This document shows positions 1 through 64,000 of a stretch of 64,000 nt of DNA, piece after piece. Location of the stretch: positions 3,520,001 through 3,584,000 of the forward strand of contig CAWAIF010000003.1 of assembly GCA_963782055.1 (NCBI GenBank), given 5' to 3'. The DNA comes from an uncultured delta proteobacterium (GTDB taxonomy: Bacteria > Myxococcota_A > Polyangia > Polyangiales > Polyangiaceae). A model generated the notes under the pieces. It worked only from the letters and a program-made list of their open reading frames with translations. It searched no databases and was not told the origin of the DNA. Numbering within the stretch: position 1 is the first letter of the stretch; every line of letters starts with the position of its first letter. The translations under genes and the position numbers were made by a program.

Positions 1-613
1 ACGGCCCGCCGCCGACGCGCTCTGCCCACGTCTTCAGGGCGCGCGGGCCGTACTTCGCGCGGCGCATGCGCACGTACGTCCAGTCGGCGGTGGCCGGCAC
101 GTCGCCGGCGGGCGCCTCCTCGGTGTCGGTCACGCAGAGCGCCGCGCGGCCGTCGGACAGCGCCGCGCGCACGTCGTCGCCCTGCCACGAGGGGTGGACG
201 AGCTCCATCGCCACCTTGCGCCCCGGCGGCACGCCGGCCAGGAAGTCGCGCAGCAGCGGCACGTCCTTCTGCAGGAAGGGCGGCACCTGCACGAGCAGCG
301 GCCCGAGCCGGGGGCCCAGGGCGTCGAGCACCCCGAAGAGGCGCACGAGGGCCTCGGCCGCGTCGCGGAGCTGAAGGGAGTGCGTCACGTAGCGGTGCGC
401 CTTGACGGCGAAGCGGAAGTCGGGCGGCACCGCCGCCGCCCAGCCGGTGAGCACGCTCTCGGCGGGCGTCTTGTAGAAGGTGTTGTTCACCTCCACCGCC
501 GGCAGGCGGGATCCGTAGTGCGCGAGCATCTTCTTCGCGGGGAGCTTGGGCGGGTAGAAGCTGCCCTTCCACCCGGCGTAGCTGTAGCCGCTCGTGCCCA
601 CGCGCACGCGCAT
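1..613 (-). CDS. DUF72 family protein (runs off the left edge of the window)
   Basis: Manual translation from ATG at 613: MRVRVGTSGYSYAGWKGSFYP...VEVNNTFY...FRFAVKAHRYVTH...GPLLVQVPP, typical DUF72 motifs. Not in the ORF track. Confidence 0.85.
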   Translation of the reverse strand, partial: MRVRVGTSGYSYAGWKGSFYPPKLPAKKMLAHYGSRLPAVEVNNTFYKTPAESVLTGWAAAVPPDFRFAVKAHRYVTHSLQLRDAAEALVRLFGVLDALGPRLGPLLVQVPPFLQKDVPLLRDFLAGVPPGRKVAMELVHPSWQGDDVRAALSDGRAALCVTDTEEAPAGDVPATADWTYVRMRRAKYGPRALKTWAERVGGGP

Positions 614-639
614 CGCCGGCCCGCCTCGTCCGCGGGGCG

Positions 640-1380
640 TCACATGCCGCCGGCGGCCTTGTCGATCACCCAGTGGATGCTGCCGCGGATGTTGCGGATG
701 ACGCGCGCCGGCGTGTCGCGCAGCGTCCCCGACACCGACCACACCCGCTCCAGCGCGTCGGTCTTCTTTGCCCCGACGGCCAGCACGAAGGCCGCGCGCG
801 CCTGCTCGATGACGGGCGCGGTGACCGTCAGGCGCGGCTCGCGCCCGGGCGTCACGCCCACGGCGACAACGTGGCGATCGGTGATCTCCACGGTGGGCTG
901 CCCCGGGAAGAGGGAAGCGGTGTGGCCGTCGTCCCCGACGCCGAGCACCATCAGGTCGAACGCGGGCACGCCGCCCTGGCCCGAGCGTACGTGCGTCTTG
1001 AGGATCTGCTCGTAGTCGGTCGCCGCGCGCTCCAGATCCTTGTCCTCCGCGTGCATGCGAAAGACGCGCTCCGGGGCGATCTTGGCGGGGTCGAGGAGCA
1101 TCTCCTTGGCCCAGCGATAGTTGGAGTGATCGTCGTCCGGCGGCACCGCGCGCTCGTCCACCCAGAAGACCTGCACCGCCGACCAGTCCAGGTCCGGCTC
1201 CGCGGCGAGCTTGCGGTACGCCGCCTTGGGCGTCTCCCCGCCGGAGAGGGCGATGGAGGCCTTGCCGCTCTGCGTGATGGCGGTGCGGATCACCTTCGCC
1301 ATGCGGGAAGCGGCCTCGCGCGCCACGTCCTGGGGCGTGCTGACCGCGATGAGCATCCCCGGAACTACCTTCGTCGTCAT
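640..1380 (-). CDS. pgl: 6-phosphogluconolactonase
   Basis: ALSGGETP, FWVDERAVPPDDDHSNY and LGVGDDGHTASLFP motifs; downstream of zwf-opcA. Confidence 0.95.
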   Translation of the reverse strand: MTTKVVPGMLIAVSTPQDVAREAASRMAKVIRTAITQSGKASIALSGGETPKAAYRKLAAEPDLDWSAVQVFWVDERAVPPDDDHSNYRWAKEMLLDPAKIAPERVFRMHAEDKDLERAATDYEQILKTHVRSGQGGVPAFDLMVLGVGDDGHTASLFPGQPTVEITDRHVVAVGVTPGREPRLTVTAPVIEQARAAFVLAVGAKKTDALERVWSVSGTLRDTPARVIRNIRGSIHWVIDKAAGGM

Positions 1381-1399
1381 GCGCGTCTTCTCCGTTGCG

Positions 1400-2527
1400 T
1401 CAGGTGCACACTACACCGTCTTCGTCCAGCTGCTCGGCGAAGGCGACGGCCTCCGCCAGGGCCGGGTCGTGCGCGGGGCGGTGCAGCGTGCGCTCCAGCA
1501 CCCGCGCCTCGCGGTTCTGCCCCAGGCGGACGGTCTGCTCGCCGGCGCAGGGCAGGTCCACGTCCAGCCGCCAGTGCAGCACGTCGGTCGCGTCCCCGGG
1601 CTTGCGCTCCACCTGCGCGGTGGCGCGCGCGCCCTCGTGCGAGGCGGAGAGGCCCACCGCGACGAGCGCGAAGGGCGCGACGCCCTCCGGCCGGGGGGTG
1701 GCCCGCAGCTCCACCGCGACGAGCTTGCCGTTGGCGCCGCGGAAGCGCAGCGCTCCGCCCAGCCGCTCGATCTTCCACCCGAGCCGGGTGGCCAGCCAGC
1801 CCACCAGGAGCCCGGCCTCCGATCCGAGGCGGGAGCCCTTCTCCCCCGCCTGCGAGACCGTCAGCCGCTCGATCCTGAGCGCGAGGGGACGCATCATCGG
1901 GTCGTCGAAGAAGCGCGCACACATCTCCTGCCAGGGCGAGAGGCGCGTCCACGCCAGGTCCGCCACCGCGGGGCGCCCCGGGGCCTCGCGCGCCCACCGC
2001 GCCAGGGCGAGCAGGCTGGAGAGGGAGGTGTACTCGGTGTCCAGCACGACGCGACGCGCGTCGCTGGCCAGCTCGCGGAAGACGGGGTCCTCCACGTGGA
2101 CGCGGCCCAGCCAGATGAGGGTGGTGGGCAGCTCGGGCTGCAGCAGCGCGTCCACCGCGCTGCCCACGCGCGCGCACGCCGCACCGCTCGCGCGCAGGCG
2201 CACGCGCTCGGAGCAGAGGGCGCCCGCGCCGCCGTCCTCGCTCACGCCGCACACCGCGCTCACGTCGCCGTCCAGCACGGCCTCCGCCGCGGTCGGGTTC
2301 ATGGTGACCACGATCGCGCGGGAAGGGGTGGCCTGCGTCACCTCGTCGACGACGCGCGTGTAGCGGTCGGCCACCTCCGCCGAGCCGGTCACCACGACCA
2401 GGTTCATGGTGCACACCCGCGACTTGGTGGGCTCCCCCGCGGCGGGCGCCCCCCAGATGTCGCGCAGCTCGCGCTCGATGCGCGCGATGACCCAGCTCAT
2501 CGGCGGCGGGGGCGTCGAGGGCGCCAT
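1400..2527 (-). CDS. opcA: Glucose-6-phosphate dehydrogenase assembly protein OpcA
   Basis: IERELRDIW...RVCTMNLVV...CSERVRL...DLAWTRLSPW; directly after zwf. Start is ATG 2527 or GTG 2533, not the ORF-track start. Confidence 0.85.
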   Translation of the reverse strand: MAPSTPPPPMSWVIARIERELRDIWGAPAAGEPTKSRVCTMNLVVVTGSAEVADRYTRVVDEVTQATPSRAIVVTMNPTAAEAVLDGDVSAVCGVSEDGGAGALCSERVRLRASGAACARVGSAVDALLQPELPTTLIWLGRVHVEDPVFRELASDARRVVLDTEYTSLSSLLALARWAREAPGRPAVADLAWTRLSPWQEMCARFFDDPMMRPLALRIERLTVSQAGEKGSRLGSEAGLLVGWLATRLGWKIERLGGALRFRGANGKLVAVELRATPRPEGVAPFALVAVGLSASHEGARATAQVERKPGDATDVLHWRLDVDLPCAGEQTVRLGQNREARVLERTLHRPAHDPALAEAVAFAEQLDEDGVVCT

Positions 2528-2529
2528 GC

Positions 2530-4083
2530 TCACGGCTTCCTCCAGCGCCGCCCGTGCCTGGCGAGGAGCATGTCGGCGGCCTCCGGGCCCCACGAGCCGG
2601 AGGGGTATACCGGCGGCGGGACGTTGCCGGAGGCGTGCCACGCGTCGAAGACGTGATCCATGAACGCCCACTGCTCCTCGACCTCGTCGCGCCGCGTGAA
2701 GAGCGTGGCGTCGCCGCGCATGGCGTCGAGGAGCAGCCGCTCGTACGCCTCCGGCGTGTTGGAGCCGAAGGCGGCGCCGTAGCGGAAGTCCATCGCCACG
2801 TCGCGCAGGACGGTGTGTTGCCCCGGCTCCTTGGAGGTGAAGCGCACCGCGATGCCCTCGTCCGGCTGGATGCGCAGCGCCAGCACGTTCGGCTTGATGC
2901 CGCCGTCGGGGCTCTGGAACAGCGGGGTGGGCACGCCCTTGAACTCCACGGCGATCTCGGTGACCTTCCGCGCCATGCGCTTGCCCGCGCGCACGTAAAA
3001 CGGCACGCCGCCCCAGCGCCAGTTGTCGATCATGACCTCCATGGCGAGGTAGGTCTCCACGCACGAGTCGCGCGCCACGTCGGGCTCCTCGCGGTAGCCA
3101 GGGACCTCGTCGGCGCGGACGAAGCCGCGCCCGTACTGCCCGCGCACCACGTTCTCCGCGACCACGCGTCGCTCCATCGACCGCAGGGACCGGAGCACCT
3201 TCACCTTCTCGTCGCGCACGGCATCGGCGGACAGCGAGATGGGCGGCTCCATCGCCGTCAGGCAGAGCAGCTGCATGAGGTGGTTTTCCACGATGTCGCG
3301 CGTGACGCCCGTCTGCTCGTAGAACTTGCCGCGCCCCTCCACGCCGATCTCCTCGGCGACGGTGATCTGCACGTGATCGACGTGCTCGCGGCTCCAGAGC
3401 GGCTCGAACATGCTGTTGGCGAAGCGAAAGACGAGGAGGTTCTGGACGGTCTCCTTGCCCAGGTAGTGGTCGATGCGGAAGACCTGCGACTCGTGGAACA
3501 CCGCCGCGATGGTGTCGTTGAGCTCGCGCGCGCTCGGCAGGTCGTGGCCGAAGGGCTTCTCGAACACGACGCGCGTCCACGGCGCCGCGGGCTGGTGCGC
3601 CCCGTGCGGCGGGACCACCAGTTTGGCCTCCCGCAGCCCCTGGACGATGGCCTCGAACTGGGCGGGGGGCACCGCCAGGTAAAAGAGGCGGTTGCCGCGC
3701 GTGCCGCGCTCACGGTCGAGCTGCTCCAGGTGTACGCGCAGGTCCTCGTAGGTCTTGGGTGTGCCGAAGTCTCCTTCCACGTAGGAGATCCCCCGCTCGA
3801 AGTCGCCGAACACCGCCTCGTCGATCGGCTTGCGACGCGAGTACTTGCCCACTCCCTCGCGCATCTCCGCGCGGAACTGCTCGTGAGTCTTGGGCCGACG
3901 CGCCACCCCCACCACCGCGAAGTTCCCCGGGAGGGAGCGGCTCACCGCGAGGTTGTAGAGGGCGGGAACGAGCTTGCGGCGCGTCAGGTCGCCGGAGGCG
4001 CCGAAGATCACGATCGCGCCGGCGTCGCCGGTGCGCTCCCCCACGAGCCCCGCGCGCAGAGGGTTGGCCATGTCGCTGCTCAT
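2530..4083 (-). CDS. zwf: Glucose-6-phosphate 1-dehydrogenase
   Basis: IFGASGDLTRRKLVPALY, EKPFG, RIDHYLGKETVQN and WRWGGVPFYVRAGK motifs. Confidence 0.97.
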   Translation of the reverse strand: MSSDMANPLRAGLVGERTGDAGAIVIFGASGDLTRRKLVPALYNLAVSRSLPGNFAVVGVARRPKTHEQFRAEMREGVGKYSRRKPIDEAVFGDFERGISYVEGDFGTPKTYEDLRVHLEQLDRERGTRGNRLFYLAVPPAQFEAIVQGLREAKLVVPPHGAHQPAAPWTRVVFEKPFGHDLPSARELNDTIAAVFHESQVFRIDHYLGKETVQNLLVFRFANSMFEPLWSREHVDHVQITVAEEIGVEGRGKFYEQTGVTRDIVENHLMQLLCLTAMEPPISLSADAVRDEKVKVLRSLRSMERRVVAENVVRGQYGRGFVRADEVPGYREEPDVARDSCVETYLAMEVMIDNWRWGGVPFYVRAGKRMARKVTEIAVEFKGVPTPLFQSPDGGIKPNVLALRIQPDEGIAVRFTSKEPGQHTVLRDVAMDFRYGAAFGSNTPEAYERLLLDAMRGDATLFTRRDEVEEQWAFMDHVFDAWHASGNVPPPVYPSGSWGPEAADMLLARHGRRWRKP

Positions 4084-4200
4084 GGCCACCCTGCGTAACG
4101 CACGACCTCTTCCGTAGCAATGCTCCGCGCCTGCGGCATCGGTGGCCCAGGGGTTGCTAGCAGCCCGAGCATGCTTAGCTTGTCCTTCTAAAGGAAGCCA

Positions 4201-4461
4201 ATGCGTGAGACCACAACCAACCCTGCTCGCCTCCTCGGCGTCGTTCAGCTGCGCGTGGGCGCCCAGGTCTTTGCCGTACCGGTAGAGGCACTGGACTTCG
4301 CGAGTGACGGAACGAATCACCGGGGTGGTGGGTTCTTCGTCCGTGGTGACGAGATGGGAATCCTCGTGGACGGAACCGGCACGCCGGCGCAGATGCAGGA
4401 GCAGCTCGCCGAGGCATGCGCGGAAGCCGTTCGCCATCTCGCGGCGCGTCACCTCAACTGA
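4201..4461 (+). CDS. Hypothetical protein (86 aa)
   Basis: AAAGGAAG upstream of the ATG; divergent from zwf; plausible composition. Confidence 0.6.
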   Translation: MRETTTNPARLLGVVQLRVGAQVFAVPVEALDFASDGTNHRGGGFFVRGDEMGILVDGTGTPAQMQEQLAEACAEAVRHLAARHLN

Positions 4462-4584
4462 CGTCGCCGAAGCCCTTTGCGAGGCTTGGCCGTAACCTCA
4501 CTTAGCTGGAGACCCGTCGGGCTCCACGTGGTCGCCGAAATTTACAAACCCTCGTCCGGCGGTTTTCGCCAGGAGAATGCAGTC

Positions 4585-4890
4585 ATGTCCCAGTCATCCC
4601 AGAACGAGCTCTTCCAGGCTCAGGCCCCCACCGAAACCTCATCCTCCGTCAGCGAGCCCCCGCCCTCGGCCCCCAAGCCGAAGAAGCGCCGCGGCTTCGC
4701 GGCCATGGACCCTCAGCGCGTCAGCGAGATCGCCTCCAAGGGCGGCAAGGCGGCGCACGCCGCGGGTACCGCGCACGAGTTCACACGGGACGAAGCCCGC
4801 GAGGCCGGCCGCAAGGGTGGCTACGCCACGCACGCCAAGCGCAAGGAGCGCGTGGCCCCGGCAGAGTCCTCCACGACCCTGAAGGAGTAA
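4585..4890 (+). CDS. KGG-repeat general stress protein
   Basis: RGFAAMDPQRVSEIASKGGKAAH...FTRDEAREAGRKGG; AGGAG upstream. Confidence 0.9.
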   Translation: MSQSSQNELFQAQAPTETSSSVSEPPPSAPKPKKRRGFAAMDPQRVSEIASKGGKAAHAAGTAHEFTRDEAREAGRKGGYATHAKRKERVAPAESSTTLKE

Positions 4891-5004
4891 TTTGCCTTCG
4901 CAGGTGGCCTACGCCACCATGCCTCGACCGCACGAAGCGCTTCGCGCTCGGGCGCACGTGATGGTGCGCCCGGGCGTGGCAGTGCCGCGGTGGGTAGGTC
5001 GCGC

Positions 5005-5316
5005 ATGCCGCTCCCCCAGGTGGAGGTTCCCCATCCGCACGTCGAGGTGCGGGCCGACAGCCTCGACGGCAGCCCCCACGTGAGAGGCACGAAGGTGGTC
5101 GTGCGCCGTCTCTGGGCATGGCACAAGCGAGGCACGACCATCGAGACCTTGCTCAAGCGCTACCCGCAGCTGGGGCCGGCGCGCCTGCTGGATGCGCTCG
5201 CCTTCGCGTACGACAATGTGAGCCTGATCGAGGCGGACCTCGCCCGGGAGCGTGAGGCCATCGGCCGGGAGCCCCTGCCGCCGGACCCGAAGCAGACCAA
5301 GCTGCCGTTCGGGTAG
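5005..5316 (+). CDS. DUF433 domain protein
   Basis: HPHVEVRADSLDGSPHVRGTKVVV...IETLLKRYPQL...DALAFAY matches the DUF433 pattern. Confidence 0.85.
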   Translation: MPLPQVEVPHPHVEVRADSLDGSPHVRGTKVVVRRLWAWHKRGTTIETLLKRYPQLGPARLLDALAFAYDNVSLIEADLAREREAIGREPLPPDPKQTKLPFG

Positions 5317-5351
5317 ATCCTTCGCGCCCCGCGGACGTCTACCTCTGCGTC

Positions 5352-8300
5352 ATGCAGGGAAAGCGTCTGGGTATGCCCATCTGGGCGCTGGCAGCCGGCC
5401 TGGCTGTGGGCGGCAGCGTGGGCGGGGCTGTGGGCTGGCGTGCCGGAGCGCCGAGGGTCGCCTTCGCCGGCGCCTGGACGGGGCGTGTGGTGCAGATTGC
5501 GCACTCCGGGGCAGGGGAGGGCGTCGTCCAGATCGGGGGCGCCTCGCTCGCCAGGGGGCAGACCTTCGGGCCGGGCGCGGAGCTCCACACCGACGCGCGC
5601 ACCCGCGCGCGCCTGGAGATGAGCGACGGCTCGGTGCTGATCGTGGACCGGGCCACCCGGCTGCGCTTCGGGCCCAGGGCGGGCGCGCGCGACGCGCAGC
5701 TGGAGGACGGCGTGGTCATGGCGGACGTCGCGCACGTCGACGGGGCCGCCCCGGTCGTCTTCACGACGGCGCAGGGCGCGGTGAGGGTGGTCGGCACGCG
5801 GCTGGCGCTCACCGCGGTGGACGGCCGCACCGATGTGGAGGTGCTCCGAGGCCGCGTGGCGGTCTCGCGCGCCGGCGCCTCGCCCGTCGACGTCTCGGCG
5901 GGGCAGGAGGCCGTGGTGAGCGCGAGCGGCGTCGACATGGCCCCCGCCAACGATCTGGCGCAGCGCGTGGCGTTCGCGCAGGAGCTCGGGTTCGCGCCCG
6001 AGCACAACGACGACGCCGACCAGCCCGCCGGCGCGGTGGGGGAGCTGCTGGCGCGCCGCCCCGGCAAGACCGACGAGAAGGACCGCAAGCTCCGGCTGGA
6101 GAAGCACGCGGTGAAGGTGCGCATCGCCGGCGCGGTGGCGCGCACCGAGATCGACGAGACCTTCGCCAACGACACCGGCGACGTGCTGGAGGGCATCTAT
6201 CGCTTTCCGCTCCCGCCCGGCGCGCAGATCGAGCGCCTCGGCCTGGAGGTGAACGGCAAGCTGGAGGAGGGCGCCTTCGCCGACAAGTCACGCGCGGCCG
6301 CCATCTTCCGCGGCGCCGTCTTCCACGCCACGCCGCACGCGCCGAGGCCGCGCGAGGACATCGTGTGGGTGCCCGGGCCGTGGCGCGATCCCGCGCTGCT
6401 CGAGTGGAAGCGCGCCGGGCGCTTCGAGCTGAAGATCTTCCCCATCCCGAAGCACGGCACGCGCCGCGTGGTGATCGCCTACACCGAGACGGTGCCGCTC
6501 GCCGCGGGCCGGCGGCGCTTCGTGCTGCCGCTGCCCAGCGGGGGCGACGCCATCGGCACCTTCTCCGTCGACGCGCAGGTGGTCGGCCACGACGCCGACG
6601 CCGGCGTCAAGGTGCGCGGCTACGAGATGACGCAGGAGCACGCCGCCGGCGCGGAGAAGCTCCGGATGACGGCGAGCGCCTTCGTGCCCTCCGGCGATAT
6701 GACGATCGACTACGCGCTCCCCAACGCCCGCAGTGAGCTCACTGCCTGGGCGTACGAGCTCGCGCCGCCGCCGGCGGCCCCGAAGAAGGCCGCGCCGGCG
6801 AAGGCGACGCCCGCCAGGGCCGACGCCGACGCCGCCCCGGCGCTGGGCCCCGACCGCTTCCTGGCCCTGGCGCTGCGCCCGCAGCTCCCGGGCTGGATGG
6901 AGTCGCGCCCGCGCGACTATGTGCTGGTGGTCGACTCCGGACGCGCCATGTTCGGCGAGCGGGAGAAGCGCGCGTCGCGGCTCGCGGTGCAGGTCGCGCA
7001 GGAGATGGACCGCCGCGATCGCGTCACGGTCCTCGCGTGCGACACCACCTGCCGGCAGAACGCCGGCGGGTTCCTCGCCGCGGGCTCTCCCGCCGCCCAC
7101 GACATCGACGCCTTCCTCGCGAGCGTCACGCCGGACGGCGCGAGCGACCTGGTCGGCGCGGTCACGCAGGCCGCGCGCCTCGCCACCCGTCCGGACCGCG
7201 ACGTGCGCGTCGTCCTGCTCAGCGCCGGCGACGCCTCCGCAGGCTACAAGCGCGCCTCGCGCATCGCCGCGGAGGTCGCCGACGGCCTGGACGCGCGCGC
7301 GCAGGTCGTCGCGGTGCCGGTCGGGTCGGACGCCGACACCGTCACTCTCGGCGAGATCGCGCGGGGCGGCGGCGGCGTGGTGGTGCCCTACGCCCCCGGC
7401 GAGACGCTGGAGACCGCCGCGCTGGACGTGCTCTCCGCCACCTTCGGGCGGGCGCTGCGCGACGTGTCCATCACGCTGCCCTCCGGCCTCGCCGACGTCG
7501 CGCCGGCGCAGCCCCCCGCCATCCGCCCGGGCTCGGAGACCTTCGTCGTGGCGCGCATGCTCGAGCCGCAGGTGCGTGGCGACGTGGTCGTACGCGGCAC
7601 GCTGGGCGGCGAGCCCTTCGAGAAGCGCTACCCCGTCGACGTCACCGCGAGCCACGACGCGGGCAACGCCTTCGTCCCGCGGCTCTTCGCCGCCGCGCGC
7701 ATCGCCGACCTGACGCGCACCGCGGGGGACGACGCGAAGAAGGAGGCCACGACCCTCTCCACGCGCTTGGGCGTGCCCTCGCCGTACACCTCCCTCCTCG
7801 TGCTCGAGAGCGACGCGATGTACCACGCCTTCGGGATCACCCGCGGGGGCGTGGCGTCGGAGTGGACCGGCGAGCAAGCCGCGACCGCGTCGCTGGAGCT
7901 CACCGCCGCGGTGGACGAGACCACCTCCGACGCCGAGGAGGGCAAGGACGCCGACGACGACCTGAGCACCGGGCTCCTCGCCCGCGCGGAGGGCGCGGCG
8001 ACCGGGGCCGGTGGTGGGGGCGCGAGCATGGGCGACGCGATGCGCGGCTTCGACCGGGAGGAGCCGAGGAGCACCCAGGCCCACGCGCGTCCGATGTCCA
8101 AGGTCTCGAGCACCCCGCCGCCGGCGGCCGCCCCGACGGCGACGACCTCGGGCGCGCTCGCGCTGGAGGCGCCGCCCAGGGATCGGTGGCGGCGACCGCC
8201 CTTCGGCGGCGGGCGGTTGATGAAGCGCGTGTGGCACCGGGAGGGCAGCATCGCCGCGCCGGCCACGCCGGACGTCGCCCAGAAGATCGTCGCCGCGCGC

Positions 8301-9401
8301 GCGGCGGTCACCGCCAGCCCCGACGACCGCGCAAAATACCGCGAGCTCGCCCGGCTCCTGGCCACCACCGGCCAGCTCGACGAGCTCGGCGACGTCCTCA
8401 CGCAGTGGACGAAGCGCGACCCGCTCGACCCCGAGGCGACCGCCGCGAGGGCCGACCTGCTCGCCATGCGCGGCGATCGCGAAGCGGCGCTGCGCGTCGT
8501 GGGAGGCGCCGCCATCGCCGGCGACCCCGCGACGCTGGACCGCCTCGCCGAGGTCGCCGAGCGCGACGCCGTGCCGGACGTCGCCTGCGCCTTCCGCGTG
8601 GCGGCCGCCGAGAGCCGACCGGCCGACGTCACGCGCGTGGCGCGGGCGGTGCGGTGCGAGCGCGCGCGTGGACGCACGGGTGCAGCCCACCGCTGGCTGG
8701 ACGAGGCGGGCGCGCGCCGCGCCGCCATCGAGAAGGCGGTGGACCGGCAGGACGCCGCCCCCGCCCCGCGCGCGGCGTTCGGCGACCTGGTGGTGGACGC
8801 GACCTGGCGCGAGCCGGGCATCGACCTGGACCTGGCGGTGTTCGACCCGGCCGGCAAGCGTCTGGGCTGGCTCGGACTGGACAGGACGCGCGTCACCGAC
8901 CCCACCGCCATCGGTCACGAGCGCTTTGCGCTCTCCACCGGCAAGGCCGGCTCCTTCTTCGTGGAGGTCGCTCGCGCCAATGGCGGCACGGCGCCGGTGT
9001 CCGGCACGCTGACGATCTCCGCCTTCGGGACCCGGCGCGCGATCCCCTTCACCCTCACCGGCTCCTCGGCGACGGTGGCGCGCGTGGACGGCCGGTGGCG
9101 CTCCGAGCTGGTACCGCTCGACACCGAGCAGCTCCAGCCCTTCGACGGTCCGGGGGTCGGTGTCCGGCTGCGCGCGCTGCCCTTCGCCCGGTGCACGCGG
9201 CAGGAGGGACCGTTCGGCAGCGGTCGGCTCGCCGTGCGCTACGACCCGAGCGGCCGCGTCACCGCCGTGAGCCTCACCCAGGGGCTCTTCGCCGGGACGG
9301 CGGAGGGCCGATGCATCACGGGCCTCGCCCGCGGCGTGACGGTGGCGCCCTTCCGCGGGAGCTCCGCCTCCATCTCGGTGCCCTTCGTCATCGCTCCGTG
9401 A
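5352..9401 (+). CDS. Large exported protein with FecR-like, VIT, vWA and TPR-like domains
   Basis: FecR-like N-terminus (LEMSDGSVLIV...VRVVGTRL...VEVLRGRV); VIT (ARTEIDETFAN...LEGIYRFPLPPGA); vWA-like (YVLVVDSG...GGGVV); C-terminal helical repeats. Confidence 0.8.
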   Translation: MQGKRLGMPIWALAAGLAVGGSVGGAVGWRAGAPRVAFAGAWTGRVVQIAHSGAGEGVVQIGGASLARGQTFGPGAELHTDARTRARLEMSDGSVLIVDRATRLRFGPRAGARDAQLEDGVVMADVAHVDGAAPVVFTTAQGAVRVVGTRLALTAVDGRTDVEVLRGRVAVSRAGASPVDVSAGQEAVVSASGVDMAPANDLAQRVAFAQELGFAPEHNDDADQPAGAVGELLARRPGKTDEKDRKLRLEKHAVKVRIAGAVARTEIDETFANDTGDVLEGIYRFPLPPGAQIERLGLEVNGKLEEGAFADKSRAAAIFRGAVFHATPHAPRPREDIVWVPGPWRDPALLEWKRAGRFELKIFPIPKHGTRRVVIAYTETVPLAAGRRRFVLPLPSGGDAIGTFSVDAQVVGHDADAGVKVRGYEMTQEHAAGAEKLRMTASAFVPSGDMTIDYALPNARSELTAWAYELAPPPAAPKKAAPAKATPARADADAAPALGPDRFLALALRPQLPGWMESRPRDYVLVVDSGRAMFGEREKRASRLAVQVAQEMDRRDRVTVLACDTTCRQNAGGFLAAGSPAAHDIDAFLASVTPDGASDLVGAVTQAARLATRPDRDVRVVLLSAGDASAGYKRASRIAAEVADGLDARAQVVAVPVGSDADTVTLGEIARGGGGVVVPYAPGETLETAALDVLSATFGRALRDVSITLPSGLADVAPAQPPAIRPGSETFVVARMLEPQVRGDVVVRGTLGGEPFEKRYPVDVTASHDAGNAFVPRLFAAARIADLTRTAGDDAKKEATTLSTRLGVPSPYTSLLVLESDAMYHAFGITRGGVASEWTGEQAATASLELTAAVDETTSDAEEGKDADDDLSTGLLARAEGAATGAGGGGASMGDAMRGFDREEPRSTQAHARPMSKVSSTPPPAAAPTATTSGALALEAPPRDRWRRPPFGGGRLMKRVWHREGSIAAPATPDVAQKIVAARAAVTASPDDRAKYRELARLLATTGQLDELGDVLTQWTKRDPLDPEATAARADLLAMRGDREAALRVVGGAAIAGDPATLDRLAEVAERDAVPDVACAFRVAAAESRPADVTRVARAVRCERARGRTGAAHRWLDEAGARRAAIEKAVDRQDAAPAPRAAFGDLVVDATWREPGIDLDLAVFDPAGKRLGWLGLDRTRVTDPTAIGHERFALSTGKAGSFFVEVARANGGTAPVSGTLTISAFGTRRAIPFTLTGSSATVARVDGRWRSELVPLDTEQLQPFDGPGVGVRLRALPFARCTRQEGPFGSGRLAVRYDPSGRVTAVSLTQGLFAGTAEGRCITGLARGVTVAPFRGSSASISVPFVIAP

Positions 9402-9422
9402 CGGAGCGCGCGTGGCGCCTGG

Positions 9423-9845
9423 TCAGCCCTCGAGCGCCTTGGCGAGGGTCTCCATCGCGTCGATGACCTTCTGACGCTCGCTGCGGTTCACCCGGTCGAG
9501 CAGCGCGCCCAGCGACTGCCCGGTGCCGCCGGCGACGGCGTCCGCCGCGCGCTTGCCGCGAGGGGTGAGGCGCACGTCGGTCTGGCGGCCATCGTCGCTC
9601 GCCTTCTTGCGCGTGACGAGGCCCGCGTCCTCGAGGCCGGCCAGGTTGCGGCTGGCCGTCGAAGGATCGATGCCGAGGAGCTGCGCCAGCGAGGAGGTCG
9701 ACACCGCGCCTCGCTCGGCGATGAGCTGGAGCGTCTCGGCTTGCTGCGGCGTCACGTCGCCCGCACGGGCACGCTCGCGGCTGATGCGGCCAAGCCCTCG
9801 AGCGACGGTCTGAACAGCGCGAGCGAACCTTTCGTGGTCGGCCAT
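9423..9845 (-). CDS. MarR family transcriptional regulator
   Basis: VTPQQAETL...LAQLLGIDPSTASRNLAGLEDAGLV...DGRQTDVRLTPRG. Confidence 0.92.
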   Translation of the reverse strand: MADHERFARAVQTVARGLGRISRERARAGDVTPQQAETLQLIAERGAVSTSSLAQLLGIDPSTASRNLAGLEDAGLVTRKKASDDGRQTDVRLTPRGKRAADAVAGGTGQSLGALLDRVNRSERQKVIDAMETLAKALEG

Positions 9846-10073
9846 GGGGGGTCATGCATTCTACAAAGAACGGGTCGGCGTCAAGAGGGCGATGCAAGTG
9901 GGCGCCAACTTCGGGGAAACGGGAGGGCTCTCCGAGCACGTGCGGCGCGCGCGGGATCGCTCCCGGGCGTCGGGTCGACGAGTGACGTCGTGGCGCGCGA
10001 CCGGCTTGCCTTCGAGGCGATTCTCGTGCAAGGAGAGGTCGCCCGGCATGCGCCAGGGTCGGGAGGACGCTGC

Positions 10074-10748
10074 TTGAACGCATCGATCGAAGAGAAGATT
10101 CGTCAGGGTGAGACCTGCCGGATGTTCAAGAGCGACTTCATCGAGTGGTTCTCTCGCATCCACCCGGCGACGCCCTTCGTCACCTACGTCCCGGTCATCC
10201 TCTTCTTCTGGTATCGCACCTGGGCGCGCGGCGACCTCGGCTTCGTCTCCGCGTTCGCGATGGTGGTGACGGGCGTGCTCGCGTGGTCGCTGACGGAGTA
10301 CGTGCTCCACCGCTACGTGTTCCACTTCATCCGCGAGGCGGCGTGGACGAAGCGCATGCACTTCCTCCTGCACGGCGTCCACCACGACTTCCCGAGCGAC
10401 AAGGACCGCCTGGTGATGCCGCTCGGCGCGAGCCTGCCGCTGGCCGTCCTCTTCTACACGGTGTTCTACTTCCTGCTCGGCGGCGTGCGCCTCGCCGAGC
10501 CGCTCTACACCGGCTTCGCCATCGGCTACCTCTGCTACGACGGCCTGCACTACGCGGTGCACCACTTCCGGCAGACGACGAAGGTCGGCAAGTTCCTGAA
10601 GAAGCATCACATGATGCACCACCACGCCGATCACTCCGGCGGCTTCGGCGTCTCCTCGCCGCTGTGGGACCTCGTCTTCCGCACCATGCCCAAGGTGGTG
10701 AAGAAGTCGGAGCTCGCCGCCCGCGCCCGCCAGGCCGCGCAGGGCTGA
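10074..10748 (+). CDS. Fatty acid hydroxylase / sterol desaturase family protein (FA2H-like)
   Basis: His boxes EYVLHRYVFH, HGVHHDFP, YDGLHYAVHH and KKHHMMHHH; GFGVSSPLWD. Probable TTG start at 10074 after GGAGG. Confidence 0.9.
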   Translation: MNASIEEKIRQGETCRMFKSDFIEWFSRIHPATPFVTYVPVILFFWYRTWARGDLGFVSAFAMVVTGVLAWSLTEYVLHRYVFHFIREAAWTKRMHFLLHGVHHDFPSDKDRLVMPLGASLPLAVLFYTVFYFLLGGVRLAEPLYTGFAIGYLCYDGLHYAVHHFRQTTKVGKFLKKHHMMHHHADHSGGFGVSSPLWDLVFRTMPKVVKKSELAARARQAAQG

Positions 10749-10791
10749 GCCAGCGCGCGTCGCCCCAAAGATGAGCCGCCCGCTCGCGGGG

Positions 10792-10974
10792 CTACTTCAC
10801 CGCGACGGCGGGGGCCTGCTCGGTCGGGGCCGGCACGACAGCCACCGAGCGCCCGCTCCGGTCGATCGCCCCGCCGACGCGGGCGCCGAGCGCGAAGGCC
10901 AGGGAAGCGCCGAGCACCACGAAGGCACCGACGTACATCGAACGCAGCCATATCGCTTTGGTCGCCTTGGCCAT
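10792..10974 (-). CDS. Small membrane protein (60 aa)
   Basis: AGGAGG Shine-Dalgarno (SD) upstream of ATG 10974; one hydrophobic helix. Confidence 0.6.
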   Translation of the reverse strand: MAKATKAIWLRSMYVGAFVVLGASLAFALGARVGGAIDRSGRSVAVVPAPTEQAPAVAVK

Positions 10975-11108
10975 GTCGTTCCTCCTCGCGAGCACACCCA
11001 TCATACGCAAGCCCTCCCACGATGGGACCCCCACCCCCCAAAATAGGTAGGGGTCGCACGCACATTTCTTCCGTGCGGCGCCAAGGCTGGGGCGTATATG
11101 CTTGCGCC

Positions 11109-11582
11109 ATGGCGGAGCTGGGCAAGCTGAACCGGGACATCTTTCTGGCGCTGGCGGCCATCGCGTGGGCGGATGGCAAGCTGGATCCGGACGAGGCGGA
11201 CGCGATCGTCCGGGCGGCCGTGGACGCGGGCCTCGAGCTCGAGGAGATCGAGTCGATCGAGGCGGCCACCAAGGAGCGCATCGATCTCGGCGCGGTCGAT
11301 CGGTCGTCCCTCTCCAAGGAGGACCGTCTCTTCGTCTACGCCGTCGCGTGCTGGATCGCGCGCATGGACGGCAAGGTGACGGACGAGGAGGCGCAGGCGC
11401 TGTCGGCGCTCGGGGAGCGGCTCGGCGTGCCGGAGCGCCCGCGCGCCCACGCCGAGTCCATCGCTCAGGAGATCGCCGACCTTCCGGAGGGGGATCGCCC
11501 CGCGCGCTACGATCTACTCCGCCTGCGGACGACCATCGGCGAGCGCCTGCGGGCCGCCCAGGCCGCGCGCGGCGCCCCCTAG
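11109..11582 (+). CDS. TerB-like domain protein
   Basis: Two TerB-like half-sites: AIAWADGKLDPDE and IARMDGKVTDEE. Confidence 0.8.
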   Translation: MAELGKLNRDIFLALAAIAWADGKLDPDEADAIVRAAVDAGLELEEIESIEAATKERIDLGAVDRSSLSKEDRLFVYAVACWIARMDGKVTDEEAQALSALGERLGVPERPRAHAESIAQEIADLPEGDRPARYDLLRLRTTIGERLRAAQAARGAP

Positions 11583-11648
11583 CCCTTTCACGGTCGAGGT
11601 CGCGCACGGCTGCAACCCCGCGCGCGACGATGCTAAGCTCCGCCGACC

Positions 11649-14600
11649 ATGTCGCAGGACAAGCGGCGTCCGGTGGCGGACCCCAAGGCGCAGGACCAGG
11701 CGGCAAGCCCGAAGGCGCCCTCGACGGACGTCGCGGGCCCGCCGGCCGGTGCCTCGGCGAAGGCGGAGCTCAAGAGCGAAGTCGGCTCGGTGCTCGCGCA
11801 GCGCTACGAGGTGGTGCGCGAGCTCGGACGCGGCGGCATGGGCGTCGTCTATCTTTGCCGCGACATCGCGAGCAGCGAGCGCGTGGCGCTCAAGCGCCTG
11901 AAGCTCCCCGACGACAAGGCGGGCAACCGCACCGAGGAGACCTTCTGGTTCCACCAGGAGGCGCGCGCCGTCGCCGCGCTCGACCACCCGGCGATCGTCC
12001 GCGCGCGCGACTTCGGACAGCTCGCCGACGGCTCGCCTTACCTGGCGATGGACGTGCTGCCCGGCCGCAGCGTGCACGAGTGGATGCACACCACCAAGAT
12101 GCCCTTCCCGGTGGTGTGGGCGCTCGTCGATCAGGTCCTCGCCGGCCTCGCCCACGCGCACGCGCGCGGCGTCATCCACGGCGATCTCAAGCCGTCCAAC
12201 GTCATGCTGGACATGGCGAGCAGCAAGGGGCCGCGCGCCTACATCCTCGACCTGGGCCTCGCGTGGCTCCGCGAGCCGCGCCACGACCCGCGCCTGGACG
12301 GCGGGCCGGCGCCGGAGGCCTCGGTGCACTCCGGCGCGGGCACGGTCGGGTGGGTCGCCCCGGAGCAAATCCGTCGCGCCGCGACGCTCGTCGGTCCGCC
12401 CACCGACCTCTACGCGCTCGGCTGCATCATCTACCGCGTGCTGCTCGGGCACGAGGTGTTCGAGGGCAGCGCGCAGGACGTGCTGCGCGCGCACAAGCGC
12501 ACGCCGGTCCCCGCGCTGGAGCTGCCGGAGGGCATCCCCGCCGGCGTGGGGCCGTTCGTGCAGCGGCTGCTCGCCAAGCGGCCGTGGCGTCGCTACGAGT
12601 ACGCCGCGGACGCTCGCCGCGCGTGGGCGGCCTTCCGCCCGGCACAGACGGCGACGCTGGAGGAGGTGATGGCCGCGACCCCGCCGGTGCGCGTGCCGCC
12701 AGCCTCCTCGCGCCCCGCGCTCGGCCGGGCCATGGCCGCCGGGCAGTCGCTGGCGCCCGGGCTGCTGAGCCTGCGCTTCTCGCCCCTCGTCGCGCGCGAG
12801 GAAGAGCGCGGCGAGCTGTGGCAGACGGTGCTGGAGGTGTGCAAGGCGCCCCCGCGCGGGGAGGACTCGCGCAAGATGGTGGCGCTCATCGGGGAGGCCG
12901 GCGTCGGCAAGAGCCGCCTCGCGGAGTGGCTCTGCGAGGAGGTGCACGAGCAGGGCATGATGGTGCCGCTGCGCGCACGCTACGGGCGCATCGCGACCGC
13001 CGTCGACGGCCTGACGGGCGCCATCAACGCGCACCTCGGGCTGGAGGGCGCCGACCGCGCGCTGGTGGAGCAGACGCTCATGCAGCGCTGGGAGGTGGAC
13101 CCCAAGGACGACGCCGCGCTCTCCTGGGTGGCCGCCACCGCGGAGTGGCTGCGGCCGACGCCGCCCGGCGCCGCCGTCCCGCTCGGGCCTTCGGGCAAGC
13201 GCTTCGTGCTGGACACGCCGGAGCTGCGCGCGGTCGTCGTGCAGAAGGTGCTCGAGCGCGTCGGTCACGACAGGCCGGTGCTCATCTGGTTCGACGACCT
13301 GCACCTCTCGTCGCCCAACACCTTCGAGACCCTGGCGCGCGTGCGCACCACCGCGAGCAACCTGCGCATCCTCACCATCGCCACCGCCCGCAGCGAGACG
13401 CTCGCCACCGACCTGGACGCCGCCCTGCGCCTGGAGGCCGCCCGCGCCGACTGGAGCGGCAAGGTGATGGACCTACAGCCGCTCGCTCCGGAGGAGACGC
13501 AGGCGCTGCTCAAGGCCACCCTCCCGCTCACCGAGCAGGCCGTGCACAAGGCCGTCGCGCAGAGCCGCGGCAACCCGCTCTTCGCGCTGCAGCTCCTCCA
13601 CGCCTGGGCCGGCGGTGGCTACCTGAAGCTCGTCGGCAACAAGTACCAGGTGCCGGAGACAGCCCTCGAGGGCAAGGCCATCACCACCTCCGAGCTGTGG
13701 GACGAGCGCCTGCGCGCGGTGCCCACCTCGCTGCGGCTCGCCGCGTACGCCGCCGCCGCGCTGGGGGAGGACATCCGCGGCACCGTGCTCAAGACCCTGG
13801 TGGCGTCGCTCGGCATGGACGCGCGGGAGGCGCTGGTCGCCCTCCGGCGCGCCCAGATCCTGCTCGCCTCCGGCAACGATCAGTACCGCTGGCCGCACGC
13901 GCTGTTGCTGGAGCACCTGCTGGTGCGCCTCTCCGAGCGCCACGATGCCCCCGCCATCTTCCGCCTCGCCGCCAACGCGCTCGCCAAGCACCCGGCGGCG
14001 GGCTCGCGGCGCATCATGAAGCACCGCGTGACCAACCTGCTGCGCGCGGGCGACGACGAGCCGGCGGCGCGGCTGATGTTCCGCTTCATCGAGGGCTCGT
14101 GGCAGCGCGGGCGCGACACCGCCGCGACGCTCCGCGATCTGGAGCTGCTCGGTGGCCACGTCACCGGCGCGACGGAGGCGGAGTACCGGTACTGGCGCGC
14201 CGAGGCGCTGCGGCACGCGGGCCGCTTCGAAGAGGCGCAGGAGAACGCCCGCCACGCGCGTGCGGCGTTCGCCACCGCGGGGGACCGCGCGCACGAGGCC
14301 CAGAGCCTGCGGCTGCTCGGGCACATCGCCAGCGACCGCGGACAGCCCGCGGCGGGTCTCAAGCTCGCCGAGCAGGCGCTCACCATCTTCGAGCAGATCG
14401 GCGAGGAGGCTGGGCAGGCCACGACGATGGTCGTCGTCGGGGAGATCCAGTACCTGCTCGGCAGCCACGGGCAGGCGCGCGCCATCCTGAAGGAGGCGAG
14501 CGCGCGGTGCAGCGCCCTGGGCGATCCGCTCGGCCGCGCGCAGTGCCTCATCCTGCTGGCGATGATCAACACCGCGGGCGGCGCCTACCGCCGCTCGCGC

Positions 14601-15266
14601 GAGCTCCTGCTCGAGGCGCGCGCGGAGTTCGACGGCATCGGCTACCGCCTGGGCATGGCCCAGTGCGACGTCGTCCTCGGCCACGCCGACCACCGCGCCT
14701 TCGACATGGAGCGGGCCCGCTCGGCCGCGCTGGCGGCGCGCGCGTCCTTCCGCGATCTGCAGAACCCGCGCGGCGAGGCGGCGTGCGAGCGCCTGCTCGC
14801 CATGATCGCCATCGACACCGACGACCTCACCGCCGCCCGCGGCCACGCGGGCGCCGCGCTCGCGCTGATGGACCGTCTGCAGGACCCGTGGGGCATCCTG
14901 GAGGCGAAGCTGCTGCAGGCGCAGATCGCCCTCGCGCTGGAGGAGCCGCGCGCACGCGAGCTGGTGGAGGACGCGCAGACCTACGTGCTGGACGAGGCGG
15001 AGCCGCGGCAGCACCGGCACCTGGTCAACGCCTGGCTCGCCAACCTGGAGGAGCGCTGGGACGACGCGGTGGCGGAGCTGGACCTGGCTCGCGCCGCCTT
15101 CGGCGACAGCCACCGCACGGGCGACCACACCCCGCAGCTCCTCGCCCGCTTCGGACGGATGGCCTGGCTGGCGCCCGCCGCCGCGCGTGTGGACTCGTGG
15201 CTGAGCGCCCTCGAGAAGATCAACGCCGACGTCACCGCGCAGGTCCCGGTCCCCTCGTCGCGCTGA
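11649..15266 (+). CDS. Ser/Thr protein kinase fused to AAA-ATPase and TPR domains
   Basis: LGRGGMGVVY, HGDLKPSN, APEQ; Walker A GEAGVGKS; WFDDLH; C-terminal TPR-like repeats. Confidence 0.92.
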   Translation: MSQDKRRPVADPKAQDQAASPKAPSTDVAGPPAGASAKAELKSEVGSVLAQRYEVVRELGRGGMGVVYLCRDIASSERVALKRLKLPDDKAGNRTEETFWFHQEARAVAALDHPAIVRARDFGQLADGSPYLAMDVLPGRSVHEWMHTTKMPFPVVWALVDQVLAGLAHAHARGVIHGDLKPSNVMLDMASSKGPRAYILDLGLAWLREPRHDPRLDGGPAPEASVHSGAGTVGWVAPEQIRRAATLVGPPTDLYALGCIIYRVLLGHEVFEGSAQDVLRAHKRTPVPALELPEGIPAGVGPFVQRLLAKRPWRRYEYAADARRAWAAFRPAQTATLEEVMAATPPVRVPPASSRPALGRAMAAGQSLAPGLLSLRFSPLVAREEERGELWQTVLEVCKAPPRGEDSRKMVALIGEAGVGKSRLAEWLCEEVHEQGMMVPLRARYGRIATAVDGLTGAINAHLGLEGADRALVEQTLMQRWEVDPKDDAALSWVAATAEWLRPTPPGAAVPLGPSGKRFVLDTPELRAVVVQKVLERVGHDRPVLIWFDDLHLSSPNTFETLARVRTTASNLRILTIATARSETLATDLDAALRLEAARADWSGKVMDLQPLAPEETQALLKATLPLTEQAVHKAVAQSRGNPLFALQLLHAWAGGGYLKLVGNKYQVPETALEGKAITTSELWDERLRAVPTSLRLAAYAAAALGEDIRGTVLKTLVASLGMDAREALVALRRAQILLASGNDQYRWPHALLLEHLLVRLSERHDAPAIFRLAANALAKHPAAGSRRIMKHRVTNLLRAGDDEPAARLMFRFIEGSWQRGRDTAATLRDLELLGGHVTGATEAEYRYWRAEALRHAGRFEEAQENARHARAAFATAGDRAHEAQSLRLLGHIASDRGQPAAGLKLAEQALTIFEQIGEEAGQATTMVVVGEIQYLLGSHGQARAILKEASARCSALGDPLGRAQCLILLAMINTAGGAYRRSRELLLEARAEFDGIGYRLGMAQCDVVLGHADHRAFDMERARSAALAARASFRDLQNPRGEAACERLLAMIAIDTDDLTAARGHAGAALALMDRLQDPWGILEAKLLQAQIALALEEPRARELVEDAQTYVLDEAEPRQHRHLVNAWLANLEERWDDAVAELDLARAAFGDSHRTGDHTPQLLARFGRMAWLAPAAARVDSWLSALEKINADVTAQVPVPSSR

Positions 15267-15290
15267 GACGGGGCCGGGGGGGGTGGGCCT

Positions 15291-15764
15291 TCACCAGCGG
15301 TGATACGCCGGGTGGCCCGGCTTCACCGCGACGAAGGTGCCGCGGCAGGTGGCGGTCACCTTGTCGTTGGCGGTGATCGTCGCCTCCACCACCGCGCGGT
15401 CCGGGCCCGATTCCACCACCTTCGCCCGCAGGTGGAGCGTGGCGTCGAGGGGTGTCGGCCGCTTGAGGGTGACGTGGAAGTCGGCGGTGACGGTGCAGGG
15501 CGGCGCGTCGGCGCCCGACGCCTTCATCAGGTGCATCGTCGCCATCCAGTTGGAGTGGCAGTCCAGCAGCGCGCCGCAGATGCCGCCGTTGAGCACGTCG
15601 GGGAAGGCGAGGTGGTGCGGCTCGGGCTTCCAGTCGCACACGAGCTCGTCGCCCTCCTCGAAGCTGCGGATGCGAAGGCCCTTGGCGTTGGCCGGGCCGC
15701 ACCCGAAGCACTCGTTGTGGGGGGCGTAGCGCTCCTGCACGCTGGGGCCCGAGCGCTCCGTCAC
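15291..15764 (-). CDS. PaaI family (hotdog fold) thioesterase
   Basis: CFGCGPANAKGL...VLNGGICGALLDCH...VTADFHVTLKRPTP; GTG start overlaps the upstream stop. Confidence 0.88.
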   Translation of the reverse strand: MTERSGPSVQERYAPHNECFGCGPANAKGLRIRSFEEGDELVCDWKPEPHHLAFPDVLNGGICGALLDCHSNWMATMHLMKASGADAPPCTVTADFHVTLKRPTPLDATLHLRAKVVESGPDRAVVEATITANDKVTATCRGTFVAVKPGHPAYHRW

Positions 15765-15886
15765 TTCTTCTTTTCCTTGGCGGGGGCGGCGGGCTTCTTC
15801 TCCTGCTTGTCGCGCCACTCGGCCAGCTTCTTGGCGCGGCGCCGCTTCTGCTTGTGGCGCTTGGCGGGGGCTTGCGGGGTCGTCAT
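15761..15886 (-). CDS. Small basic protein (41 aa)
   Basis: MTTPQAPAKRHKQKRRRAKKLAEWRDKQEKKPAAPAKEKKK; GGAG SD; stop overlaps the thioesterase start (GTGA). Confidence 0.65.
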   Translation of the reverse strand: MTTPQAPAKRHKQKRRRAKKLAEWRDKQEKKPAAPAKEKKK

Positions 15887-16006
15887 GGGGGCATCTCCGT
15901 GCTGCGCGCGAAACCGCTCCGCGCGGCGCAGCACGGTAGTCGCTCCTTGCGCACACGCAAGAGAGGAACGCCGCCTCGACGCCGGGCGGGCAGGCGTGAC
16001 GACCGG

Positions 16007-16867
16007 TCAGGTCGCCTGCTTGACGTCCACCATGGCGCGGCTCACGTCCTCGAGGGACTCGCCGACGTGCAGGGCGCTCTTGAGGGCGGCGTCGTCGAGG
16101 CCGACGGCCGCCGCGCGCGCGGTGTCCGCCGCCGTGTACGCGCGGGAGAGGGCCGTGACGTGATCGCGGATGCGCTGGTCGACCATCTCGACCACCGCCA
16201 GGGCCGTGGCGCCGGCGGGCTCCCTCTGGGCGCGGGCGCGGTTGCGCTCCAGTCGCACGCGGGCGTTGGCGAGCTTCAGCAGCGTGCCCCACGTGCGGTG
16301 CACGCCCTTGTCGGCGGCCACGTCACCGGGCACGTCCTCCACCTGCCGGCGCAGCTCGGCGCCGTCGCGAAGGGCGGCGCGCGCGGGGTCGCTGACACGC
16401 GCCGACGCGCTCTCCAGCGCGTGCGCGAGCGGGTCGTCGGCGTCGACGAGCAGGGGAAGGGCGACGAGCACCGCGGCGACGACGACGGCCACCGCGCGCA
16501 CCGCGGGCGAGGCGCTGCCGTAGGCCGCCGCGAGCGATCCGGCGAGGGCGCCCACCAGCAGCGTGGAGCCGACGTGCAGCAGCCGGGCCTGCGTGCCGCG
16601 CACGCGCGAGGTGCGCTCGGCGAAGGCGAGCGCGACGAGGACCGCGCCGCCCGCGGCGGGGGAGACGCTCCCGAGGACCGTCCCGGCGAGCGCGCCGGCT
16701 GCGCCGCCGGCGACGGCGAGGGACTGGAAGGCGCCGCTGGCCGCGAGGGCCAGGCCGACGGCGAGCGCCACCAGCCAGGCGGAGCCGGGCACGACCCCGA
16801 AGCGGGTGGCGAGCGGCGCCAGGCCGAAGGCGCAGGCGGCGGCGACGAGAAGGAGGATCTTGCGCAT
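16007..16867 (-). CDS. Membrane protein with C-terminal helical domain
   Basis: Several hydrophobic segments; AGGAG SD; directly after the vWA gene. Confidence 0.7.
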   Translation of the reverse strand: MRKILLLVAAACAFGLAPLATRFGVVPGSAWLVALAVGLALAASGAFQSLAVAGGAAGALAGTVLGSVSPAAGGAVLVALAFAERTSRVRGTQARLLHVGSTLLVGALAGSLAAAYGSASPAVRAVAVVVAAVLVALPLLVDADDPLAHALESASARVSDPARAALRDGAELRRQVEDVPGDVAADKGVHRTWGTLLKLANARVRLERNRARAQREPAGATALAVVEMVDQRIRDHVTALSRAYTAADTARAAAVGLDDAALKSALHVGESLEDVSRAMVDVKQAT

Positions 16868-16876
16868 GACGGGCTC

Positions 16877-18307
16877 CTAGAAGGCCTTCCGGGCGAGGTT
16901 GCTGCTGTCGATCTCGTAGGCGCGCTTGGCGGCCGCCCTGCCGGCAAGGGAGCCGGGGGCCGCCCTGAAGCGGTGCTTGGTGGCGGCATAGGTCTTCTGC
17001 TGGTTCACCAGGGCGGCGGCCGCAGGTGCGGGCGCGTCCGCGGCGACCGCGCCGAGGTCGGCGATGTTCTGATCGATGAGCCCCTGCGCGCGCGTCACGT
17101 CGCCCTTGGCGTAGGCCTCGGCCGCCTCCAGCTCGCGCTGGGAGGCGATGACGCTGGTCGCGCTGGCGAGCACCGCGCCGTCGCGCCCCTCCGCGACGAC
17201 CTTCGGGTCGATGGTGCCGGCGATGGCGAGGCCGCCGAAGGCGACGTCCTGCGAGCCCCGCGCGTCCCCGACGACCGTCCAGAGGGCGTGACCGCCGAGG
17301 GGAGCCCTCTCGCCGTCGCCCAGGCGCGCGGTCACGTGGACGATGGCGCGTCGCTCGTCACCGGCGAAGAGCGCCCCGAGGCGCAGCTCCACCTCGTCGT
17401 CGTCGATGACGCGCGCGTCGGCGCCGGAGGCGCTGACGAAGCGCACGCCGGGCGCCAGGTGCAGCCGCACCCTCGCGTCCTCGATGGTGGTCGCCGCGGC
17501 CTCGTCCAGCTCGCGGTGCAGGAAGCCGGCGAGGGCAGGGGCGTCCTTGACGAACCCGAAGTTGCCGTGGCCGGCCTGCGAGACCCCGCTCATGTAGGCC
17601 TCGTCGAAGTCCAGCCCGATGCCCAGCGTCGAGACGGTGACGCCCTTCTCGAACGCCTCCTTCGCCATGCGGGTGCTCTCCGGGCGGGAGGAGTCCAGAC
17701 CGTCGCTCACCAGCACGACGCGGTCGACGCGCCCCGTGCCCGCCTCCTCCAGCGCGTGCAGGCCGCTCGAGAGGCCGCGGGGGATGGCGGTCCCGCCCTC
17801 CGCCTCGATGTGACGAACGCGCTGGTTGACCTCCTCGCGGACCTCGCCGAGGCGCGCGAGCGGCTGCACCACCGTGGCGTCGTCGGAGTAGCGGATGACG
17901 GCGATCTCGTCGTCGTCGCGCATGTCGCGCACCAGCGCCAGGACCGCGTTCTTCGCCTGGTCGATCTTCTCGCCGTACATCGACCCGGAGGTGTCGAGCA
18001 CCACCGCGAGGGCGAGGGGAGCGCGCTCCTGCTCGCGCCCGCTGCGATCGGCGTGCAGGCTCACCTCGGCGTACACGTCGCGCTCGCCGCCGCTCAGGAC
18101 GGCGGTGTGGCTGAGCGAGACGGTGCCGTGCGCGCCCTGGCCGGAGAAGGACGCGACGTTGCCGGTGGGGTTGGTCATGAGCGGCTGACCGACGGCGCCG
18201 GCCGCGGGCGCGCGGAACAGCACGAGGCCTCCGGTGGCGAGGACGACGGCGCTCGCGGCGATTCCGCGTCGGATCCGTGGGCTTGCGAGCCATGCAGCGA
18301 TCGACAT
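16877..18307 (-). CDS. vWA domain protein
   Basis: MIDAS VLDTSGSM; GGTAI; VLVSDG; N-terminal membrane anchor. Confidence 0.9.
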   Translation of the reverse strand: MSIAAWLASPRIRRGIAASAVVLATGGLVLFRAPAAGAVGQPLMTNPTGNVASFSGQGAHGTVSLSHTAVLSGGERDVYAEVSLHADRSGREQERAPLALAVVLDTSGSMYGEKIDQAKNAVLALVRDMRDDDEIAVIRYSDDATVVQPLARLGEVREEVNQRVRHIEAEGGTAIPRGLSSGLHALEEAGTGRVDRVVLVSDGLDSSRPESTRMAKEAFEKGVTVSTLGIGLDFDEAYMSGVSQAGHGNFGFVKDAPALAGFLHRELDEAAATTIEDARVRLHLAPGVRFVSASGADARVIDDDEVELRLGALFAGDERRAIVHVTARLGDGERAPLGGHALWTVVGDARGSQDVAFGGLAIAGTIDPKVVAEGRDGAVLASATSVIASQRELEAAEAYAKGDVTRAQGLIDQNIADLGAVAADAPAPAAAALVNQQKTYAATKHRFRAAPGSLAGRAAAKRAYEIDSSNLARKAF

Positions 18308-18469
18308 GAGGGTCCTTTGGTGGGGCTGTCGTCCTTAGGACGCCTCACGCGCCGAAAAGTTCTCCGGAACTGGCGGCCCTCCGGTGGCCGCTAATTTCAC
18401 TTCGGCGATCGCGCTCCGATACGATTTCTCATGGGTCGGGCGCGCGTGTCCGGCCCCCCGGAGGTCACC

Positions 18470-18886
18470 ATGTTCTTCGTTCCCCGCAATCAGCGCGTCA
18501 GCACGCGCCACGCCGTCGAGTTGTCCTGCCAGGTCGTGCGGGAGCGTGATTTCCGCCTCGTCGGCGACACCACCCTCGACCTCTCCGCGGAGGGGATGCT
18601 CGTCCGGTCGGTCGCCGACCTCACCCCGGGGGAGGACGTCCTCGTCTCCTTCCACGCGAAGAAGCTGGGCATCTGGTTCGACATGGACGCCAGGGTGGCG
18701 CGGGTGATCCGCGGCCGCCGCCCGACCGACCGGGGCCGCGCCATCGGCCTGCGCTTCCACGACATCTCGCCCATCTCGCGGCTGATCCTGCGCGGCCACC
18801 TGCGTCGCCTCCCGCCGCCGGTGCCTCGCCGCGAGGTGCGCGTGGACTACGCCGAGACCGTGCGGCGCATCGCCGAGCTTTCCTGA
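18470..18886 (+). CDS. PilZ domain protein
   Basis: QRVSTR (RxxxR) and DLSAEG (DxSxxG) motifs; GGAGG SD. Confidence 0.85.
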   Translation: MFFVPRNQRVSTRHAVELSCQVVRERDFRLVGDTTLDLSAEGMLVRSVADLTPGEDVLVSFHAKKLGIWFDMDARVARVIRGRRPTDRGRAIGLRFHDISPISRLILRGHLRRLPPPVPRREVRVDYAETVRRIAELS

Positions 18887-18893
18887 GCCGCGG

Positions 18894-19871
18894 CTAGCTC
18901 TCCTCCGGGGGAGCGCCGCCGCCGCTGCGGGCGAGGTCCTCCTGCCGGACCTTGTCCACGTTGAAGCGCGCCGCGCGGTCGCGCATGGTGGTCAGCACCT
19001 GCGTGACGCCCGGCAGGTCGCCCTTGATCCACCGCAGCGGGTTGATGCGCGCGACGACGAAGGGGCGGAGGTACGGGCTGGTGAGCCCGCGCTCGCGCAG
19101 GCCGGCGACGACGGCCGAGACCTTCGCCTCCACCTCCTGCACCAGCGCCGCGGTCTTCTCCCGCGCGGCCAGGGCGTCGCGTAGCGGCTCCGCCGAGAAC
19201 ACCTCCAGGCGGCGGAGCACCGGGTGGTACGCGCCGCCGGGGAAGCGCCCGTCCTTCTCGTAGCAGAGGCCGAGCGTCACCAGCGCGGGGTCCTCCAGGT
19301 AGAAGGCGAAGGACTCCTCCGGGGCGCGGGCGGCGGCGACACCGCGCGCCGCGGGGGCCTCCTCCATCAGGTTGCGGTAGATGCGGATGACCTCCATCGC
19401 CCGCTCGCGCAGGTTGTGGGCCTTCTCGGTGTTGAGCGCGAGGATCTGCCAGGCGACCTCGTGCTCCGGGACGACCAGCGCGGTGATCGCCTTCGCCCCC
19501 AGCTTGCGCATCGCCTGCAGGCGGTGGTTGCCGTTGGGCGTCCAGAAGCCGCCGCCGGGCGCCGTCACGCACACGATGGGGTCGAGGTAGCGGCCGGTCT
19601 TGTCGATGACGTCCATCAGCCGCTTCTCGTGCGGGGCGGAGACGTCGCGCTGGAAGGGGGTGGGCTCCACCTTCTCGGCGGGGAGCATCGCCATCACCAG
19701 CGTGCGGCCGGCGAAGGGATCGCGGTACGCGCCGATGACGACGCCGCCCTCCTTCGCGATGCGTGCGCCGGTTTCGCCCGCGTCGACGTCGCCGACGCAG
19801 TCCTCCGGCGCGAGCAGCGCGCGCTTCTCGGTGTGCTTCTTCTTGCGCACGGGCTTCTTCCGGGCGGCCAT
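18894..19871 (-). CDS. ParB/Srx N-terminal domain protein
   Basis: VEPTPFQRD...YLDPIVCV...TPNGNHRLQAM...ILALNTEK. Confidence 0.8.
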   Translation of the reverse strand: MAARKKPVRKKKHTEKRALLAPEDCVGDVDAGETGARIAKEGGVVIGAYRDPFAGRTLVMAMLPAEKVEPTPFQRDVSAPHEKRLMDVIDKTGRYLDPIVCVTAPGGGFWTPNGNHRLQAMRKLGAKAITALVVPEHEVAWQILALNTEKAHNLRERAMEVIRIYRNLMEEAPAARGVAAARAPEESFAFYLEDPALVTLGLCYEKDGRFPGGAYHPVLRRLEVFSAEPLRDALAAREKTAALVQEVEAKVSAVVAGLRERGLTSPYLRPFVVARINPLRWIKGDLPGVTQVLTTMRDRAARFNVDKVRQEDLARSGGGAPPEES

Positions 19872-19921
19872 GCCTCCGGGACTAGCACCCGGGCCCTCCG
19901 GACTGAAGAGCACACGGTCCG

Positions 19922-21754
19922 TCAGCGGTAGCCGGCGGCCTGCAGCTCGAAGAGGCGCGCGTAGAGGGCGCCGGCGGCCACCAGGCTCTCGTGCGTGCCC
20001 TGCTCCACGATGCGCCCGCCGTCCAGCACCACGATGCGGTCCGCCATGCGGACCGTCGGGAAGCGGTGCGAGACCAGCAGGCAGGTGCGGTCGCGCGTGA
20101 GCTCCGAGAAGCGGGTGAAGACCGCGTGCTCGGCCTCGGCGTCGAGGGCGGCCGTCGGCTCGTCCAGCACCAGGATGTCGGCGCCGTCGCGCATGAAGGC
20201 GCGGGCGAGGGCGATCTTCTGCCACTGGCCGCCGGAGAGCTCCACGCCGTCGCGGAACCGGCGGCCGAGCTGCGCCTCGATCCCCTGCGGCAGGGACGCG
20301 ATGAAGTCCGCGGCGCCGGCGCGCTCCAGCGAGCGCTCGATGCGTGGGGTGTCGCCGATGGAGTCCACCTCTCCCACGCCGACGTTCTCGCGCACGGTGA
20401 GCTGGTACTGGGCGAAGTCCTGGAAGACCACCCCGATGCGGCTGCGCAGCGCCTCGGCGTCCCACGCGGTGACGGGCCTGCCGTCCACCAGCACGCGGCC
20501 CTCCGTCGGCTCGTACAGGCCGGCGAGGAGCTTGATGAGGGTGGTCTTGCCCGCGCCGTTGTGGCCGACGAGCGCCAGCCGCTCCCCGCGCCGCACGTGC
20601 AGGCTCACGTGGCGCAGGGCCCAGTCTTCCTTGCCGGGGTACTGGAAGCCCACGTCGTCGAAGACGATGCCCTCCTCGGCGCCGTCGACGGCCGGGGCGG
20701 CGTGCTCGGCGCGGCCCCCGCCGTCCCCGTTCTCCAGCACCGGGATGGCCAGGTAGGAGAAGAGGTTGGACATGTAGAGGTTGTCCTCGTGCATGCCCGT
20801 CAGCGCGGAGAGCACCGCCTGAAAGCTCTCCTGCCCCTGCCGGAACGCGACCATGTAGAGCGTCATGTTGCCGAGGGTGATGCGCCCGGCGGCGGCGGCG
20901 ATCGCCATGGCCACGTAGCAGCCGTAGAAAGCGCCGCTCGAGAGCAGGGACAGGGCGAGGGCCCACGCGCTGCGTCGCTTGGCGAGGCCCGCGTCCTCGC
21001 GGAAGAACGCCTCGCCCAGGTCGCGGTAGCGGCCGAGGAGCATCGGCCCCAGGCCGAAGAGCTTCACCTCCTTGGCGTGCTCGTCGCTGGCGAGCACGTA
21101 CTCCAGGTACATGAGCTTGCGCGCCTCCGGCGAGCGCCAGTTGCGCACGCGGAACGCCAGGCTGGAGAAGCGCAGCTCGGCCACGGTCGCCGGCACGGTG
21201 GCGACCAGCAGGCCGAGCACCACCAGCGGGCTGAAGCGCACCAGCAGCGCGACGTAGCCGGCGAGGGTGATCAGGCTCTGCGCGATCTGGAAGGTGCGCG
21301 TGACCATGGAGAGCGGGCGGGCCGAGGCCTCGCGGCGCGCGCGCGTGAGCTGGTCGTAGAACTCGGAGTCCTCGAAGTGACGGAGGTCCAGCGTCAGCGC
21401 CTTCTGCAGGATGGCGACGTTGACCTCCAGCGAGAGGCGCGCGCCGAGCACCGAGCGCACGAGCGCGTTGCCTTGCTGTGCCCCGAGGCGCAGCAGGGCC
21501 GCCGCGAGCTCCAGCAGCACCCAGCGGACCGCGTCGTGCGCGTCGTGCGCGACGACGGCGTCGATGATGCGCTTGCCCGCGTACGCCATCGCGATCGGCG
21601 CGAGCGCGCCGAACACGGTGAGCGCGGCGAGGGCGAGCGTCCACGCCGGGGACGCTCGGTACACCAGCGCGAGCGTGCGCGGCGTGTGCCGGAAGCTCCG
21701 CAGCGAGAGCGTCTTGGTGCGCTCGGGCGGGGCGGGGTGCGCCCTGTGTCTCAC
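19922..21754 (-). CDS. ABC transporter, fused permease/ATP-binding
   Basis: N-terminal TM helices; GHNGAGKT, LSGGQWQ, LVLDEPT, SHR. Confidence 0.93.
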   Translation of the reverse strand: MRHRAHPAPPERTKTLSLRSFRHTPRTLALVYRASPAWTLALAALTVFGALAPIAMAYAGKRIIDAVVAHDAHDAVRWVLLELAAALLRLGAQQGNALVRSVLGARLSLEVNVAILQKALTLDLRHFEDSEFYDQLTRARREASARPLSMVTRTFQIAQSLITLAGYVALLVRFSPLVVLGLLVATVPATVAELRFSSLAFRVRNWRSPEARKLMYLEYVLASDEHAKEVKLFGLGPMLLGRYRDLGEAFFREDAGLAKRRSAWALALSLLSSGAFYGCYVAMAIAAAAGRITLGNMTLYMVAFRQGQESFQAVLSALTGMHEDNLYMSNLFSYLAIPVLENGDGGGRAEHAAPAVDGAEEGIVFDDVGFQYPGKEDWALRHVSLHVRRGERLALVGHNGAGKTTLIKLLAGLYEPTEGRVLVDGRPVTAWDAEALRSRIGVVFQDFAQYQLTVRENVGVGEVDSIGDTPRIERSLERAGAADFIASLPQGIEAQLGRRFRDGVELSGGQWQKIALARAFMRDGADILVLDEPTAALDAEAEHAVFTRFSELTRDRTCLLVSHRFPTVRMADRIVVLDGGRIVEQGTHESLVAAGALYARLFELQAAGYR

Positions 21755-21916
21755 CAGCGGTACCTAATCACCACGGCTGAAGGCGTCGAGCTGGACAGAT
21801 CGGTAGTACCCCGCTCGTCGGACTCGCGCCCCGCCGGTCCGGCGTCGGCCCCGGGAGACCCTGGAACGCTCAGGCCGCGACCCCCGACGCGCCGCGAAGA
21901 GCCCGCCGGGGAGGGA

Positions 21917-22327
21917 TCAGAGCGAGACGTCGAAGACGTCTCGCATGGCGGGGTAGGGGTCGTCGTTCCACTCCATGCCGTCGAGGCCGACGCGGAAGGA
22001 TGTGGTCAGCCCGTCGCCCCAGGGCCACCAGAGGCCGAAGACGACCAGCCCGCCCCCATCGTCCGCGGTGAGCAGCATCTGGCCCATGCGCAGGCCGCCG
22101 GTGCGCTCGGCCAGGCGCCGCAGATCGACCGAGGCACGGGCGAGGGTCGCCGGGGTGTACTCGACGGGCAGCGCGGCGCGGGCGGCGGCCCGGGCGGCGC
22201 CCTCGAACTCCACGCTGAAGGAGGAGGTGATGCAGACGAGGCGGCTGTCCCAGCTCCACGCGCGTGCGGGCCAGCTCGCTTTCAGCTTGGCGAAGCGATC
22301 GAAGAGCGACTGCCAAGGATGGCTCAT
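21917..22327 (-). CDS. Hypothetical protein
   Basis: ORF from MSHPWQSLF with Trp-rich motifs (WSWD, LWWPWGDG) and host-like codon usage. Confidence 0.7.
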   Translation of the reverse strand: MSHPWQSLFDRFAKLKASWPARAWSWDSRLVCITSSFSVEFEGAARAAARAALPVEYTPATLARASVDLRRLAERTGGLRMGQMLLTADDGGGLVVFGLWWPWGDGLTTSFRVGLDGMEWNDDPYPAMRDVFDVSL

Positions 22328-22389
22328 GACCGTGCACGTTACCGTTGTGAGGGCGCGAACCCAAGCTTTCGACGCGGCCGCCGGAAGGT

Positions 22390-22551
22390 TCACGTCGGCG
22401 GTGGCGGGCGAGGGGGATCGCGCGGCAAAATCAGCGCGATGACCACCTCCCCGTAGCGGTTGACCTTGTCGAGCACGCGGGCGCCGCGCAGCCCCTTGCG
22501 GCGGGCGAGCTCGTCGATGGCGGCCTTGAGCTGCTGCACGAGGAGGTTCAC
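22390..22551 (-). CDS. Small hypothetical protein (53 aa)
   Basis: Manual translation from GTG: MNLLVQQLKAAIDELARRKGLRGARVLDKVNRYGEVVIALILPRDPPRPPPPT; G/C third positions. Not in the ORF track. Confidence 0.6.
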   Translation of the reverse strand: MNLLVQQLKAAIDELARRKGLRGARVLDKVNRYGEVVIALILPRDPPRPPPPT

Positions 22552-22755
22552 GAGACCACCCTGATACTGTTCGCCCGTTCAGTCAAGACCCGGCGGGCGC
22601 CGCGTGAGCTCAGCCGCACGGCCGCCTCGGGGTCGACCGCCAGCATGCTGGCCATCGAACGTTCAGCGCTGACGGACGGGAGGGGGGAGGGGCCGGCAGC
22701 GGAGCGGAACTTCCGGCCGGCGGGGCTGTCGCTCCTGGCAAGGAGGTCCTTCGCC

Positions 22756-23019
22756 ATGTCCGCGTACCGCACCCCGCCGCCTTCCGAGATGCTCCCGAAG
22801 CCGCCCCCCGCGCGCCGCGCGATCACCTGGGCCGTGCTGGTGCTCTCCCTCGGCGGGCACGTCGGCGTCCTCGCCGCCGGCTTCTTGATGCAGCCGGCCC
22901 CCCCGCAGCCGCCGCCCACCGCTGTCGTCACCGTCCTCTCCGGCCACGTCAATCCCTTCACCGGCGACATCCACGCGAACGGGTACCGCAGCGCGCGCGT
23001 GCGGGTCGCTCGGCGGTAG
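22756..23019 (+). CDS. Small single-pass membrane protein
   Basis: AGGAGG SD at 22741; MSAYRTPPP followed by one TM helix. Confidence 0.65.
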   Translation: MSAYRTPPPSEMLPKPPPARRAITWAVLVLSLGGHVGVLAAGFLMQPAPPQPPPTAVVTVLSGHVNPFTGDIHANGYRSARVRVARR

Positions 23020-23082
23020 CGGTCGCCCGCGCCATCCGACTCGCGGCGCGCCGCGACCTCGCGTGGAGCCGCGAGCGCTCGG

Positions 23083-24279
23083 GTGGTCGGGCCCGCCGCC
23101 CACGCGCCGAATCCCGACGGCACGGAGAGTGCACCCGGCGCCGCCGTGCGAAGGCGATCCCTCTGGATGACCGTGGCCGCAGGGACCCTCGCGGTGAGCG
23201 CCGCGTGGCTCGCCCGGCCCGCGCGCGTCGCCACCGCCGAGTCCGACCCGGCGGAGGCGCCGGCGGACGTCATCGTCCTCGCCACTCCCCACGAGGTGGA
23301 CGCGCGCGCCACCGTCGTGCGCGTCGTGCACGTCGGCGCCGGCGGGGTGAGCGAGCGCGCGCTGGGCGCGGTGGCACACCCGCCGGGCGCTGTGGTCCGC
23401 GCCGACGCCGCGGGTGAGCGCGTCTTCGTGGTGGCCGACGAGGAGGGCGCCGCGGACCCCGACTGGGGCGCCGCGCTCTTCCGCGTGGACGCCTCCGGCA
23501 CCACGCGTCTCGCCGGCGGCGTGGGCCACGCGCGCAAGCCGCTCGTCTCGGCGGGCGGCGAGGTCTACGTCGAGCGGGGCCTGTCCGGCCCGCCGCCCAC
23601 CGACGCCGACGCGCGCGCCGGCCGCCTGCGCCTGGACTCCATCACGCTGGACGCCGTCGATCCCGCGTCGGGCGCGAACCATGCACTCTACACGGACACC
23701 GCGTACTGCCTGCACCTCGCCGGGGAGGCGCGCGGCGAGCTCGTCGTCTACCGCGTCGGCCCCTCCGGCGCGGACCTCGTCGCCGTCGACGAGGCGACCG
23801 GCGCGTCGCGCCTGATCACCACCGTCCCGCCCTTCGCGCGCGACTTCAGCGTGACGGCGGCGGGCGATGCGCTCGTCTTCTCCGACCGCGACCCGACGGA
23901 CGCCGGCACCTGGACGGTCGTACGCGTCGACCTCGCCACCGGCGCGCTCACCACGCTGAGCGCACGGCGCGGAGACGCCCCGGCGCCCTTCGCGCTGCCC
24001 GGCGGAGACGTCGCGTGGAGCGCCGCCGGACGCCGCGGCCTGAGGCTGGCGAGCTGGTCCGCCTCCCGTCCGCCGCTCGCGCCCCTCGGCGCGGGCTTCG
24101 ACGCCGTGCAGGCGATGGCGCCGGACGGCGCGTGGGTGGCCCTGCTCCACGTCCCGCCCGGCGGCTATGACGAGTCCGCCGCGGTGGACCTGCACACCTC
24201 GCGCGTGGTGCGCCTCACATCCGGTGACGAGCGCATCGACGTGGTGGGCTTCGTCGGCTCGCGGGACGTGGCGCGATGA
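23083..24279 (+). CDS. Exported protein, probable beta-propeller
   Basis: Signal-like N-terminus and repeated beta-blade-like segments; start uncertain; stop overlaps the next ATG. Confidence 0.6.
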   Translation: MVGPAAHAPNPDGTESAPGAAVRRRSLWMTVAAGTLAVSAAWLARPARVATAESDPAEAPADVIVLATPHEVDARATVVRVVHVGAGGVSERALGAVAHPPGAVVRADAAGERVFVVADEEGAADPDWGAALFRVDASGTTRLAGGVGHARKPLVSAGGEVYVERGLSGPPPTDADARAGRLRLDSITLDAVDPASGANHALYTDTAYCLHLAGEARGELVVYRVGPSGADLVAVDEATGASRLITTVPPFARDFSVTAAGDALVFSDRDPTDAGTWTVVRVDLATGALTTLSARRGDAPAPFALPGGDVAWSAAGRRGLRLASWSASRPPLAPLGAGFDAVQAMAPDGAWVALLHVPPGGYDESAAVDLHTSRVVRLTSGDERIDVVGFVGSRDVAR

Positions 24280-25385
24280 GAGCGCTCGCCTTCGTCCTCG
24301 CCGCCGGCGCGGCCCTCCTCGCCGCGCCCGCCGCCCGCGCGTACTGCCCGAGCTACACGCCCGCGGAGACGGCGGGCAGCCACAACTGCGGCGTCGACCC
24401 CGTCCCTGGCAAGAACCCCGGCGTGGCCGCGTGGCAGAGCATCTTCGCCGAGGTCTCCGGCGGCCAGGCGTCGTGGGGGAGCGACGGCCCGCCTGGCGTG
24501 GGGACCATCGGCTCCGGCTGTGGCAAGCCCAACCCCACGGTGAAGGTGCCCGCGCACTTCCCGTGTCACGTCCTGTACGCCATCTCCATGGTGGAGTCGG
24601 GCTGGCGGCAGTTCTGCGTACCCGACACGCCCTCCGCGTCGGTGGGCGCCCCCAGCCGCACCATCGTCTCCTTCGACTGCGGCTACGGCATCGGGCAGGT
24701 CACCAGCGGCATGCACGTCGGCGAGACCCCCAAGTTCGATCGCAACCGCGTCGCGGCCGAGCCCACCTACAACCTGGCGACGGGCACCTTCATCCTGGCC
24801 AGCAAGTGGAACGCCACGAGCTGCATCGGCGACAACGATCCGGACATCGTCGAGGACTGGTACGCCGCGATCTGGGCGTACAACGGGCTCGCGTACTCCA
24901 ACAACCCCAACAACCCCAACCTCACCCCCGGGCGCGGCGTCTACGATCCCAAGAACGGCGGCAGCTACACCTACCAGGAGAAGGTGATGGGCTGGATGGA
25001 GCACCCGCCCGCCGACGGCCGCTGGGCGTCGCTCGCTCCCGCGTACCCCAACCGCGGGGAGGTCGGCGGCAGCGGCTCACCGCCCGCGCTCTCCGAGCCC
25101 TCGTGTGCGAGCCCGACCGACTGCACCAAGACCCGCAAGACCCACCACTCGACGTGCACCGGCGTGACCGGCGCCGACGCGGGCCCGCCCGGGGAGGCCG
25201 GCGCGCCCGTGGAGGCCGGCCCTGGCGACGAGGGCGGCCTGCAGACCTCGTCCCCCTTCAATCCCCCGGGCGGGGAGGGTGGCTGCTCCTGCAGCGCGGC
25301 GCCCGACCGGCGCACCCCCGCCGCCGGGTGGCTCGCCGCCCTCGGTCTGGGAATGCTCACCCTCCGGCGCCGGCGGCGCACGTGA
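24276..25385 (+). CDS. Lytic-transglycosylase-like protein with MYXO-CTERM-type sorting signal
   Basis: AISMVESGW (catalytic Glu), GIGQVT, YNLATG, AIWAYNG; C-terminal GGCSCS, TM helix and RRRRR. Confidence 0.75.
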   Translation: MRALAFVLAAGAALLAAPAARAYCPSYTPAETAGSHNCGVDPVPGKNPGVAAWQSIFAEVSGGQASWGSDGPPGVGTIGSGCGKPNPTVKVPAHFPCHVLYAISMVESGWRQFCVPDTPSASVGAPSRTIVSFDCGYGIGQVTSGMHVGETPKFDRNRVAAEPTYNLATGTFILASKWNATSCIGDNDPDIVEDWYAAIWAYNGLAYSNNPNNPNLTPGRGVYDPKNGGSYTYQEKVMGWMEHPPADGRWASLAPAYPNRGEVGGSGSPPALSEPSCASPTDCTKTRKTHHSTCTGVTGADAGPPGEAGAPVEAGPGDEGGLQTSSPFNPPGGEGGCSCSAAPDRRTPAAGWLAALGLGMLTLRRRRRT

Positions 25386-25437
25386 CATTCTGGTGCGCCG
25401 CTCGCGCCCGCCGGCGCGATGAGGGTACGATGCGCGC

Positions 25438-27030
25438 ATGGGACTTTCGCTTCGCTGGGGCCTTGGCGCGTCGCTGCCGATCCTTGCGCTCGCCCTGACC
25501 GCGGCGGCGCTCGCCAACTGCAGCTCGAACGACGAGACACCGCCCGCCGATGCCGGCGACGAGGACGTCGACACACGGCCGCCCACGCCCCCCGACTGGG
25601 ACCGCGCGGTGACGCGGCCGGACGACACCACCGCCGCCGCCGACCGGGCGGCGTGCAAGTTCAAGCGCGGCGATCTGCCCGCCGAGACCCTCGGCACCAG
25701 CACCCCGGTCGACAAGGACATCCCCATCGACACCGTGGTCGTGCTGGTGATGGAGAACCACTCCTTCGACAACTACTTCGGGCAGCTCGGCAAGTACCTG
25801 AACAGGAGCGACATCGAGTCGCCGCCGCCTGGCGCGAGCAACCCCGCCATCGCGGGGCAGGGCTCCGACGCCGGCACCGACGCGGGCGATGACGGCGGCA
25901 GCGGCGACGGCGGTGCGACGGACGGCGGCGACGGCGGGGCCCCGCAGACGTTCCCCTACACCCACGCGTCGCACCTCTGCACGCTGGACACCAACCACGA
26001 GTGGGACGGCACCCACCTCGAGTACGACGACGGCAAGATGGACGGCTTCGTCCAGGCCAACGAGGGCTGGGACAAGGGCAAGCTCACCGGCAGCGCCGAC
26101 CCGTCCCTCGCGAGCGGCGCGCGCGCCATGGTCTACTACGACCAGACCGACCTGCCCTTTTACTACGACCTGGCGAAGGACTTCGCGATCGCCGACCACT
26201 ACCACTGCTCGGTGCTCGGCCCCACGTGGCCGAACCGCATGTACGTGTATGCCGCGACCAGCTTCGGCCGCACCACCAACGACTTCCCCGACCTCAGCGC
26301 GTACCCGTTCCCCGACAACGACGCGAGCATCCTGGACGAGCTGGAGAAGCGGCACGTCGACTGGTGGCTCTACACCGACTCGCCGCCGACGGCCGCGGTG
26401 GTCCACGGCATCGCCCTCGGCTCGCGCTACGGGCGCATCCCGACCCGCAGCGTGGCGAACTTCATGAGCGACGCGGCGGCGGGCACCCTCCCGCAGGTCA
26501 CCTTCCTCGACCCCGACACCACCCACGAGGGCCCGAAGGACAACGACGAGCACCCGCCGGCGCAGATCCAGATCGGCCAGAAGTTCGTGAGCGACGTCGT
26601 CCACGCGGTGATGACCAGCCCGCAGTGGGCGCACATCGCGCTCTTCGTCACGTGGGACGAGCACGGCGGCTTCTACGATCACGTCCCGCCGCCGCCCGCC
26701 TGCGCGCCGGACGACAAGACCCCCGTCAAGGGAGACAACAGCCCGGAGACGGGGGCCTTCGACCGCTACGGCGTGCGCGTGCCCTTCATCCTGGTCTCAC
26801 CCTACGCGAAGAAGGGGTACGTGGGTCACGCGACCTACGACCACACCAGCATCACCCGCTTCATCGAGGCGAAGTTCAAGGTGCCCGCGCTCACCGCGCG
26901 CGACGCCAACGCCGACCCGCTGATGGACCTCTTCGACTTCCAGAACCCGCCGTGGGTCACGCCGCCCACCATCGCCGAGCCCACGATCGACCAGGGCGAG
27001 GTCGACTACTGCGCGGGCAACTACCAGTAG
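25438..27030 (+). CDS. Phosphoesterase (phospholipase C / AcpA family) lipoprotein
   Basis: VLVMENHSFDNYFG, GPTWPNR, TWDEHGGFYDHVPPP, YGVRVP, YDHTSI; lipobox LANC. Confidence 0.92.
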   Translation: MGLSLRWGLGASLPILALALTAAALANCSSNDETPPADAGDEDVDTRPPTPPDWDRAVTRPDDTTAAADRAACKFKRGDLPAETLGTSTPVDKDIPIDTVVVLVMENHSFDNYFGQLGKYLNRSDIESPPPGASNPAIAGQGSDAGTDAGDDGGSGDGGATDGGDGGAPQTFPYTHASHLCTLDTNHEWDGTHLEYDDGKMDGFVQANEGWDKGKLTGSADPSLASGARAMVYYDQTDLPFYYDLAKDFAIADHYHCSVLGPTWPNRMYVYAATSFGRTTNDFPDLSAYPFPDNDASILDELEKRHVDWWLYTDSPPTAAVVHGIALGSRYGRIPTRSVANFMSDAAAGTLPQVTFLDPDTTHEGPKDNDEHPPAQIQIGQKFVSDVVHAVMTSPQWAHIALFVTWDEHGGFYDHVPPPPACAPDDKTPVKGDNSPETGAFDRYGVRVPFILVSPYAKKGYVGHATYDHTSITRFIEAKFKVPALTARDANADPLMDLFDFQNPPWVTPPTIAEPTIDQGEVDYCAGNYQ

Positions 27031-27037
27031 CCCGCCG

Positions 27038-28021
27038 CTACTTGCAGGTGTCGTCGGTGCCCAGGGCGTTGGACTGGCACCCGTTGGGGCACGCGTCCTT
27101 CTGCGGCACGCCGCCGGAGCACTTGTAGCGAGCGCTCCCGCTGCAGGTCCAGTACTGGTTGCCCGCGTACGAGGAGCTGGCGCAGTCCCAGTTGACCGGC
27201 GGAGGCGGCGGGGGAGGCGGGGTCTTGCAGGTGTCGTCGGTGCCGACGGCGTTGGACTGGCAGCCGTCGGGGCAGGCCTCGACCTCCGCCACGCCGCCGG
27301 AGCACCTGTAGCGAGCGCTCCCGCTGCAGGTCCAGTACTGGTTGCCCGCGTACGAGGAGCTGGCGCAGTCCCAGCTCACCCCGCCGCCGCCCGCGTCGGT
27401 GTCGCCGCCGCCGCCCTGATTCTGGCCGCCGCCGTTGGCCTTCGCGTGCGCCCAGCCCTGCGGCACCCAGTTGCCCCAGCGCGCGCCGATCTTCCCGTTG
27501 GCGTAGGTGAGGGTGGCCTTGCCGCTGCCCTTCACGTTCTGCTCCAGGATGTCGATGGAGCTCGCGTGCACCGCGGTGACGAGCGCCACGTGCCCGTAGG
27601 CGCCGTTCGGCCACACGATCATGTCGCCAGCGACCGGCGGGTGCGCCTTGTCGCCGTTGTAGTAGACGTCCACCGAGTCCTTCGGCGCGCCGGCGAGCAG
27701 CGTCTTGGCGTTGCCGTACCAGCGCAGGCCCCAGTGCGTCTTGAAGTGGCGCATCACCAGCTCCACGCACTGGTAGCGCAGGCCGTAGGAGCCGCCGCCG
27801 GCGCAGGAGACGCCGGTGCCGGTGTTGGCCCCGTTGGAGTACGCCGTCGTGCCGTCGAAGGTGCCGAGCGCGGTGCCGCAGGCGGGCATCGTCAGCGCCT
27901 CGGAGGCGGAGGGGTTGCTGGCCGAGGTGTCCTCGCCGTCCACACCGGCGCTGCAGCCTGAGATCACGGCGAGCGCGAGCGAGCCGGCGGCGACGAGTCC
28001 AAGGAGGGGAAGGCGCGCCAT
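27038..28021 (-). CDS. CHAP-domain lipoprotein with two Cys-rich C-terminal repeats
   Basis: YQCVELVMR (Cys), YGHVALV (His), ILEQN; lipobox ISGC. Confidence 0.88.
   Translation of the reverse strand: MARLPLLGLVAAGSLALAVISGCSAGVDGEDTSASNPSASEALTMPACGTALGTFDGTTAYSNGANTGTGVSCAGGGSYGLRYQCVELVMRHFKTHWGLRWYGNAKTLLAGAPKDSVDVYYNGDKAHPPVAGDMIVWPNGAYGHVALVTAVHASSIDILEQNVKGSGKATLTYANGKIGARWGNWVPQGWAHAKANGGGQNQGGGGDTDAGGGGVSWDCASSSYAGNQYWTCSGSARYRCSGGVAEVEACPDGCQSNAVGTDDTCKTPPPPPPPPVNWDCASSSYAGNQYWTCSGSARYKCSGGVPQKDACPNGCQSNALGTDDTCK
27041..27374. repeat. Direct repeat, two ~151-bp copies (27041-27191 and 27224-27374)
   Basis: Near-identical DNA encoding WDCASSSYAGNQYWTCSGSARYxCSGGV...CPxGCQSNAxGTDDTCK. 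Confidence 0.9.
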
Positions 28022-28263
28022 GCCCTTCTCCTTTGCAGCCTGCGTGCCGGCGCGCGGGCGATGGTCGATCGCAGGCGTTTCCTGCGGCGAGCGCGGTCCC
28101 TCGCCCGGCGGTCCCGGTTCGGGCGTTGCCCAGGGCCTGGTGCGCGCTTTGACCGGTCGTCACCTCGCCGCGTCACGGGCGACACCGGGCGGCGTCGAAG
28201 AGTGGGCCGGAGATGGCGTGGTCTGCGACGATCCGTCACGCCACGCGCGAAGGAGGCTCCACC

Positions 28264-28377
28264 ATGACCCTGCGAATCGACGCGCCCTTCTGGGCGGCCC
28301 TCATGACCGGCGTGATCGCCACCGCCTGCATCACGCTGCTGGGCGTGGCCGCGCAGGCGGGGGGCCTGGTCGGCTGA
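28264..28377 (+). CDS. Small hydrophobic protein (37 aa)
   Basis: AGGAGG SD at 28251; MTLRIDAPFWAALMTGVIATACITLLGVAAQAGGLVG. Not in the ORF track. Confidence 0.55.
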   Translation: MTLRIDAPFWAALMTGVIATACITLLGVAAQAGGLVG

Positions 28378-28387
28378 AGAAGTGCGG

Positions 28388-28459
28388 CGACCCCATCGGG
28401 AATCGAACCCGAGTTACCGGCGTGAGAGGCCGATGTCCTAACCGCTAGACGATGGGGCC
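28388..28459 (-). tRNA. tRNA-Glu (CTC)
   Basis: GGCCCCATCGTCTAGCGGTTAGGACATCGGCCTCTCACGCCGGTAACTCGGGTTCGATTCCCGATGGGGTCG folds as a cloverleaf; CCA not encoded. Confidence 0.96.
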
Positions 28460-28488
28460 AGTGACGAAGGAAGGCGAAGAAAGCGTTG

Positions 28489-28559
28489 CTGGGGGACTAG
28501 GATTCGAACCTAGATAGCCAGAGCCAGAATCTGACGTCCTGCCATTAGACGATCCCCCA
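28489..28559 (-). tRNA. tRNA-Gln (CTG)
   Basis: TGGGGGATCGTCTAATGGCAGGACGTCAGATTCTGGCTCTGGCTATCTAGGTTCGAATCCTAGTCCCCCAG folds as a cloverleaf. Confidence 0.96.
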
Positions 28560-28702
28560 AGGAAACTCGGGAACCGGAGCGTCCGAGAGCCGGGGCCTCT
28601 CGGGCCCGCGCACCTTACTTACGGCCCGTAGGCTGTCAAGCTCCTGCCGGAGGCACCGCCCCTTTGGAGGGTCGGACGGGTGGGGTATGCTTCCCCTGAC
28701 GC

Positions 28703-29431
28703 ATGATGCCGCCGTACCGCTCGTCCACGCCGCCCTCGGTGCCCGCCGCGCCGCCGCGATGCTTGTATTGTGCAGCCATCGTCCCCGCCGGCGAGCCGGG
28801 GGGAGACAGGGCGTGCCCGCGGTGCGGCCTGAGCTTCGAGGTGACCCACGAGAAGCGCGTCGGCGCCCCGTGCCCCCGCTGCGAGGGCAAGACGCTGGCC
28901 CCGTCCGCGGTGGACGACGCGTCGGTCTACGTGTGCCACACCTGCCAGGGCTGCTTCATCCACGCCGCCGACTGGGACGAGCTGCTCGCCCGGGCGGACG
29001 AGGGCGGGCACCTGTCCATCGGCTCGCTGGTGCCCCCGCCCCCGGGGCAAGGCCCCACCCTCCAGGACCTCTTCCAGAGCGTGCGCTGCCCGGTGTGCGC
29101 GGTGCCCACCCGGCGCTTCGAGTTCGCCGGTCACGCCGGGCTCTGGCTGGATGTCTGCCCGGCCCACGGCCTCTGGCTGGACGCCGGGGAGCTGGTGGCC
29201 GCCGTGCAGCAGCACAAGGCGCACCCGGACGGGGTCGAGGCGCCGGTGAAGCCCACCGCCACCGCCCTCGCTGCGGAGGAGGCAGGGCGTCCGTCGCAAT
29301 CCCAGGGGTTCGCCGAGGCGATGGCGGTGGATGGCGCCAAGACCCTGGTGTCCTTCGCCTCCGGCATGCTCCGGCTGCTCTCCGATGTGGGGCAGCCGAC
29401 CTACTACTACCACCGCGGCTACTGGTGGTGA
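28703..29431 (+). CDS. Multi-zinc-ribbon (zf-TFIIB-like) protein
   Basis: CxxC pairs CLYC, CPRC, CPRC, CHTC, CPVC; LDVCPAHGLWLDAGEL motif. Confidence 0.8.
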   Translation: MMPPYRSSTPPSVPAAPPRCLYCAAIVPAGEPGGDRACPRCGLSFEVTHEKRVGAPCPRCEGKTLAPSAVDDASVYVCHTCQGCFIHAADWDELLARADEGGHLSIGSLVPPPPGQGPTLQDLFQSVRCPVCAVPTRRFEFAGHAGLWLDVCPAHGLWLDAGELVAAVQQHKAHPDGVEAPVKPTATALAAEEAGRPSQSQGFAEAMAVDGAKTLVSFASGMLRLLSDVGQPTYYYHRGYWW

Positions 29432-29441
29432 CCGCCCCCCC

Positions 29442-29469
29442 TTGACGGGGCGCCCTCCAGGCTTACTCT
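29442..29469 (+). promoter_or_regulatory. Putative sigma70 promoter of groESL
   Basis: TTGACG-N16-TACTCT immediately upstream of the CIRCE. Confidence 0.6.
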
Positions 29470-29483
29470 CCCGCCCGGCTGCG

Positions 29484-29510
29484 CTGGCACTCTCCTCCGG
29501 TGAGTGCTAA
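29484..29510 (+). promoter_or_regulatory. CIRCE element (HrcA operator)
   Basis: CTGGCACTC-N9-GAGTGCTAA against consensus TTAGCACTC-N9-GAGTGCTAA, upstream of groES. Confidence 0.93.
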
Positions 29511-29549
29511 TAGCGCGCCTACCGCAGCGAAACTCCGAGGAGAAACGCC

Positions 29550-31533
<1,984 letters not shown>

Positions 31534-31675
31534 GGTCCGGCCGCAGGCCGGCCGACAGCCCGAAGGGCGGTTCTGGACTGGGGGTGCGGCTGAGCCCGAG
31601 CTCGGCCGCACCCGCCAGGTCCGAACGGGGCTTCTTTGACTTGGCATTTCGCCGCACGTAATCTTTGTTCCCTCG

Positions 31676-32323
31676 ATGTCGGATCCCTTCTTCGCTCGCT
31701 TCGGCCGCGAGTTTCGCGCCGGCGAAGTTCTCTTCCACGAAGGGGAAGCCGGCGAGGAGATGTACGTGATCCAGAGCGGCGCCGTGGAAATCACCAAGAG
31801 AGCCGGTGACGTGGAGCGACGGCTCGCGACGCTCGGGCGCGGTGAGTTCCTCGGCGAGATGGCCATCCTCAACAACAAGCCGCGCACCGCCACCGCCCGC
31901 GTCGTCGAGGACGCCAAGTGCCTCGTCATCGACAAGCGCACCCTCGAGACCATGATCTCCAAGAACCCGGAGATCGCCCTGCGCCTCATCAAGAAGCTCT
32001 CGGCGCGCCTGGACGCCGCCGACGGCCTCGTCCAGATCCTGCTCAACCCCGACCCGCAGGCCCGCGTGCTGCTCGCGCTCAAGCAGCAGGCGGAGGTCCA
32101 CGGCGAGCCCTCGCCGGAGGGGATCCGCATGCGCCTGGCGCCGGACACGCTCGCCATGGACGTCGGCGTCGAGCCGGCGCAGGTCTACGATGTGCTCTGG
32201 CGACTGCACCGGTTGAAGATCATCGCCGACCCGGGCGACGGCACCTTGCTCATCGCCGACCTGGCCCGCCTCCACGAGTTCCTGGAGCTCGTGGAGATGC
32301 CGAGAAAGTTCGAGGGCAGCTGA
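31676..32323 (+). CDS. Crp/Fnr family cyclic-nucleotide-binding regulator
   Basis: LFHEGEAGEEMYVIQSGAVEI...GEFLGEMAIL...PRTATA; C-terminal HTH-like region. Confidence 0.9.
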   Translation: MSDPFFARFGREFRAGEVLFHEGEAGEEMYVIQSGAVEITKRAGDVERRLATLGRGEFLGEMAILNNKPRTATARVVEDAKCLVIDKRTLETMISKNPEIALRLIKKLSARLDAADGLVQILLNPDPQARVLLALKQQAEVHGEPSPEGIRMRLAPDTLAMDVGVEPAQVYDVLWRLHRLKIIADPGDGTLLIADLARLHEFLELVEMPRKFEGS

Positions 32324-33090
32324 TGGACCTGAAGGTCATCGGCTGCCACGGCGGGGAGACGCCGAAGCACCGCACCAGCGCCTTTGTGCTCGACGATCGC
32401 CTCGCCATCGACGCCGGCTCCCTCACGAGCGGCATGGAGCTCAAGGCCCAGTGCGCGCTGGAGGCGTGCCTGGTCAGCCACGCGCACCTGGACCACATCC
32501 GCGACCTGGCGACGATCGCCGACAACCGCGCGCAGAACGGCTGCGCCCCGCTCATCGTGGCGGGCACCCGTCAGACGATCGCCATCCTGAAGAAGCATTT
32601 CTTCAACAACCTGCTCTGGCCGGACTTCACCAAGATCCCCAACGCTCAGCGGCCGACGATCCAGTACCTCCTCCTCAAGCCGGAGGTGGAGACCGTCATC
32701 GCCGGCTACACCGTGCGCTCCATCCTGGTCAGCCACACCATCGAGTGCGGCGGCTTCGTCATCTCCGGCAAGGACGGCTCGCTCGCCTACAGCGGGGATA
32801 CAGGCCCGACCGAGCGGCTGTGGGAGGTGCTCAACGAGACGCCGGACCTGCGCGCGATGCTCATGGAAGTGAGCTTCCCCAACTCCGAGCAGCGCCTCGC
32901 GCGGGTGAGCGGGCACCACACCCCCGCCTCCCTCGCCGACGACCTGGCCAAGTACAAAAACCCAAAAGATCTCCCTACGTTGCTCTACCACATCAAACCT
33001 GTTTTCCAGCGTGTGGTGGAGCGCGAGTGTGGCAAGCTGAAGGGCGTGAACCTGACGCTGCTCGGCCTGGGCGACCACTTCATCCTGTAA
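32323..33090 (+). CDS. Class II 3',5'-cyclic-nucleotide phosphodiesterase (metallo-beta-lactamase fold)
   Basis: KVIGCHGG, IDAGSL, SHAHLDHI, FNNLLWPDF, YSGDTGPT, EVSFPN; start overlaps the Crp stop. Confidence 0.85.
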   Translation: MDLKVIGCHGGETPKHRTSAFVLDDRLAIDAGSLTSGMELKAQCALEACLVSHAHLDHIRDLATIADNRAQNGCAPLIVAGTRQTIAILKKHFFNNLLWPDFTKIPNAQRPTIQYLLLKPEVETVIAGYTVRSILVSHTIECGGFVISGKDGSLAYSGDTGPTERLWEVLNETPDLRAMLMEVSFPNSEQRLARVSGHHTPASLADDLAKYKNPKDLPTLLYHIKPVFQRVVERECGKLKGVNLTLLGLGDHFIL

Positions 33091-33130
33091 GCCGTTTGTG
33101 CTTGCGCGCGCGGCCGGACGGCATCACTAG

Positions 33131-35482
33131 TTGGGGCTTGCCGTGACGCTGACGCACGTGACCGACGACCAGATCCCCGGCCTGGAGGACGACGAGGAGG
33201 GGGCGCGCCTCGTCCGCGAGGAGCTGCGCCTGCTCGCCACCATCCAGCGCGCCCTGGAGGCGGCGCAGAAGGCGTCCAGCACCGCCGGGGAGGGCAGGGC
33301 GCTGGACGACGCGCGCCTGCTCGAGCTGCGCGACGACGTGGCGGTCGCCAAGCCGGAGGACCTGCCCGCGCTCTTCGAGCAGATGCACACCCTCGGCGCG
33401 CTGCGGGCGCAGCGCGGCAAGGGGCAGGCGGGCGCGGTGGACCGGCAGAGCCCGTACTTCGGCCACCTGCGCCTGGTGGAGGACGGCAAGCGGCGCGACG
33501 TGCTCATCGGCTCGCGCAGCTACCTGGACTCCGCCGCCGGGATCCGCATCGTGGACTGGCGCAACGCGCCGGTGAGCAAGATCTACTACCGCTACCAGGA
33601 AGGGGAGGACTACGAGGAGCCCCTCGGCGATCGCATCGTGGAGGGCGTGGTCGCCGCGCGGCGCAGCGTCGCCATCGTCGGCGGGGAGCTGGTCCGCGTC
33701 GCGGGGCCGCAGGGGACCTTCACCCGCAAAGGCGGGCGGTGGCTCCGCGTGGCCACGCAGCACGCGCGCCTGAGCATGGAGAAGCGCGAGCCGAAGGACG
33801 CGCGCCTGGGCATCGGGGCCGACGGGCAGATGCGGCAGGACAAGCACCTGCCGGAGATCGCCGCCATGCTCGACGCGGCGCAGTTCGAGCTCATCGCCCG
33901 CCCCAGCTCCGGGCTGGTGGCCATCCAGGGCAGCGCGGGCAGCGGCAAGACGACGGTCGGGCTGCACCGCGCGGCGTACCTGGCCTTCGCCGACCCGCGG
34001 CGCTTCCGTCCGGACCGCATGCTGATCGTCGTCCCGCACGAGGCGCTGCGCCACTATGTGGGCCGCGTGCTGCCGTCGCTCGGCGTCGAGGGCGTGGCCA
34101 TCACCACCTTCGATCGCTTCGCCCGGAGGGTGATGCCCGGCCTCTTTCCGCGGCTGCCCGGCGCCATCTCCGACGAGACACCGCCGGTCGTTTCCCGCGC
34201 CAAGGCGCACCCGGCGATGCTGCGGGCGATCACCGCGCACCGCGCGCGCGTCGCCGCCTCCCTGGACCAGAAGGTGCGCTCCGCGATGGGCCGCTGGCCG
34301 AACGGCGAGCTGGTGGTGAAGGCGTGGGCTGCCACCGCGGAGCTGGGCGTGCCCGACCTGCGCGTGACTGCGCTGGCGCAGTGGGTGGCGGGCAAGCGCA
34401 AGGTCATCCCGGATCCCCCCTCCGCGCTGCCCGACGTGACGCGCAGCGCGCTGGACAAGCTCGGCCACGACCTGCGCGGCCTCTCCCGCGGGATCGTGGG
34501 CGCGTGGGATGAGCTCACCACCTCCCGCGAGCGCCTGGCGGAGACGTTCGCCGCCATCCCCGGCTTCGGCAAGGGGCAGCTCGATCAGGTGCACGACTGG
34601 TGTGTGCGGCAGGCGCGCGTGCGGGCGGACGGGGAGCGCGACGGCGAGCGCCCCTCGCTGGACCTGGAGGACCACGCCCTGCTGCTGCGCCTCTGGCAGG
34701 CGCTGCGCGGGCCGATCGTCGATCCCGACGGCGCGCCCCTGCGCTTCGCGCACCTGTTCGTGGACGAGGTGCAGGACGTCTCGCCGGTGGCGCTGCGGGT
34801 GCTGCTGGAGCTCGCCGACAAGGACCAGAGCATCACCCTCGCCGGGGACACGGCGCAGCGCATGCTGGACGACGAGGACAGCGGCGGGGAGCTGGACTGG
34901 AACGGCCTGCTGGAGGAGATGGGGCTCCCGCACACCAAGCTGGAGCCCCTGAAGGTGAGCTACCGCTCCACCACCGAGATCACACGCTTCGCGCGGGGCG
35001 TGCTCGGCCCCTACGCGCACGAGGCGGAGCCCATCGCCACGCGGCACGGGCCGCCGGTGGAGCTGTTCGAGTTCGCCTCCCCGGGCGAGGCGGTCGCCTT
35101 CCTCGCGGACGCGCTCAAGCAGCTCGCGCGGGAGGAGCCGCAGGCCAACGTGGCGCTGCTCGCGCGCTTCGGCCCGCAGGCGGACGTGTACTTCGAGGGG
35201 CTCTCGCGCGCGGAGGTGCCCAACGTCCGACGCGTCACCAAGCAGGACTTCACCTGGGAGGCCGGCTTCGACATCACCGACATCCGGCAGACCAAGGGGC
35301 TGGAGTTCGACGAGGTGGTGCTGCTGGAGACCAACGCCTCCTCCTTCCCGGATCGCTCGCAGGCGCGGCACGCGCTGTACGTCGGCGCGACACGCGCGGC
35401 GCACCAGCTCTGGTGCACGACGAGCGAGCGGCCGTCCCCCGTCGTGACGGTGGCGCTGGAGGGTCAGTACTCCGAGACGTAG
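33131..35482 (+). CDS. HelD-like SF1 helicase/ATPase
   Basis: SPYFGHL, DWRNAPVSKIYY, QGSAGSGKTTVGLHRAAYL, VDEVQD, SYRST, KGLEFD, LYVGATRA. Confidence 0.85.
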   Translation: MGLAVTLTHVTDDQIPGLEDDEEGARLVREELRLLATIQRALEAAQKASSTAGEGRALDDARLLELRDDVAVAKPEDLPALFEQMHTLGALRAQRGKGQAGAVDRQSPYFGHLRLVEDGKRRDVLIGSRSYLDSAAGIRIVDWRNAPVSKIYYRYQEGEDYEEPLGDRIVEGVVAARRSVAIVGGELVRVAGPQGTFTRKGGRWLRVATQHARLSMEKREPKDARLGIGADGQMRQDKHLPEIAAMLDAAQFELIARPSSGLVAIQGSAGSGKTTVGLHRAAYLAFADPRRFRPDRMLIVVPHEALRHYVGRVLPSLGVEGVAITTFDRFARRVMPGLFPRLPGAISDETPPVVSRAKAHPAMLRAITAHRARVAASLDQKVRSAMGRWPNGELVVKAWAATAELGVPDLRVTALAQWVAGKRKVIPDPPSALPDVTRSALDKLGHDLRGLSRGIVGAWDELTTSRERLAETFAAIPGFGKGQLDQVHDWCVRQARVRADGERDGERPSLDLEDHALLLRLWQALRGPIVDPDGAPLRFAHLFVDEVQDVSPVALRVLLELADKDQSITLAGDTAQRMLDDEDSGGELDWNGLLEEMGLPHTKLEPLKVSYRSTTEITRFARGVLGPYAHEAEPIATRHGPPVELFEFASPGEAVAFLADALKQLAREEPQANVALLARFGPQADVYFEGLSRAEVPNVRRVTKQDFTWEAGFDITDIRQTKGLEFDEVVLLETNASSFPDRSQARHALYVGATRAAHQLWCTTSERPSPVVTVALEGQYSET

Positions 35483-36084
35483 ACGGCGAGGGTCTTGCCG
35501 CCATCGGCGGAGGCGCCCCAGTCCACGTTGATGGTGACCGTCGCGGGGCCCGCGGCGCAGGTGGCGTCGTAGGCGATCTGCACGCCGCCCACGCCGGGCA
35601 TGCACTCGATGACGAGGCGGTGGGTACCCGGAGGCCCGGCGTCGGCCTCGCCCGCCGAGACGAGCGTGCCGCCGGAGACGCGCGGATCGGCCGGGGCGGC
35701 GGCGGACGCGGATGGGGTCGCCGACGGTGCCGCGGACGGGGACGGAGCGGCCGGCGCCGATGCGGCGCCTGGCGCGGGCGCGGACGCCGACGCCGGCGGC
35801 GCCACCGCCGGCGCGAAGCTGGCCCCCGAAAGGGTGGGGGGCTGGACCGTCACCTCCAGCCGGGTGTGCGCGGCGTCGAGCCACGTCGCCTTCGCCACGA
35901 CGGTGCCGGCGATGCCCGGGCAGCGCGTGGGCGGTGGCATGGGGTCGACCACCGCGTAGCCACCCGTCGTCGAGCTGCAGCGGTTGCAAGCGACCGTGCC
36001 CACGAGCGCGGCGGTGGTCACCAGCCGCTGCATGTGGGCGATGGTCTTTCTCCGCGGGCCGCTGCTCGCCGGCGGGCCCTTCAT
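35464..36084 (-). CDS. Putative lipoprotein with GYAVVDPMP motif (radical-SAM-associated paralog 2)
   Basis: RRKTIAHMQRLVTTAALVGTVAC leader/lipobox; GYAVVDPMPPPTRC; GAGGAG SD. Confidence 0.75.
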   Translation of the reverse strand: MKGPPASSGPRRKTIAHMQRLVTTAALVGTVACNRCSSTTGGYAVVDPMPPPTRCPGIAGTVVAKATWLDAAHTRLEVTVQPPTLSGASFAPAVAPPASASAPAPGAASAPAAPSPSAAPSATPSASAAAPADPRVSGGTLVSAGEADAGPPGTHRLVIECMPGVGGVQIAYDATCAAGPATVTINVDWGASADGGKTLAVYVSEY

Positions 36085-36197
36085 GACTCCTCGCCGGAAC
36101 GGGACGTCGTCGCCGCGAGGGCGCCCACCTCGAGCGCCATCAGCTTGCGCATGTGCCGCAGGGTGGAGCGGCGAGAGCCACTGTCGCGGGGAGACAT
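36081..36197 (-). CDS. 38-aa peptide carrying the shared TLxHMRxL leader motif
   Basis: MSPRDSGSRRSTLRHMRKLMALEVGALAATTSRSGEES; stop overlaps the next ATG (ATGA). Confidence 0.55.
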   Translation of the reverse strand: MSPRDSGSRRSTLRHMRKLMALEVGALAATTSRSGEES

Positions 36198-36208
36198 GCG
36201 CGCTTCAT

Positions 36209-36916
36209 TCAGTAGTCGGAGAGCTGGATGCTCGTCTTGGTGCCAGCAGTGGGGGTGCCTGTCCACTGCACGTTGGCGGTGAGGTGACCGGGGCCGGCGG
36301 AGCACGCCACCCCGGCGGACACGCCGAGCGAGGCGGAGCCGGCGGAGGACGAGGTGGGGCGAAGCCGCAGGATCACGCTGTGCCCGTTGAACTTCGCCCC
36401 GAGCAGGTTGGAGCCCCAGGAGGAGGGCGGCGCGCTCTTGTCGAACTGGGCGCCGTTGGCGCTGCCGAGGGTGATCGTCACCTCCAGATACACGCCGGTC
36501 TTGTCCTTGTGGAAGACGGCGGTGGCCTTCGCCGCGGCGGCGATCCCCGCGCAGCGCGCCGGCGCCGGCATGGGGTCGACCACCGCGTAGCCGGTGGGAG
36601 GCGCTGTGGCCGTCGGCGTGGCGGTCGCGGTGGGCACGGTGTGCTGGTGCGAGGCCATCGGGTTGGTGCCGGGGGTGGTCCCGGCGGCGCCGCCGTCCTC
36701 GGTGGAGGGGGGGATGGTGACGCTCACCGCGTCGGCGTTCTGCCCGGACTCGCGCGAGCACGCGGCCGCGGACACGGCGGCGGCGGTGGCGAGCAGGCGC
36801 CGCATGTGGCCCAGCGTGCGGTCCCGGACCGGCCCGCGCGCGGAGGCCGTGGGGGCGGGGAGCACCTCCGGCATCAACCCCAGCCTTCGCTTCCCGTTGG
36901 CGTTCTTCGTCTGCAT
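36209..36916 (-). CDS. Putative lipoprotein with GYAVVDPMP motif (radical-SAM-associated paralog 1)
   Basis: RDRTLGHMRRLLATAAAVSAAAC leader/lipobox; GYAVVDPMPAPARC; GGGAGA SD. Confidence 0.78.
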   Translation of the reverse strand: MQTKNANGKRRLGLMPEVLPAPTASARGPVRDRTLGHMRRLLATAAAVSAAACSRESGQNADAVSVTIPPSTEDGGAAGTTPGTNPMASHQHTVPTATATPTATAPPTGYAVVDPMPAPARCAGIAAAAKATAVFHKDKTGVYLEVTITLGSANGAQFDKSAPPSSWGSNLLGAKFNGHSVILRLRPTSSSAGSASLGVSAGVACSAGPGHLTANVQWTGTPTAGTKTSIQLSDY

Positions 36917-36936
36917 GTGCGTTCTCCCTGAGCGGG

Positions 36937-38583
36937 TCAGTGCCCCACCGCGATGGCCATGGCGCGCGCGGCCTGCAGCGGCGTGGCGACGCGATCCCCG
37001 ATGTCGGTGAGCGGCTTGCCGCGGCCCAGGCGCGCGTGGATGCGCCGCGCGAGGTCCTGGCAGCGCGCCCGGACGCTCGCCTCGGTGGCGCGCAGGGTGG
37101 GCACCAGCCGCGCGATCAGGGCGCGCTCCTCCTCGTGGGAGCCGTTGCGCTCCACCAGGTCCAGGATGGCCTCCATCGCCACCACGCCGTCGAGCGTCAG
37201 CGTGGCCGTGAGCTCCTTGCCCTCGGCGAGCCACGCCGGGTCGAAGACGTCGGAGTGGAAGTGCCGGGCGACCTCCACGTCGAAGCGCGTGCCCATGATG
37301 CGGTTGGAGAGCGCCTCCGGGCCGAAGTTGCGATCCATGAAGCACTCCATCGCCAGGCTGAAGACGCGCTCCACCTCCGGGCTGCCCAGGTCGTAGTCCC
37401 ACTGCAGGTAGTCGCCGCGCACGCGGTTCTCTGCCTGCATCCGCGCGAGGATCGGGGTGCCGGCGTACAGCTCGACGCGGCCGAAGTTGGACGGATACTC
37501 CGGCGCGTAGCGCAAGAACTCCATGTTCGTCCGGAGGCTCTCCAGCGTCGTGTCCGGGTCGAAGATGAGCATGTTGTAACAGGTGTACAGGTCCAGGCTG
37601 CGCACCAGGTCGATGGCGTCGTGGTTCTGCCGCGACTTCGCCCAGCGCCGCAGCGTGCGCAGGCCCTGGTCGGCGTCCGTCTCGATGCCGATGTAGCAGC
37701 GGATGCAGTGCAGCCGCTCGCACAGGATGCGGAAGACCTCCGGATCGCAGTCGGTGGGCCGCGCCTTGACGACGGTGGCGAAGCGGCCGATGCCGCGCGC
37801 CTCGAGGGCGTCGGCCAGCGCGGTGAAGCGCTCGCGGTTGTGGCGGTGGCCGGGCACGAAGAAGTTGTCGTCGTGGAAGACGAAGATGTCGACGCCGCGC
37901 TCCCGCTGCATCGCGACCATCTCGTCGGCCACCGCGTCGACCTCGCGCACGCGGTAGCGCTTGCCGGGGAGGCTCTGCTCGTGCCACGCGGCGATGCAGC
38001 AGAAGGAGCAGTTGGCGTAGCAGCCGCGGCTGGAGACCAGCGGGGCGATGCCGTGGCCGAAGCACGACGCGGGCTCACCACGGCGGTCGGGCCAGGGCAA
38101 CTTCGATAAGTCGGGCAGGGGCGGATGCTCGGTGATGACGATGCTGCCGTCGTCCGCGCGCAGGGCGAGGCCTGGCAGCTCGCGGTACGACGCGCCCGTC
38201 TCCAGGGCGCGGCAGAGCGCCAGCATCGTCTCCTCCGCTTCCTGCCGCACGACCGTGTCGATCTCCGGGAAGTCGGCCAGGATCTCGGCGGCGGCGAAGG
38301 TGCCGAAGTGGCCGCCCACGGTGATGTGCCCGCGGTAGCCGCCCTCGCGCAGGGCGACGGCGAAGGCCAGGAAGTCCCGGGCGCGCCACTGGAACGCCAG
38401 CGACAGGCCCACCACGAGGGGCGGCTCCGGCGCCTGAAGAATGGCCCGGAGGGCGGGCAGAAAGTCCGCCTCCATGTTGAACGGGACAATCTGCGTCTCG
38501 TAGCCCGCAGGGGCGATCGACGAGGCGATGTACCGCAGGCTCAGGTTCTCCTCGATCTCCGGTCCGACGAGCGCCACCCACAT
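36937..38583 (-). CDS. Cobalamin (B12)-binding-domain radical SAM protein
   Basis: N-terminal B12-binding domain (NLSLRYIAS...ITVGGHFGT...QEAEET); SSRGCYANCSFC (CxxxCxxC); FHDDNF; YIGIET; YAGTP; AAGGAG SD. Confidence 0.92.
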   Translation of the reverse strand: MWVALVGPEIEENLSLRYIASSIAPAGYETQIVPFNMEADFLPALRAILQAPEPPLVVGLSLAFQWRARDFLAFAVALREGGYRGHITVGGHFGTFAAAEILADFPEIDTVVRQEAEETMLALCRALETGASYRELPGLALRADDGSIVITEHPPLPDLSKLPWPDRRGEPASCFGHGIAPLVSSRGCYANCSFCCIAAWHEQSLPGKRYRVREVDAVADEMVAMQRERGVDIFVFHDDNFFVPGHRHNRERFTALADALEARGIGRFATVVKARPTDCDPEVFRILCERLHCIRCYIGIETDADQGLRTLRRWAKSRQNHDAIDLVRSLDLYTCYNMLIFDPDTTLESLRTNMEFLRYAPEYPSNFGRVELYAGTPILARMQAENRVRGDYLQWDYDLGSPEVERVFSLAMECFMDRNFGPEALSNRIMGTRFDVEVARHFHSDVFDPAWLAEGKELTATLTLDGVVAMEAILDLVERNGSHEEERALIARLVPTLRATEASVRARCQDLARRIHARLGRGKPLTDIGDRVATPLQAARAMAIAVGH

Positions 38584-38739
38584 GCTTGCACGGCTCCTTC
38601 GACCCGCATGCGGCGCGGGTCTCCAGGAGGGTACGCGGCACGGCGCGAGGGGCTCTCCTGAAAACGCCATCTGGGCGCGAAATGTGGGCGCACATGTGGG
38701 ACGGCGCTGGCGGCGGCCTTTCCCCCGGCCGAAACAAAA

Positions 38740-38767
38740 AGTTTACATAATGTATCTTATGCGAATT
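38740..38767 (-). other. dif: dif-like XerC/XerD recombination site
   Basis: Minus strand AATTCGCATAA-GATACA-TTATGTAAACT: 11-6-11 layout with ATAA/TTAT inner arms, intergenic and AT-rich in GC-rich DNA. Confidence 0.85.
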
Positions 38768-38845
38768 TCGTAGGAGGGCGAGGGAGGGGGGCCTGCGGTC
38801 GTTCGAGCGGCCCCCGCCGCGAGCGCGCGCCTGCCCAGCCGGCTT

Positions 38846-40138
38846 TTACGGCGTGTCCCGGCGGCCCAGCGGCGGATCGATCCCGAAGCCCAGGAAGGTG
38901 CCGCCGCTGGAGAGCGCGTAGAGCCGGTTGCCGTACGCCGCGGGGCTCGCCGAGAACGCGCTGCCCGTGAGGAAGCCGGACTCCATGTTGATGCCGTCAA
39001 TCGGGCGGCCGTCCAGCGGCGAGACGATGAACAGGCCATAGCGCGAGGTGCCGATGGCGAGCGTTCCGGCGACCGGCACCGGCGCGGTGACGCCGCCCTC
39101 CGGGACCGGCAGCCGCCAGAGCGGCGTGCCGCTGGCGGGGTCCATGGCCCAGAGGCCTGTCGACGCGCTGGCGGCGAAGAGCATGCGGCGCGCGGGCACC
39201 GTGGGGCCACCCTTGCTCGCACCCTTGGGGTGCGGCTTGTGCGCCGGCTCCTCCCAGTACAGCACGTCGTGGACGCCGCGCGCGTGGGTGTTCGCCCAGA
39301 CCCGCGCGCCCGACTCGGCGTCGAGCGCGTAGACGCCGCCGGCGTAGCTCGCCACGAACGCCACCCGGCCCACGCCCGGCAGGTCCGCCACGGCGGGTGT
39401 CGTGTCGACGTCCAGGTAGCGCTGGCTCTCCGCCGGACCGAGCGACTGCTCCGCCTCGGCCGCCAGGTCGACGCTCCACTGCTCGGCGCCGTTGCGCACG
39501 TCGTAGGCGCCGACGTGGCCGTCGGAGAACGCCAGCAGCACGTGGCCGTGGTCCAGCGTGGGCCCGGAGGCGCCGCCGATCTCGATCCCCAGCGCCGGCG
39601 TGCGGTGCACCTGCCAGAGCTGGTGTCCGGTGCGGCGGTTGACGGCGAAGAGCTGATCGGAGACGTTGGCGAAGAGCAAGGTCTCGCCGAAAAGCACTGG
39701 TTTTCTGCTGACTTCGCTCCCAGTATCAAAGCGCCAGATGAGGCCCCCGTCGGAGGCCCGGACCGCGTAGAGGGCGCCGTCGCCGGAGCCGAAGTAGACG
39801 ACGTCCAGGGCGCGATCGTAGAGCGGCTCGCTCTGCACCACCCCCGCCGTCTCGAAGCGCCAGATGGTGCTGCCATCGAAGGCGCGCAGGGCGTAGAGGC
39901 CGTGATCGGAGGTGCCCACGAAGATGCGCTTGCTGGCGGGGTCGATCTCCGGCTTGCCGCGCTCGAAGTCCTCCCCCACCTTCCGCCCCTCGATCGTCAG
40001 GGTGCGCCGGAAGACGAGGTGCAGATCGCCGCTCGGCCGGTGGAACCAGTCGGGGGTCTCCGGATTGATGCGATCGCCCTGGGCCGTCGCGCACGCCGAG
40101 GTCGCCGCGACGAGGAGGCACGCGACCTGGCGCTTCAC
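38846..40138 (-). CDS. PQQ-type beta-propeller lipoprotein, BamB-like
   Basis: Repeated LYAxxxxxGxxxW blades; lipobox TSAC; follows a yfgM-like gene. Confidence 0.8.
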   Translation of the reverse strand: MKRQVACLLVAATSACATAQGDRINPETPDWFHRPSGDLHLVFRRTLTIEGRKVGEDFERGKPEIDPASKRIFVGTSDHGLYALRAFDGSTIWRFETAGVVQSEPLYDRALDVVYFGSGDGALYAVRASDGGLIWRFDTGSEVSRKPVLFGETLLFANVSDQLFAVNRRTGHQLWQVHRTPALGIEIGGASGPTLDHGHVLLAFSDGHVGAYDVRNGAEQWSVDLAAEAEQSLGPAESQRYLDVDTTPAVADLPGVGRVAFVASYAGGVYALDAESGARVWANTHARGVHDVLYWEEPAHKPHPKGASKGGPTVPARRMLFAASASTGLWAMDPASGTPLWRLPVPEGGVTAPVPVAGTLAIGTSRYGLFIVSPLDGRPIDGINMESGFLTGSAFSASPAAYGNRLYALSSGGTFLGFGIDPPLGRRDTP

Positions 40139-41460
40139 TCCGGGGCCCTCTTCTGCTGGTGAAGCAGCTTCGCGCGGAGCTCGGGCGGGAGCTGGTTGAT
40201 CAGCTCCGGCGGCAGCTCCCCGTTGGCGCCGATGTGCGGCTTGCGCGCGGGGAGCGCGGTGGGATCCAGCCGCCGCAGTCGCCCCTCTGTCGACTCCTTG
40301 AGGGCGTCGAAGAGGTGCTCGCTCCCCGCCTTGGTCAGGTCTTCGTAGAGCTTCTTCAGGATCTCGATGGCCTTGGCCTTGTCGCCCTTGGTCTCGTAGC
40401 AGCGCGCCTCGTGGTAGCGGGCCATCTGCGAGAAGCCGAGGACGTCGCTCGCCTCCATCTGCTTGTACTGCTGCAGGGCGGCGTCCAGGTCCTTGTCCTT
40501 CTGATCCGGCTTCTGCACCGCCTCGAGCTCGTAGGCGAAGCCGAGGCCCTCCATCGCCCGGCCCTTGACCTCCGGATCGGCCATGGCGAGGGGCGAGGCG
40601 ATGACCTCGTTGAAGGCGGCCATGGCGCCCTTGGCGTCCTGCTTGTCCAGCAGCAGCGACCCCTCCCCCAGACGCGCCAGGGTCGCGGCGCCGGTGCCAG
40701 GGTAGGTGGTGGCGGTCTCGCGGTACTTGGCGAGCGCCGCGTCCTGCCGCGCCGCCACGGTGGCGAAGACCTTGATGGGCGGCTTGGGGCGCGAGTCGTC
40801 GTCGTCGTCGGGGTTGCCGATCATGCCCTGCTCGTCGGCGACGGCCTCCGAAAGCGCGGCGGACGCGGCGACGGTCTGCGAGTGCTCGTGGTACGCGTAG
40901 ACGCCCAGCCCGATGCCGCCGAGCACGATGGCCACGGCGGCGGCCTGCACCAGTCGGGTGTTGCGCTTGGCCCAGTCGCCGAAGCGCTGGGTGCGGTCGA
41001 TGATGGGATCGGCGGCCTCCACCGCCTCGGGGACGGCGCGCTTGCGCGGCTTGGCCTTGGTGCCGATCTTGGCCAGCCGGCGCGAGGCGGCGGCGTCCAG
41101 CCCGGCCTTCTTCTTCTTCTTGGGGCCGCGCTCCTTGGTGCGCCGCGCCGCGAGCTTGGCCTCTTCCTCGCGGGCGAGGCGCTCGTCGTCCTCTTCTTCG
41201 TCCCCACCCAGAGCTTCCAGACGCTTGGCGATGGCCTCGGGGGAAGCGGAGTCTTGCTCCTCCTCTTCATCCTCTTCGTCTTCGTCTTCGTCCTCGTCGC
41301 CGGACGCGCTCTCGTCCTCCCCGCTGGACTTCGCCTCGGCCTTGGCCTCGCCGGGCTCGGCGTCGCCGGGCTCGGCGTCGCCGGACTCGTCCGACTCCTC
41401 GGCCTCGGACTCGTCTTCGGGCTCTTCTTCTGCGGGCTTCTTCTTCTCGTCCTCGGACAC
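40135..41460 (-). CDS. YfgM-like membrane-anchored TPR protein with long acidic N-terminus
   Basis: FGDWAKRN, TM helix, TPR-like helices; synteny with the bamB-like gene. Confidence 0.7.
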   Translation of the reverse strand: MSEDEKKKPAEEEPEDESEAEESDESGDAEPGDAEPGEAKAEAKSSGEDESASGDEDEDEDEEDEEEEQDSASPEAIAKRLEALGGDEEEDDERLAREEEAKLAARRTKERGPKKKKKAGLDAAASRRLAKIGTKAKPRKRAVPEAVEAADPIIDRTQRFGDWAKRNTRLVQAAAVAIVLGGIGLGVYAYHEHSQTVAASAALSEAVADEQGMIGNPDDDDDSRPKPPIKVFATVAARQDAALAKYRETATTYPGTGAATLARLGEGSLLLDKQDAKGAMAAFNEVIASPLAMADPEVKGRAMEGLGFAYELEAVQKPDQKDKDLDAALQQYKQMEASDVLGFSQMARYHEARCYETKGDKAKAIEILKKLYEDLTKAGSEHLFDALKESTEGRLRRLDPTALPARKPHIGANGELPPELINQLPPELRAKLLHQQKRAPE

Positions 41461-41521
41461 GGGCACCTCGCGACCGGCGGAGACTAGTGCAGAACCGAGG
41501 GCCAAGCCAGCGCGGCCGCGC

Positions 41522-44449
41522 TCAATCGGTCCCCGCGTCCTTGGGGGCGGGTGGGGGCAGCTCGGGGGCTCGCGGGACGACCCAGAAGCCGAGCACGCCG
41601 GAGGCCGCCGCCGCGGCCACCTCCACGGCAACGCGGCCGGCGTGGCGGTCGGGCAGGTCCGCGGTCCGCTCGGTCCCCTCACCGCCCAGCGGCACCTCGA
41701 CCCCGTCGACCTTCGCGCTCACCTTTCCCGCTCCGCCGACCAGCACGAGCAAGCGCGCCGGGCCGTCCTCGGACAGCGCGACCTTCTGCGCCACCTGACC
41801 CGGCGTGGCGCCCGCCGGCGCGGTCCAGCCGCCGTGGGCGGCGTCGAGTAGCGCGGCCTGCCGCGCCGTCGCGACCGCGCCAGCCATCGGCTCGGGCACC
41901 CCGGCGAAGCGTCGCAGCGGCTCGCGCAGCTCCTGCCGCACGCCCAGCGCGAGCAGCGCGCGCGCCTCGTGCGGGCGCGTCGTGACGTAGCGCTCCTTCG
42001 CGAACTGGGCGAGCAGCGGTCCGCTCGCCGACGCGTCGCCGATCGCCCCCAGCGCGTCCGCCAGGTAAGGGCGCAGGCGCACGTCGTCCAGCGCGCCGAC
42101 CAGCGCGGGCACGGCGGCGCGGCTCCGCACCTTCCCGAGGGCGCTCAGGATCTCCCGCTGCCGCGCGAAGGACACCTGCTTGTCCCCGAGCCACGCCGCC
42201 AGGTCCGCCGCGCCGCGGTCGTCGCCCTGCTCTGCGAACGCGAGCCCCGCACGCCGCCGCCACGCCGGGTCGGGGTCCTTCGCCAGCGCCTGCGCCTCCG
42301 GCGACGCCGGCTGCCCGACGCGCAACAGGGCGAGCGCGCACCAGCGACGGACGTCGGCGTCCTCGTCCTTCTGCAGGGCGCGCCGCAGCGAGGGCGCGAC
42401 GTCGGCGGAGCGCAGGTCGTAGAGCGCGGCCGCCGCCTTGCGACGCACCTTCACGTCGGCGTCGTCCAGCAGGCCCGCGGTGTCGGGCGCGGCGGTCACG
42501 TCGCCCTGCATCGCCCGGCGCAGCGCCTCCGGCAGCCCGGAGGTCCCCTGCCCCTCCAGCTTCCCCTGCTCGCTGATGAGCGTGTCCAGCTCGGCGTGCA
42601 TGCGACGCGTGTCGGCCGCTCGGTCGCGCGCGATGTCGTGCCGCTCGTGCGGATCGGTGGCGATGTCGTAGAGCGCGCACGCCCCCAGGTGCTTCTGGCA
42701 CACCAGCCGCAGGCTCCGCTCGGCGAGCAGGGCGTAGTCGTCGGTCTCCGCCAGGGCGAGGCCGGCGTCGTCCGGGGCGTCCTTGCCGGCCAGCAGCGGT
42801 CCCAGATCGCGGCCGCGCACGCGGGCAGGTCGCGGGATGCCGAGCGCCGAGAGGGTCGTCGGGAAGAGGTCGATGGTCTGCACCGGTGTCGCGACGCGCG
42901 CGGGCCGCACGCCCGGGCCGACCACCACCAGCGGCACCCGCACCTGCTCCTCGTAGACCGAGCTGCCGTGGTAGCGCCCGCCGTGATCGCCGAACTCCTC
43001 GCCGTGATCGGCCGTGACGATGACCACCACGCGCGGGCGCGCCTTGCGCACCATGCCGACGATGGCGCCGATGCCGTCGTCGGCCTCGGCGATCTCGCCG
43101 TCGTAGCGGTCCAGATCGCTCTGGCCGTCGCCGAAGCGGTGGTCGGAGTGGGCGACGTAGGGCTCGTGCGGCTCGAAGAAGTGCACCCAGAGAAAGAGCG
43201 GCGTCCCCGGCGCGGCGTGCGCCAGGTAGTCGCGCATCTGCGCCTCACGCAGCGCGGGGCCGGCGAACTCCTCCTTGCGGTACTCGAAGTCCAGCCCTCG
43301 GTCGCGGAAGGCGGTGAAGCGATCAGGGTCGATGAAGAAGACGGCGGGCGGGTAGAAGGCGGCCGTCCGGTAGCCGTAGCGGCGCGACGCCGCCGCCCAG
43401 GTCTCCGAGTCCTCCCCCAGGCCGAGGGTGAGCAGCGGCCGCATGTACTTGCCGGTCATCAGCGAGGTCACCGAGTACGACGTGTGCGGCGTCGGGCAGT
43501 AGGCGTGCTCGAAGAGCGCGCCCTCGCGCGCCAGGGCGTCGAGGTGCGGAGTCGTCGGGCGGCCGTAGCCGTAGGCGCCGACGTGATCGGCCCGCAGCGC
43601 GTCCACCGTGATGAGCAGCACGTCGCGGCCGCCCCAGTCCAGCGCGCGCGGCACCTCGCCGGGCATCGCCACCTTCACCGTCGCCTCCGGCGGCGGCGGC
43701 GCGATCCACGATGCCAGGCGCACCCCCCTGCCCTCCCACGGCGCGTGCTCGACCAGCAGCAGGCGCATGTTGTCGTAGCTCTGGAGGCTGTGGGCGCCGA
43801 GCGGCCCGAGGACCACGCCCAGCGCCGCGAAGCCGATGGACACCCAGACACCGCGGCCGAGCTGCGGGGCGATCGCCAGGCCGGCGAGCGACCACGCGAG
43901 CCAGGAGGTGGCGAAGAGGCCGGCGTGGAAGGCCGGGTAGAGGCGCGGCAGCACCGCGGCGTCCGCCCAGATGAGCGCCGCCCCGAGCGCCGCCATGAGC
44001 GCGGCGAGCACCCAGGGCCGGGCGCGCGCGCGGGCGACGAGCGCCGGGAGGCCGAGCGCGAGCACCGCCGCGCCGGCCGCGCCGGCGGCCACCACGAAGG
44101 GCGCGCGCAGCGCCCAGGAGGCGAAGTGGCGGCCGAAGGTGACGCCGTAGCCCTGGGCGAGCCCCGCGGCGCCGCCGGCCGCGGCCAGCGCGCGCCGCGA
44201 CGCCGGGGAGGGCGCGAGCGACGCGCGCCACGCGAGCACCGCGAGCGGAGACGCCGCGAGCATCACCGCGGCCAGCATGGGCATGACGAAGATGCGGTCG
44301 GGCGTGAGCTCCCAGAAGCCGGTGAACTGCGGGCGGAAGCGCAGGCCCACCGCCGCATGCTCCAGCAGCAGGCCGGCGATGCAGCCGGTCAGGGCCGCGC
44401 CGGCGTCCCGCGCGAAGCGCGAGAACCTGCCGTCGTCCCGTGCGCCCAA
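41522..44449 (-). CDS. Membrane-anchored sulfatase-like hydrolase/transferase with HEAT repeats
   Basis: LITVDALRADH, SLMTGKY, WVHFFEPHEPY, TADHGEEFGDHG; N-terminal TM helices; C-terminal HEAT-like repeats. Confidence 0.85.
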   Translation of the reverse strand: MGARDDGRFSRFARDAGAALTGCIAGLLLEHAAVGLRFRPQFTGFWELTPDRIFVMPMLAAVMLAASPLAVLAWRASLAPSPASRRALAAAGGAAGLAQGYGVTFGRHFASWALRAPFVVAAGAAGAAVLALGLPALVARARARPWVLAALMAALGAALIWADAAVLPRLYPAFHAGLFATSWLAWSLAGLAIAPQLGRGVWVSIGFAALGVVLGPLGAHSLQSYDNMRLLLVEHAPWEGRGVRLASWIAPPPPEATVKVAMPGEVPRALDWGGRDVLLITVDALRADHVGAYGYGRPTTPHLDALAREGALFEHAYCPTPHTSYSVTSLMTGKYMRPLLTLGLGEDSETWAAASRRYGYRTAAFYPPAVFFIDPDRFTAFRDRGLDFEYRKEEFAGPALREAQMRDYLAHAAPGTPLFLWVHFFEPHEPYVAHSDHRFGDGQSDLDRYDGEIAEADDGIGAIVGMVRKARPRVVVIVTADHGEEFGDHGGRYHGSSVYEEQVRVPLVVVGPGVRPARVATPVQTIDLFPTTLSALGIPRPARVRGRDLGPLLAGKDAPDDAGLALAETDDYALLAERSLRLVCQKHLGACALYDIATDPHERHDIARDRAADTRRMHAELDTLISEQGKLEGQGTSGLPEALRRAMQGDVTAAPDTAGLLDDADVKVRRKAAAALYDLRSADVAPSLRRALQKDEDADVRRWCALALLRVGQPASPEAQALAKDPDPAWRRRAGLAFAEQGDDRGAADLAAWLGDKQVSFARQREILSALGKVRSRAAVPALVGALDDVRLRPYLADALGAIGDASASGPLLAQFAKERYVTTRPHEARALLALGVRQELREPLRRFAGVPEPMAGAVATARQAALLDAAHGGWTAPAGATPGQVAQKVALSEDGPARLLVLVGGAGKVSAKVDGVEVPLGGEGTERTADLPDRHAGRVAVEVAAAAASGVLGFWVVPRAPELPPPAPKDAGTD

Positions 44450-44455
44450 GTGCTC

Positions 44456-45310
44456 TCAGATGACGATGTGCTTGAGCTTCATCTGCACGTCGCTCGACCA
44501 GTGGTTCTTGAACGCGCGCACGCATGTCGAGAGGTACCGGTCGTACTCGCCGAAGACCTTGTCGCCCCACTTGGCGCGGATCTCCGGCTCGTGCAGCTTC
44601 ATGCGGCGCAGCCACTCGCCTGTCGTCTTGCCGTAGTGCACGCGGCGCGTCTTGAGCTCCAGGATCTCCCACGACGGGTTGACCGCCATGACGAGCTCCT
44701 CCAGGCGCGGGTTGAGGCCGCCGGGGAAGATGACGTCGGCGGTGAACTTGAGGTCGGCGATGTCCTCGCGCGTGCGCGGCACGCGGTTGCGCAGGATCGC
44801 CTGGAAGCCGAAGGTGCCGCCGGGCTTGATCCACTCGGCGACGCGGTTGAAGTACTTGCGGTACAGGTCCACCGCCATGCCCTTGTTCGCCTGCGCGGGC
44901 GAGCAGAGGTGGTCGATCATCTCGATGGAGACCAGGCCGTCGTACTTCTGCGCGGGCGCGTAGTCCTTGTAGTCGGTGCACCAGACCTTCACGCCGGGGA
45001 GCTTGCGGGCGTTGATCTCCTCGGTCTGCGCGGTCGACAGCGTGATGCCGTGCGCGTCCTTGATGCCGCGGCGGGCGATGTACTCCAGGTTCGCCCCCCA
45101 GCCGCACCCGATGTCCAGCACCGTCTTGTCCGGCCCGAGCTCGGCGTACTCGTACAGCACGCGGCTCTTGTTCTCCTGCGCCTGCTCCAGCGTGTCCGTC
45201 TCCTTCTCGAAGACGGCGCACGTGTAGTGCATGCGCTCGTCCAGCCAGAGGCGGAAGAACTCGTTGGAGACGTCGTAGGCGACCTCAATCTCTTCTTTGG
45301 TGGAAGTCAC
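44456..45310 (-). CDS. Cyclopropane-fatty-acyl-phospholipid synthase family methyltransferase
   Basis: YDVSNEFFRLWLDERMHYTCAVF, LDIGCGWG, GITLS, VSIEM, IFPGG. Confidence 0.88.
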   Translation of the reverse strand: MTSTKEEIEVAYDVSNEFFRLWLDERMHYTCAVFEKETDTLEQAQENKSRVLYEYAELGPDKTVLDIGCGWGANLEYIARRGIKDAHGITLSTAQTEEINARKLPGVKVWCTDYKDYAPAQKYDGLVSIEMIDHLCSPAQANKGMAVDLYRKYFNRVAEWIKPGGTFGFQAILRNRVPRTREDIADLKFTADVIFPGGLNPRLEELVMAVNPSWEILELKTRRVHYGKTTGEWLRRMKLHEPEIRAKWGDKVFGEYDRYLSTCVRAFKNHWSSDVQMKLKHIVI

Positions 45311-45434
45311 GGCAAATCCCTCGAAAGGGGAGCTTACTACACCACTTTCGGCCGGGCGAAACCCCCTTGCCGTGCGTACGTGTCTACGCAGAAGCATGAG
45401 CTTGCGGCCGCGATCGTCGCGCCGGTCGGGACGT

Positions 45435-45908
45435 CTAGCCGAACTCCACCTCGAGGACCTCGTACACCCGTTCCCCGCCGGGCATCCGGACCTTCACCTC
45501 GTCGCCTACTTCCTTTCCCAGGAGCGAGCGCGCCAGCGGGCTGGAGATGCTGATGCTGCCCTTCTCCAGGTTGGCCTCGTCCGCGCCCACGATGCGGTAG
45601 GTGACCTCCTCGTCGGTCTTGGCGTTGGAGAGCTTCACCCTCGCCCCGAACATGACGCGCGAGCCGGAGAGCTTGGACGGGTCGATCACCTCGGCGGTGG
45701 CGAGCTTCGCCTCCAGCTCCTTGATCCGGCCCTCGATGAAGGACTGCTTGTCGCGCGCCGCGTGGTACTCGGCGTTCTCCTTGAGGTCGCCGTGCTCGCG
45801 GGCCACTGCGATGGCCTGGATCACCGCGGGGCGCTCCACGCTCCGCAGATTGTTCAGCTCCTCGCGCATCCGGGTGTTGCCTTCCGGCGTCATCGGGTTC
45901 TTGTCCAT
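45435..45908 (-). CDS. greA: Transcription elongation factor GreA
   Basis: [16 protein letters not shown]...[14 protein letters not shown]. Confidence 0.97.
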
Positions 45909-45960
45909 GGCAGATAGCGGTTCTACCACCGGCCCCCCTTCTCCATCTAGGCTGGGCTCC

Positions 45961-46248
45961 ATGAGCGTCGCCGGAGGTCGCCCCGCGCACGGACTGCGTC
46001 TACGCCTGGAGCGCGCCGGCGCCGGCGAACCCCTGCGCTACGAGGGCGTGGCGTCCACCGCGCAGCGGGACTTCGCGCTGCAAATCACGGTGGAGGCCTC
46101 CGGTGCGGTCGCCGTCACGACCGAGGAGGGGGCGCCGGCCGACCTCGCCGAGAAGGCGCGGCTCATCGTCCGCGCGGCCCTGCGCCACGCCCAGGCCGAG
46201 GGCCTGGGCCCGCCGCGGCGCATCCAGCGCTGGCGCGGCGAGAAATGA
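45961..46248 (+). CDS. Hypothetical protein (95 aa)
   Basis: Fills the gap between divergent greA and bamD; ends [12 protein letters not shown]. Confidence 0.6.
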
Positions 46249-46303
46249 CCGCCGACCTCGGACTTGCTCGGGCACGGGCACCGCGGTACCAAGCGATCGC
46301 CTC

Positions 46304-47152
46304 ATGCGCCTCGCCCTCCTCGCCCTGGTCCCCGGCCTGACGTTCGCCCTCGCGGCGTGCGAGGGGCCGCCCGTCCGCTCTCCCACGCTGAGCTACACCG
46401 CGGACGCCCGGCGCGCCTACCAGGAGGCGATGAAGGACTTCGACGCCCACGACTGGATCGAGGCGCAGGAGCTGATGCGCGAGGTGAAGCGCAAGTACAG
46501 CTACACCCGGTACGCGCGCCTCGCCGAGCTGCGCATCGCCGACGCCGACTTCGAGCAGGAGAAGTTCGCGGACGCGCTGCGCGAGTACAAGCAGTTCATC
46601 CACGACCACCGCTCCGACAACGACGAGGTGGAGTACGCGCAGTCCCGCGTGGCGGAGACGCAGTACCGGGAGATCTCCGACTCCATCCTGCTGCCCGCCT
46701 CGGAGGAGCGTGATCAGTCCACGGTGCAGGACGCCTACAAGGACATCATGAGCTTCCTGAAGGACTACCCGTCCGGCAAGGAGACGCCGCACATCTGCGC
46801 GCTGCTCGACGACGTCGTGGCGCGCCTGGTCAAGCACGAGATCTACGTCGCCCGCTACTACCTCGCGCGGGACAACTTCGACGCGACGGTGGCGCGCCTG
46901 CAGTACGCGATGCGCAACTTCGCCGGGAGCGACGTGTGTGGCCCCGGCGTCCGCGAGAAGACCTCCGCCGACAACCCCTACGGCCTCATCCCCGACACCC
47001 TCCTCCTGCTCGGCGAGACGTACCTGCGCATGCACCGCTACGACGACGCGCGCACCGCCTTCGACGCCATCCTGCACCGCTACCCGGAGAGCGCGCTCGG
47101 CACGCAGGCCCGCCGGTACCTGGACCTGCTGCAGCACGAGAAGCCCGGGTGA
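46304..47152 (+). CDS. bamD: Outer membrane protein assembly factor BamD
   Basis: Lipobox LAAC; YARLAELRIADA; ERDQS; HEIYVARYY. Confidence 0.88.
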   Translation: MRLALLALVPGLTFALAACEGPPVRSPTLSYTADARRAYQEAMKDFDAHDWIEAQELMREVKRKYSYTRYARLAELRIADADFEQEKFADALREYKQFIHDHRSDNDEVEYAQSRVAETQYREISDSILLPASEERDQSTVQDAYKDIMSFLKDYPSGKETPHICALLDDVVARLVKHEIYVARYYLARDNFDATVARLQYAMRNFAGSDVCGPGVREKTSADNPYGLIPDTLLLLGETYLRMHRYDDARTAFDAILHRYPESALGTQARRYLDLLQHEKPG

Positions 47153-47156
47153 GGCC

Positions 47157-48635
47157 GTGACCAGCGCGCCGCCGATCGAGGCCCCCGCGGCCAAGACGGT
47201 CCTCGTCGTGGACGACGAGAAGAACATCCGGCGCACCCTGCAGCTCGTGCTGGAGGGTGAGGGCTACCACGTCCTCGCCGCCGAGACGGCCGGCCAGGCG
47301 CTCGCGGTGCTCGCCAACCCCGCCCTGCCGGTGGACCTGGCCATCGTCGACGTGAAGCTCCCCGACGGCAGCGGCCTGGACGTGCTCGAGCGCACCCGCA
47401 AGGACGAGGCCACGCGGGAGATGCCCATCATCGTGATCAGCGGGCACGCCACGGTGGAGGACGCGGTGCTCGCCATCAAGCTGGGCGCCAGCGACTTCTT
47501 CGAGAAGCCCCTCGCCCGCGAGCGTGTGCTCGTCAGCGTGCGCAACGTGCTGGAGACGGCGCAGGCCCGCCGCGCCCTCGCCGAGGCCATCCGCCAGGAC
47601 CTCGAGCGCTACGAGATGATCGGCAAGAGCCCGGCGATGCAGCGGCTCTTTCACGAGATCGAGAAGGTCGCCCCCACGCGCGCCAGCGTGCTCATCACCG
47701 GGGAGAGCGGCACCGGCAAGGAGCTCATCTCCCGCGCCATCCACCGCCTCAGTCCCCGCAACGGCGGCCCCTTCGTGAAGGTCAACTGCGCGGCCATCCC
47801 GCGCGAGCTGATCGAGAGCGAGCTGTTCGGCCACGAGAAGGGCTCCTTCACCGGCGCGCAGACGCGCAAGCGCGGCTTCTTCGAGCAGGCGCACGGCGGC
47901 ACGCTCTTCCTGGACGAGATCGGCGACATGGACCTGGTGGCGCAGGCCAAGGTGCTGCGCGCGCTGCAGTCGGGCGAGGTCTCCCGTGTGGGCAGCGAGC
48001 ACGTGATGCACGTCGACGTGCGCGTGCTCGCCGCGACGAACAAGGACCTCTCGCGGGAGGTGGAGCGGCAGGCCTTCCGCGAGGACCTCTACTTCCGCCT
48101 GAACGTCTTCCCCCTGCGCAGTCCGGCGCTGCGCGAGCGCGTGGAGGACATCCCGCTGCTCGCCGAGTCCTTCATGCACGCCTTCTCCCGGGAGAACGGC
48201 ACGAAGCCCAAGCCGATAGACCCCGGCGTCATCGCGGCGCTCGTCGTGCGCAAGTGGCCGGGCAACGTGCGCGAGCTGAAGAACGTGGTGGAGCGGATGG
48301 CCATCCTGAGCGGCGACCGCGTCACCATCGCCGACCTGCCGGAGGACCCGCACGAGAGCCCCTTCGACGAGGACCCGGCGGAGGCCTCGCCGTCGGACCC
48401 GCCCGCGGCGGACGCGGGGTCGGAGGCGGACGAGCCGCGCACAGCGCCGCCTCCCCCGCCGGCGAACTACCTCTCGCTGCGCGAGTTCCGCGAGCAGTCG
48501 GAGCGCGGGTACATCGTCGAGACGCTCAAGCTGACGGGCTGGAACATCTCGCGCACCGCCGTGCTGCTCGGCGTCGAGCGCACCAACCTGCACAAGAAGA
48601 TCCGCGCCTACGCCATCAAGCGCGGCGAGGGGTAG
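47157..48635 (+). CDS. Sigma-54-dependent response regulator (NtrC/NtrX-like)
   Basis: Receiver VLVVDDE...DVKLP; GESGTGKE; GSFTGA; WPGNVREL; Fis-type HTH. Confidence 0.93.
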   Translation: MTSAPPIEAPAAKTVLVVDDEKNIRRTLQLVLEGEGYHVLAAETAGQALAVLANPALPVDLAIVDVKLPDGSGLDVLERTRKDEATREMPIIVISGHATVEDAVLAIKLGASDFFEKPLARERVLVSVRNVLETAQARRALAEAIRQDLERYEMIGKSPAMQRLFHEIEKVAPTRASVLITGESGTGKELISRAIHRLSPRNGGPFVKVNCAAIPRELIESELFGHEKGSFTGAQTRKRGFFEQAHGGTLFLDEIGDMDLVAQAKVLRALQSGEVSRVGSEHVMHVDVRVLAATNKDLSREVERQAFREDLYFRLNVFPLRSPALRERVEDIPLLAESFMHAFSRENGTKPKPIDPGVIAALVVRKWPGNVRELKNVVERMAILSGDRVTIADLPEDPHESPFDEDPAEASPSDPPAADAGSEADEPRTAPPPPPANYLSLREFREQSERGYIVETLKLTGWNISRTAVLLGVERTNLHKKIRAYAIKRGEG

Positions 48636-48720
48636 CGGTGCCCAGCGGCGCGAGCCGCGCGGCGGCGCCCTTCCCCATCTTCCTCGACCGGCTGGCCCCT
48701 CTGCGGACCCCCACATCCTC

Positions 48721-49173
48721 TCAGTGCCGGCCGGTGGAGCCGTAGCCGCCGCGGCCGCGCGGGGTCGGCTCCAGATCCGTCACCAGGGTGAGCTCCGCGC
48801 GCGCGACCGGCGCGATGACGAGCTGGGCGATGCGCTCCAGCGGGGCGATCGTCACCGCGGAGTCGCCCAGGTTGACCAGCACCACCTGCACCTCCCCGCG
48901 GTAATCGGAGTCGATGGTGCCGGGGGCATTCAGGACGGTCACGCCCGACCTGGCCGCGAGGCCGGAGCGCGGGCGGACCTGCCCCTCGTACTGCGGCGGG
49001 ATCGCCATCGCGAGGCCGGTGGGCACCAGCGCCCGCGCGTGCGGCAGCAGCAGCAGCGGCTCGCCGAGGGCGGCGTGCAGGTCCATGCCTGCGGCGCCAT
49101 CGCTCTGGTAGCGCGGCAGCGGCACCTGCACCGAGCCGACGCGGACCACCGCAATGCACACGTCCGGGACCAC
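48721..49173 (-). CDS. dut: dUTP diphosphatase
   Basis: [38 protein letters not shown]. Confidence 0.96.
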
Positions 49174-49274
49174 GAGGAATCCCTACCACAATCCCCGGGG
49201 AGACCAAGAAAAGGGCGGAGTTTGCCTTAGCAAACTCGCCTTGGCGCGCCCGGGGTCTGTTACCATGAGGAGAG

Positions 49275-50792
49275 GTGACTTCTCCCTCCGACACGACCGG
49301 GCCCGTCCGCGTCATCGGCCGCTACGCCCTGTACGGCGAGATTGCGGCTGGCGGGATGGCCACCGTCCATTACGGGCGCCTGCTCGGCCCGGTCGGCTTC
49401 TCCCGGACCGTGGCGATCAAGCGGCTGCACCCGCAGTTCGCGAAGGACCCCGAGTTCGTCTCCATGTTCCTCGACGAGGCTCGCCTCGCCGCGCGCATCC
49501 GCCACCCCAACGTCGTGCCCACGCTCGATGTCGTCGCCGCCCAGGGCGAGCTCTTCCTGGTGATGGAGTACGTCCAGGGCGAGTCGCTCTCCCGCCTCAT
49601 CCGGTCCGCGCGCGAGCGCTCGCAGCACATCCCCGTACGCATCGTGGCGAGCGCCATGTGCGGCGCCCTCCATGGCCTGCACGCCGCCCACGAGGCGAAG
49701 AACGAGCGCGGCGAGGCGCTCGACATCGTCCACCGCGATATCTCCCCGCAGAACGTCCTGGTCGGCACCGACGGCATCGCCCGCGTCCTGGACTTCGGCG
49801 TGGCGAAGGCGGCCGGCCGCCTCCAGACCACGCGCGAGGGGCAGCTCAAGGGCAAGCTCGCGTACATGGCGCCGGAGCAGATCCAGGGCTCGGTCACGCG
49901 CCAGACGGACGTCTACGCCGCCGCCGTCGTGCTCTGGGAGGCGCTCGCGGGCAAGCGCCTCTTCAAGGGCGAGAACGAGGCGCACATCCTGTCCAAGGTG
50001 CTCGCCGGCACGGCCGAGCCCGCGAGCGTCCACAACCCGGAGGTGTCCCCGGAGCTCGATGAGGTGGTTCGCAAGGGCCTCGCCCGCGAGCCGGCGAGCC
50101 GCTACGCGACCGCGCGCGACTTCGCGGTCGCCCTCGAGAAGTGCGTGGGCCTCGCCTCCCCCACGGAGGTGGGCGAGTGGGTGGAGGCGGCCGCGCACGT
50201 CACGCTGGCGGAGCGCGCCGGGCGCATCGCCGAGATCGAGAGCATCTCCACGCTCAGCCAGCCCCTGGCGGCGATGCAGGGCAGCATCGCCGCCACCTCG
50301 GCGGCGACGCTGGCCGACCCGCCGGTCTCGCAGGCGTCCAGCATCTCGGTGTCCAGCGCCGCGGCGGTGCCGCAGCGGATGCCCCGGTGGATCGTCGCGG
50401 TCGCCGTCGCCGCCGTGGTGATGCTCGTCGGCTCGCTGGCGATCGTAGTCGGCGTGGCGCGCGCGCCCGCTCCGGGGGCAGCCCCGGAGGAGTCCATCGT
50501 GGCGCCGAAGGACTCCGTCGCCCCGACGCTCGACTCCACGGCGGCGGCGACGGCGAGCGCAGCTCCCTCCGCCTCGAGCATCGCGGCGCCCCCCACCACC
50601 GCTTCCGCCACCGAGAGCGAAAGCGCCAGCGCCACCACCAAGCCACCGCCGGTCAAGCGGACGGTCCACACGACGACGCACAAGACGAACCCCGCGCCCG
50701 CCCCGACGACCACCACCAAGAAGCGCAACTGCGACCCGCCCTTCACCCTCGACGCGGCGGGCCACAAGCAGTGGAAGATGGAGTGCCTCTGA
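49275..50792 (+). CDS. Membrane Ser/Thr protein kinase
   Basis: IAAGGMATV, HRDISPQN, DFGVAK, YMAPEQ; TM helix; C-terminal CDPPF...KMECL. Confidence 0.93.
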   Translation: MTSPSDTTGPVRVIGRYALYGEIAAGGMATVHYGRLLGPVGFSRTVAIKRLHPQFAKDPEFVSMFLDEARLAARIRHPNVVPTLDVVAAQGELFLVMEYVQGESLSRLIRSARERSQHIPVRIVASAMCGALHGLHAAHEAKNERGEALDIVHRDISPQNVLVGTDGIARVLDFGVAKAAGRLQTTREGQLKGKLAYMAPEQIQGSVTRQTDVYAAAVVLWEALAGKRLFKGENEAHILSKVLAGTAEPASVHNPEVSPELDEVVRKGLAREPASRYATARDFAVALEKCVGLASPTEVGEWVEAAAHVTLAERAGRIAEIESISTLSQPLAAMQGSIAATSAATLADPPVSQASSISVSSAAAVPQRMPRWIVAVAVAAVVMLVGSLAIVVGVARAPAPGAAPEESIVAPKDSVAPTLDSTAAATASAAPSASSIAAPPTTASATESESASATTKPPPVKRTVHTTTHKTNPAPAPTTTTKKRNCDPPFTLDAAGHKQWKMECL

Positions 50793-50793
50793 G

Positions 50794-51654
50794 ATGCGAA
50801 CCACGGCCGTCCTTCTGGGACTCACCCTCGTCCTCGCCGCCGCCCCTGCCCTCGCCGACGACAAGGCCGACTGCGTCCACGCGTCGGAGAAGGCGCAGGC
50901 GCTGGGGGACCAGGGCAAGCTCACGCAGGCTCGCGAACAGCTGCTGGTGTGTGGCCGGGACGTGTGCCCGGGCCCCGTCAAGAAGGACTGCGCCGAGCAG
51001 CTCGACACGGTCACGCGCCGCATCCCGACGGTGGTGGTGCAGGCGAAGGCCCCGTCGGGCAACGACGCCATCGCGGTGACGGTCACGATCGACGGCAAGG
51101 TGGTCGCCACGCAGCTCGACGGCAAGGCCATCCCGCTGGACCCGGGGGTGCACGAGTTCCACTTCGAGATGGTGGGCGCGCCGGCCGTCGACCAGCGCAT
51201 CGTCGTCGCGGAGGGCAAGCAGAACCGCCCCATCGTGGTCACCTTCGGCAGCCACTCCCCGCACGGCGGCGAGACGCCGCACCCCGCGCCTGCCGGCAAG
51301 GGCCTGCCGGTGGTGGGCCTCGTCGTCGGCGGCCTGGGCGTGATCGCCGGGGCGGTCGTCGCCCCCATCTTCTGGACGCTCGGACTGGACGAGAAGAGCG
51401 GCTACGAGAGCGGTCCCGACCAGTGCGCGCCCAACTGCACCAGCGATCAGAAGAGCTCAGTGGAGACCAAGCTGGTGGTGGGCGACATCTTCCTCGGCGT
51501 GGGCGTGGCGGCGGTCATCACCGGCGCGATCATGGTCATCGCCCACTACGCCGGCGGCTCGCCCGCGCCGAAGGCGACCGGCGCGCTCCAGCCCTTCTTC
51601 GATGCCGGGCCGATCCGCGGCGGCGGCTACGCGTCCGCGGGCCTGCACTTCTGA
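50794..51654 (+). CDS. Exported kinase-associated protein (TPR/PEGA-like)
   Basis: Signal peptide; Cys-containing helical N-domain; VTIDG...LDPGVH beta domain; hydrophobic C-terminus; starts 1 nt after the kinase. Confidence 0.75.
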   Translation: MRTTAVLLGLTLVLAAAPALADDKADCVHASEKAQALGDQGKLTQAREQLLVCGRDVCPGPVKKDCAEQLDTVTRRIPTVVVQAKAPSGNDAIAVTVTIDGKVVATQLDGKAIPLDPGVHEFHFEMVGAPAVDQRIVVAEGKQNRPIVVTFGSHSPHGGETPHPAPAGKGLPVVGLVVGGLGVIAGAVVAPIFWTLGLDEKSGYESGPDQCAPNCTSDQKSSVETKLVVGDIFLGVGVAAVITGAIMVIAHYAGGSPAPKATGALQPFFDAGPIRGGGYASAGLHF

Positions 51655-51696
51655 GCGCCCCATGACGCGCGGCGTCCGGCGTGCTACGGGGCGCGC

Positions 51697-53258
<1,562 letters not shown>

Positions 53259-53259
<1 letters not shown>

Positions 53260-53570
53260 TGCGGCGCGCGGCCCTCCTCTTCGCACTCGCCTTGCCGCTC
53301 GGGACCGCCGGGTGCCCGCCGCCGGCGGAGAGCCCCCCGACGGTCTCGCTGCGCATGACCGGCAGCCCGCCGGACGCCCGGGTGATCATCGACGACGAGT
53401 TCGTCGGCCCGCTCGACGTCGTCGTCGCCCGCGGGGTGGCGCTGCCGCCCGGGCAGCATCGCATCTCGGTGGAGGCGCCGGGCTACTTCCCCTTCGACAC
53501 CATCGTGGTCGCCAAGGAGGGGGAGCGCCTGATCCGCGTGCAGGCCAGGCTGATGGCCGTGCCGGAGTGA
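53259..53570 (+). CDS. PEGA domain lipoprotein
   Basis: Lipobox TAGC; SPPDARVIIDDEFVG...LPPGQHRISVEAPGY. Confidence 0.85.
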
Positions 53571-53585
53571 TGCTACGCTCGGAGG

Positions 53586-53978
53586 ATGGACTTTCTTCGC
53601 CTGCTCGGCAGCTTCGCCTTCGGCGCGCTCGTGCTCGCCGCGTGCGGTGGCGACACCTTCTCCTCGAGCGCTGACGGCGGCACCGACGACGGCGGCCGCT
53701 GCGACTACACCGACCGGCGCGGGCCCGTCACCAAGGGGTGCACGGGCGACACCAGCTGCGCGGTGGTGATGCACGCCGAGAGCTGCTGTCAGGTTCGCGC
53801 TCTGGGCATCAACCACGCCTTCGTGACCGACTTCAACGCCGCCGAGAAGGCCAGCACCTCCGGCTGCGTGTGCAACACCGGCTGCAACGCCCAGCCGGTG
53901 GACGAGCAGAACATGCCCGGGACGAACTTCGAGGCCAAGTGCGAGAACGGCGTCTGCGTGTCCCGGGTGGTCAACTAG
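53586..53978 (+). CDS. Cys-rich lipoprotein
   Basis: GGAGG SD; lipobox LAAC; multiple Cys. Confidence 0.75.
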   Translation: MDFLRLLGSFAFGALVLAACGGDTFSSSADGGTDDGGRCDYTDRRGPVTKGCTGDTSCAVVMHAESCCQVRALGINHAFVTDFNAAEKASTSGCVCNTGCNAQPVDEQNMPGTNFEAKCENGVCVSRVVN

Positions 53979-54037
53979 CCGGGCCAGGGCGGACGAGCTT
54001 GACGGGCGCGGCGTTTTGGAGCACATATCCCGCCCCC

Positions 54038-54196
54038 ATGTCGAACCGCGCCATCTGGAACGTACGCAAGCGCCACGAGTGGCTCGCCACCCCCCTCAAG
54101 TCCAAGCGCATCAAGCGCGCCACGCGCCTGCGCTGCGGCCTGCAGGACGCCATGGACCGCAAGGCCCTCGTCGCCGCCCGGCACGAGAAGGGCTGA
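54038..54196 (+). CDS. Small basic protein (52 aa)
   Basis: MSNRAIWNVRKRHEWLATPLKSKRIKRATRLRCGLQDAMDRKALVAARHEKG; host-like codons; TTGACG at 53999-54004. Confidence 0.65.
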   Translation: MSNRAIWNVRKRHEWLATPLKSKRIKRATRLRCGLQDAMDRKALVAARHEKG

Positions 54197-54199
54197 GCC

Positions 54200-55117
54200 T
54201 CAGTAGCCGCTCTGCGGCTCGGTCCAGCCGTCCGCCATCGCCGCCCAGGACATGGTCACGGTCGAGCGGGCGAACGCGAGCCGTCCCGCCGCGTCCACCA
54301 GGATGAGCCCGCCCGGGCTGCCGGTGCGGTCGAGCATCATCTGGATGGCCGCGCGCGCCGCCTCCTCGGGGTGCAGCGCCTGGCGCATCCACTCCACCGC
54401 GGCCTTGCCGAGACACACGCGCATGATGGCCTCCCCCACGCCCGTCGCCGACACCGCGCCGGCCTGGTCGTCGGCGTAGGTCCCCGCGCCGAGCACCGGG
54501 GTGTCGCCCACACGGCCCGCGCGCTTGAAGAAGGTGCCGCCGGTGCTGGTGGCCGACGCGACCCCGCCGCGCGCGTCTCGCGCCACCGCCCCCACCGTGC
54601 CGCCCGCCCAGCCGTGGGCTGGGGCGTCCCTGTCGCGCTCGAAGCGCTCGCGCACGCGCGGGGGGATCATCGCCGCCTCGTCGGCGCGCACGAAGCCGTG
54701 CTCCAGGGCGAAGCGCTCCGCGCCCTGCCCCGCGTAGAGGACGTGGGCGCCGTCGTCCAGCGCCGCCCGCGCGATGGTGATGGGATGGAGAAAGGGCGGG
54801 AGCGCGCACACCGCCCCCGCGCGCAGTCCCGTACCCTCCATCACCGCGGCGTCCAGCTCGACGTGGCCGTCGCGCGTGAGGGCCGCGCCGGTGCCGGCGT
54901 TGAAGCGCGGATCGTCCTCCAGCACCTCCACCGCGCGCTGGGCCGCGTCGAGCGCGCTCCCGCCGCGGGCGAGCAGCTCACCCCCGGCGCGCACGGCGGC
55001 GGCGCACCCCCCGGCATGCAGCACGCGCGAGGCCTCCGGCACGTTGCCCGCCCCGCCGTGCACGAGGATGGACCAGCCGGTGACCTCCAAGCCGCGCGAG
55101 GCGGTCAGCTTGTCCAT
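54200..55117 (-). CDS. Isoaspartyl peptidase / L-asparaginase (Ntn hydrolase)
   Basis: LVHGGAG, LEDDPRFNAG, GTVGAVA, ATSTGG, GRVGDTP. Confidence 0.93.
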   Translation of the reverse strand: MDKLTASRGLEVTGWSILVHGGAGNVPEASRVLHAGGCAAAVRAGGELLARGGSALDAAQRAVEVLEDDPRFNAGTGAALTRDGHVELDAAVMEGTGLRAGAVCALPPFLHPITIARAALDDGAHVLYAGQGAERFALEHGFVRADEAAMIPPRVRERFERDRDAPAHGWAGGTVGAVARDARGGVASATSTGGTFFKRAGRVGDTPVLGAGTYADDQAGAVSATGVGEAIMRVCLGKAAVEWMRQALHPEEAARAAIQMMLDRTGSPGGLILVDAAGRLAFARSTVTMSWAAMADGWTEPQSGY

Positions 55118-55851
55118 GCCGGAGCACGATAGCGAATCGCCGCGACGCCGAGGAGCGCAAGCAGCGGCAGCGTGGCGAGCCAGGCCGGGGCGCCGCCCGC
55201 GGCGGCGGCGTGCAGGAGCACGATGCAGGCGCCAGCGGCGAGCCCGGCGGCCCCGATCGCCCGGCCCGCCCTCTCGAAGGCGGCGCGGGCGCCGAGCGCC
55301 GGCAGGGCGAGCGCGGCGAGCGCGACGACGAGCGCCGCCGAGGCGCGCCCCCCGGCAGGCAGCGGGGCCGACGGGATCGCCGCCGCCGCGACGCGCGAGA
55401 GCGTGCCGTCCTCGTCGATCCGCACGCCGCGCGAGCGGTCCACGAAGCCGGCGTCCTGCGCGACGACGTCGTCGGAGACGACACGCGGGAAGAAGGTGCT
55501 CACGTCCGCGCCGGACGGCACCGCGAGCACCGCCGCCGCGATCATGCCCGCGCACGCCCCGCCCGCCACCGCCGCTTGCGCGTTCTGGGCGAAGCTGCGG
55601 CCGATCGCGGCGAGGGCGAGCAGCTCGCCGCGACGCGCCGCCGTGCGCAGGGTCACGTACGTCGCCACCGCACCGCAGAGCGGGAGCACCGGCACCGCGC
55701 GCGCCACGCGCGTCGCCCACGCCACCCCCCCCTCGTCGGTCGCCCCGGAGGCCAGGCACGTCACCACGAAGAGCGCGGCCGCGAGTCCCAGCGCGCGGGC
55801 GAAGACGCGCACGTCCCACGCGGTGAGGACCGGGGCGGCGCGCGCGGGCAT
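55105..55851 (-). CDS. Membrane protein with partial LptF/LptG-like similarity
   Basis: LPLCGAVAT...RRGELLALAAIGRS resembles the LptF/G coupling motif; shorter than canonical. Confidence 0.55.
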   Translation of the reverse strand: MPARAAPVLTAWDVRVFARALGLAAALFVVTCLASGATDEGGVAWATRVARAVPVLPLCGAVATYVTLRTAARRGELLALAAIGRSFAQNAQAAVAGGACAGMIAAAVLAVPSGADVSTFFPRVVSDDVVAQDAGFVDRSRGVRIDEDGTLSRVAAAAIPSAPLPAGGRASAALVVALAALALPALGARAAFERAGRAIGAAGLAAGACIVLLHAAAAGGAPAWLATLPLLALLGVAAIRYRAPAWTS

Positions 55852-56015
55852 GGCCCAGGATGCCGCGTTTCGCGGGGGCTTGGGTAGCGGTTCCAGCTCA
55901 GCCGGTCGCGGGCGGCCCTTTCAGGTTGTCGCGGGACGGTCGTCGGTGTGCAGGATGGCACCCGGACCGTCGCTCCGAAGCTCTCCGCCCGCCTCGTGGC
56001 GCGGGCTCCGGGTCG

Positions 56016-56024
56016 TGTTACATT
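56016..56024 (+). promoter_or_regulatory. Putative extended -10 promoter
   Basis: TGTTACATT (TGn-TACATT) just upstream of the structured region. Confidence 0.5.
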
Positions 56025-56030
56025 CGAAGC

Positions 56031-56542
56031 ATGACGCCGAGCGCGGGCAGCTGCGAACCAGCTCCCGGAATGGTCCGGCAGGGAGATTGCCTCGTCGAGC
56101 TCCGGCTCGAAGGCGCACCTCCACGCGCGCGCGGCGACGGCAAGGCGCGGGCTCCCAACCCGCGGCCCATGAAGGAAACGCTCGTGGAGGCGGTCGCGAT
56201 CTTCGAGGCCGACCCCCGAGTGCCGGCGCGTCCGGAGGAGGTATACAATCATGCATAGTACCCGTGGCCCCAACCTGGATGGGCTGACGCCGTAGCTCGT
56301 GTGCGTGTCCGGTTCGCGTCCCTCTCGAGAGGGCGCGAGACCTCCCTCCGTGTGAACGAAGGTGGTCGAGCGGTCCGCAGAGCGCGGACCCTCTCGGACG
56401 TGCGTACGGCCCCGGGGTTCCATGAGGTTGCCGGGCACCGAGCCCGGCGTTCGGCCTCATGCAACCGGGTGGCCTGGTCGGCTTCCAGTTAGGTGGCCGG
56501 GATGGCCCGGGTGGCGCTCGTCACCCGGGCCATTCTTTATTT
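56031..56542 (+). ncRNA. Candidate large structured RNA of unknown family
   Basis: About ten consecutive stem-loops between a putative promoter and an intrinsic terminator; no convincing long CDS. Confidence 0.45.
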
Positions 56543-56543
56543 T
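56502..56543 (+). terminator. Rho-independent terminator
   Basis: ATGGCCCGGGTGGCG-CT-CGTCACCCGGGCCAT hairpin followed by TCTTTATTTT. Confidence 0.85.
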
Positions 56544-57891
56544 GTGGCGGGCGAGGGGGCGCCGAAGTACCCCTAGCGTTGCTCTGCGGGACTAACTCAG
56601 TTGGTAGAGTGCCAGCTTCCCAAGCTGGATGTCGCGGGTTCGAATCCCGTGTCCCGCTCATAGTTTCATGTACTTGGGCGCCGTTCGGACGTTTCCCGGA
56701 CGATTCGTTTCCGCCACCTCCCGCACCGCCAGCGTCGGGCGCGATGAGCGATGCCGGCAGCGGGCCGAAGGGCTGGCCAACGTCGCCGTGCCCCACCGCT
56801 TCCGCTTCGGCGATGTAGCGCTGCGTGGTCGCCGTGTCCGCGTGTCCGAGTCGCGTTTGGATCTGCAGCTCGCGCGCGCCCCCAATCGCAAGCCACGTTG
56901 CGAACGTGTGGCGCAGGTCGTGGAAGCTCAGGGGGCGCCGGTGCTCGTCGGCGGCGTGTAGCTCCTGGCGCGTCACCTTGGCGAGCTCCAGGTGCTCGCG
57001 CATCCGGCCGGCGCGGGTCGCTGTCTTCTCGTTCGCAGGCGTCTCGAGCAACGTCGCTTCCGCGTCGCGCCCTTCGACGAGCGCCTCGAGCAGCGGAAGG
57101 AGGTTCGGCTCGATGGGGACGCGGCGAGCCTTCCGCCCCTTGGTGCTCTTGGTGCCCCCCGTCGCCCGATCGTGGGCGTGGTGCACGCTGATGTAGCCAC
57201 CGTCCAGGACGACGGCGCCGACGCGCAGCACGGCGAGCTCGCCCCGGCGTAGGCCAGTGTAGAGCGCCAGCGCGTAGAGCACGCGGGCCGATCGCGGCAC
57301 GTCTTCGCAGGCCAGGAGCTTCGCGGCCTCACGAGGGAACAGGTAGGCCGACTGCCGCTCTTCCCCAGCGTCCGGGCCTCGCACGCCGTCGACGGGGTTG
57401 CGCTCGAGCACGCGCAGCTCGAGCCGCTTGGAGTGCGTCGCATCGTCGAACATCTTCGAGAGGGTGCCGAAGACGTTGGCGGCCGTCTTCGCGGCGATCT
57501 CCCCTGCCCTGACTCGTTCGTCGAGGCGAGCCACGACGCGTTCCACGTCCTCGCGCGACACCGCCGTCATGACCAGATCCCGCATGATCGGCAGGATGTG
57601 GAATCGCAGGTGCGCGCTCGCGTCCTTGGGATCGCGCCGAGTCTTGAGCCACTTTTCGGTCCACACGTCGACGGTGTTCCCCGTCAGGGCCCCCCGCTTC
57701 GGCTCCGGGAGCTTCTCCCAGCCTTCCGCTTCCGCCTGCCTCGTGAGCCGCACCGCTTCGGCCCGCGCGTCCTGCTCGGACACGCCCACGGACAAGCACA
57801 CGCTGTTGCCGCGCGAGCCGTCCGGCAACGTGACGCGTATGTCCCAGTGGTTCCCGTGCCAGAAGGCGGAGCCCGTGCGGGTGCGCGGCAT
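56521..57891 (-). CDS. int: Tyrosine integrase; ORF continues antisense through tRNA-Gly
   Basis: TGLRRGEL (R), TKGRK (K), FHDLRHT (HxxR), LGHAD (H), TTQRY (Y). Confidence 0.93.
   Translation of the reverse strand: MPRTRTGSAFWHGNHWDIRVTLPDGSRGNSVCLSVGVSEQDARAEAVRLTRQAEAEGWEKLPEPKRGALTGNTVDVWTEKWLKTRRDPKDASAHLRFHILPIMRDLVMTAVSREDVERVVARLDERVRAGEIAAKTAANVFGTLSKMFDDATHSKRLELRVLERNPVDGVRGPDAGEERQSAYLFPREAAKLLACEDVPRSARVLYALALYTGLRRGELAVLRVGAVVLDGGYISVHHAHDRATGGTKSTKGRKARRVPIEPNLLPLLEALVEGRDAEATLLETPANEKTATRAGRMREHLELAKVTRQELHAADEHRRPLSFHDLRHTFATWLAIGGARELQIQTRLGHADTATTQRYIAEAEAVGHGDVGQPFGPLPASLIAPDAGGAGGGGNESSGKRPNGAQVHETMSGTRDSNPRHPAWEAGTLPTELVPQSNARGTSAPPRPPQNKEWPG
56586..56658 (+). tRNA. tRNA-Gly (CCC), probable integration target
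   Basis: GCGGGACTAACTCAGTTGGTAGAGTGCCAGCTTCCCAAGCTGGATGTCGCGGGTTCGAATCCCGTGTCCCGCT folds as a cloverleaf. Confidence 0.96.
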
Positions 57892-57894
57892 GGC

Positions 57895-58173
57895 CTACGC
57901 CTTCCCTTCCGCCGCCGCGTGCGGCTCGCCTTGGTGGGCGGCGCACTCGGCGCACCGGCCCGCGTCGTCACTCTCGCTAGCGTGCGTGGCGGCGCCGCAG
58001 CCGGGGCAGCGGTCCAGGTCGAAGGTGCGCCCGCTCGCCACGTCCTCGCGGAGTGAGGCAAGCAAGACGCGCATCGGCGCCAGCGCGGGCGCCTCGGCCA
58101 GCGCGGCGATCGTCGCGTCAAGGACGGCCAGCACCCGAGCGCGCTCCTGACGCACGGCCTCGCGGGCGTTCAC
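57895..58173 (-). CDS. Hypothetical element protein with two CxxC pairs
   Basis: CPGC...CAEC; start overlaps the upstream stop. Confidence 0.6.
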   Translation of the reverse strand: MNAREAVRQERARVLAVLDATIAALAEAPALAPMRVLLASLREDVASGRTFDLDRCPGCGAATHASESDDAGRCAECAAHQGEPHAAAEGKA

Positions 58174-58613
58174 TTCCGCCCCCGGCGCTTCGCGGGCTTC
58201 GCCGTGGGCTCCACCACGATTCCGAGCGCGCGGGCCTCACGCGCGACAAGCGAGCGAATGAGCCCCGCGGCGCTCAGGCTGGACGCATCGGCCACGGCGT
58301 CGAGCTTGGCGCGGTCGAGCGGCGAAAGGCGGATCTGGAACGTGGTCTCTTTCAGGTTCGGGTCCATGGTGATTCTCCTACCTGAGACTGTACGTACATT
58401 CTCAGAAGAGTCAAGCCCCCCAAGCAGATCCCCCACCTCCACGCCCAGCGCCGAGGCGATGCGGGCGAGCCATTCGGCCGATGCGGCAACCTCGCCACGG
58501 CACACCCGGTAAAGCTGCGCGGTGCCCACGTTCGCCTTCGTGGCGAGCCGAAAAAGGCTCATGCCTCGCGCCTCCGCAAGTGCCCGGATGTTCCGCGCAA
58601 TTCGTTCCCGCAT
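58170..58613 (-). CDS. XRE-type HTH regulator in frame with a downstream ribbon-helix-helix-like domain (internal start at 58367)
   Basis: IARNIRALAEARGMSLFRLATKANVG...LARIASALGVEVGDLL, then MDPNLKETTFQIRLSPLDRAKLDAVA with its own GGAG SD. Confidence 0.7.
   Translation of the reverse strand: MRERIARNIRALAEARGMSLFRLATKANVGTAQLYRVCRGEVAASAEWLARIASALGVEVGDLLGGLDSSENVRTVSGRRITMDPNLKETTFQIRLSPLDRAKLDAVADASSLSAAGLIRSLVAREARALGIVVEPTAKPAKRRGRK
58382..58414 (-). promoter_or_regulatory. Internal promoter overlapped by a 24-bp palindromic operator
   Basis: Minus strand TTGACT-N16-TACAGT; palindrome CTGAGACTGTACGTACATTCTCAG (one mismatch) at 58382-58405. Confidence 0.65.
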
Positions 58614-58750
58614 GCCTTGTCCGTCCACGCCCGAACGCTACCGCCCCTTGTCCGGCGGTTGTGGATGGTCGTACAAGATCACATAGGCTCGAAACGAAAC
58701 GGCCCGGCGAGGCGCAAACCTCCCGGGCCAGGCCACCAAGGAGATTACCC

Positions 58751-59083
58751 ATGGCGACGACAAGCAATGTGGACGTAGTGCGAGCGCTCGGCAAGCTGGA
58801 CGACGCGATCATCGACGGCAAGCGGCTCCTGCGGGCCGAACGCATCGGGCAGCTACGAGCCCTCGCGTACGAGGCGGTGGGCATGGCTCGCCACGACACG
58901 CGCACCGGCGAGGGCGTAGGCCCCGACGATGCGGACGTGGTGTTTTTGATGTACGGCCCCGAAGGGCTGGACATGGTGGAGCGCGACGTGTTCATCAGGC
59001 ACGCCAGGGCGGCGCTGGCGCCCCCGGTGCCCCTGTCCCCCTGCGACGTGGCCCGCGTCGCCCTGCGCCGGGTGCCGCGATGA
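58751..59083 (+). CDS. Hypothetical element protein
   Basis: AAGGAG SD; divergent from the XRE gene. Confidence 0.65.
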   Translation: MATTSNVDVVRALGKLDDAIIDGKRLLRAERIGQLRALAYEAVGMARHDTRTGEGVGPDDADVVFLMYGPEGLDMVERDVFIRHARAALAPPVPLSPCDVARVALRRVPR

Positions 59084-59316
59084 TCGGCTACGAGGCGGCG
59101 GGCTCGGTCTGCGGATCATGTGGCCACCACCACCGGACGATCGCCACGGCGTACGCCTGCGCGGACGCGCACGGGCGGGCCATCGGGCGCGCCTACCCGA
59201 GCACGTTCCCCACGCGGGCGTACAGCGATCGGGTCGTCTGCCGTCTAGACGGCGAGCCGCTGTCGGAAGCGGAGCAGGACGAGCTTGTGCAGGCGGCCGA
59301 AGCCGCGGACGAGTAG
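59080..59316 (+). CDS. Hypothetical element protein (Cys/His-rich N-terminus)
   Basis: ATGA overlap; CGSCGHHHRT...AYAC. Confidence 0.6.
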   Translation: MIGYEAAGSVCGSCGHHHRTIATAYACADAHGRAIGRAYPSTFPTRAYSDRVVCRLDGEPLSEAEQDELVQAAEAADE

Positions 59317-59323
59317 CACCGCA

Positions 59324-59674
59324 TCACCTCGCAGTACGAGAGGGCTCCGCGGCTTCGGCTGCGGGGCCCTTCGCTTTGGCCCGCAGCTCCCGCACCTCTT
59401 GAAGCAGCTCGGTGCATCGCGCCTGCGTGCGCGCGAGGGCGTCGGCCACCGCGGACCGCTCCCCGGCGAGCTTGCCGATCGCGTCGTACACCAGCGCGTC
59501 AAGCATCTCGGCGCGAAGCTCCGCGGTCCAGGCGCGCGCGTCCTGCGCGATGCGGAGCTCCCCGTACTGGCGCCGCCCGGTCGCGAGCCGATCCGCAATC
59601 ATGCAGAGTACACGCACCTCGTCCGGGCCCAGCGTCGCCACGATGGCGCCCAGGCGATCCGCAGGGCTCACCAC
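59324..59674 (-). CDS. Possible MazG-like (all-alpha NTP pyrophosphatase) phage protein
   Basis: GRRQYG...DARAWTAELRAEMLDALVY pattern. Confidence 0.45.
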   Translation of the reverse strand: MVSPADRLGAIVATLGPDEVRVLCMIADRLATGRRQYGELRIAQDARAWTAELRAEMLDALVYDAIGKLAGERSAVADALARTQARCTELLQEVRELRAKAKGPAAEAAEPSRTAR

Positions 59675-59910
59675 GGGGACTCGTCCTCGCGCTGCCTCTG
59701 GAAGTAGTCCGGCGAGTGCGGCTTCGCGATGTCATGAGCCGCGGCAAGGCGCCCGGCCTCGTCCAGCCGCAGCGTGGGCATGTCGCGCGGGCGCTCGGGG
59801 CTTGGCGCGCCCGCGTCGCGCGGGACGATCGTCCCGTCATCGATCAACGCGGCGCGGAGCTCGCGCGCGAAGGCCCGCCGTGCGCTGGAGTGCGTCGTCA
59901 GATCACCCAT
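59668..59910 (-). CDS. Hypothetical element protein (may extend to ATG 60198)
   Basis: GGAGG upstream of ATG 59910; part of the overlapping minus-strand chain. Confidence 0.45.
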   Translation of the reverse strand: MGDLTTHSSARRAFARELRAALIDDGTIVPRDAGAPSPERPRDMPTLRLDEAGRLAAAHDIAKPHSPDYFQRQREDESPW

Positions 59911-60194
59911 GCTTTGCCTCCGCGCACGCGCACCGTCACGCGCTCGCCCTGGAGCATGCCTCGCCGGTGCACCATGACGAACCGGCCGTGCCCCAGCCGA
60001 ACCGTGGCGGTGCCGTCGTCGCAGTGCACGACCGTGCCGTCGAGCGCAGAAAGCGGCGGGTGGGCGCGCCGATCGAGGGGAGGCCTTCCCCTCTCCGGCG
60101 CCGCGAGGGGAGCCAACCCTCGCGCACGCGGGTGGATAGTCCGCGCGGCCCGAGACGATGCGACGGGATGGCGCCGCCGCATCGCCTATGTCCT

Positions 60195-60620
60195 TCATGG
60201 CGCCGCCCGCCACAGGTCGGCGGGCGCGGCCTCTTCCGGTGCGGGGCGGACCATGGTGGCCACCTCGTACTTCGCGATCGTAGTCGCGACCGGGAGCAGG
60301 ATCAGCGCCCACCGATGCGTCCAGGGAAGGGGGCCGAAGTCGGGGGCGTCCCGGGCGATGATCGCTTCGACGTTCCCGCGCATCGTGCGCCCGGCGATCT
60401 CCGCGCCCCCGTCGTCGTCGCCCGGCCACATGACCACCGTGTCATCCACCCGCGAGAGGAAGGCATCGCGGTCCGCAAAGGCGACATGGCACGCACGGAA
60501 GACCATGTGCTCGTCCACGGTCGCGCCGCCCAGGGCGACGAAGTGATCGGTGGGGCAGTCGGCGAGCCCGGCGCGCAGCGCATCGATCAGCGCGTCGACC
60601 GTGGCGTCGCCGGTGCTCAC
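60195..60620 (-). CDS. Hypothetical element protein
   Basis: GTGA overlap with the upstream gene. Confidence 0.55.
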   Translation of the reverse strand: MSTGDATVDALIDALRAGLADCPTDHFVALGGATVDEHMVFRACHVAFADRDAFLSRVDDTVVMWPGDDDGGAEIAGRTMRGNVEAIIARDAPDFGPLPWTHRWALILLPVATTIAKYEVATMVRPAPEEAAPADLWRAAP

Positions 60621-60985
60621 GACTCACCCGCGGCGAGGGCGAGACGCGCGAGCCGGACCGCCTCGGCGGACTCCGCTTCGCGACCCTTTGCGAGGAGCCG
60701 CCTCGCCTCGGCCGGCGTGATCGAGCCGAGCACGTAGCGGCCAGTCGCGCGCTCGTAGTGCACACCCTCCGCCGGCGATCGGAGCCCCATGCGAGCGGCG
60801 ATCCGTGCGTGCTCCGGGCTCTTTGTCGAGGGTCTGGGCTTCGTCGCGAGGATCTTCTTCGCCTGCTCCCTCGAGATCGGGCCCAGGGTGAAGAGGCCTC
60901 CCGCGAATGTCGAGACGGGCGCCTCGCCGTGGAAGACGCCCATGCGCCGATCGATCTCCTGCTGTTCTGCGGTCCGCTTCTTCAT
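60617..60985 (-). CDS. Hypothetical element protein
   Basis: ATGA overlap; GGGAG SD. Confidence 0.6.
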   Translation of the reverse strand: MKKRTAEQQEIDRRMGVFHGEAPVSTFAGGLFTLGPISREQAKKILATKPRPSTKSPEHARIAARMGLRSPAEGVHYERATGRYVLGSITPAEARRLLAKGREAESAEAVRLARLALAAGES

Positions 60986-61782
60986 CGGAGCAACTCCCTC
61001 TCCGCGCTGGTGCGCTTGAGATCCAAGGCCGCAACCTCGGAGTCATCCGCCGGCGCCTGGCGCCTCCCGCGCGGCGGCGCGGGGGCCTTAGGGGCGCGTG
61101 CAGCCTTTTTCGCCTCGGCCTTCTTCGCGATGAGCGCGGCCTCAGCGTCGCGGGCCGCGGCGTACCCATCGACGCGGCACACGCGCGAGCGCAGCGACTC
61201 TCCGCGAGCGCGCACGATCTCGGGGTCGATCGAAGCGTGGAGCCGAACGACTGCGCGCTCCACGGCTCGCTCGAGCTCCGCCACGGAGTCGCCGAACTCG
61301 AGCGGCCCGCAGGTCGAGCGCCCGACGCGGGCGATCAGGCTGTCCGCCAGCGGGCCCGCGTGGTCCGTCTCGTACTGCGTGAACGCCGGCGACCCGTGCA
61401 TCGCGACCCTCTCGTCGCCGTGCGCCGCCGCTGCAATCAGGTGCCACGCCGAGAGCTCGCCACCGAGTTCTTCGCGAGCGCGCCGGATGATCTCGCCGGC
61501 GTTCCGGATGACCTCCGCCCAGCTCGCGCGCTTGCCGTCGCACGCGGCGATCGCGTCGCGCCAGTCGGAGACGAGCGAGAGAATTTCGGCCTCCTGCCGC
61601 GCGCGGGCCGCGGCGGCGGCGGCCTCGGCGTCTTTGATCCGGGCGGAGTGCTCGCTCGTCATTGCGAGCCGCGCCGCCCGGTGGACGTGGTCGAGTGCGG
61701 AGAGCTCGTCCAGGCACGAGCGGGTGAGGTCGTCCAGCGCGCGAGCGCGTTCGGCGTGCGAGGTGTGGGTCACGTCGGTCAT
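60982..61782 (-). CDS. Hypothetical helical element protein
   Basis: ATGA overlap; Ala/Arg-rich, coiled-coil-like. Confidence 0.6.
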   Translation of the reverse strand: MTDVTHTSHAERARALDDLTRSCLDELSALDHVHRAARLAMTSEHSARIKDAEAAAAAARARQEAEILSLVSDWRDAIAACDGKRASWAEVIRNAGEIIRRAREELGGELSAWHLIAAAAHGDERVAMHGSPAFTQYETDHAGPLADSLIARVGRSTCGPLEFGDSVAELERAVERAVVRLHASIDPEIVRARGESLRSRVCRVDGYAAARDAEAALIAKKAEAKKAARAPKAPAPPRGRRQAPADDSEVAALDLKRTSAERELLR

Positions 61783-62030
61783 GCGGACACCCTGCTCCCG
61801 TCGGAGTCTACAGTTGTGGAATTCGTCGGAGGCGCGAGCCACGACGCGGGCGCGATGGCGTACACCTCGGCGAGGCGAACGGCGACGCGGAGCCCGGGCA
61901 GTCGCGTCCCCGCGAGAAGGGAGTAGAGGGTCGCGCGCTTGATCCGTGTGTGGTGCAGGACGAGCGTCAAGCCGTCGCGCGCGACCACGGCGGCGAGCGC
62001 CTCACGGCCTGCACTTCGCGCGGGGGTCAC
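61779..62030 (-). CDS. Small Cro/XRE-like HTH protein
   Basis: IKRATLYSLLAGTRLPGLRVAVRLAEVYAIAPASW; GTGA overlap. Confidence 0.65.
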   Translation of the reverse strand: MTPARSAGREALAAVVARDGLTLVLHHTRIKRATLYSLLAGTRLPGLRVAVRLAEVYAIAPASWLAPPTNSTTVDSDGSRVSA

Positions 62031-62191
62031 GGCTCGTTGCCCTCCGGCGCGGGCGCCGGCGCGCGCGAGGGCTCCGCGGCGGGGCGCGGGGCTCCGCACG
62101 TGGGGCACCGCCCCTTCTTGCGGGCGAGCTCCGCCAGTAGGCGCCTCGCGAGCGACGCCGCCGGCGAGCTCGGGGCTTCGGGCGCCCTCAC
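62027..62191 (-). CDS. Small hypothetical protein with CPTCG
   Basis: GTGA overlaps at both ends. Confidence 0.45.
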   Translation of the reverse strand: MRAPEAPSSPAASLARRLLAELARKKGRCPTCGAPRPAAEPSRAPAPAPEGNEP

Positions 62192-62772
62192 GGCTTCATG
62201 CCCTCCAGCGCCGCAGCAACGGCCCCCATCGCCTCCGGGTAAGGCTCGAGCGCATCGCCGATCGCGACCTGGATCCTCGCAAACGTGGGCGTGCTCAAGA
62301 TCCGCCGATCGAGTGCGGCGCCGTCGATCTTGTCCAGGATGGCCAGCGACGCGCAGCACGAAGAGACGACGCGCGCGCGGGCGGACGGAGGCAGGCCCGC
62401 GGCTCCCTTGGCCCGGAGCGCCCCTAGCAGCCCGGCGATCGTCTTCCGGAGCTCGCTAGCCACCTCGTCCACGTCGAGCGCGTCGGAGTCGCTCTCGCCC
62501 ACCGAAGGAGGGTCACCCTCCTTTTCCCTGCGCGGCGGGGCCTGGCTGGCCTCAGGGAGCGCCGGGCCGCACGCCTGGTCCCAGGCGCCCACCGGGATGG
62601 CGTAAGCGGCCTCAAGGGCCCGCCTGGCGGCCGCGCCGGGCCTGCTCCGGCACTTCGTCCAGTGGTGCGCCGAGGTGACGGAGGCGCCCGCCGCCGTCGC
62701 GATTTCCTCGAGGGTGAGGCCAAGCCGGGAGAGCAGATCGGCGCCGAGGTTGGCCTTGTCGTGTCGGGTCAT
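62188..62772 (-). CDS. HTH-domain element protein
   Basis: LTLEEIATAAGASVTSAHHWTKCRSRP...LEAAYAIPVGAW; AGGTGA SD. Confidence 0.65.
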   Translation of the reverse strand: MTRHDKANLGADLLSRLGLTLEEIATAAGASVTSAHHWTKCRSRPGAAARRALEAAYAIPVGAWDQACGPALPEASQAPPRREKEGDPPSVGESDSDALDVDEVASELRKTIAGLLGALRAKGAAGLPPSARARVVSSCCASLAILDKIDGAALDRRILSTPTFARIQVAIGDALEPYPEAMGAVAAALEGMKP

Positions 62773-63138
62773 GTCGTTTTCACCTGTGAAGGTTTGAGTT
62801 TTCGGAAGCGGCCAGTTCCACGCGACGCACCCCCCGGTGTTGTGCTCCCCACCACTGTTGAAGGGGGGGTCATGGTCACCAGGGCGGGCCACGGCGGCGC
62901 AGTCGAAGCGTGGGCGCGTGGGCAACGTGGGTACCCACGCCGTGTGCCCACCCGTCCACGCCCCAAGCGTGGGCGTGGGCACGCAGGGGGGGTAACCCCC
63001 GCAGGCCTGTCGCTCCCCTGGCACTGTTTGTGAGGGGGGGTGCATGGGCTCGTGCTGCCCCTCTGCTCTGCCCACGTTGCCCTGTGCGGGCCTCGCTCGA
63101 GGGGGGCGGGCCGGCGTGCATGGTGGGGGCAGGCCAGC

Positions 63139-64000
63139 TCACGGCCGCGCCTCGTGGGTTGAGTCCTCGGTGGCGGCAGTCCCGCTCTCCACACACCCCT
63201 CAGAGGTTGACGACGGACTGGACTCCTTAAGGCTGGAGTCCGAGTCCTCCGTCAAACCAGCCGGACTCAGTCCGCCGTTAGTCCTCGGTGAGTCCTTCAG
63301 TCCTCCGTCAACGCGAGGGGCAGCGCCCGGACGGAACTCGGACGAGCGGCCGACCTTGGCGCGGTGGATCTCGCCGGCCTCGATGGCCCCCTGGACAGCG
63401 AGGGCCACCGTGGACTTCATGGCGCGGACGGCCATCCGGATCGCGTCGACGCTGGCCAGGGGGGCACCGTTGGCGCAGGCGCGCGCGACGGCGGCTACCA
63501 CCTTGGGCTGGACCACTCGCAGGGCGGCGGCCTCCTGGGCGGCGGCCTTCTCAGCCCGAACGTGCTCGATGCGCTCGGCGCTGAAGAGCTTGATGGCCAG
63601 CCCGCTCTTCGGCCCGAAGTCGCCGGGCACGTCCTGGATCTCGACGTTCAGATCGTCCACGAGCTCGCCGTGCTCGCGGGCCTTCTCGCAGGCGATCTTG
63701 ATGGGCTCGCCCTTCTGCGCGGTGAACACGTAGATCGCGTCGCAGCCGTCGTAGAAGCCGGAAGATCCACGGATGGTGAACTTGGCGCCGGCGTCGTCTT
63801 GCTGGGGCTTGCGCGCGTGGTGGATGACGATGGCGCGGCACCCGGTTTCCTCGGAGAGAGAGCCGAGCAGGTCCAGCGAGCGACGCACCTCCGAGCTGTT
63901 CTCGTCCACGTCAGGGCACGCCGCGCGCCATGAGTCGATGACGATGAGCGCGCGCCCCTTCATGAGCGACACCCACCGATCGCGGTGCTCGGCGACGAGC
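63139..64000 (-). CDS. AAA_25/RepA-like replicative helicase, C-terminal part (5' end outside the window)
   Basis: LIVIDS (Walker B), DENS, IVIHHARK, IRGSSG motifs. Confidence 0.85.
   Translation of the reverse strand, partial: LVAEHRDRWVSLMKGRALIVIDSWRAACPDVDENSSEVRRSLDLLGSLSEETGCRAIVIHHARKPQQDDAGAKFTIRGSSGFYDGCDAIYVFTAQKGEPIKIACEKAREHGELVDDLNVEIQDVPGDFGPKSGLAIKLFSAERIEHVRAEKAAAQEAAALRVVQPKVVAAVARACANGAPLASVDAIRMAVRAMKSTVALAVQGAIEAGEIHRAKVGRSSEFRPGAAPRVDGGLKDSPRTNGGLSPAGLTEDSDSSLKESSPSSTSEGCVESGTAATEDSTHEARP

Follow-up and report, generated by a model that had tools for sequence, protein, structure and literature searches.

Class B cobalamin-dependent radical SAM enzymes that act on peptides or proteins include PoyC and the bottromycin methyltransferases. 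Bottromycin and polytheonamide contain Pro and Val methylated by members of the class, and the majority of those characterised are C-methylases; OxsB, which acts on a nucleotide, is a non-methylase. Outside this class, the DAG-RiPPs are RiPP-lipoprotein hybrids represented by DybA/DybH and NedA/NedBC (PNAS 2026, PMC13056109), for which, according to the accessible portion of that paper, modification ahead of export was demonstrated and Myxococcota homologues exist; its main text makes no mention of radical, rSAM, cobalamin, B12 or fused. Spliceases, as described in the accessible portions of PMC10849128 and PMC11626197, are rSAM-SPASM enzymes that act on XYG motifs.

The locus considered here lies in a window of 64,000 nucleotides (the whole stretch of DNA that was analysed, to whose numbering all positions refer). 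Taken jointly, the results give about an even chance that it represents a widespread, undescribed cobalamin-radical SAM system in which exported proteins receive, on Asp or Glu, a new modification at the carbon level. As leader it would use the export signal, bound on the exterior of the B12 domain with no RRE; the signal would have acquired this role when a self-modifying enzyme-signal-substrate fusion split, so that one enzyme serves many tandem or dispersed lipoproteins. A literature search, thin on subscription journals and supplements (e.g. the DAG-RiPP datasets), returned no description of such a system.

The enzyme, its lipoproteins and the 38-aa ORF

An earlier note on this DNA had proposed a compact minus-strand operon of a radical SAM gene, lipoprotein 1, a 38-aa ORF and lipoprotein 2, and translation confirmed this layout. 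A promoter and terminator scan of the locus found none, the GC content making the scan uninformative. Among the sequencing runs listed there was no RNA, and the DNA shares were small. The class B (cobalamin-binding) radical SAM gene (36937-38583, minus strand; translation, Pfam and AlphaFold) encodes 548 aa, the ATG at 38583 being preferred over that at 38670 because orthologues align from residue 2-3. The protein has a soluble N-terminus, with no export signal seen, and comprises a B12 Rossmann domain (residues ~1-130), a barrel (to ~397) and a C-terminal helical bundle (402-519), modelled at a pLDDT of 93.9. PF02310 scored 48.7 bits against a cut-off of 32.1, and PF04055 was also above cut-off. 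The cluster motif CxxxCxxC (C188/C192/C195) was invariant in 138 sequences, the GxS and GG motifs of the B12 domain were conserved as G59-x-S61 and G90-G91, and R295 and R369 were 96-100% conserved. By domain, cluster motif and fold, the protein is a class B cobalamin-dependent radical SAM enzyme, with cobalamin binding predicted and methyl transfer a candidate activity.

The closest folds were those of OxsB, MgmA, AprD4, TsrM, CysS and TokK (identity 14-18%). OxsB was the best structural match (Foldseek E 1.9e-21; VIA Z 23.9, rmsd 4.9, 472 aligned), tied by MgmA on VIA Z (23.9, rmsd 3.6, 379 aligned), and was also the best sequence match (E 3.9e-7). The lower-face cobalamin motif G59-x-S61-x-A63-F-Q is unlike that of OxsB (Asn), TsrM (Arg) or TokK (Trp), so that it points to neither a methylase nor a non-methylase. 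No NCBIfam cut-off was reached, all 21 families listed falling below theirs: BchE scored highest (99 vs 481 bits), HpnR, ApyD and MgmA gave 78.5 vs 650, 74 vs 750 and 53 vs 360 bits, and HpnJ, TIGR03975 and CUAEP-tail were likewise under. No RRE was matched in Pfam or NCBIfam. In the genome as a whole, six B12-binding domains scored above cut-off and CobS was not found, so B12 is probably obtained by salvage.

Lipoprotein 1 (36209-36916, minus strand; 235 aa by translation) contains in order a PEVLP segment, a leader/signal helix, a lipobox-type Cys53, a Thr/Ala/Pro-rich tether, the target motif GYAVVDPMP (36566-36592, minus strand; Asp114, codon 36575-36577) and an Ig-like beta-sandwich in which Cys122 and Cys205 sit. 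The leader RDRTLGHMRRL (36794-36826, minus strand; translation and model), which starts the export signal and is the predicted docking handle, belongs to a helix spanning residues 30-48 of the model. A search with lipoprotein 1 gave 81 matches, and R31, Y110, V112, D114, P115, P117, P119, C122 and C205 were invariant in the 44 that were aligned. Pfam and NCBIfam gave the lipoproteins no family assignment, the Atlas no usable match, and a fold search generic Ig-like matches only (best Z 6.9).

Lipoprotein 2 (35464-36084, minus strand; 206 aa; translation, orthologues at L001, L007 and L009, and use as co-fold partner chain) has an ATG that overlaps the stop of the 38-aa ORF. Its leader R11-L21 (RRKTIAHMQRL, 36022-36054, minus strand) makes the co-fold contacts with the enzyme described below; a lipobox-type Cys33 is followed 14 residues on by GYAVVDPMP (35935-35961, minus strand; Asp47, codon 35944-35946), then by an Ala/Pro/Ser insert and a C-terminal beta domain. 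The 26 bp at 35936-35961 are identical to those at 36567-36592, with identity extending neither way, and the continuation xPxRCxGIA, the CxAGP...NVxW segment and the leader pattern R-x-x-T-[IL]-x-H-M-x-[RK]-L all read as previously noted. The two lipoproteins share the motif, and outside it they are still related, as weak paralogues (tblastn E 2.7e-6). In six frames of the 7.58-Mb genome, [GYA]x[VI][VI]DP[MLI]P occurs only at the two locus sites, and T[ILV]xHMx[RK]L at four, three of them at the locus and one in a dispersed paralogue.

The 38-aa ORF (36081-36197, minus strand; translation and relatives' loci), which shares the leader pattern with the lipoproteins, bears neither the motif nor a lipobox Cys and is read as a leader-only stump of a substrate-type gene. 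The full-length form of this gene type occupies the same operon at five loci (L001, L007, L009, L056, L058) and has no lipobox, a GYxVVDPxP motif and a C-terminal RG(G)CGC tail. The missing motif, and the origin of the ORF as the N-terminal remnant of a longer gene, led to its rejection as a peptide substrate with a function of its own.

Linkage of enzyme and motif across genomes

The enzyme and the motif proteins co-occur as a unit. The 22 orthologue loci (56-86% identity) comprised 19 with the strict motif, two with a variant motif and one with just 37 bp of flank, giving a motif gene at 21 of 21 loci with flank; conversely, of the 24 motif loci having 1.5 kb or more upstream, 21 carried the enzyme. 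Both counts run against the possibilities, raised at the outset, that close orthologues mostly lack a neighbouring motif protein or that motif proteins are widespread without the enzyme. Co-occurrence held also across 201 family genomes (both 26, enzyme only 4, substrate match only 2, neither 169), sequences from some of which were contained in the search profiles, and every genome with an enzyme at least 66% identical (25/25) had a substrate. Among the exceptions, three loci (L108, L112, L115) carry a motif gene with no adjacent enzyme, in two genomes (G433, 84% complete, and G289) motif-like lipoproteins were found and the enzyme was not, and no substrate was recovered next to the enzyme in G439 and G442. 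Weak matches elsewhere in the phylum were set aside: those in G191 and G314 appear to be non-coding frames, and that in G418 is a low-complexity lipoprotein without the motif. Across 34 loci a HelD-like helicase recurred at 14 and BamB-like genes clustered at 5; no protease, transporter or RRE gene was recurrent, nor, the helicase aside, any pathway gene or second enzyme, and the flanking genes were rejected as parts of the system.

Among 101 genes with leader and motif, a lipobox-type Cys lies by pattern 17-30 residues past the leader Arg in 89, preceded mostly by A/G/S, with the motif 6 to 84 residues from the Cys. Dispersed genes also count among the putative substrates, two such lipoproteins bearing GSDPVP, as do non-lipidated forms; where genes lie in tandem, up to seven carry the motif.

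In 65 of 95 long-tailed paralogues the enzyme is fused to a tail in which this kind of motif follows an internal export signal. The genome's own enzyme paralogue (C3:3161625-3163556) has a tail of this type, with DPLP repeats; the other 30 tails of the 95 match no motif pattern, the patterns having been drawn up after the tails were inspected. D-type (109 vs 18.9 +/- 4.4 shuffled) and E-type motifs (94 vs 10.8 +/- 3.1) are enriched in these tails, where motifs also repeat, and alternative spacings show no enrichment. A lipobox-like segment is present in 59 of the 95 tails, and the leader pattern in none of the 95 linkers. Family-wide, the constant residue is acidic, in D-P/M-x-P or E-M-A-P, and Val is not constant; with the flanks fixed, position 0 is E in 36/36 H..xM[AVI]P sites and D in 34/45 D-context sites. 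Motif type tracks enzyme clade: on a FastTree phylogeny of 61 tips, where kin share labels, it changes 6 times, against no fewer than 11 in 1000 shuffles.

Predicted docking and candidate chemistry

The co-fold of the enzyme with lipoprotein 2 scored 0.86 (best control 0.16), with at least 58% of contacts shared between runs and a partner pLDDT of at least 60; of 157 solved pairs 116 came up to this mark, and of 215 mismatched pairs 2 did, a rough calibration here. As the earlier note had anticipated, the HMxRL helix is predicted on the enzyme surface and the VVDPMP segment in the barrel. Lipoprotein 2 residues R11, T14, H17, M18 and L21 touch enzyme residues 41, 69-77, 104-105 and 392-393, residues 42-56 touch the barrel and helical bundle, and DPMP lies near R295 and R369; the co-fold contained no cobalamin and gives contacts, not which residue faces SAM. 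Stand-alone enzymes have a hydrophobic leader patch on the B12 domain, whose counterpart in fused enzymes is often polar or charged, a weak test (6 sites, p 0.018) since surface residues drift regardless. The D- and E-clades, which are not independent, are best separated by 25 columns, and 9 of these fall among the 30 predicted motif contacts. Co-fold and conservation agree, and the N-terminal leader, which is the start of the export signal itself, seems to be the handle that the maturase is predicted to bind.

Both genomic tests and the co-fold, comparative and modelled evidence, thus support the proposal that the enzyme recognises the HMxRL leader and modifies the motif before export. We consider it probable that the enzyme acts on the motif, and similarly probable that it does so in the cytoplasm ahead of export, as a dedicated cobalamin-radical SAM maturase of exported proteins. 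The RxRTxxHMxRL helix of the unfolded precursor would dock on the outside of the B12 domain, at a hydrophobic patch (F41, L72, A73, V76, A77, F105, with D104 near the leader Arg), requiring no RRE and no partner gene. The GYxVVD(P/M)xP segment would then thread into the barrel, where R295 and R369 could grip the Asp carboxylate. By class B precedent, a 5'-deoxyadenosyl radical would take a hydrogen from Asp and methylcobalamin would give a methyl, adding 14 Da per motif at C-beta or C-alpha (on Glu in EMAP clades). Sec export, Lgt lipidation at the lipobox Cys and LspA cleavage, an established pathway whose genes are present (Lgt x3, LspA x2 in this genome), would discard the handle and leave a lipoprotein with a modified Pro-rich tether ahead of its Ig-like domain; stiffening or protecting the tether is a weak guess at the purpose. 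In related enzymes the substrate would be fused behind an internal signal, and in the present clade encoded separately with a leader, which would allow the enzyme to serve tandem and dispersed genes. C-methylation of Asp is the most likely chemistry, with slightly less than an even chance, and the full chain ending in that methyl is put forward just as tentatively, all support being comparative or modelled.

With the same docking, the acidic residue might be a recognition anchor only and the methyl might be placed next to it, in the first place on Pro(+3), which would give 3-methylproline as bottromycin has, or else at +1 or -1; we regard this as unlikely. Pro methylation is known in the class, and Pro(+3) is about as constant as Asp, occurring in 35/37 D-context sites of fused tails and in nearly all stand-alone motifs inspected. 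However, +3 is Ala or Met in 16/52 H..EM[AVIM] sites, EM[AVIM] is enriched even where Pro(+3) is missing (32 vs 7.2 shuffled), Asp is kept and Pro(+3) lost in GSDPVGP (L182) and SCADPAF (L032), both stand-alone variants, and positions +1 and -1 vary freely. The precedent cited previously was methylation of residues such as Val or Pro by PoyC and the bottromycin methyltransferases. Pro(+3) is a possible target; Val was rejected as the target, being missing from CDPAP, GSDPV, PPDPLP and EMAP variants, and PoyC-type Val methylation is unlikely because Val is dispensable (VCDPMP is a further variant) and the acidic residue is the conserved anchor. Tyr cross-linking or splicing was rejected as a general reaction, Tyr being absent from many motifs (VCDPMP, CDPAP, PPDPLP).

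Asp methylation also has to be weighed against action on the motif by a non-methylase, through radical decarboxylation, backbone rearrangement or a cross-link at Asp/Glu in the manner of OxsB or BchE. That OxsB and BchE head the structural and sub-threshold NCBIfam matches, that the TokK-type Trp is missing at both diagnostic positions and that a pair of Arg holding the carboxylate would be apt for decarboxylation all fit such chemistry; it is nevertheless improbable, given the predominance of C-methylases in the class and the equally close fold of MgmA, which methylates a protein Gln. Less probable still is that the lipoproteins are partners: the motif would plug or regulate a hopanoid methylase-like enzyme with a lipid or small molecule as its substrate, or the tail would serve only as a membrane anchor. 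The similarity to HpnR, HpnJ and BchE on which this draws is weak and far under cut-off; the fused signal segment could act as an anchor and 30 tails lack the motif, but a lipidated motif ends up outside the cytoplasm, apart from an Fe-S enzyme, and the motif's repetition within tails and tandem genes, its tracking of enzyme clade and the lack of a recurrent pathway gene are all unfavourable to a partner role.

Significance and comparison with described systems

If true, Asp/Glu maturation by this enzyme would make B12-radical SAM enzymes the third class, next to MNIOs and SPASM enzymes, in RiPP-like lipoprotein maturation, may yield genetically encoded C-methyl-Asp/Glu or a newer residue in proteins, and would make the cobalamin domain a leader-binding site. 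A signal peptide doubling as maturase leader would be unexpected from the DAG-RiPP paper, as far as its accessible portion goes (PMC13056109). The natural series of fused and split forms and of Asp and Glu clades makes enzyme-substrate co-evolution directly testable, and the two-part tag, an 11-residue handle plus a short motif spaced from the Cys by 6 to 84 residues, could be transferable as a tool in protein engineering.

Among class B enzymes, MgmA/QCMT (Gln of MCR, PDB 9ccb), ApyD and TsrM share the B12 domain, radical SAM barrel, C-terminal helical domain and base-off GxS/GG motifs. The present enzyme differs from those acting on peptides or proteins in its 16-18% identity, with no family cut-off reached, and in putative substrates that are exported lipoproteins with an acidic-residue motif, enzyme-fused in most paralogues. 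OxsB (PDB 5ul2-5ul4), the top match down to the C-terminal helix bundle, has an extra N-terminal domain, and its Co-proximal Asn186 aligns with Ala63 here.

Like the TIGR04133/TIGR04134 pairs and spliceases, as far as the accessible text of PMC10849128 and PMC11626197 describes them, the locus has a radical SAM gene adjoining small proteins with a short conserved target motif. Those enzymes, by contrast, carry SPASM clusters, have no B12 domain and excise tyramine at YG; here Pfam matched no SPASM domain in the enzyme, TIGR04133 did not match it, and TIGR04134 matched 0/44 aligned lipoproteins at E up to 0.01. Spliceases need an XYG target, whereas in this family Tyr is not constant, and of 109 stand-alone motifs only 34% have Gly right after it. 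Away from this locus, the genome does encode two TIGR04133-like enzymes whose neighbouring lipoproteins carry YG(G/A)P.

With DAG-RiPPs, so far as the available part of PMC13056109 extends, the system shares, by prediction from its genes, a signal-peptide-free cytoplasmic maturase, a conserved precursor motif and an SPII (or SPI) signal with later export and lipidation; the lipoprotein signal with lipobox Cys is recognised by pattern, with Lgt and LspA in the genome. The DAG-RiPP enzyme, however, is an MNIO (DUF692) acting on Cys motifs (CPxCGxG, EGKCG), a pairing replaced here by a B12-radical SAM enzyme, and DAG-RiPP precursors are expected to be leader-independent, whereas the signal peptide here holds a conserved handle. 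RiPP-like maturation, as the earlier note had it, has its precedent with another enzyme class (PMC13056109). The putative substrates here go beyond presumed surface lipoproteins, being also dispersed, non-lipidated and, in paralogues, mostly enzyme-fused. The system works like DAG-RiPPs and the rSAM/lipoprotein systems and, by the tests run, is a member of neither.

The operon and its probable substrates

The operon is encoded on the minus strand and comprises a 548-aa cobalamin-dependent radical SAM (B12-rSAM) enzyme (36937-38583), with Pfam B12-binding and radical SAM domains both over cut-off, followed by three genes identified by translation: lipoprotein 1 (235 aa, 36209-36916), a 38-aa ORF (36081-36197) and lipoprotein 2 (206 aa, 35464-36084). 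Every motif described in this four-gene run by the earlier note was recovered on translation, and the 26-bp identity claimed between the lipoprotein genes is exact. The VVDPMP-type pattern was unique to this operon when all six frames of the 7.58-Mb genome were scanned. Searched against NCBIfam, the enzyme scored below cut-off for every family (top BchE, 99 vs 481 bits), and Pfam, NCBIfam and Atlas searches returned no family match for the small proteins. DxVATPLQ, the conserved end of stand-alone enzymes (those with the substrate in a separate gene), lies at about 36962-36985 within the low-confidence rSAM C-terminal tail; sister-clade enzymes (loci L170 and L171) terminate in CDHAP, itself a D-type motif (Asp at position 0; Glu in E-type). 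A HelD-like RNA polymerase recycling helicase (33131-35482, plus strand; NF041464, 161 vs 419 bits) is convergent with the operon and adjacent in 14 of 34 loci, among which no other third gene recurred beside enzyme and substrate. The window also encodes a secreted protein (27038-28021, minus strand) whose N-terminal part looks CHAP-like on visual inspection and whose C-terminal part has two Cys-rich repeats, and a GroES/GroEL pair (29550-31533, plus strand) whose GroEL has a long GGM tail.

Genes carrying both leader and motif were gathered by pattern, yielding 101 distinct substrates with the leader consensus R-x-R-T-L-x-H-M-x-R-L directly followed by an Ala-rich hydrophobic stretch. Because a Cys lies 17-30 residues past the first leader Arg in 89/101, the leader was taken as the beginning of a signal peptide of lipoprotein type. 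The remaining 12 mostly lack that Cys and resemble secreted proteins without a lipid anchor; an RG(G)CGC tail closes several of them. The 38-aa ORF (HMRKLMA...AATT-SR; HLRKLMA...AATT-RT in the full-length protein at L007) is, judged by its sequence, a stump of this non-lipobox type. Non-lipobox substrates at L001, L007, L009, L056, L058, L088, L102 and L122 terminate in RG(G)CGC(H/R/S)K, recalling the myxobacterial sorting motif GGCGC, with no membrane segment behind the tail. The motif follows the Cys by 6 to 84 residues; beyond it, lipoprotein 1 has an Ig-like beta-sandwich (fold matches generic, best Z 6.9), and substrates at L017, L018, L170 and L171 have only a low-complexity tail holding a second motif. 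An MPEVLP segment upstream of the leader (36857-36874, lipoprotein 1 residues 15-20) is conserved in 43/101 substrates, usually those whose gene directly follows that of the enzyme. At L162 and L030, and in the fused proteins P0090 and P0118, the motif Asp immediately follows the lipobox Cys. Asp at this +2 position is an inner-membrane retention signal of the Lol pathway, and its modification could change lipoprotein sorting. Two dispersed paralogues in the same genome (C3:1661425-1662147 and C3:4420238-4420834, the latter shorter and perhaps truncated) keep the leader with the variant motif MMGSDPVPPP (HPMMGSDPVPPP); in another genome (G523), ten lipoprotein-profile matches are spread over several contigs.

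Linkage of enzyme and motif

Scanning species genomes with the enzyme gave 24 loci, of which 22 were counted after exclusion of two fused paralogues (L023 and L024, 42% identity). The strict motif was present at 19/22, at most 4.5 kb downstream or 1.5 kb upstream of the enzyme, including a tandem row of seven motif genes at L001. Variant motifs at L019 (VVDPVP) and L022 (GCDPLP) matched a looser pattern composed after inspection, and L003 had a flank of only 37 bp. In the reverse direction, the motif pattern matched 160 metagenome stretches, and the counts here cover the 70 that were retrieved and confirmed, which gave 69 loci. The enzyme was found in 34 of these, on mostly short contigs, in 21/24 with at least 1.5 kb of upstream DNA, and in 14/16 with at least 2.5 kb; L108, L112 and L115 lacked it despite upstream DNA. 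Neither pattern named in the earlier note as contrary to its reading, close orthologues mostly without motif neighbours or motif proteins widely without the enzyme, was thus observed.

The co-occurrence analysis it had proposed was run on 201 family genomes, using a lipoprotein profile and an enzyme search at E up to 1e-140: 28 had the profile, 30 the enzyme, 26 both and 169 neither. Wherever the enzyme was at least 66% identical, the substrate was present (25/25 genomes). The four enzyme-only genomes carry enzymes of 48-52% identity; in G428 and G489 a neighbouring small lipoprotein contains VVCDPMP twice, and in G439 and G442 a filter for an adjacent small lipoprotein recovered none. The two substrate-only genomes comprise a match without the motif (G418) and an assembly 84% complete (G433). 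Strong substrate matches in the 401 phylum genomes numbered five, two already in the profile by construction, and fell in exactly the five genomes with an enzyme at least 59% identical; G289 encodes a GVVEPMP lipoprotein, and an enzyme search of its genome found none. All linkage counts are tallies rather than tests, related genomes being non-independent.

Fused paralogues and structural models

A B12-rSAM paralogue in the same genome (L139, C3:3161625-3163556), 43% identical to the window enzyme, runs on past the enzyme through a basic and then a hydrophobic segment to TAC, together a lipoprotein-like internal signal, and ends with five DPLP/DPVP-type repeats (including DPPP). Among the best 150 representatives, 135 were anchored and 95 had long tails, 59 with a lipobox-like segment. 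Using patterns selected after inspection of the tails, D[PMA][LVMPIA]P or E[MAR][AVIP]P occurred in 65/95 and neither in 30; D-type motifs numbered 109 vs 18.9 +/- 4.4 and E-type 94 vs 10.8 +/- 3.1 (200 shuffles each), with no enrichment over shuffles of DxP, DxxxP, ExP or ExxxP. The leader pattern was found in 0/95 fused linkers. In a FastTree tree, the 19 stand-alone orthologues grouped as one clade with a support of 0.987. Whether a tail is D- or E-type followed the clade: the 61 tips required 6 changes, and none of 1000 shuffles required fewer than 11.

The enzyme model (pLDDT 93.9) matched the folds of OxsB and MgmA (Z 23.9 each), AprD4, TsrM, CysS and TokK at 14-18% identity. Co-proximal residues are OxsB Asn186, TsrM Arg69 and TokK Trp76 in the accessible text of PMC9204698; the family of the window enzyme differs, with G-x-S-x-(A/V/Q)-F-(Q/T) in this region, so the reaction type is not readable from these residues. 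Co-folding, also proposed earlier, used enzyme residues 1-530, lipoprotein 2 residues 5-62, 4Fe-4S and SAM, without cobalamin. Three runs scored 0.86 vs 0.16 for the best control, a mark reached by 116/157 solved and 2/215 mismatched pairs in a calibration that applies only roughly here, and shared at least 58% of contacts (partner pLDDT at least 60). The models are unlikely to reproduce a closely related complex that had already been solved, since searching solved structures by enzyme sequence gave only weak matches to OxsB and MgmA. In the models, leader residues R11, T14, H17, M18 and L21 sit on enzyme residues 41, 69-77, 104-105 and 392-393. The interface also holds lipoprotein 2 residues 42-56 and barrel/bundle residues 172-181, 235, 271, 295-297, 335-341, 366-372 and 408-434, which are presumed to pair with one another. 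Stand-alone enzymes have hydrophobic residues at the leader patch (F41 95%, L72 100%, A73 100%, V/M76 95%, F105 95%), where fused enzymes have mixed, frequently charged ones; median sharing was 0.22 at the patch and 0.62 in the remaining conserved columns, a weak difference over 6 sites (p 0.018). The 25 columns that best distinguish D- from E-clades had been drawn up before the co-fold was made; 9 of them coincide with the 30 presumed motif contacts, against an expectation of about 1.6, the clades being non-independent. R295 and R369, 96-100% conserved in all enzyme classes, could clamp a carboxylate.

Target residue, proposed mechanism and known systems

With position 0 open and its flanks fixed, Glu occupied 36/36 H..xM[AVI]P and 53/54 xMAP sites, and of 45 D-context sites 34 had Asp and 3 had Glu; with +3 open, Pro occupied 36/52 E-type vs 35/37 D-type sites. 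The stand-alone variants CDPAP, CDPTP, CDHAP, GSDPVGP and CADPAF keep Asp and lose Tyr, Val and sometimes Pro(+3). From these counts and variants, the acidic residue is the strongest candidate for the target; in D-type motifs, Pro(+3) is the chief alternative.

Linkage of the genes, conservation of the motif, the fusions and the enzyme fold are observed. We consider it probable that the enzyme acts on the GYxVVD(P/M)xP-type motif. The precursor leader would dock on the enzyme and the motif enter, as modelled, in the cytoplasm, on unfolded precursor and before Sec export; lipidation and then signal cleavage would follow. The genome encodes Lgt, LspA and B12-using proteins; CobS was looked for there and not found. 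C-methylation of the motif Asp, the least-supported step, is put forward tentatively, methyl placement on the acidic residue being a possibility somewhat short of even. It is unlikely that a neighbouring residue receives the methyl; non-methyl chemistry on the motif seems doubtful to the same degree. That the motif protein is not a substrate is quite improbable.

The B12-rSAM/lipoprotein system in the window is real, and full-text searches, with most subscription journals and supplements outside coverage, returned no matching paper on the combined system. In DAG-RiPPs, as described in PMC13056109, the MNIOs are cytoplasmic and act on precursors with a signal quickly enough that modification comes ahead of export. 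The mode of action is alike, a maturase modifying a signal-bearing precursor before export, but enzyme and motif differ from those that the text gives for that group. The same holds for SPASM-type rSAM/lipoprotein and splicease systems, alike in mode of action and different in enzyme and motif as far as the accessible texts describe them (PMC10849128, PMC11626197). Two further loci in the same genome, L190 (C3:2322916-2326935) and L191 (C3:5943527-5947537), encode TIGR04133-like rSAM enzymes (157 bits, against a cut-off of 425). The small lipoproteins beside them have an N-terminal CxxCxRH...CPFC segment and carry YG(G/A)P or PPPYG motifs, some of which occur more than once. These systems, possibly splicease-like, share the design of the window system (a radical enzyme, a handle before the signal and a Pro-rich target) but use another enzyme class.

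Follow-up and report, generated by a model that had tools for sequence, protein, structure and literature searches.

The window is a stretch of 64,000 nt from the genome of an uncultured member of the Polyangiaceae, and has a G+C content of 72%. A 735-nt spacer in this window contains the gene of an RNA of about 510 nt. The spacer is bordered by a divergent ORF, which has no Pfam match, and the RNA is followed by a gene for tRNA-Gly(CCC). The original prediction, made from the sequence alone, described a large structured RNA at this position, independently transcribed and either noncoding or dual-function, with an extended -10 box, a chain of hairpins and a strong terminator; all of the listed elements are present in the sequence. 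At the centre of the RNA lies a short open reading frame, the mini-ORF. The features of the locus are collected in Table 1.

Table 1. Coordinates, within the window, of the RNA, its elements and its neighbours.
Feature	Position	Strand	Remarks
ORF of 248 codons	55105-55851	-	divergent, borders the spacer
Extended -10 box, TGTTACATT	56016-56024	+	form TGnTAnnnT, found across loci
RNA (about 510 nt)	56031-56543	+	5' end inferred within a few nt; 3' end is the terminator T-run
P1	56036-42/56129-35	+	compensatory changes at 7 of 7 pairs
P2, GGGCAGCTG/CAGCTCCC	56045-48/56062-65	+	compensatory changes at 3 of 4 pairs
P3	56066-69/56074-77	+	compensatory changes at 3 of 4 pairs
P4, GGAG..CTCC	56078-84/56120-26	+	compensatory changes at 7 of 7 pairs
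P5 hairpin, CGCGGG/CCCGCG	56145-48/56162-65	+	changes on both sides at 4 of 4 pairs; 83% paired
Conserved GGAAAC joiner and P6	56174-56222	+	AAC of the joiner invariant in 59 seed sequences
P6, CTCG..CGAG	56179-84/56217-22	+	98.8% paired; double changes at 4 of 6 pairs
P8 hairpin, CCGG/CCGG	56223-27/56231-35	+	94% paired; adjoins the ribosome-binding site
Shine-Dalgarno (SD) sequence, GGAGGAGG	56234-56241	+	9 nt before the AUG
Mini-ORF, MHSTRGPNLDGLTP	56251-56295	+	AUG at 56251, 14 codons and TAG (56293-95); kept across the family
P9, 5' strand (ORF nt 15-28)	56265-56278	+	by homology; duplex -18.6 kcal/mol
Lineage-specific insertion	56296-56484	+	three strong hairpins, inside P9; mostly missing in same-genus relatives
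P9, 3' strand	56485-56498	+	putative in the window
Intrinsic terminator	56501-56543	+	16-bp G+C-rich hairpin and T-run; sequence kept family-wide
tRNA-Gly(CCC)	56586-56659	+	neighbour outside the RNA; tRNA detection and Rfam scan

Comparison with shuffled sequences, which had been suggested as a check on the predicted structure, gave z = -5.7 for the + strand, with none of 100 shuffles folding as well. The - strand gives z = -5.3, so the strand cannot be told by folding energy alone. The + strand is assigned from the promoter, the terminator, the covariance model and the transcript contigs.

The RNA belongs to an uncatalogued family that is spread over the Polyangiales. A cmscan search of Rfam 15 with positions 55000-58000, on both strands and up to E = 1, returned only the tRNA (56586-56658), and ARAGORN found no tmRNA in the window. 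The tmRNA (RF00023, 179.5 bits), RNase P RNA (RF00010, 271.4 bits) and 6S RNA (RF00013, 52.2 bits) of this genome lie elsewhere. On these negative searches, together with the true copies at other positions, we rejected a divergent tmRNA, RNase P or 6S RNA; they agree with the original prediction, which had set aside RNase P, tmRNA, SRP and 6S RNA. The RNA is single-copy in its own genome, both by DNA search and by search with a structural model. A literature search gave no description of it, although one may exist in subscription journals.

The transcription unit

The extended -10 box is conserved in relatives in the form TGnTAnnnT. In 40 of 47 distinct genome loci the box precedes the AUG of the mini-ORF by 183-286 nt; an enlarged set has it at 178-249 nt in 115 distinct loci. 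The free positions of the box differ among loci and it therefore fits the expectation for a real -10 element. By reading, GGGAAGA near -35 is common to many lineages, and is missing from the genus of the window. The match to the covariance model and the transcript contigs begin 6-20 nt downstream of the box. At the other end of the unit the predicted terminator is real: a G+C-rich hairpin and T-run close it in 114 distinct loci, with an unusually conserved sequence. The terminator helix is 98.8% paired, with double changes at four of its 12 pairs.

Transcripts of the locus are present in soil metatranscriptomes. Eight small runs from two studies contained 56-61% of the words sampled from positions 56000-56700; DNA runs with only a small share of these words are counted neither towards absence nor towards habitat. 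Four of these runs were compared with positions 55700-56900, and each holds a single contig of 492-495 nt that spans 56036/38/39-56530, has no loose ends and carries one mismatch (A to G at 56247). Two of the four gave identical figures and may be one data set filed twice, which leaves about three distinct assemblies. The contigs end 5-13 nt from the predicted start and terminator, and mark the ends of the RNA approximately. The uncovered flanks of the same stretch serve as a silent control, where parts without cover are not counted as absence: no contig in the four runs covers the upstream gene or the spacer, and the tRNA is covered only by contigs of other organisms, with four mismatches and loose ends. 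No contig in the runs compared crosses the terminator.

The tmRNA of the same organism was found in the same runs with 0-1 mismatches. Word depth in these runs is 8-33 for the RNA, 108-274 for the tmRNA and 3.6 for a neighbouring mRNA-like contig; contig depth is a rough measure, used here only to call the RNA abundant. A transcript of roughly the predicted length is thus present, and the locus encodes a discrete, independently transcribed RNA with its own promoter and terminator. The claim of a large, structured and independently transcribed RNA is borne out by the Rfam negatives, the conserved promoter and terminator and the contig ends, as well as by the covariation described below.

A covarying 5' domain and its distribution

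We aligned 59 compact 5' regions and identified helices with RNAalifold and one hand correction. The resulting covariance model of the 5' half comprises 43 pairs over 208 positions. Each of the 100 sources searched gave a full-length match, the window among them at 56030-56280 (91.8 bits, E = 2e-25). Standard pairs fill 90.3% of cells in the paired columns, as against 76.7% with shuffled partners (0 of 500 shuffles as high) and 32-42% when the partners are slid by 1-3 columns. Both sides have changed at 35 of the 43 pairs. The covariation score is 0.375, compared with 0.153 for shuffled and 0.03-0.06 for slid partners. These figures come from an alignment that had itself been fitted to the model, and shuffling takes no account of relatedness; even so, a real structure is indicated by the slid controls and by the variety of pair types at single positions. 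RNAalifold applied to the raw alignment of 47 sequences recovers P6, P8 and fragments only.

The 5' domain of about 200 nt consists of a four-way junction and four more helices that covary, and it ends in the ribosome-binding site and AUG. P1 to P4 form the four-way junction (56036-56135, with coordinates from the model alignment). P6 surrounds a variable hairpin, P7. P8 carries little covariation because it is almost invariant, and one same-genus relative has a compensated variant of it. Four of the hairpins that had been listed from the sequence correspond to the covarying P2, P4, P5 and P6. The other three, at ~56316-56336, 56372-56390 and 56421-56461, are lineage-specific: they appear in the minimum-energy fold, and same-genus relatives have gaps in their place.

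The length of the RNA varies between lineages. The terminator follows the AUG after 71 to ~340 nt, depending on the family member, and the predicted lengths of 70 folded sequences range from 294 to 556 nt, with a median of ~445.

A DNA search of 41 related genomes found the core of the RNA in 13, with each of the six remaining species of the genus among them. The loci inspected within the genus share one gene order: membrane-protein gene, RNA, tRNA-Gly. We also searched with a pattern made from the ribosome-binding site and the first ORF codons, the most conserved piece in relatives. This gave 56 hits in a one-genome-per-species collection, 54 of them in records labelled Polyangiaceae, Polyangiales, Myxococcales or similar, among them the cultured strain Minicystis rosea DSM 24000; the two hits in Firmicutes are due to chance. 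The same pattern gave 116 hits in metagenome contigs.

Of 151 genomes sampled from the order Polyangiales, 77 carry the RNA according to the covariance model, that of the window included. The order-wide model search gave 58 of 114 good-quality genomes and 43 of 77 genera, usually with one copy per genome. At the family level it is present in 9 of 9, 13 of 15 and 16 of 23 genomes in the rich families and in 0 of 23 in another; the stricter filters and incomplete assemblies mean that these absences are to be read as 'not found'. When the whole phylum was sampled, 17 of 151 genomes gave a model match, and the matches outside the Polyangiales came from a single family of another class (three genomes).

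The mini-ORF and helix P9

The ribosome-binding site (56234-56241) and the 14-codon ORF (56251-56295) were absent from the original prediction, and its hedge that the RNA might be dual-function is given substance by their conservation at the centre of the RNA. The search pattern fixes the first ten bases of the ORF, so that their invariance is an effect of ascertainment, and the SD sequence is also part of the pattern. Among 174 pattern hits, 147 have ORFs of 14 codons, 12 of 13 and one of 15. One further ORF has 27 codons, one has seven and one has 32, and 11 are left open, eight of these (by reading) cut by a contig end. By reading, the remaining three open ORFs and the 32-codon ORF are chance hits.

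In the 119 distinct ORFs of 14 codons the stop codon may be TAG, TAA or TGA, with free variation in the three preceding codons and in the bases that follow. This set was selected for its length and cannot itself show avoidance of TGG; among the unselected ORFs only two run longer. Constraint at the level of nucleotides falls on codon positions 2-7, and 110 of the 119 have T as the third base of codon 5. A weak G+C periodicity resembling that of codons is seen over codons 12-14. The middle of the ORF always contains a Gly codon, and codon 11 is often GGG.

The ORF is also present where the pattern played no part. In all 20 loci from distant families that were found by structure alone, a start codon preceded by an SD-like GGAGG or GGGAGG opens an ORF of 14-24 codons; in four of the 20 the start is ambiguous between GTG and an ATG two codons later. 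In two genomes of the other class the domain is followed by GGAGGAGG and an ATG; the frames that begin there have 14 and 12 codons and encode peptides unrelated to that of the window. Where the start is clear the SD-to-AUG spacing is 5-9 nt. The ORF has 12-16 codons in most lineages and up to 24 in a few. Comparison of the 12-16-residue peptides showed no conservation between lineages beyond the mid-ORF Gly and the positions fixed by pairing. The existence and length of the ORF are thus conserved and its product is not, a pattern typical of regulatory translation.

At the family level codons 5-12 of the ORF pair with the segment directly upstream of the terminator, the pairing starting at about base 14 of the ORF. 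This long-range helix, P9, encloses the stop codon and a lineage-specific insertion of 0 to ~250 nt. Codons 5-7 are conserved as nucleotides because of this pairing. Duplexes between the ORF and the tail average -29.9 kcal/mol, compared with -24.3 kcal/mol for shuffled tails, and cognate pairs of ORF and 3' segment beat non-cognate pairs (median rank 0.29, compared with 0.58 for a reversed decoy). The cognate signal is moderate, with median ranks of 0.21-0.29. In a permutation test anchored on ORF bases 14-21, in which only the extension over bases 22-37 was tested, the cognate energy sum of 22 clade representatives was matched by one of 5000 permutations; anchoring worked for 95 of 114 loci, and several representatives, including the window, were probably mis-anchored. 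In a plain MAFFT alignment of 28 diverse sequences the 13 pairs of P9 are 85.7% paired, with double changes at eight. P9 and the terminator taken jointly are 92.3% paired; shuffled partners give 86.9%, with none of 500 shuffles as high, and slid partners give 34-56%. Predicted folds of family members likewise pair the ORF with the 3' part.

In the window itself we infer P9 and do not predict it. The minimum-energy fold of the window lacks the helix and pairs the ORF with the region of the ribosome-binding site instead, and a fold forced to keep P9 lies 5.8 kcal/mol above the minimum. A second candidate partner in the window, at 56456-56482, gives -16.8 kcal/mol. We rejected sequestering of the ribosome-binding site by the pyrimidine run of the ORF: it is seen in the window's minimum-energy fold, yet in only one of 75 family members, and the sequestering duplex is no better than with a shuffled ORF (-12.7 compared with -11.9 kcal/mol).

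The predicted folds also bear on access to the start codon. The stretch from AUG to +12 is the least paired of the RNA, with a paired probability of 0.47 compared with 0.67 overall. The SD sequence, at 0.64, is about as paired as the remaining RNA (0.67).

Function and comparison with known RNAs

The anatomy of the RNA predicts a direct coupling between translation and RNA conformation. We tentatively favour, with slightly less than even confidence, a translation-gated riboregulator in which ribosomes on the 14-codon mini-ORF open P9 and thereby switch the 3' half of the RNA; such a molecule would be a dual-function type of RNA. The first four codons would be single-stranded, and since the stretch from AUG to +12 is the least structured, a 30S subunit could load without melting P9. 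An elongating ribosome would have to unwind the helix. Ribosome traffic or stalling would then make the RNA alternate between a closed, untranslated form and an open form that is translated or stalled, so that it could act as a sensor of translation, with the peptide probably a by-product. The open form could make the 3' strand or the insertion available to a pairing partner or a protein, alter the stability of the RNA or affect termination. Several observations count against a translation-gated switch: the nucleotide-level constraint on codons 2-7 is explainable by RNA pairing alone, P9 is missing from the minimum-energy fold of the window, the SD sequence is predicted to be about as paired as the other parts of the RNA, the cognate signal for P9 is moderate, and the covariation shuffles ignore relatedness.

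It is unlikely that the RNA is untranslated and acts only in trans, its SD-AUG and ORF being motifs at the RNA level such as a 30S decoy or a protein-binding site. The transcript is abundant, discrete and stable-looking, the early codons are conserved as nucleotides and not as peptide, the ORF is embedded in a helix, and many of its codons have T or A in third position despite a genomic G+C content of 72%, all of which this reading would explain. It does not explain why the position of the stop is kept while the three stop codons interchange and the neighbouring positions vary freely, or why a short in-frame ORF survives indels and complete sequence turnover across families and classes with the SD-to-AUG spacing held within its narrow range.

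A leader-peptide attenuator of the trp type is quite unlikely. Codons 5-12 would be region 1, the 3' strand of P9 region 2 and the two arms of the terminator regions 3 and 4; a stalled ribosome would free region 2 to pair with the 5' arm of the terminator, with read-through into tRNA-Gly(CCC) or another downstream gene. The 1:2 and 3:4 pairings are those supported above as P9 and terminator. In 82% of loci GGGCC could pair with GGCCC to give 2:3, and GGCCC is found in region 2 in five of six loci of a clade whose terminator arm starts with GGGCC. The 2:3 fold is, however, no stabler than with shuffled upstream sequence (-17.6 compared with -18.1 kcal/mol). An antiterminator is possible, at a level indistinguishable from chance and with a hint of co-variation in one clade. 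An attenuator would also have no need of a covarying 200-nt 5' domain, and no contig in the runs compared bridges the terminator.

The downstream genes bear on the attenuator in both directions. Among 84 loci with enough flank, 53 have tRNA-Gly(CCC) on the same strand 1-122 nt past the terminator (median 53), and some of these gaps are too short for a full promoter; by reading, however, in many loci the tRNA has a TTGACA box of its own. The other 31 loci have no downstream tRNA and no common downstream gene, although one clade has a lipoprotein gene. No pathway genes were found after the RNA in the downstream neighbourhoods. The Gly codon that is always present in mid-ORF would suit a tRNA-Gly target, but the GGG codon does not track the tRNA, being found in 38 of 53 loci with it and 20 of 31 without. 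For the same reason, autoregulation through a GGG codon that senses tRNA-Gly(CCC) finds no support.

It is improbable that the RNA is the mRNA of a functional 14-residue peptide, with the 5' domain as a riboswitch-like or protein-binding leader that sets the amount of peptide. The strong ribosome-binding site, the conserved length of the ORF and the weak periodicity in codons 12-14 would fit, as would the aptamer-like 5' domain, a multi-helix junction with conserved joiners that ends at the SD sequence. The peptide is nevertheless unconserved: MHSTRGPNLDGLTP and the distant peptides of 12-16 residues share at most the mid-ORF Gly, and the conserved residues are those fixed by P9 pairing. No processing, export or sensing gene conserved nearby was found.

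Finally, a protein gene in the 75-codon frame at 56031-56258, or chance hairpins in a G+C-rich spacer, can be dismissed almost entirely: the frame has in its favour an ATG where the transcript is predicted to start and a weak frame signal in G+C, but same-genus gaps are not multiples of three and the frame is therefore not kept, its third-position G+C is only 0.72-0.85 as against 0.95 in the flanking genes, no conserved long ORF was seen in relatives, conservation follows base pairing and not the 75-codon frame (the contrast that had been proposed for distinguishing an RNA from a coding sequence), and covariation and transcript data exclude chance hairpins.

Several known classes of RNA resemble this one in part. 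Dual-function small RNAs include RNAIII/hld, SgrS/SgrT, SR1/SR1P and Spot 42, which encodes the 15-residue SpfP; their peptides are conserved and functional, and a separate base-pairing region is known. Like them, the RNA described here is independent, structured and abundant, with its own terminator and an internal small ORF with a ribosome-binding site. Unlike in these RNAs, the peptide is free to vary and the ORF is one strand of a long-range helix. They have no sequence or Rfam relation to the family.

The leader-peptide attenuators trpL, hisL and pheL, and Salmonella mgtA with mgtL, where a short ORF is embedded in a long leader, share with the RNA an ORF of about 14 codons whose translation would compete with a helix before an intrinsic terminator, and regions 1 to 4 follow one another in the same order. 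In contrast to attenuators, the RNA has no tandem regulatory codons (one or two Gly codons), no constant downstream operon and no demonstrable antiterminator; it has a long covarying 5' domain, and its terminated product is an abundant RNA.

tmRNA is likewise a structured RNA of 300-550 nt, single-copy, lineage-wide and stable-looking, with an internal frame of ~10-14 codons flanked by structure. Unlike tmRNA, the RNA has no tRNA-like domain and no CCA end, and its frame starts with an SD sequence and AUG, not with a resume codon.

Translational riboswitches also have a conserved multi-helix domain that ends in a hairpin beside the ribosome-binding site. Here, in contrast, the 'regulated gene' would be a 14-codon ORF followed by a terminator, and there is no Rfam riboswitch match. 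Unlike the loops of the CsrB/RsmZ sponges, those of P3 and P4 are variable and carry no GGA; on inspection of the alignment GGA occurs only in the joiner and the SD sequence. T-box-like binding of tRNA by the P3 loop was rejected for the variability of that loop (AUGG, UUGG, AUCC, AUAA and others).

Large structured RNAs that are order-wide, highly expressed and without an assigned function are rare finds. Earlier large RNAs such as tmRNA, 6S, OLE and ROOL/GOLLD each opened a field. A broader reading, possible if doubtful, is that the family is a new class of abundant 'housekeeping' RNA with the ribosome as its ligand, in which every translation round or stall on the 14 codons would open the long-range helix and the ratio of open to closed forms would report translational capacity. 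Were that so, and it is equally doubtful, this would be the second stable RNA with a built-in frame after tmRNA, here with canonical initiation.

A mini-ORF that is conserved in length and free in sequence, and that forms half of a covarying long-range helix, is unusual and testable. Polyangiales myxobacteria are abundant soil predators, and the presence of the RNA in the cultured Minicystis rosea DSM 24000 makes knock-outs, Ribo-seq and structure probing feasible.

Genes flanking the RNA

The RNA and its neighbouring tRNA-Gly(CCC) lie on the forward strand.

Protein-coding genes around the RNA and tRNA-Gly(CCC)
Feature	Position in window	Strand	Remarks
Asparaginase_2 family protein	54200-55132	-	upstream neighbour of the RNA
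248-codon hydrophobic ORF	55105-55851	-	upstream neighbour of the RNA
tyrosine integrase	within 56671-58173	-	Pfam Phage_integrase, E = 2e-21
92-codon ORF	within 56671-58173	-	next after the integrase; sub-threshold match to Phage_GP58

The hydrophobic ORF belongs to no Pfam family, and its synteny with the RNA is kept within the genus. On the other side, the integrase gene immediately adjoins the 3' end of tRNA-Gly(CCC). The stretch that holds the integrase and the 92-codon ORF resembles a phage or island that has integrated with tRNA-Gly(CCC) as its attachment site.

In one clade the tRNA is absent, and the gene directly downstream of the RNA is a conserved lipoprotein-like ORF whose product has a signal peptide and a cysteine (loci L050, L065 and L157; at L035 the ORF is inverted).

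Possible promoter motif and occurrence in another class

Many of the RNA loci (for example L029, L051 and L078) have in common the motif GGGAAGA, which differs from the usual TTGACA and is located approximately 16-18 nt 5' of the -10 box. A specific sigma factor or regulator could recognise it. The genus of the window lacks this motif.

The 5' domain and the ribosome-binding site are also present outside the order, at two loci in another class of the phylum (L222 and L223, genomes G265 and G256). The mini-ORFs at these loci have 14 and 12 codons, and the peptides they encode are unrelated to that of the window. At one of the two, the next gene, judged by eye only, starts like a TetR-type regulator.

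Sequence matches and transcript differences

A G+C-rich stretch of 27-28 nt in the P4/P1 region (56124-56150) occurs at one further place in the genome of the window, with 96% identity (G000:C3:1342173-1342200); the resemblance is probably fortuitous, arising from a simple GC repeat.

At position 56247, in the spacer that separates the ribosome-binding site from the mini-ORF's AUG, the genome has A and all four metatranscriptome contigs have G, which is most simply explained as a strain difference. In the soil metatranscriptome runs X2 and X5, contigs extend by 18 T's past the 3' end of the genome's tmRNA (L021:1501, reverse strand), equivalent on the RNA strand to an A-tail. Either the tmRNA is polyadenylated or the tail was added during preparation of the library.
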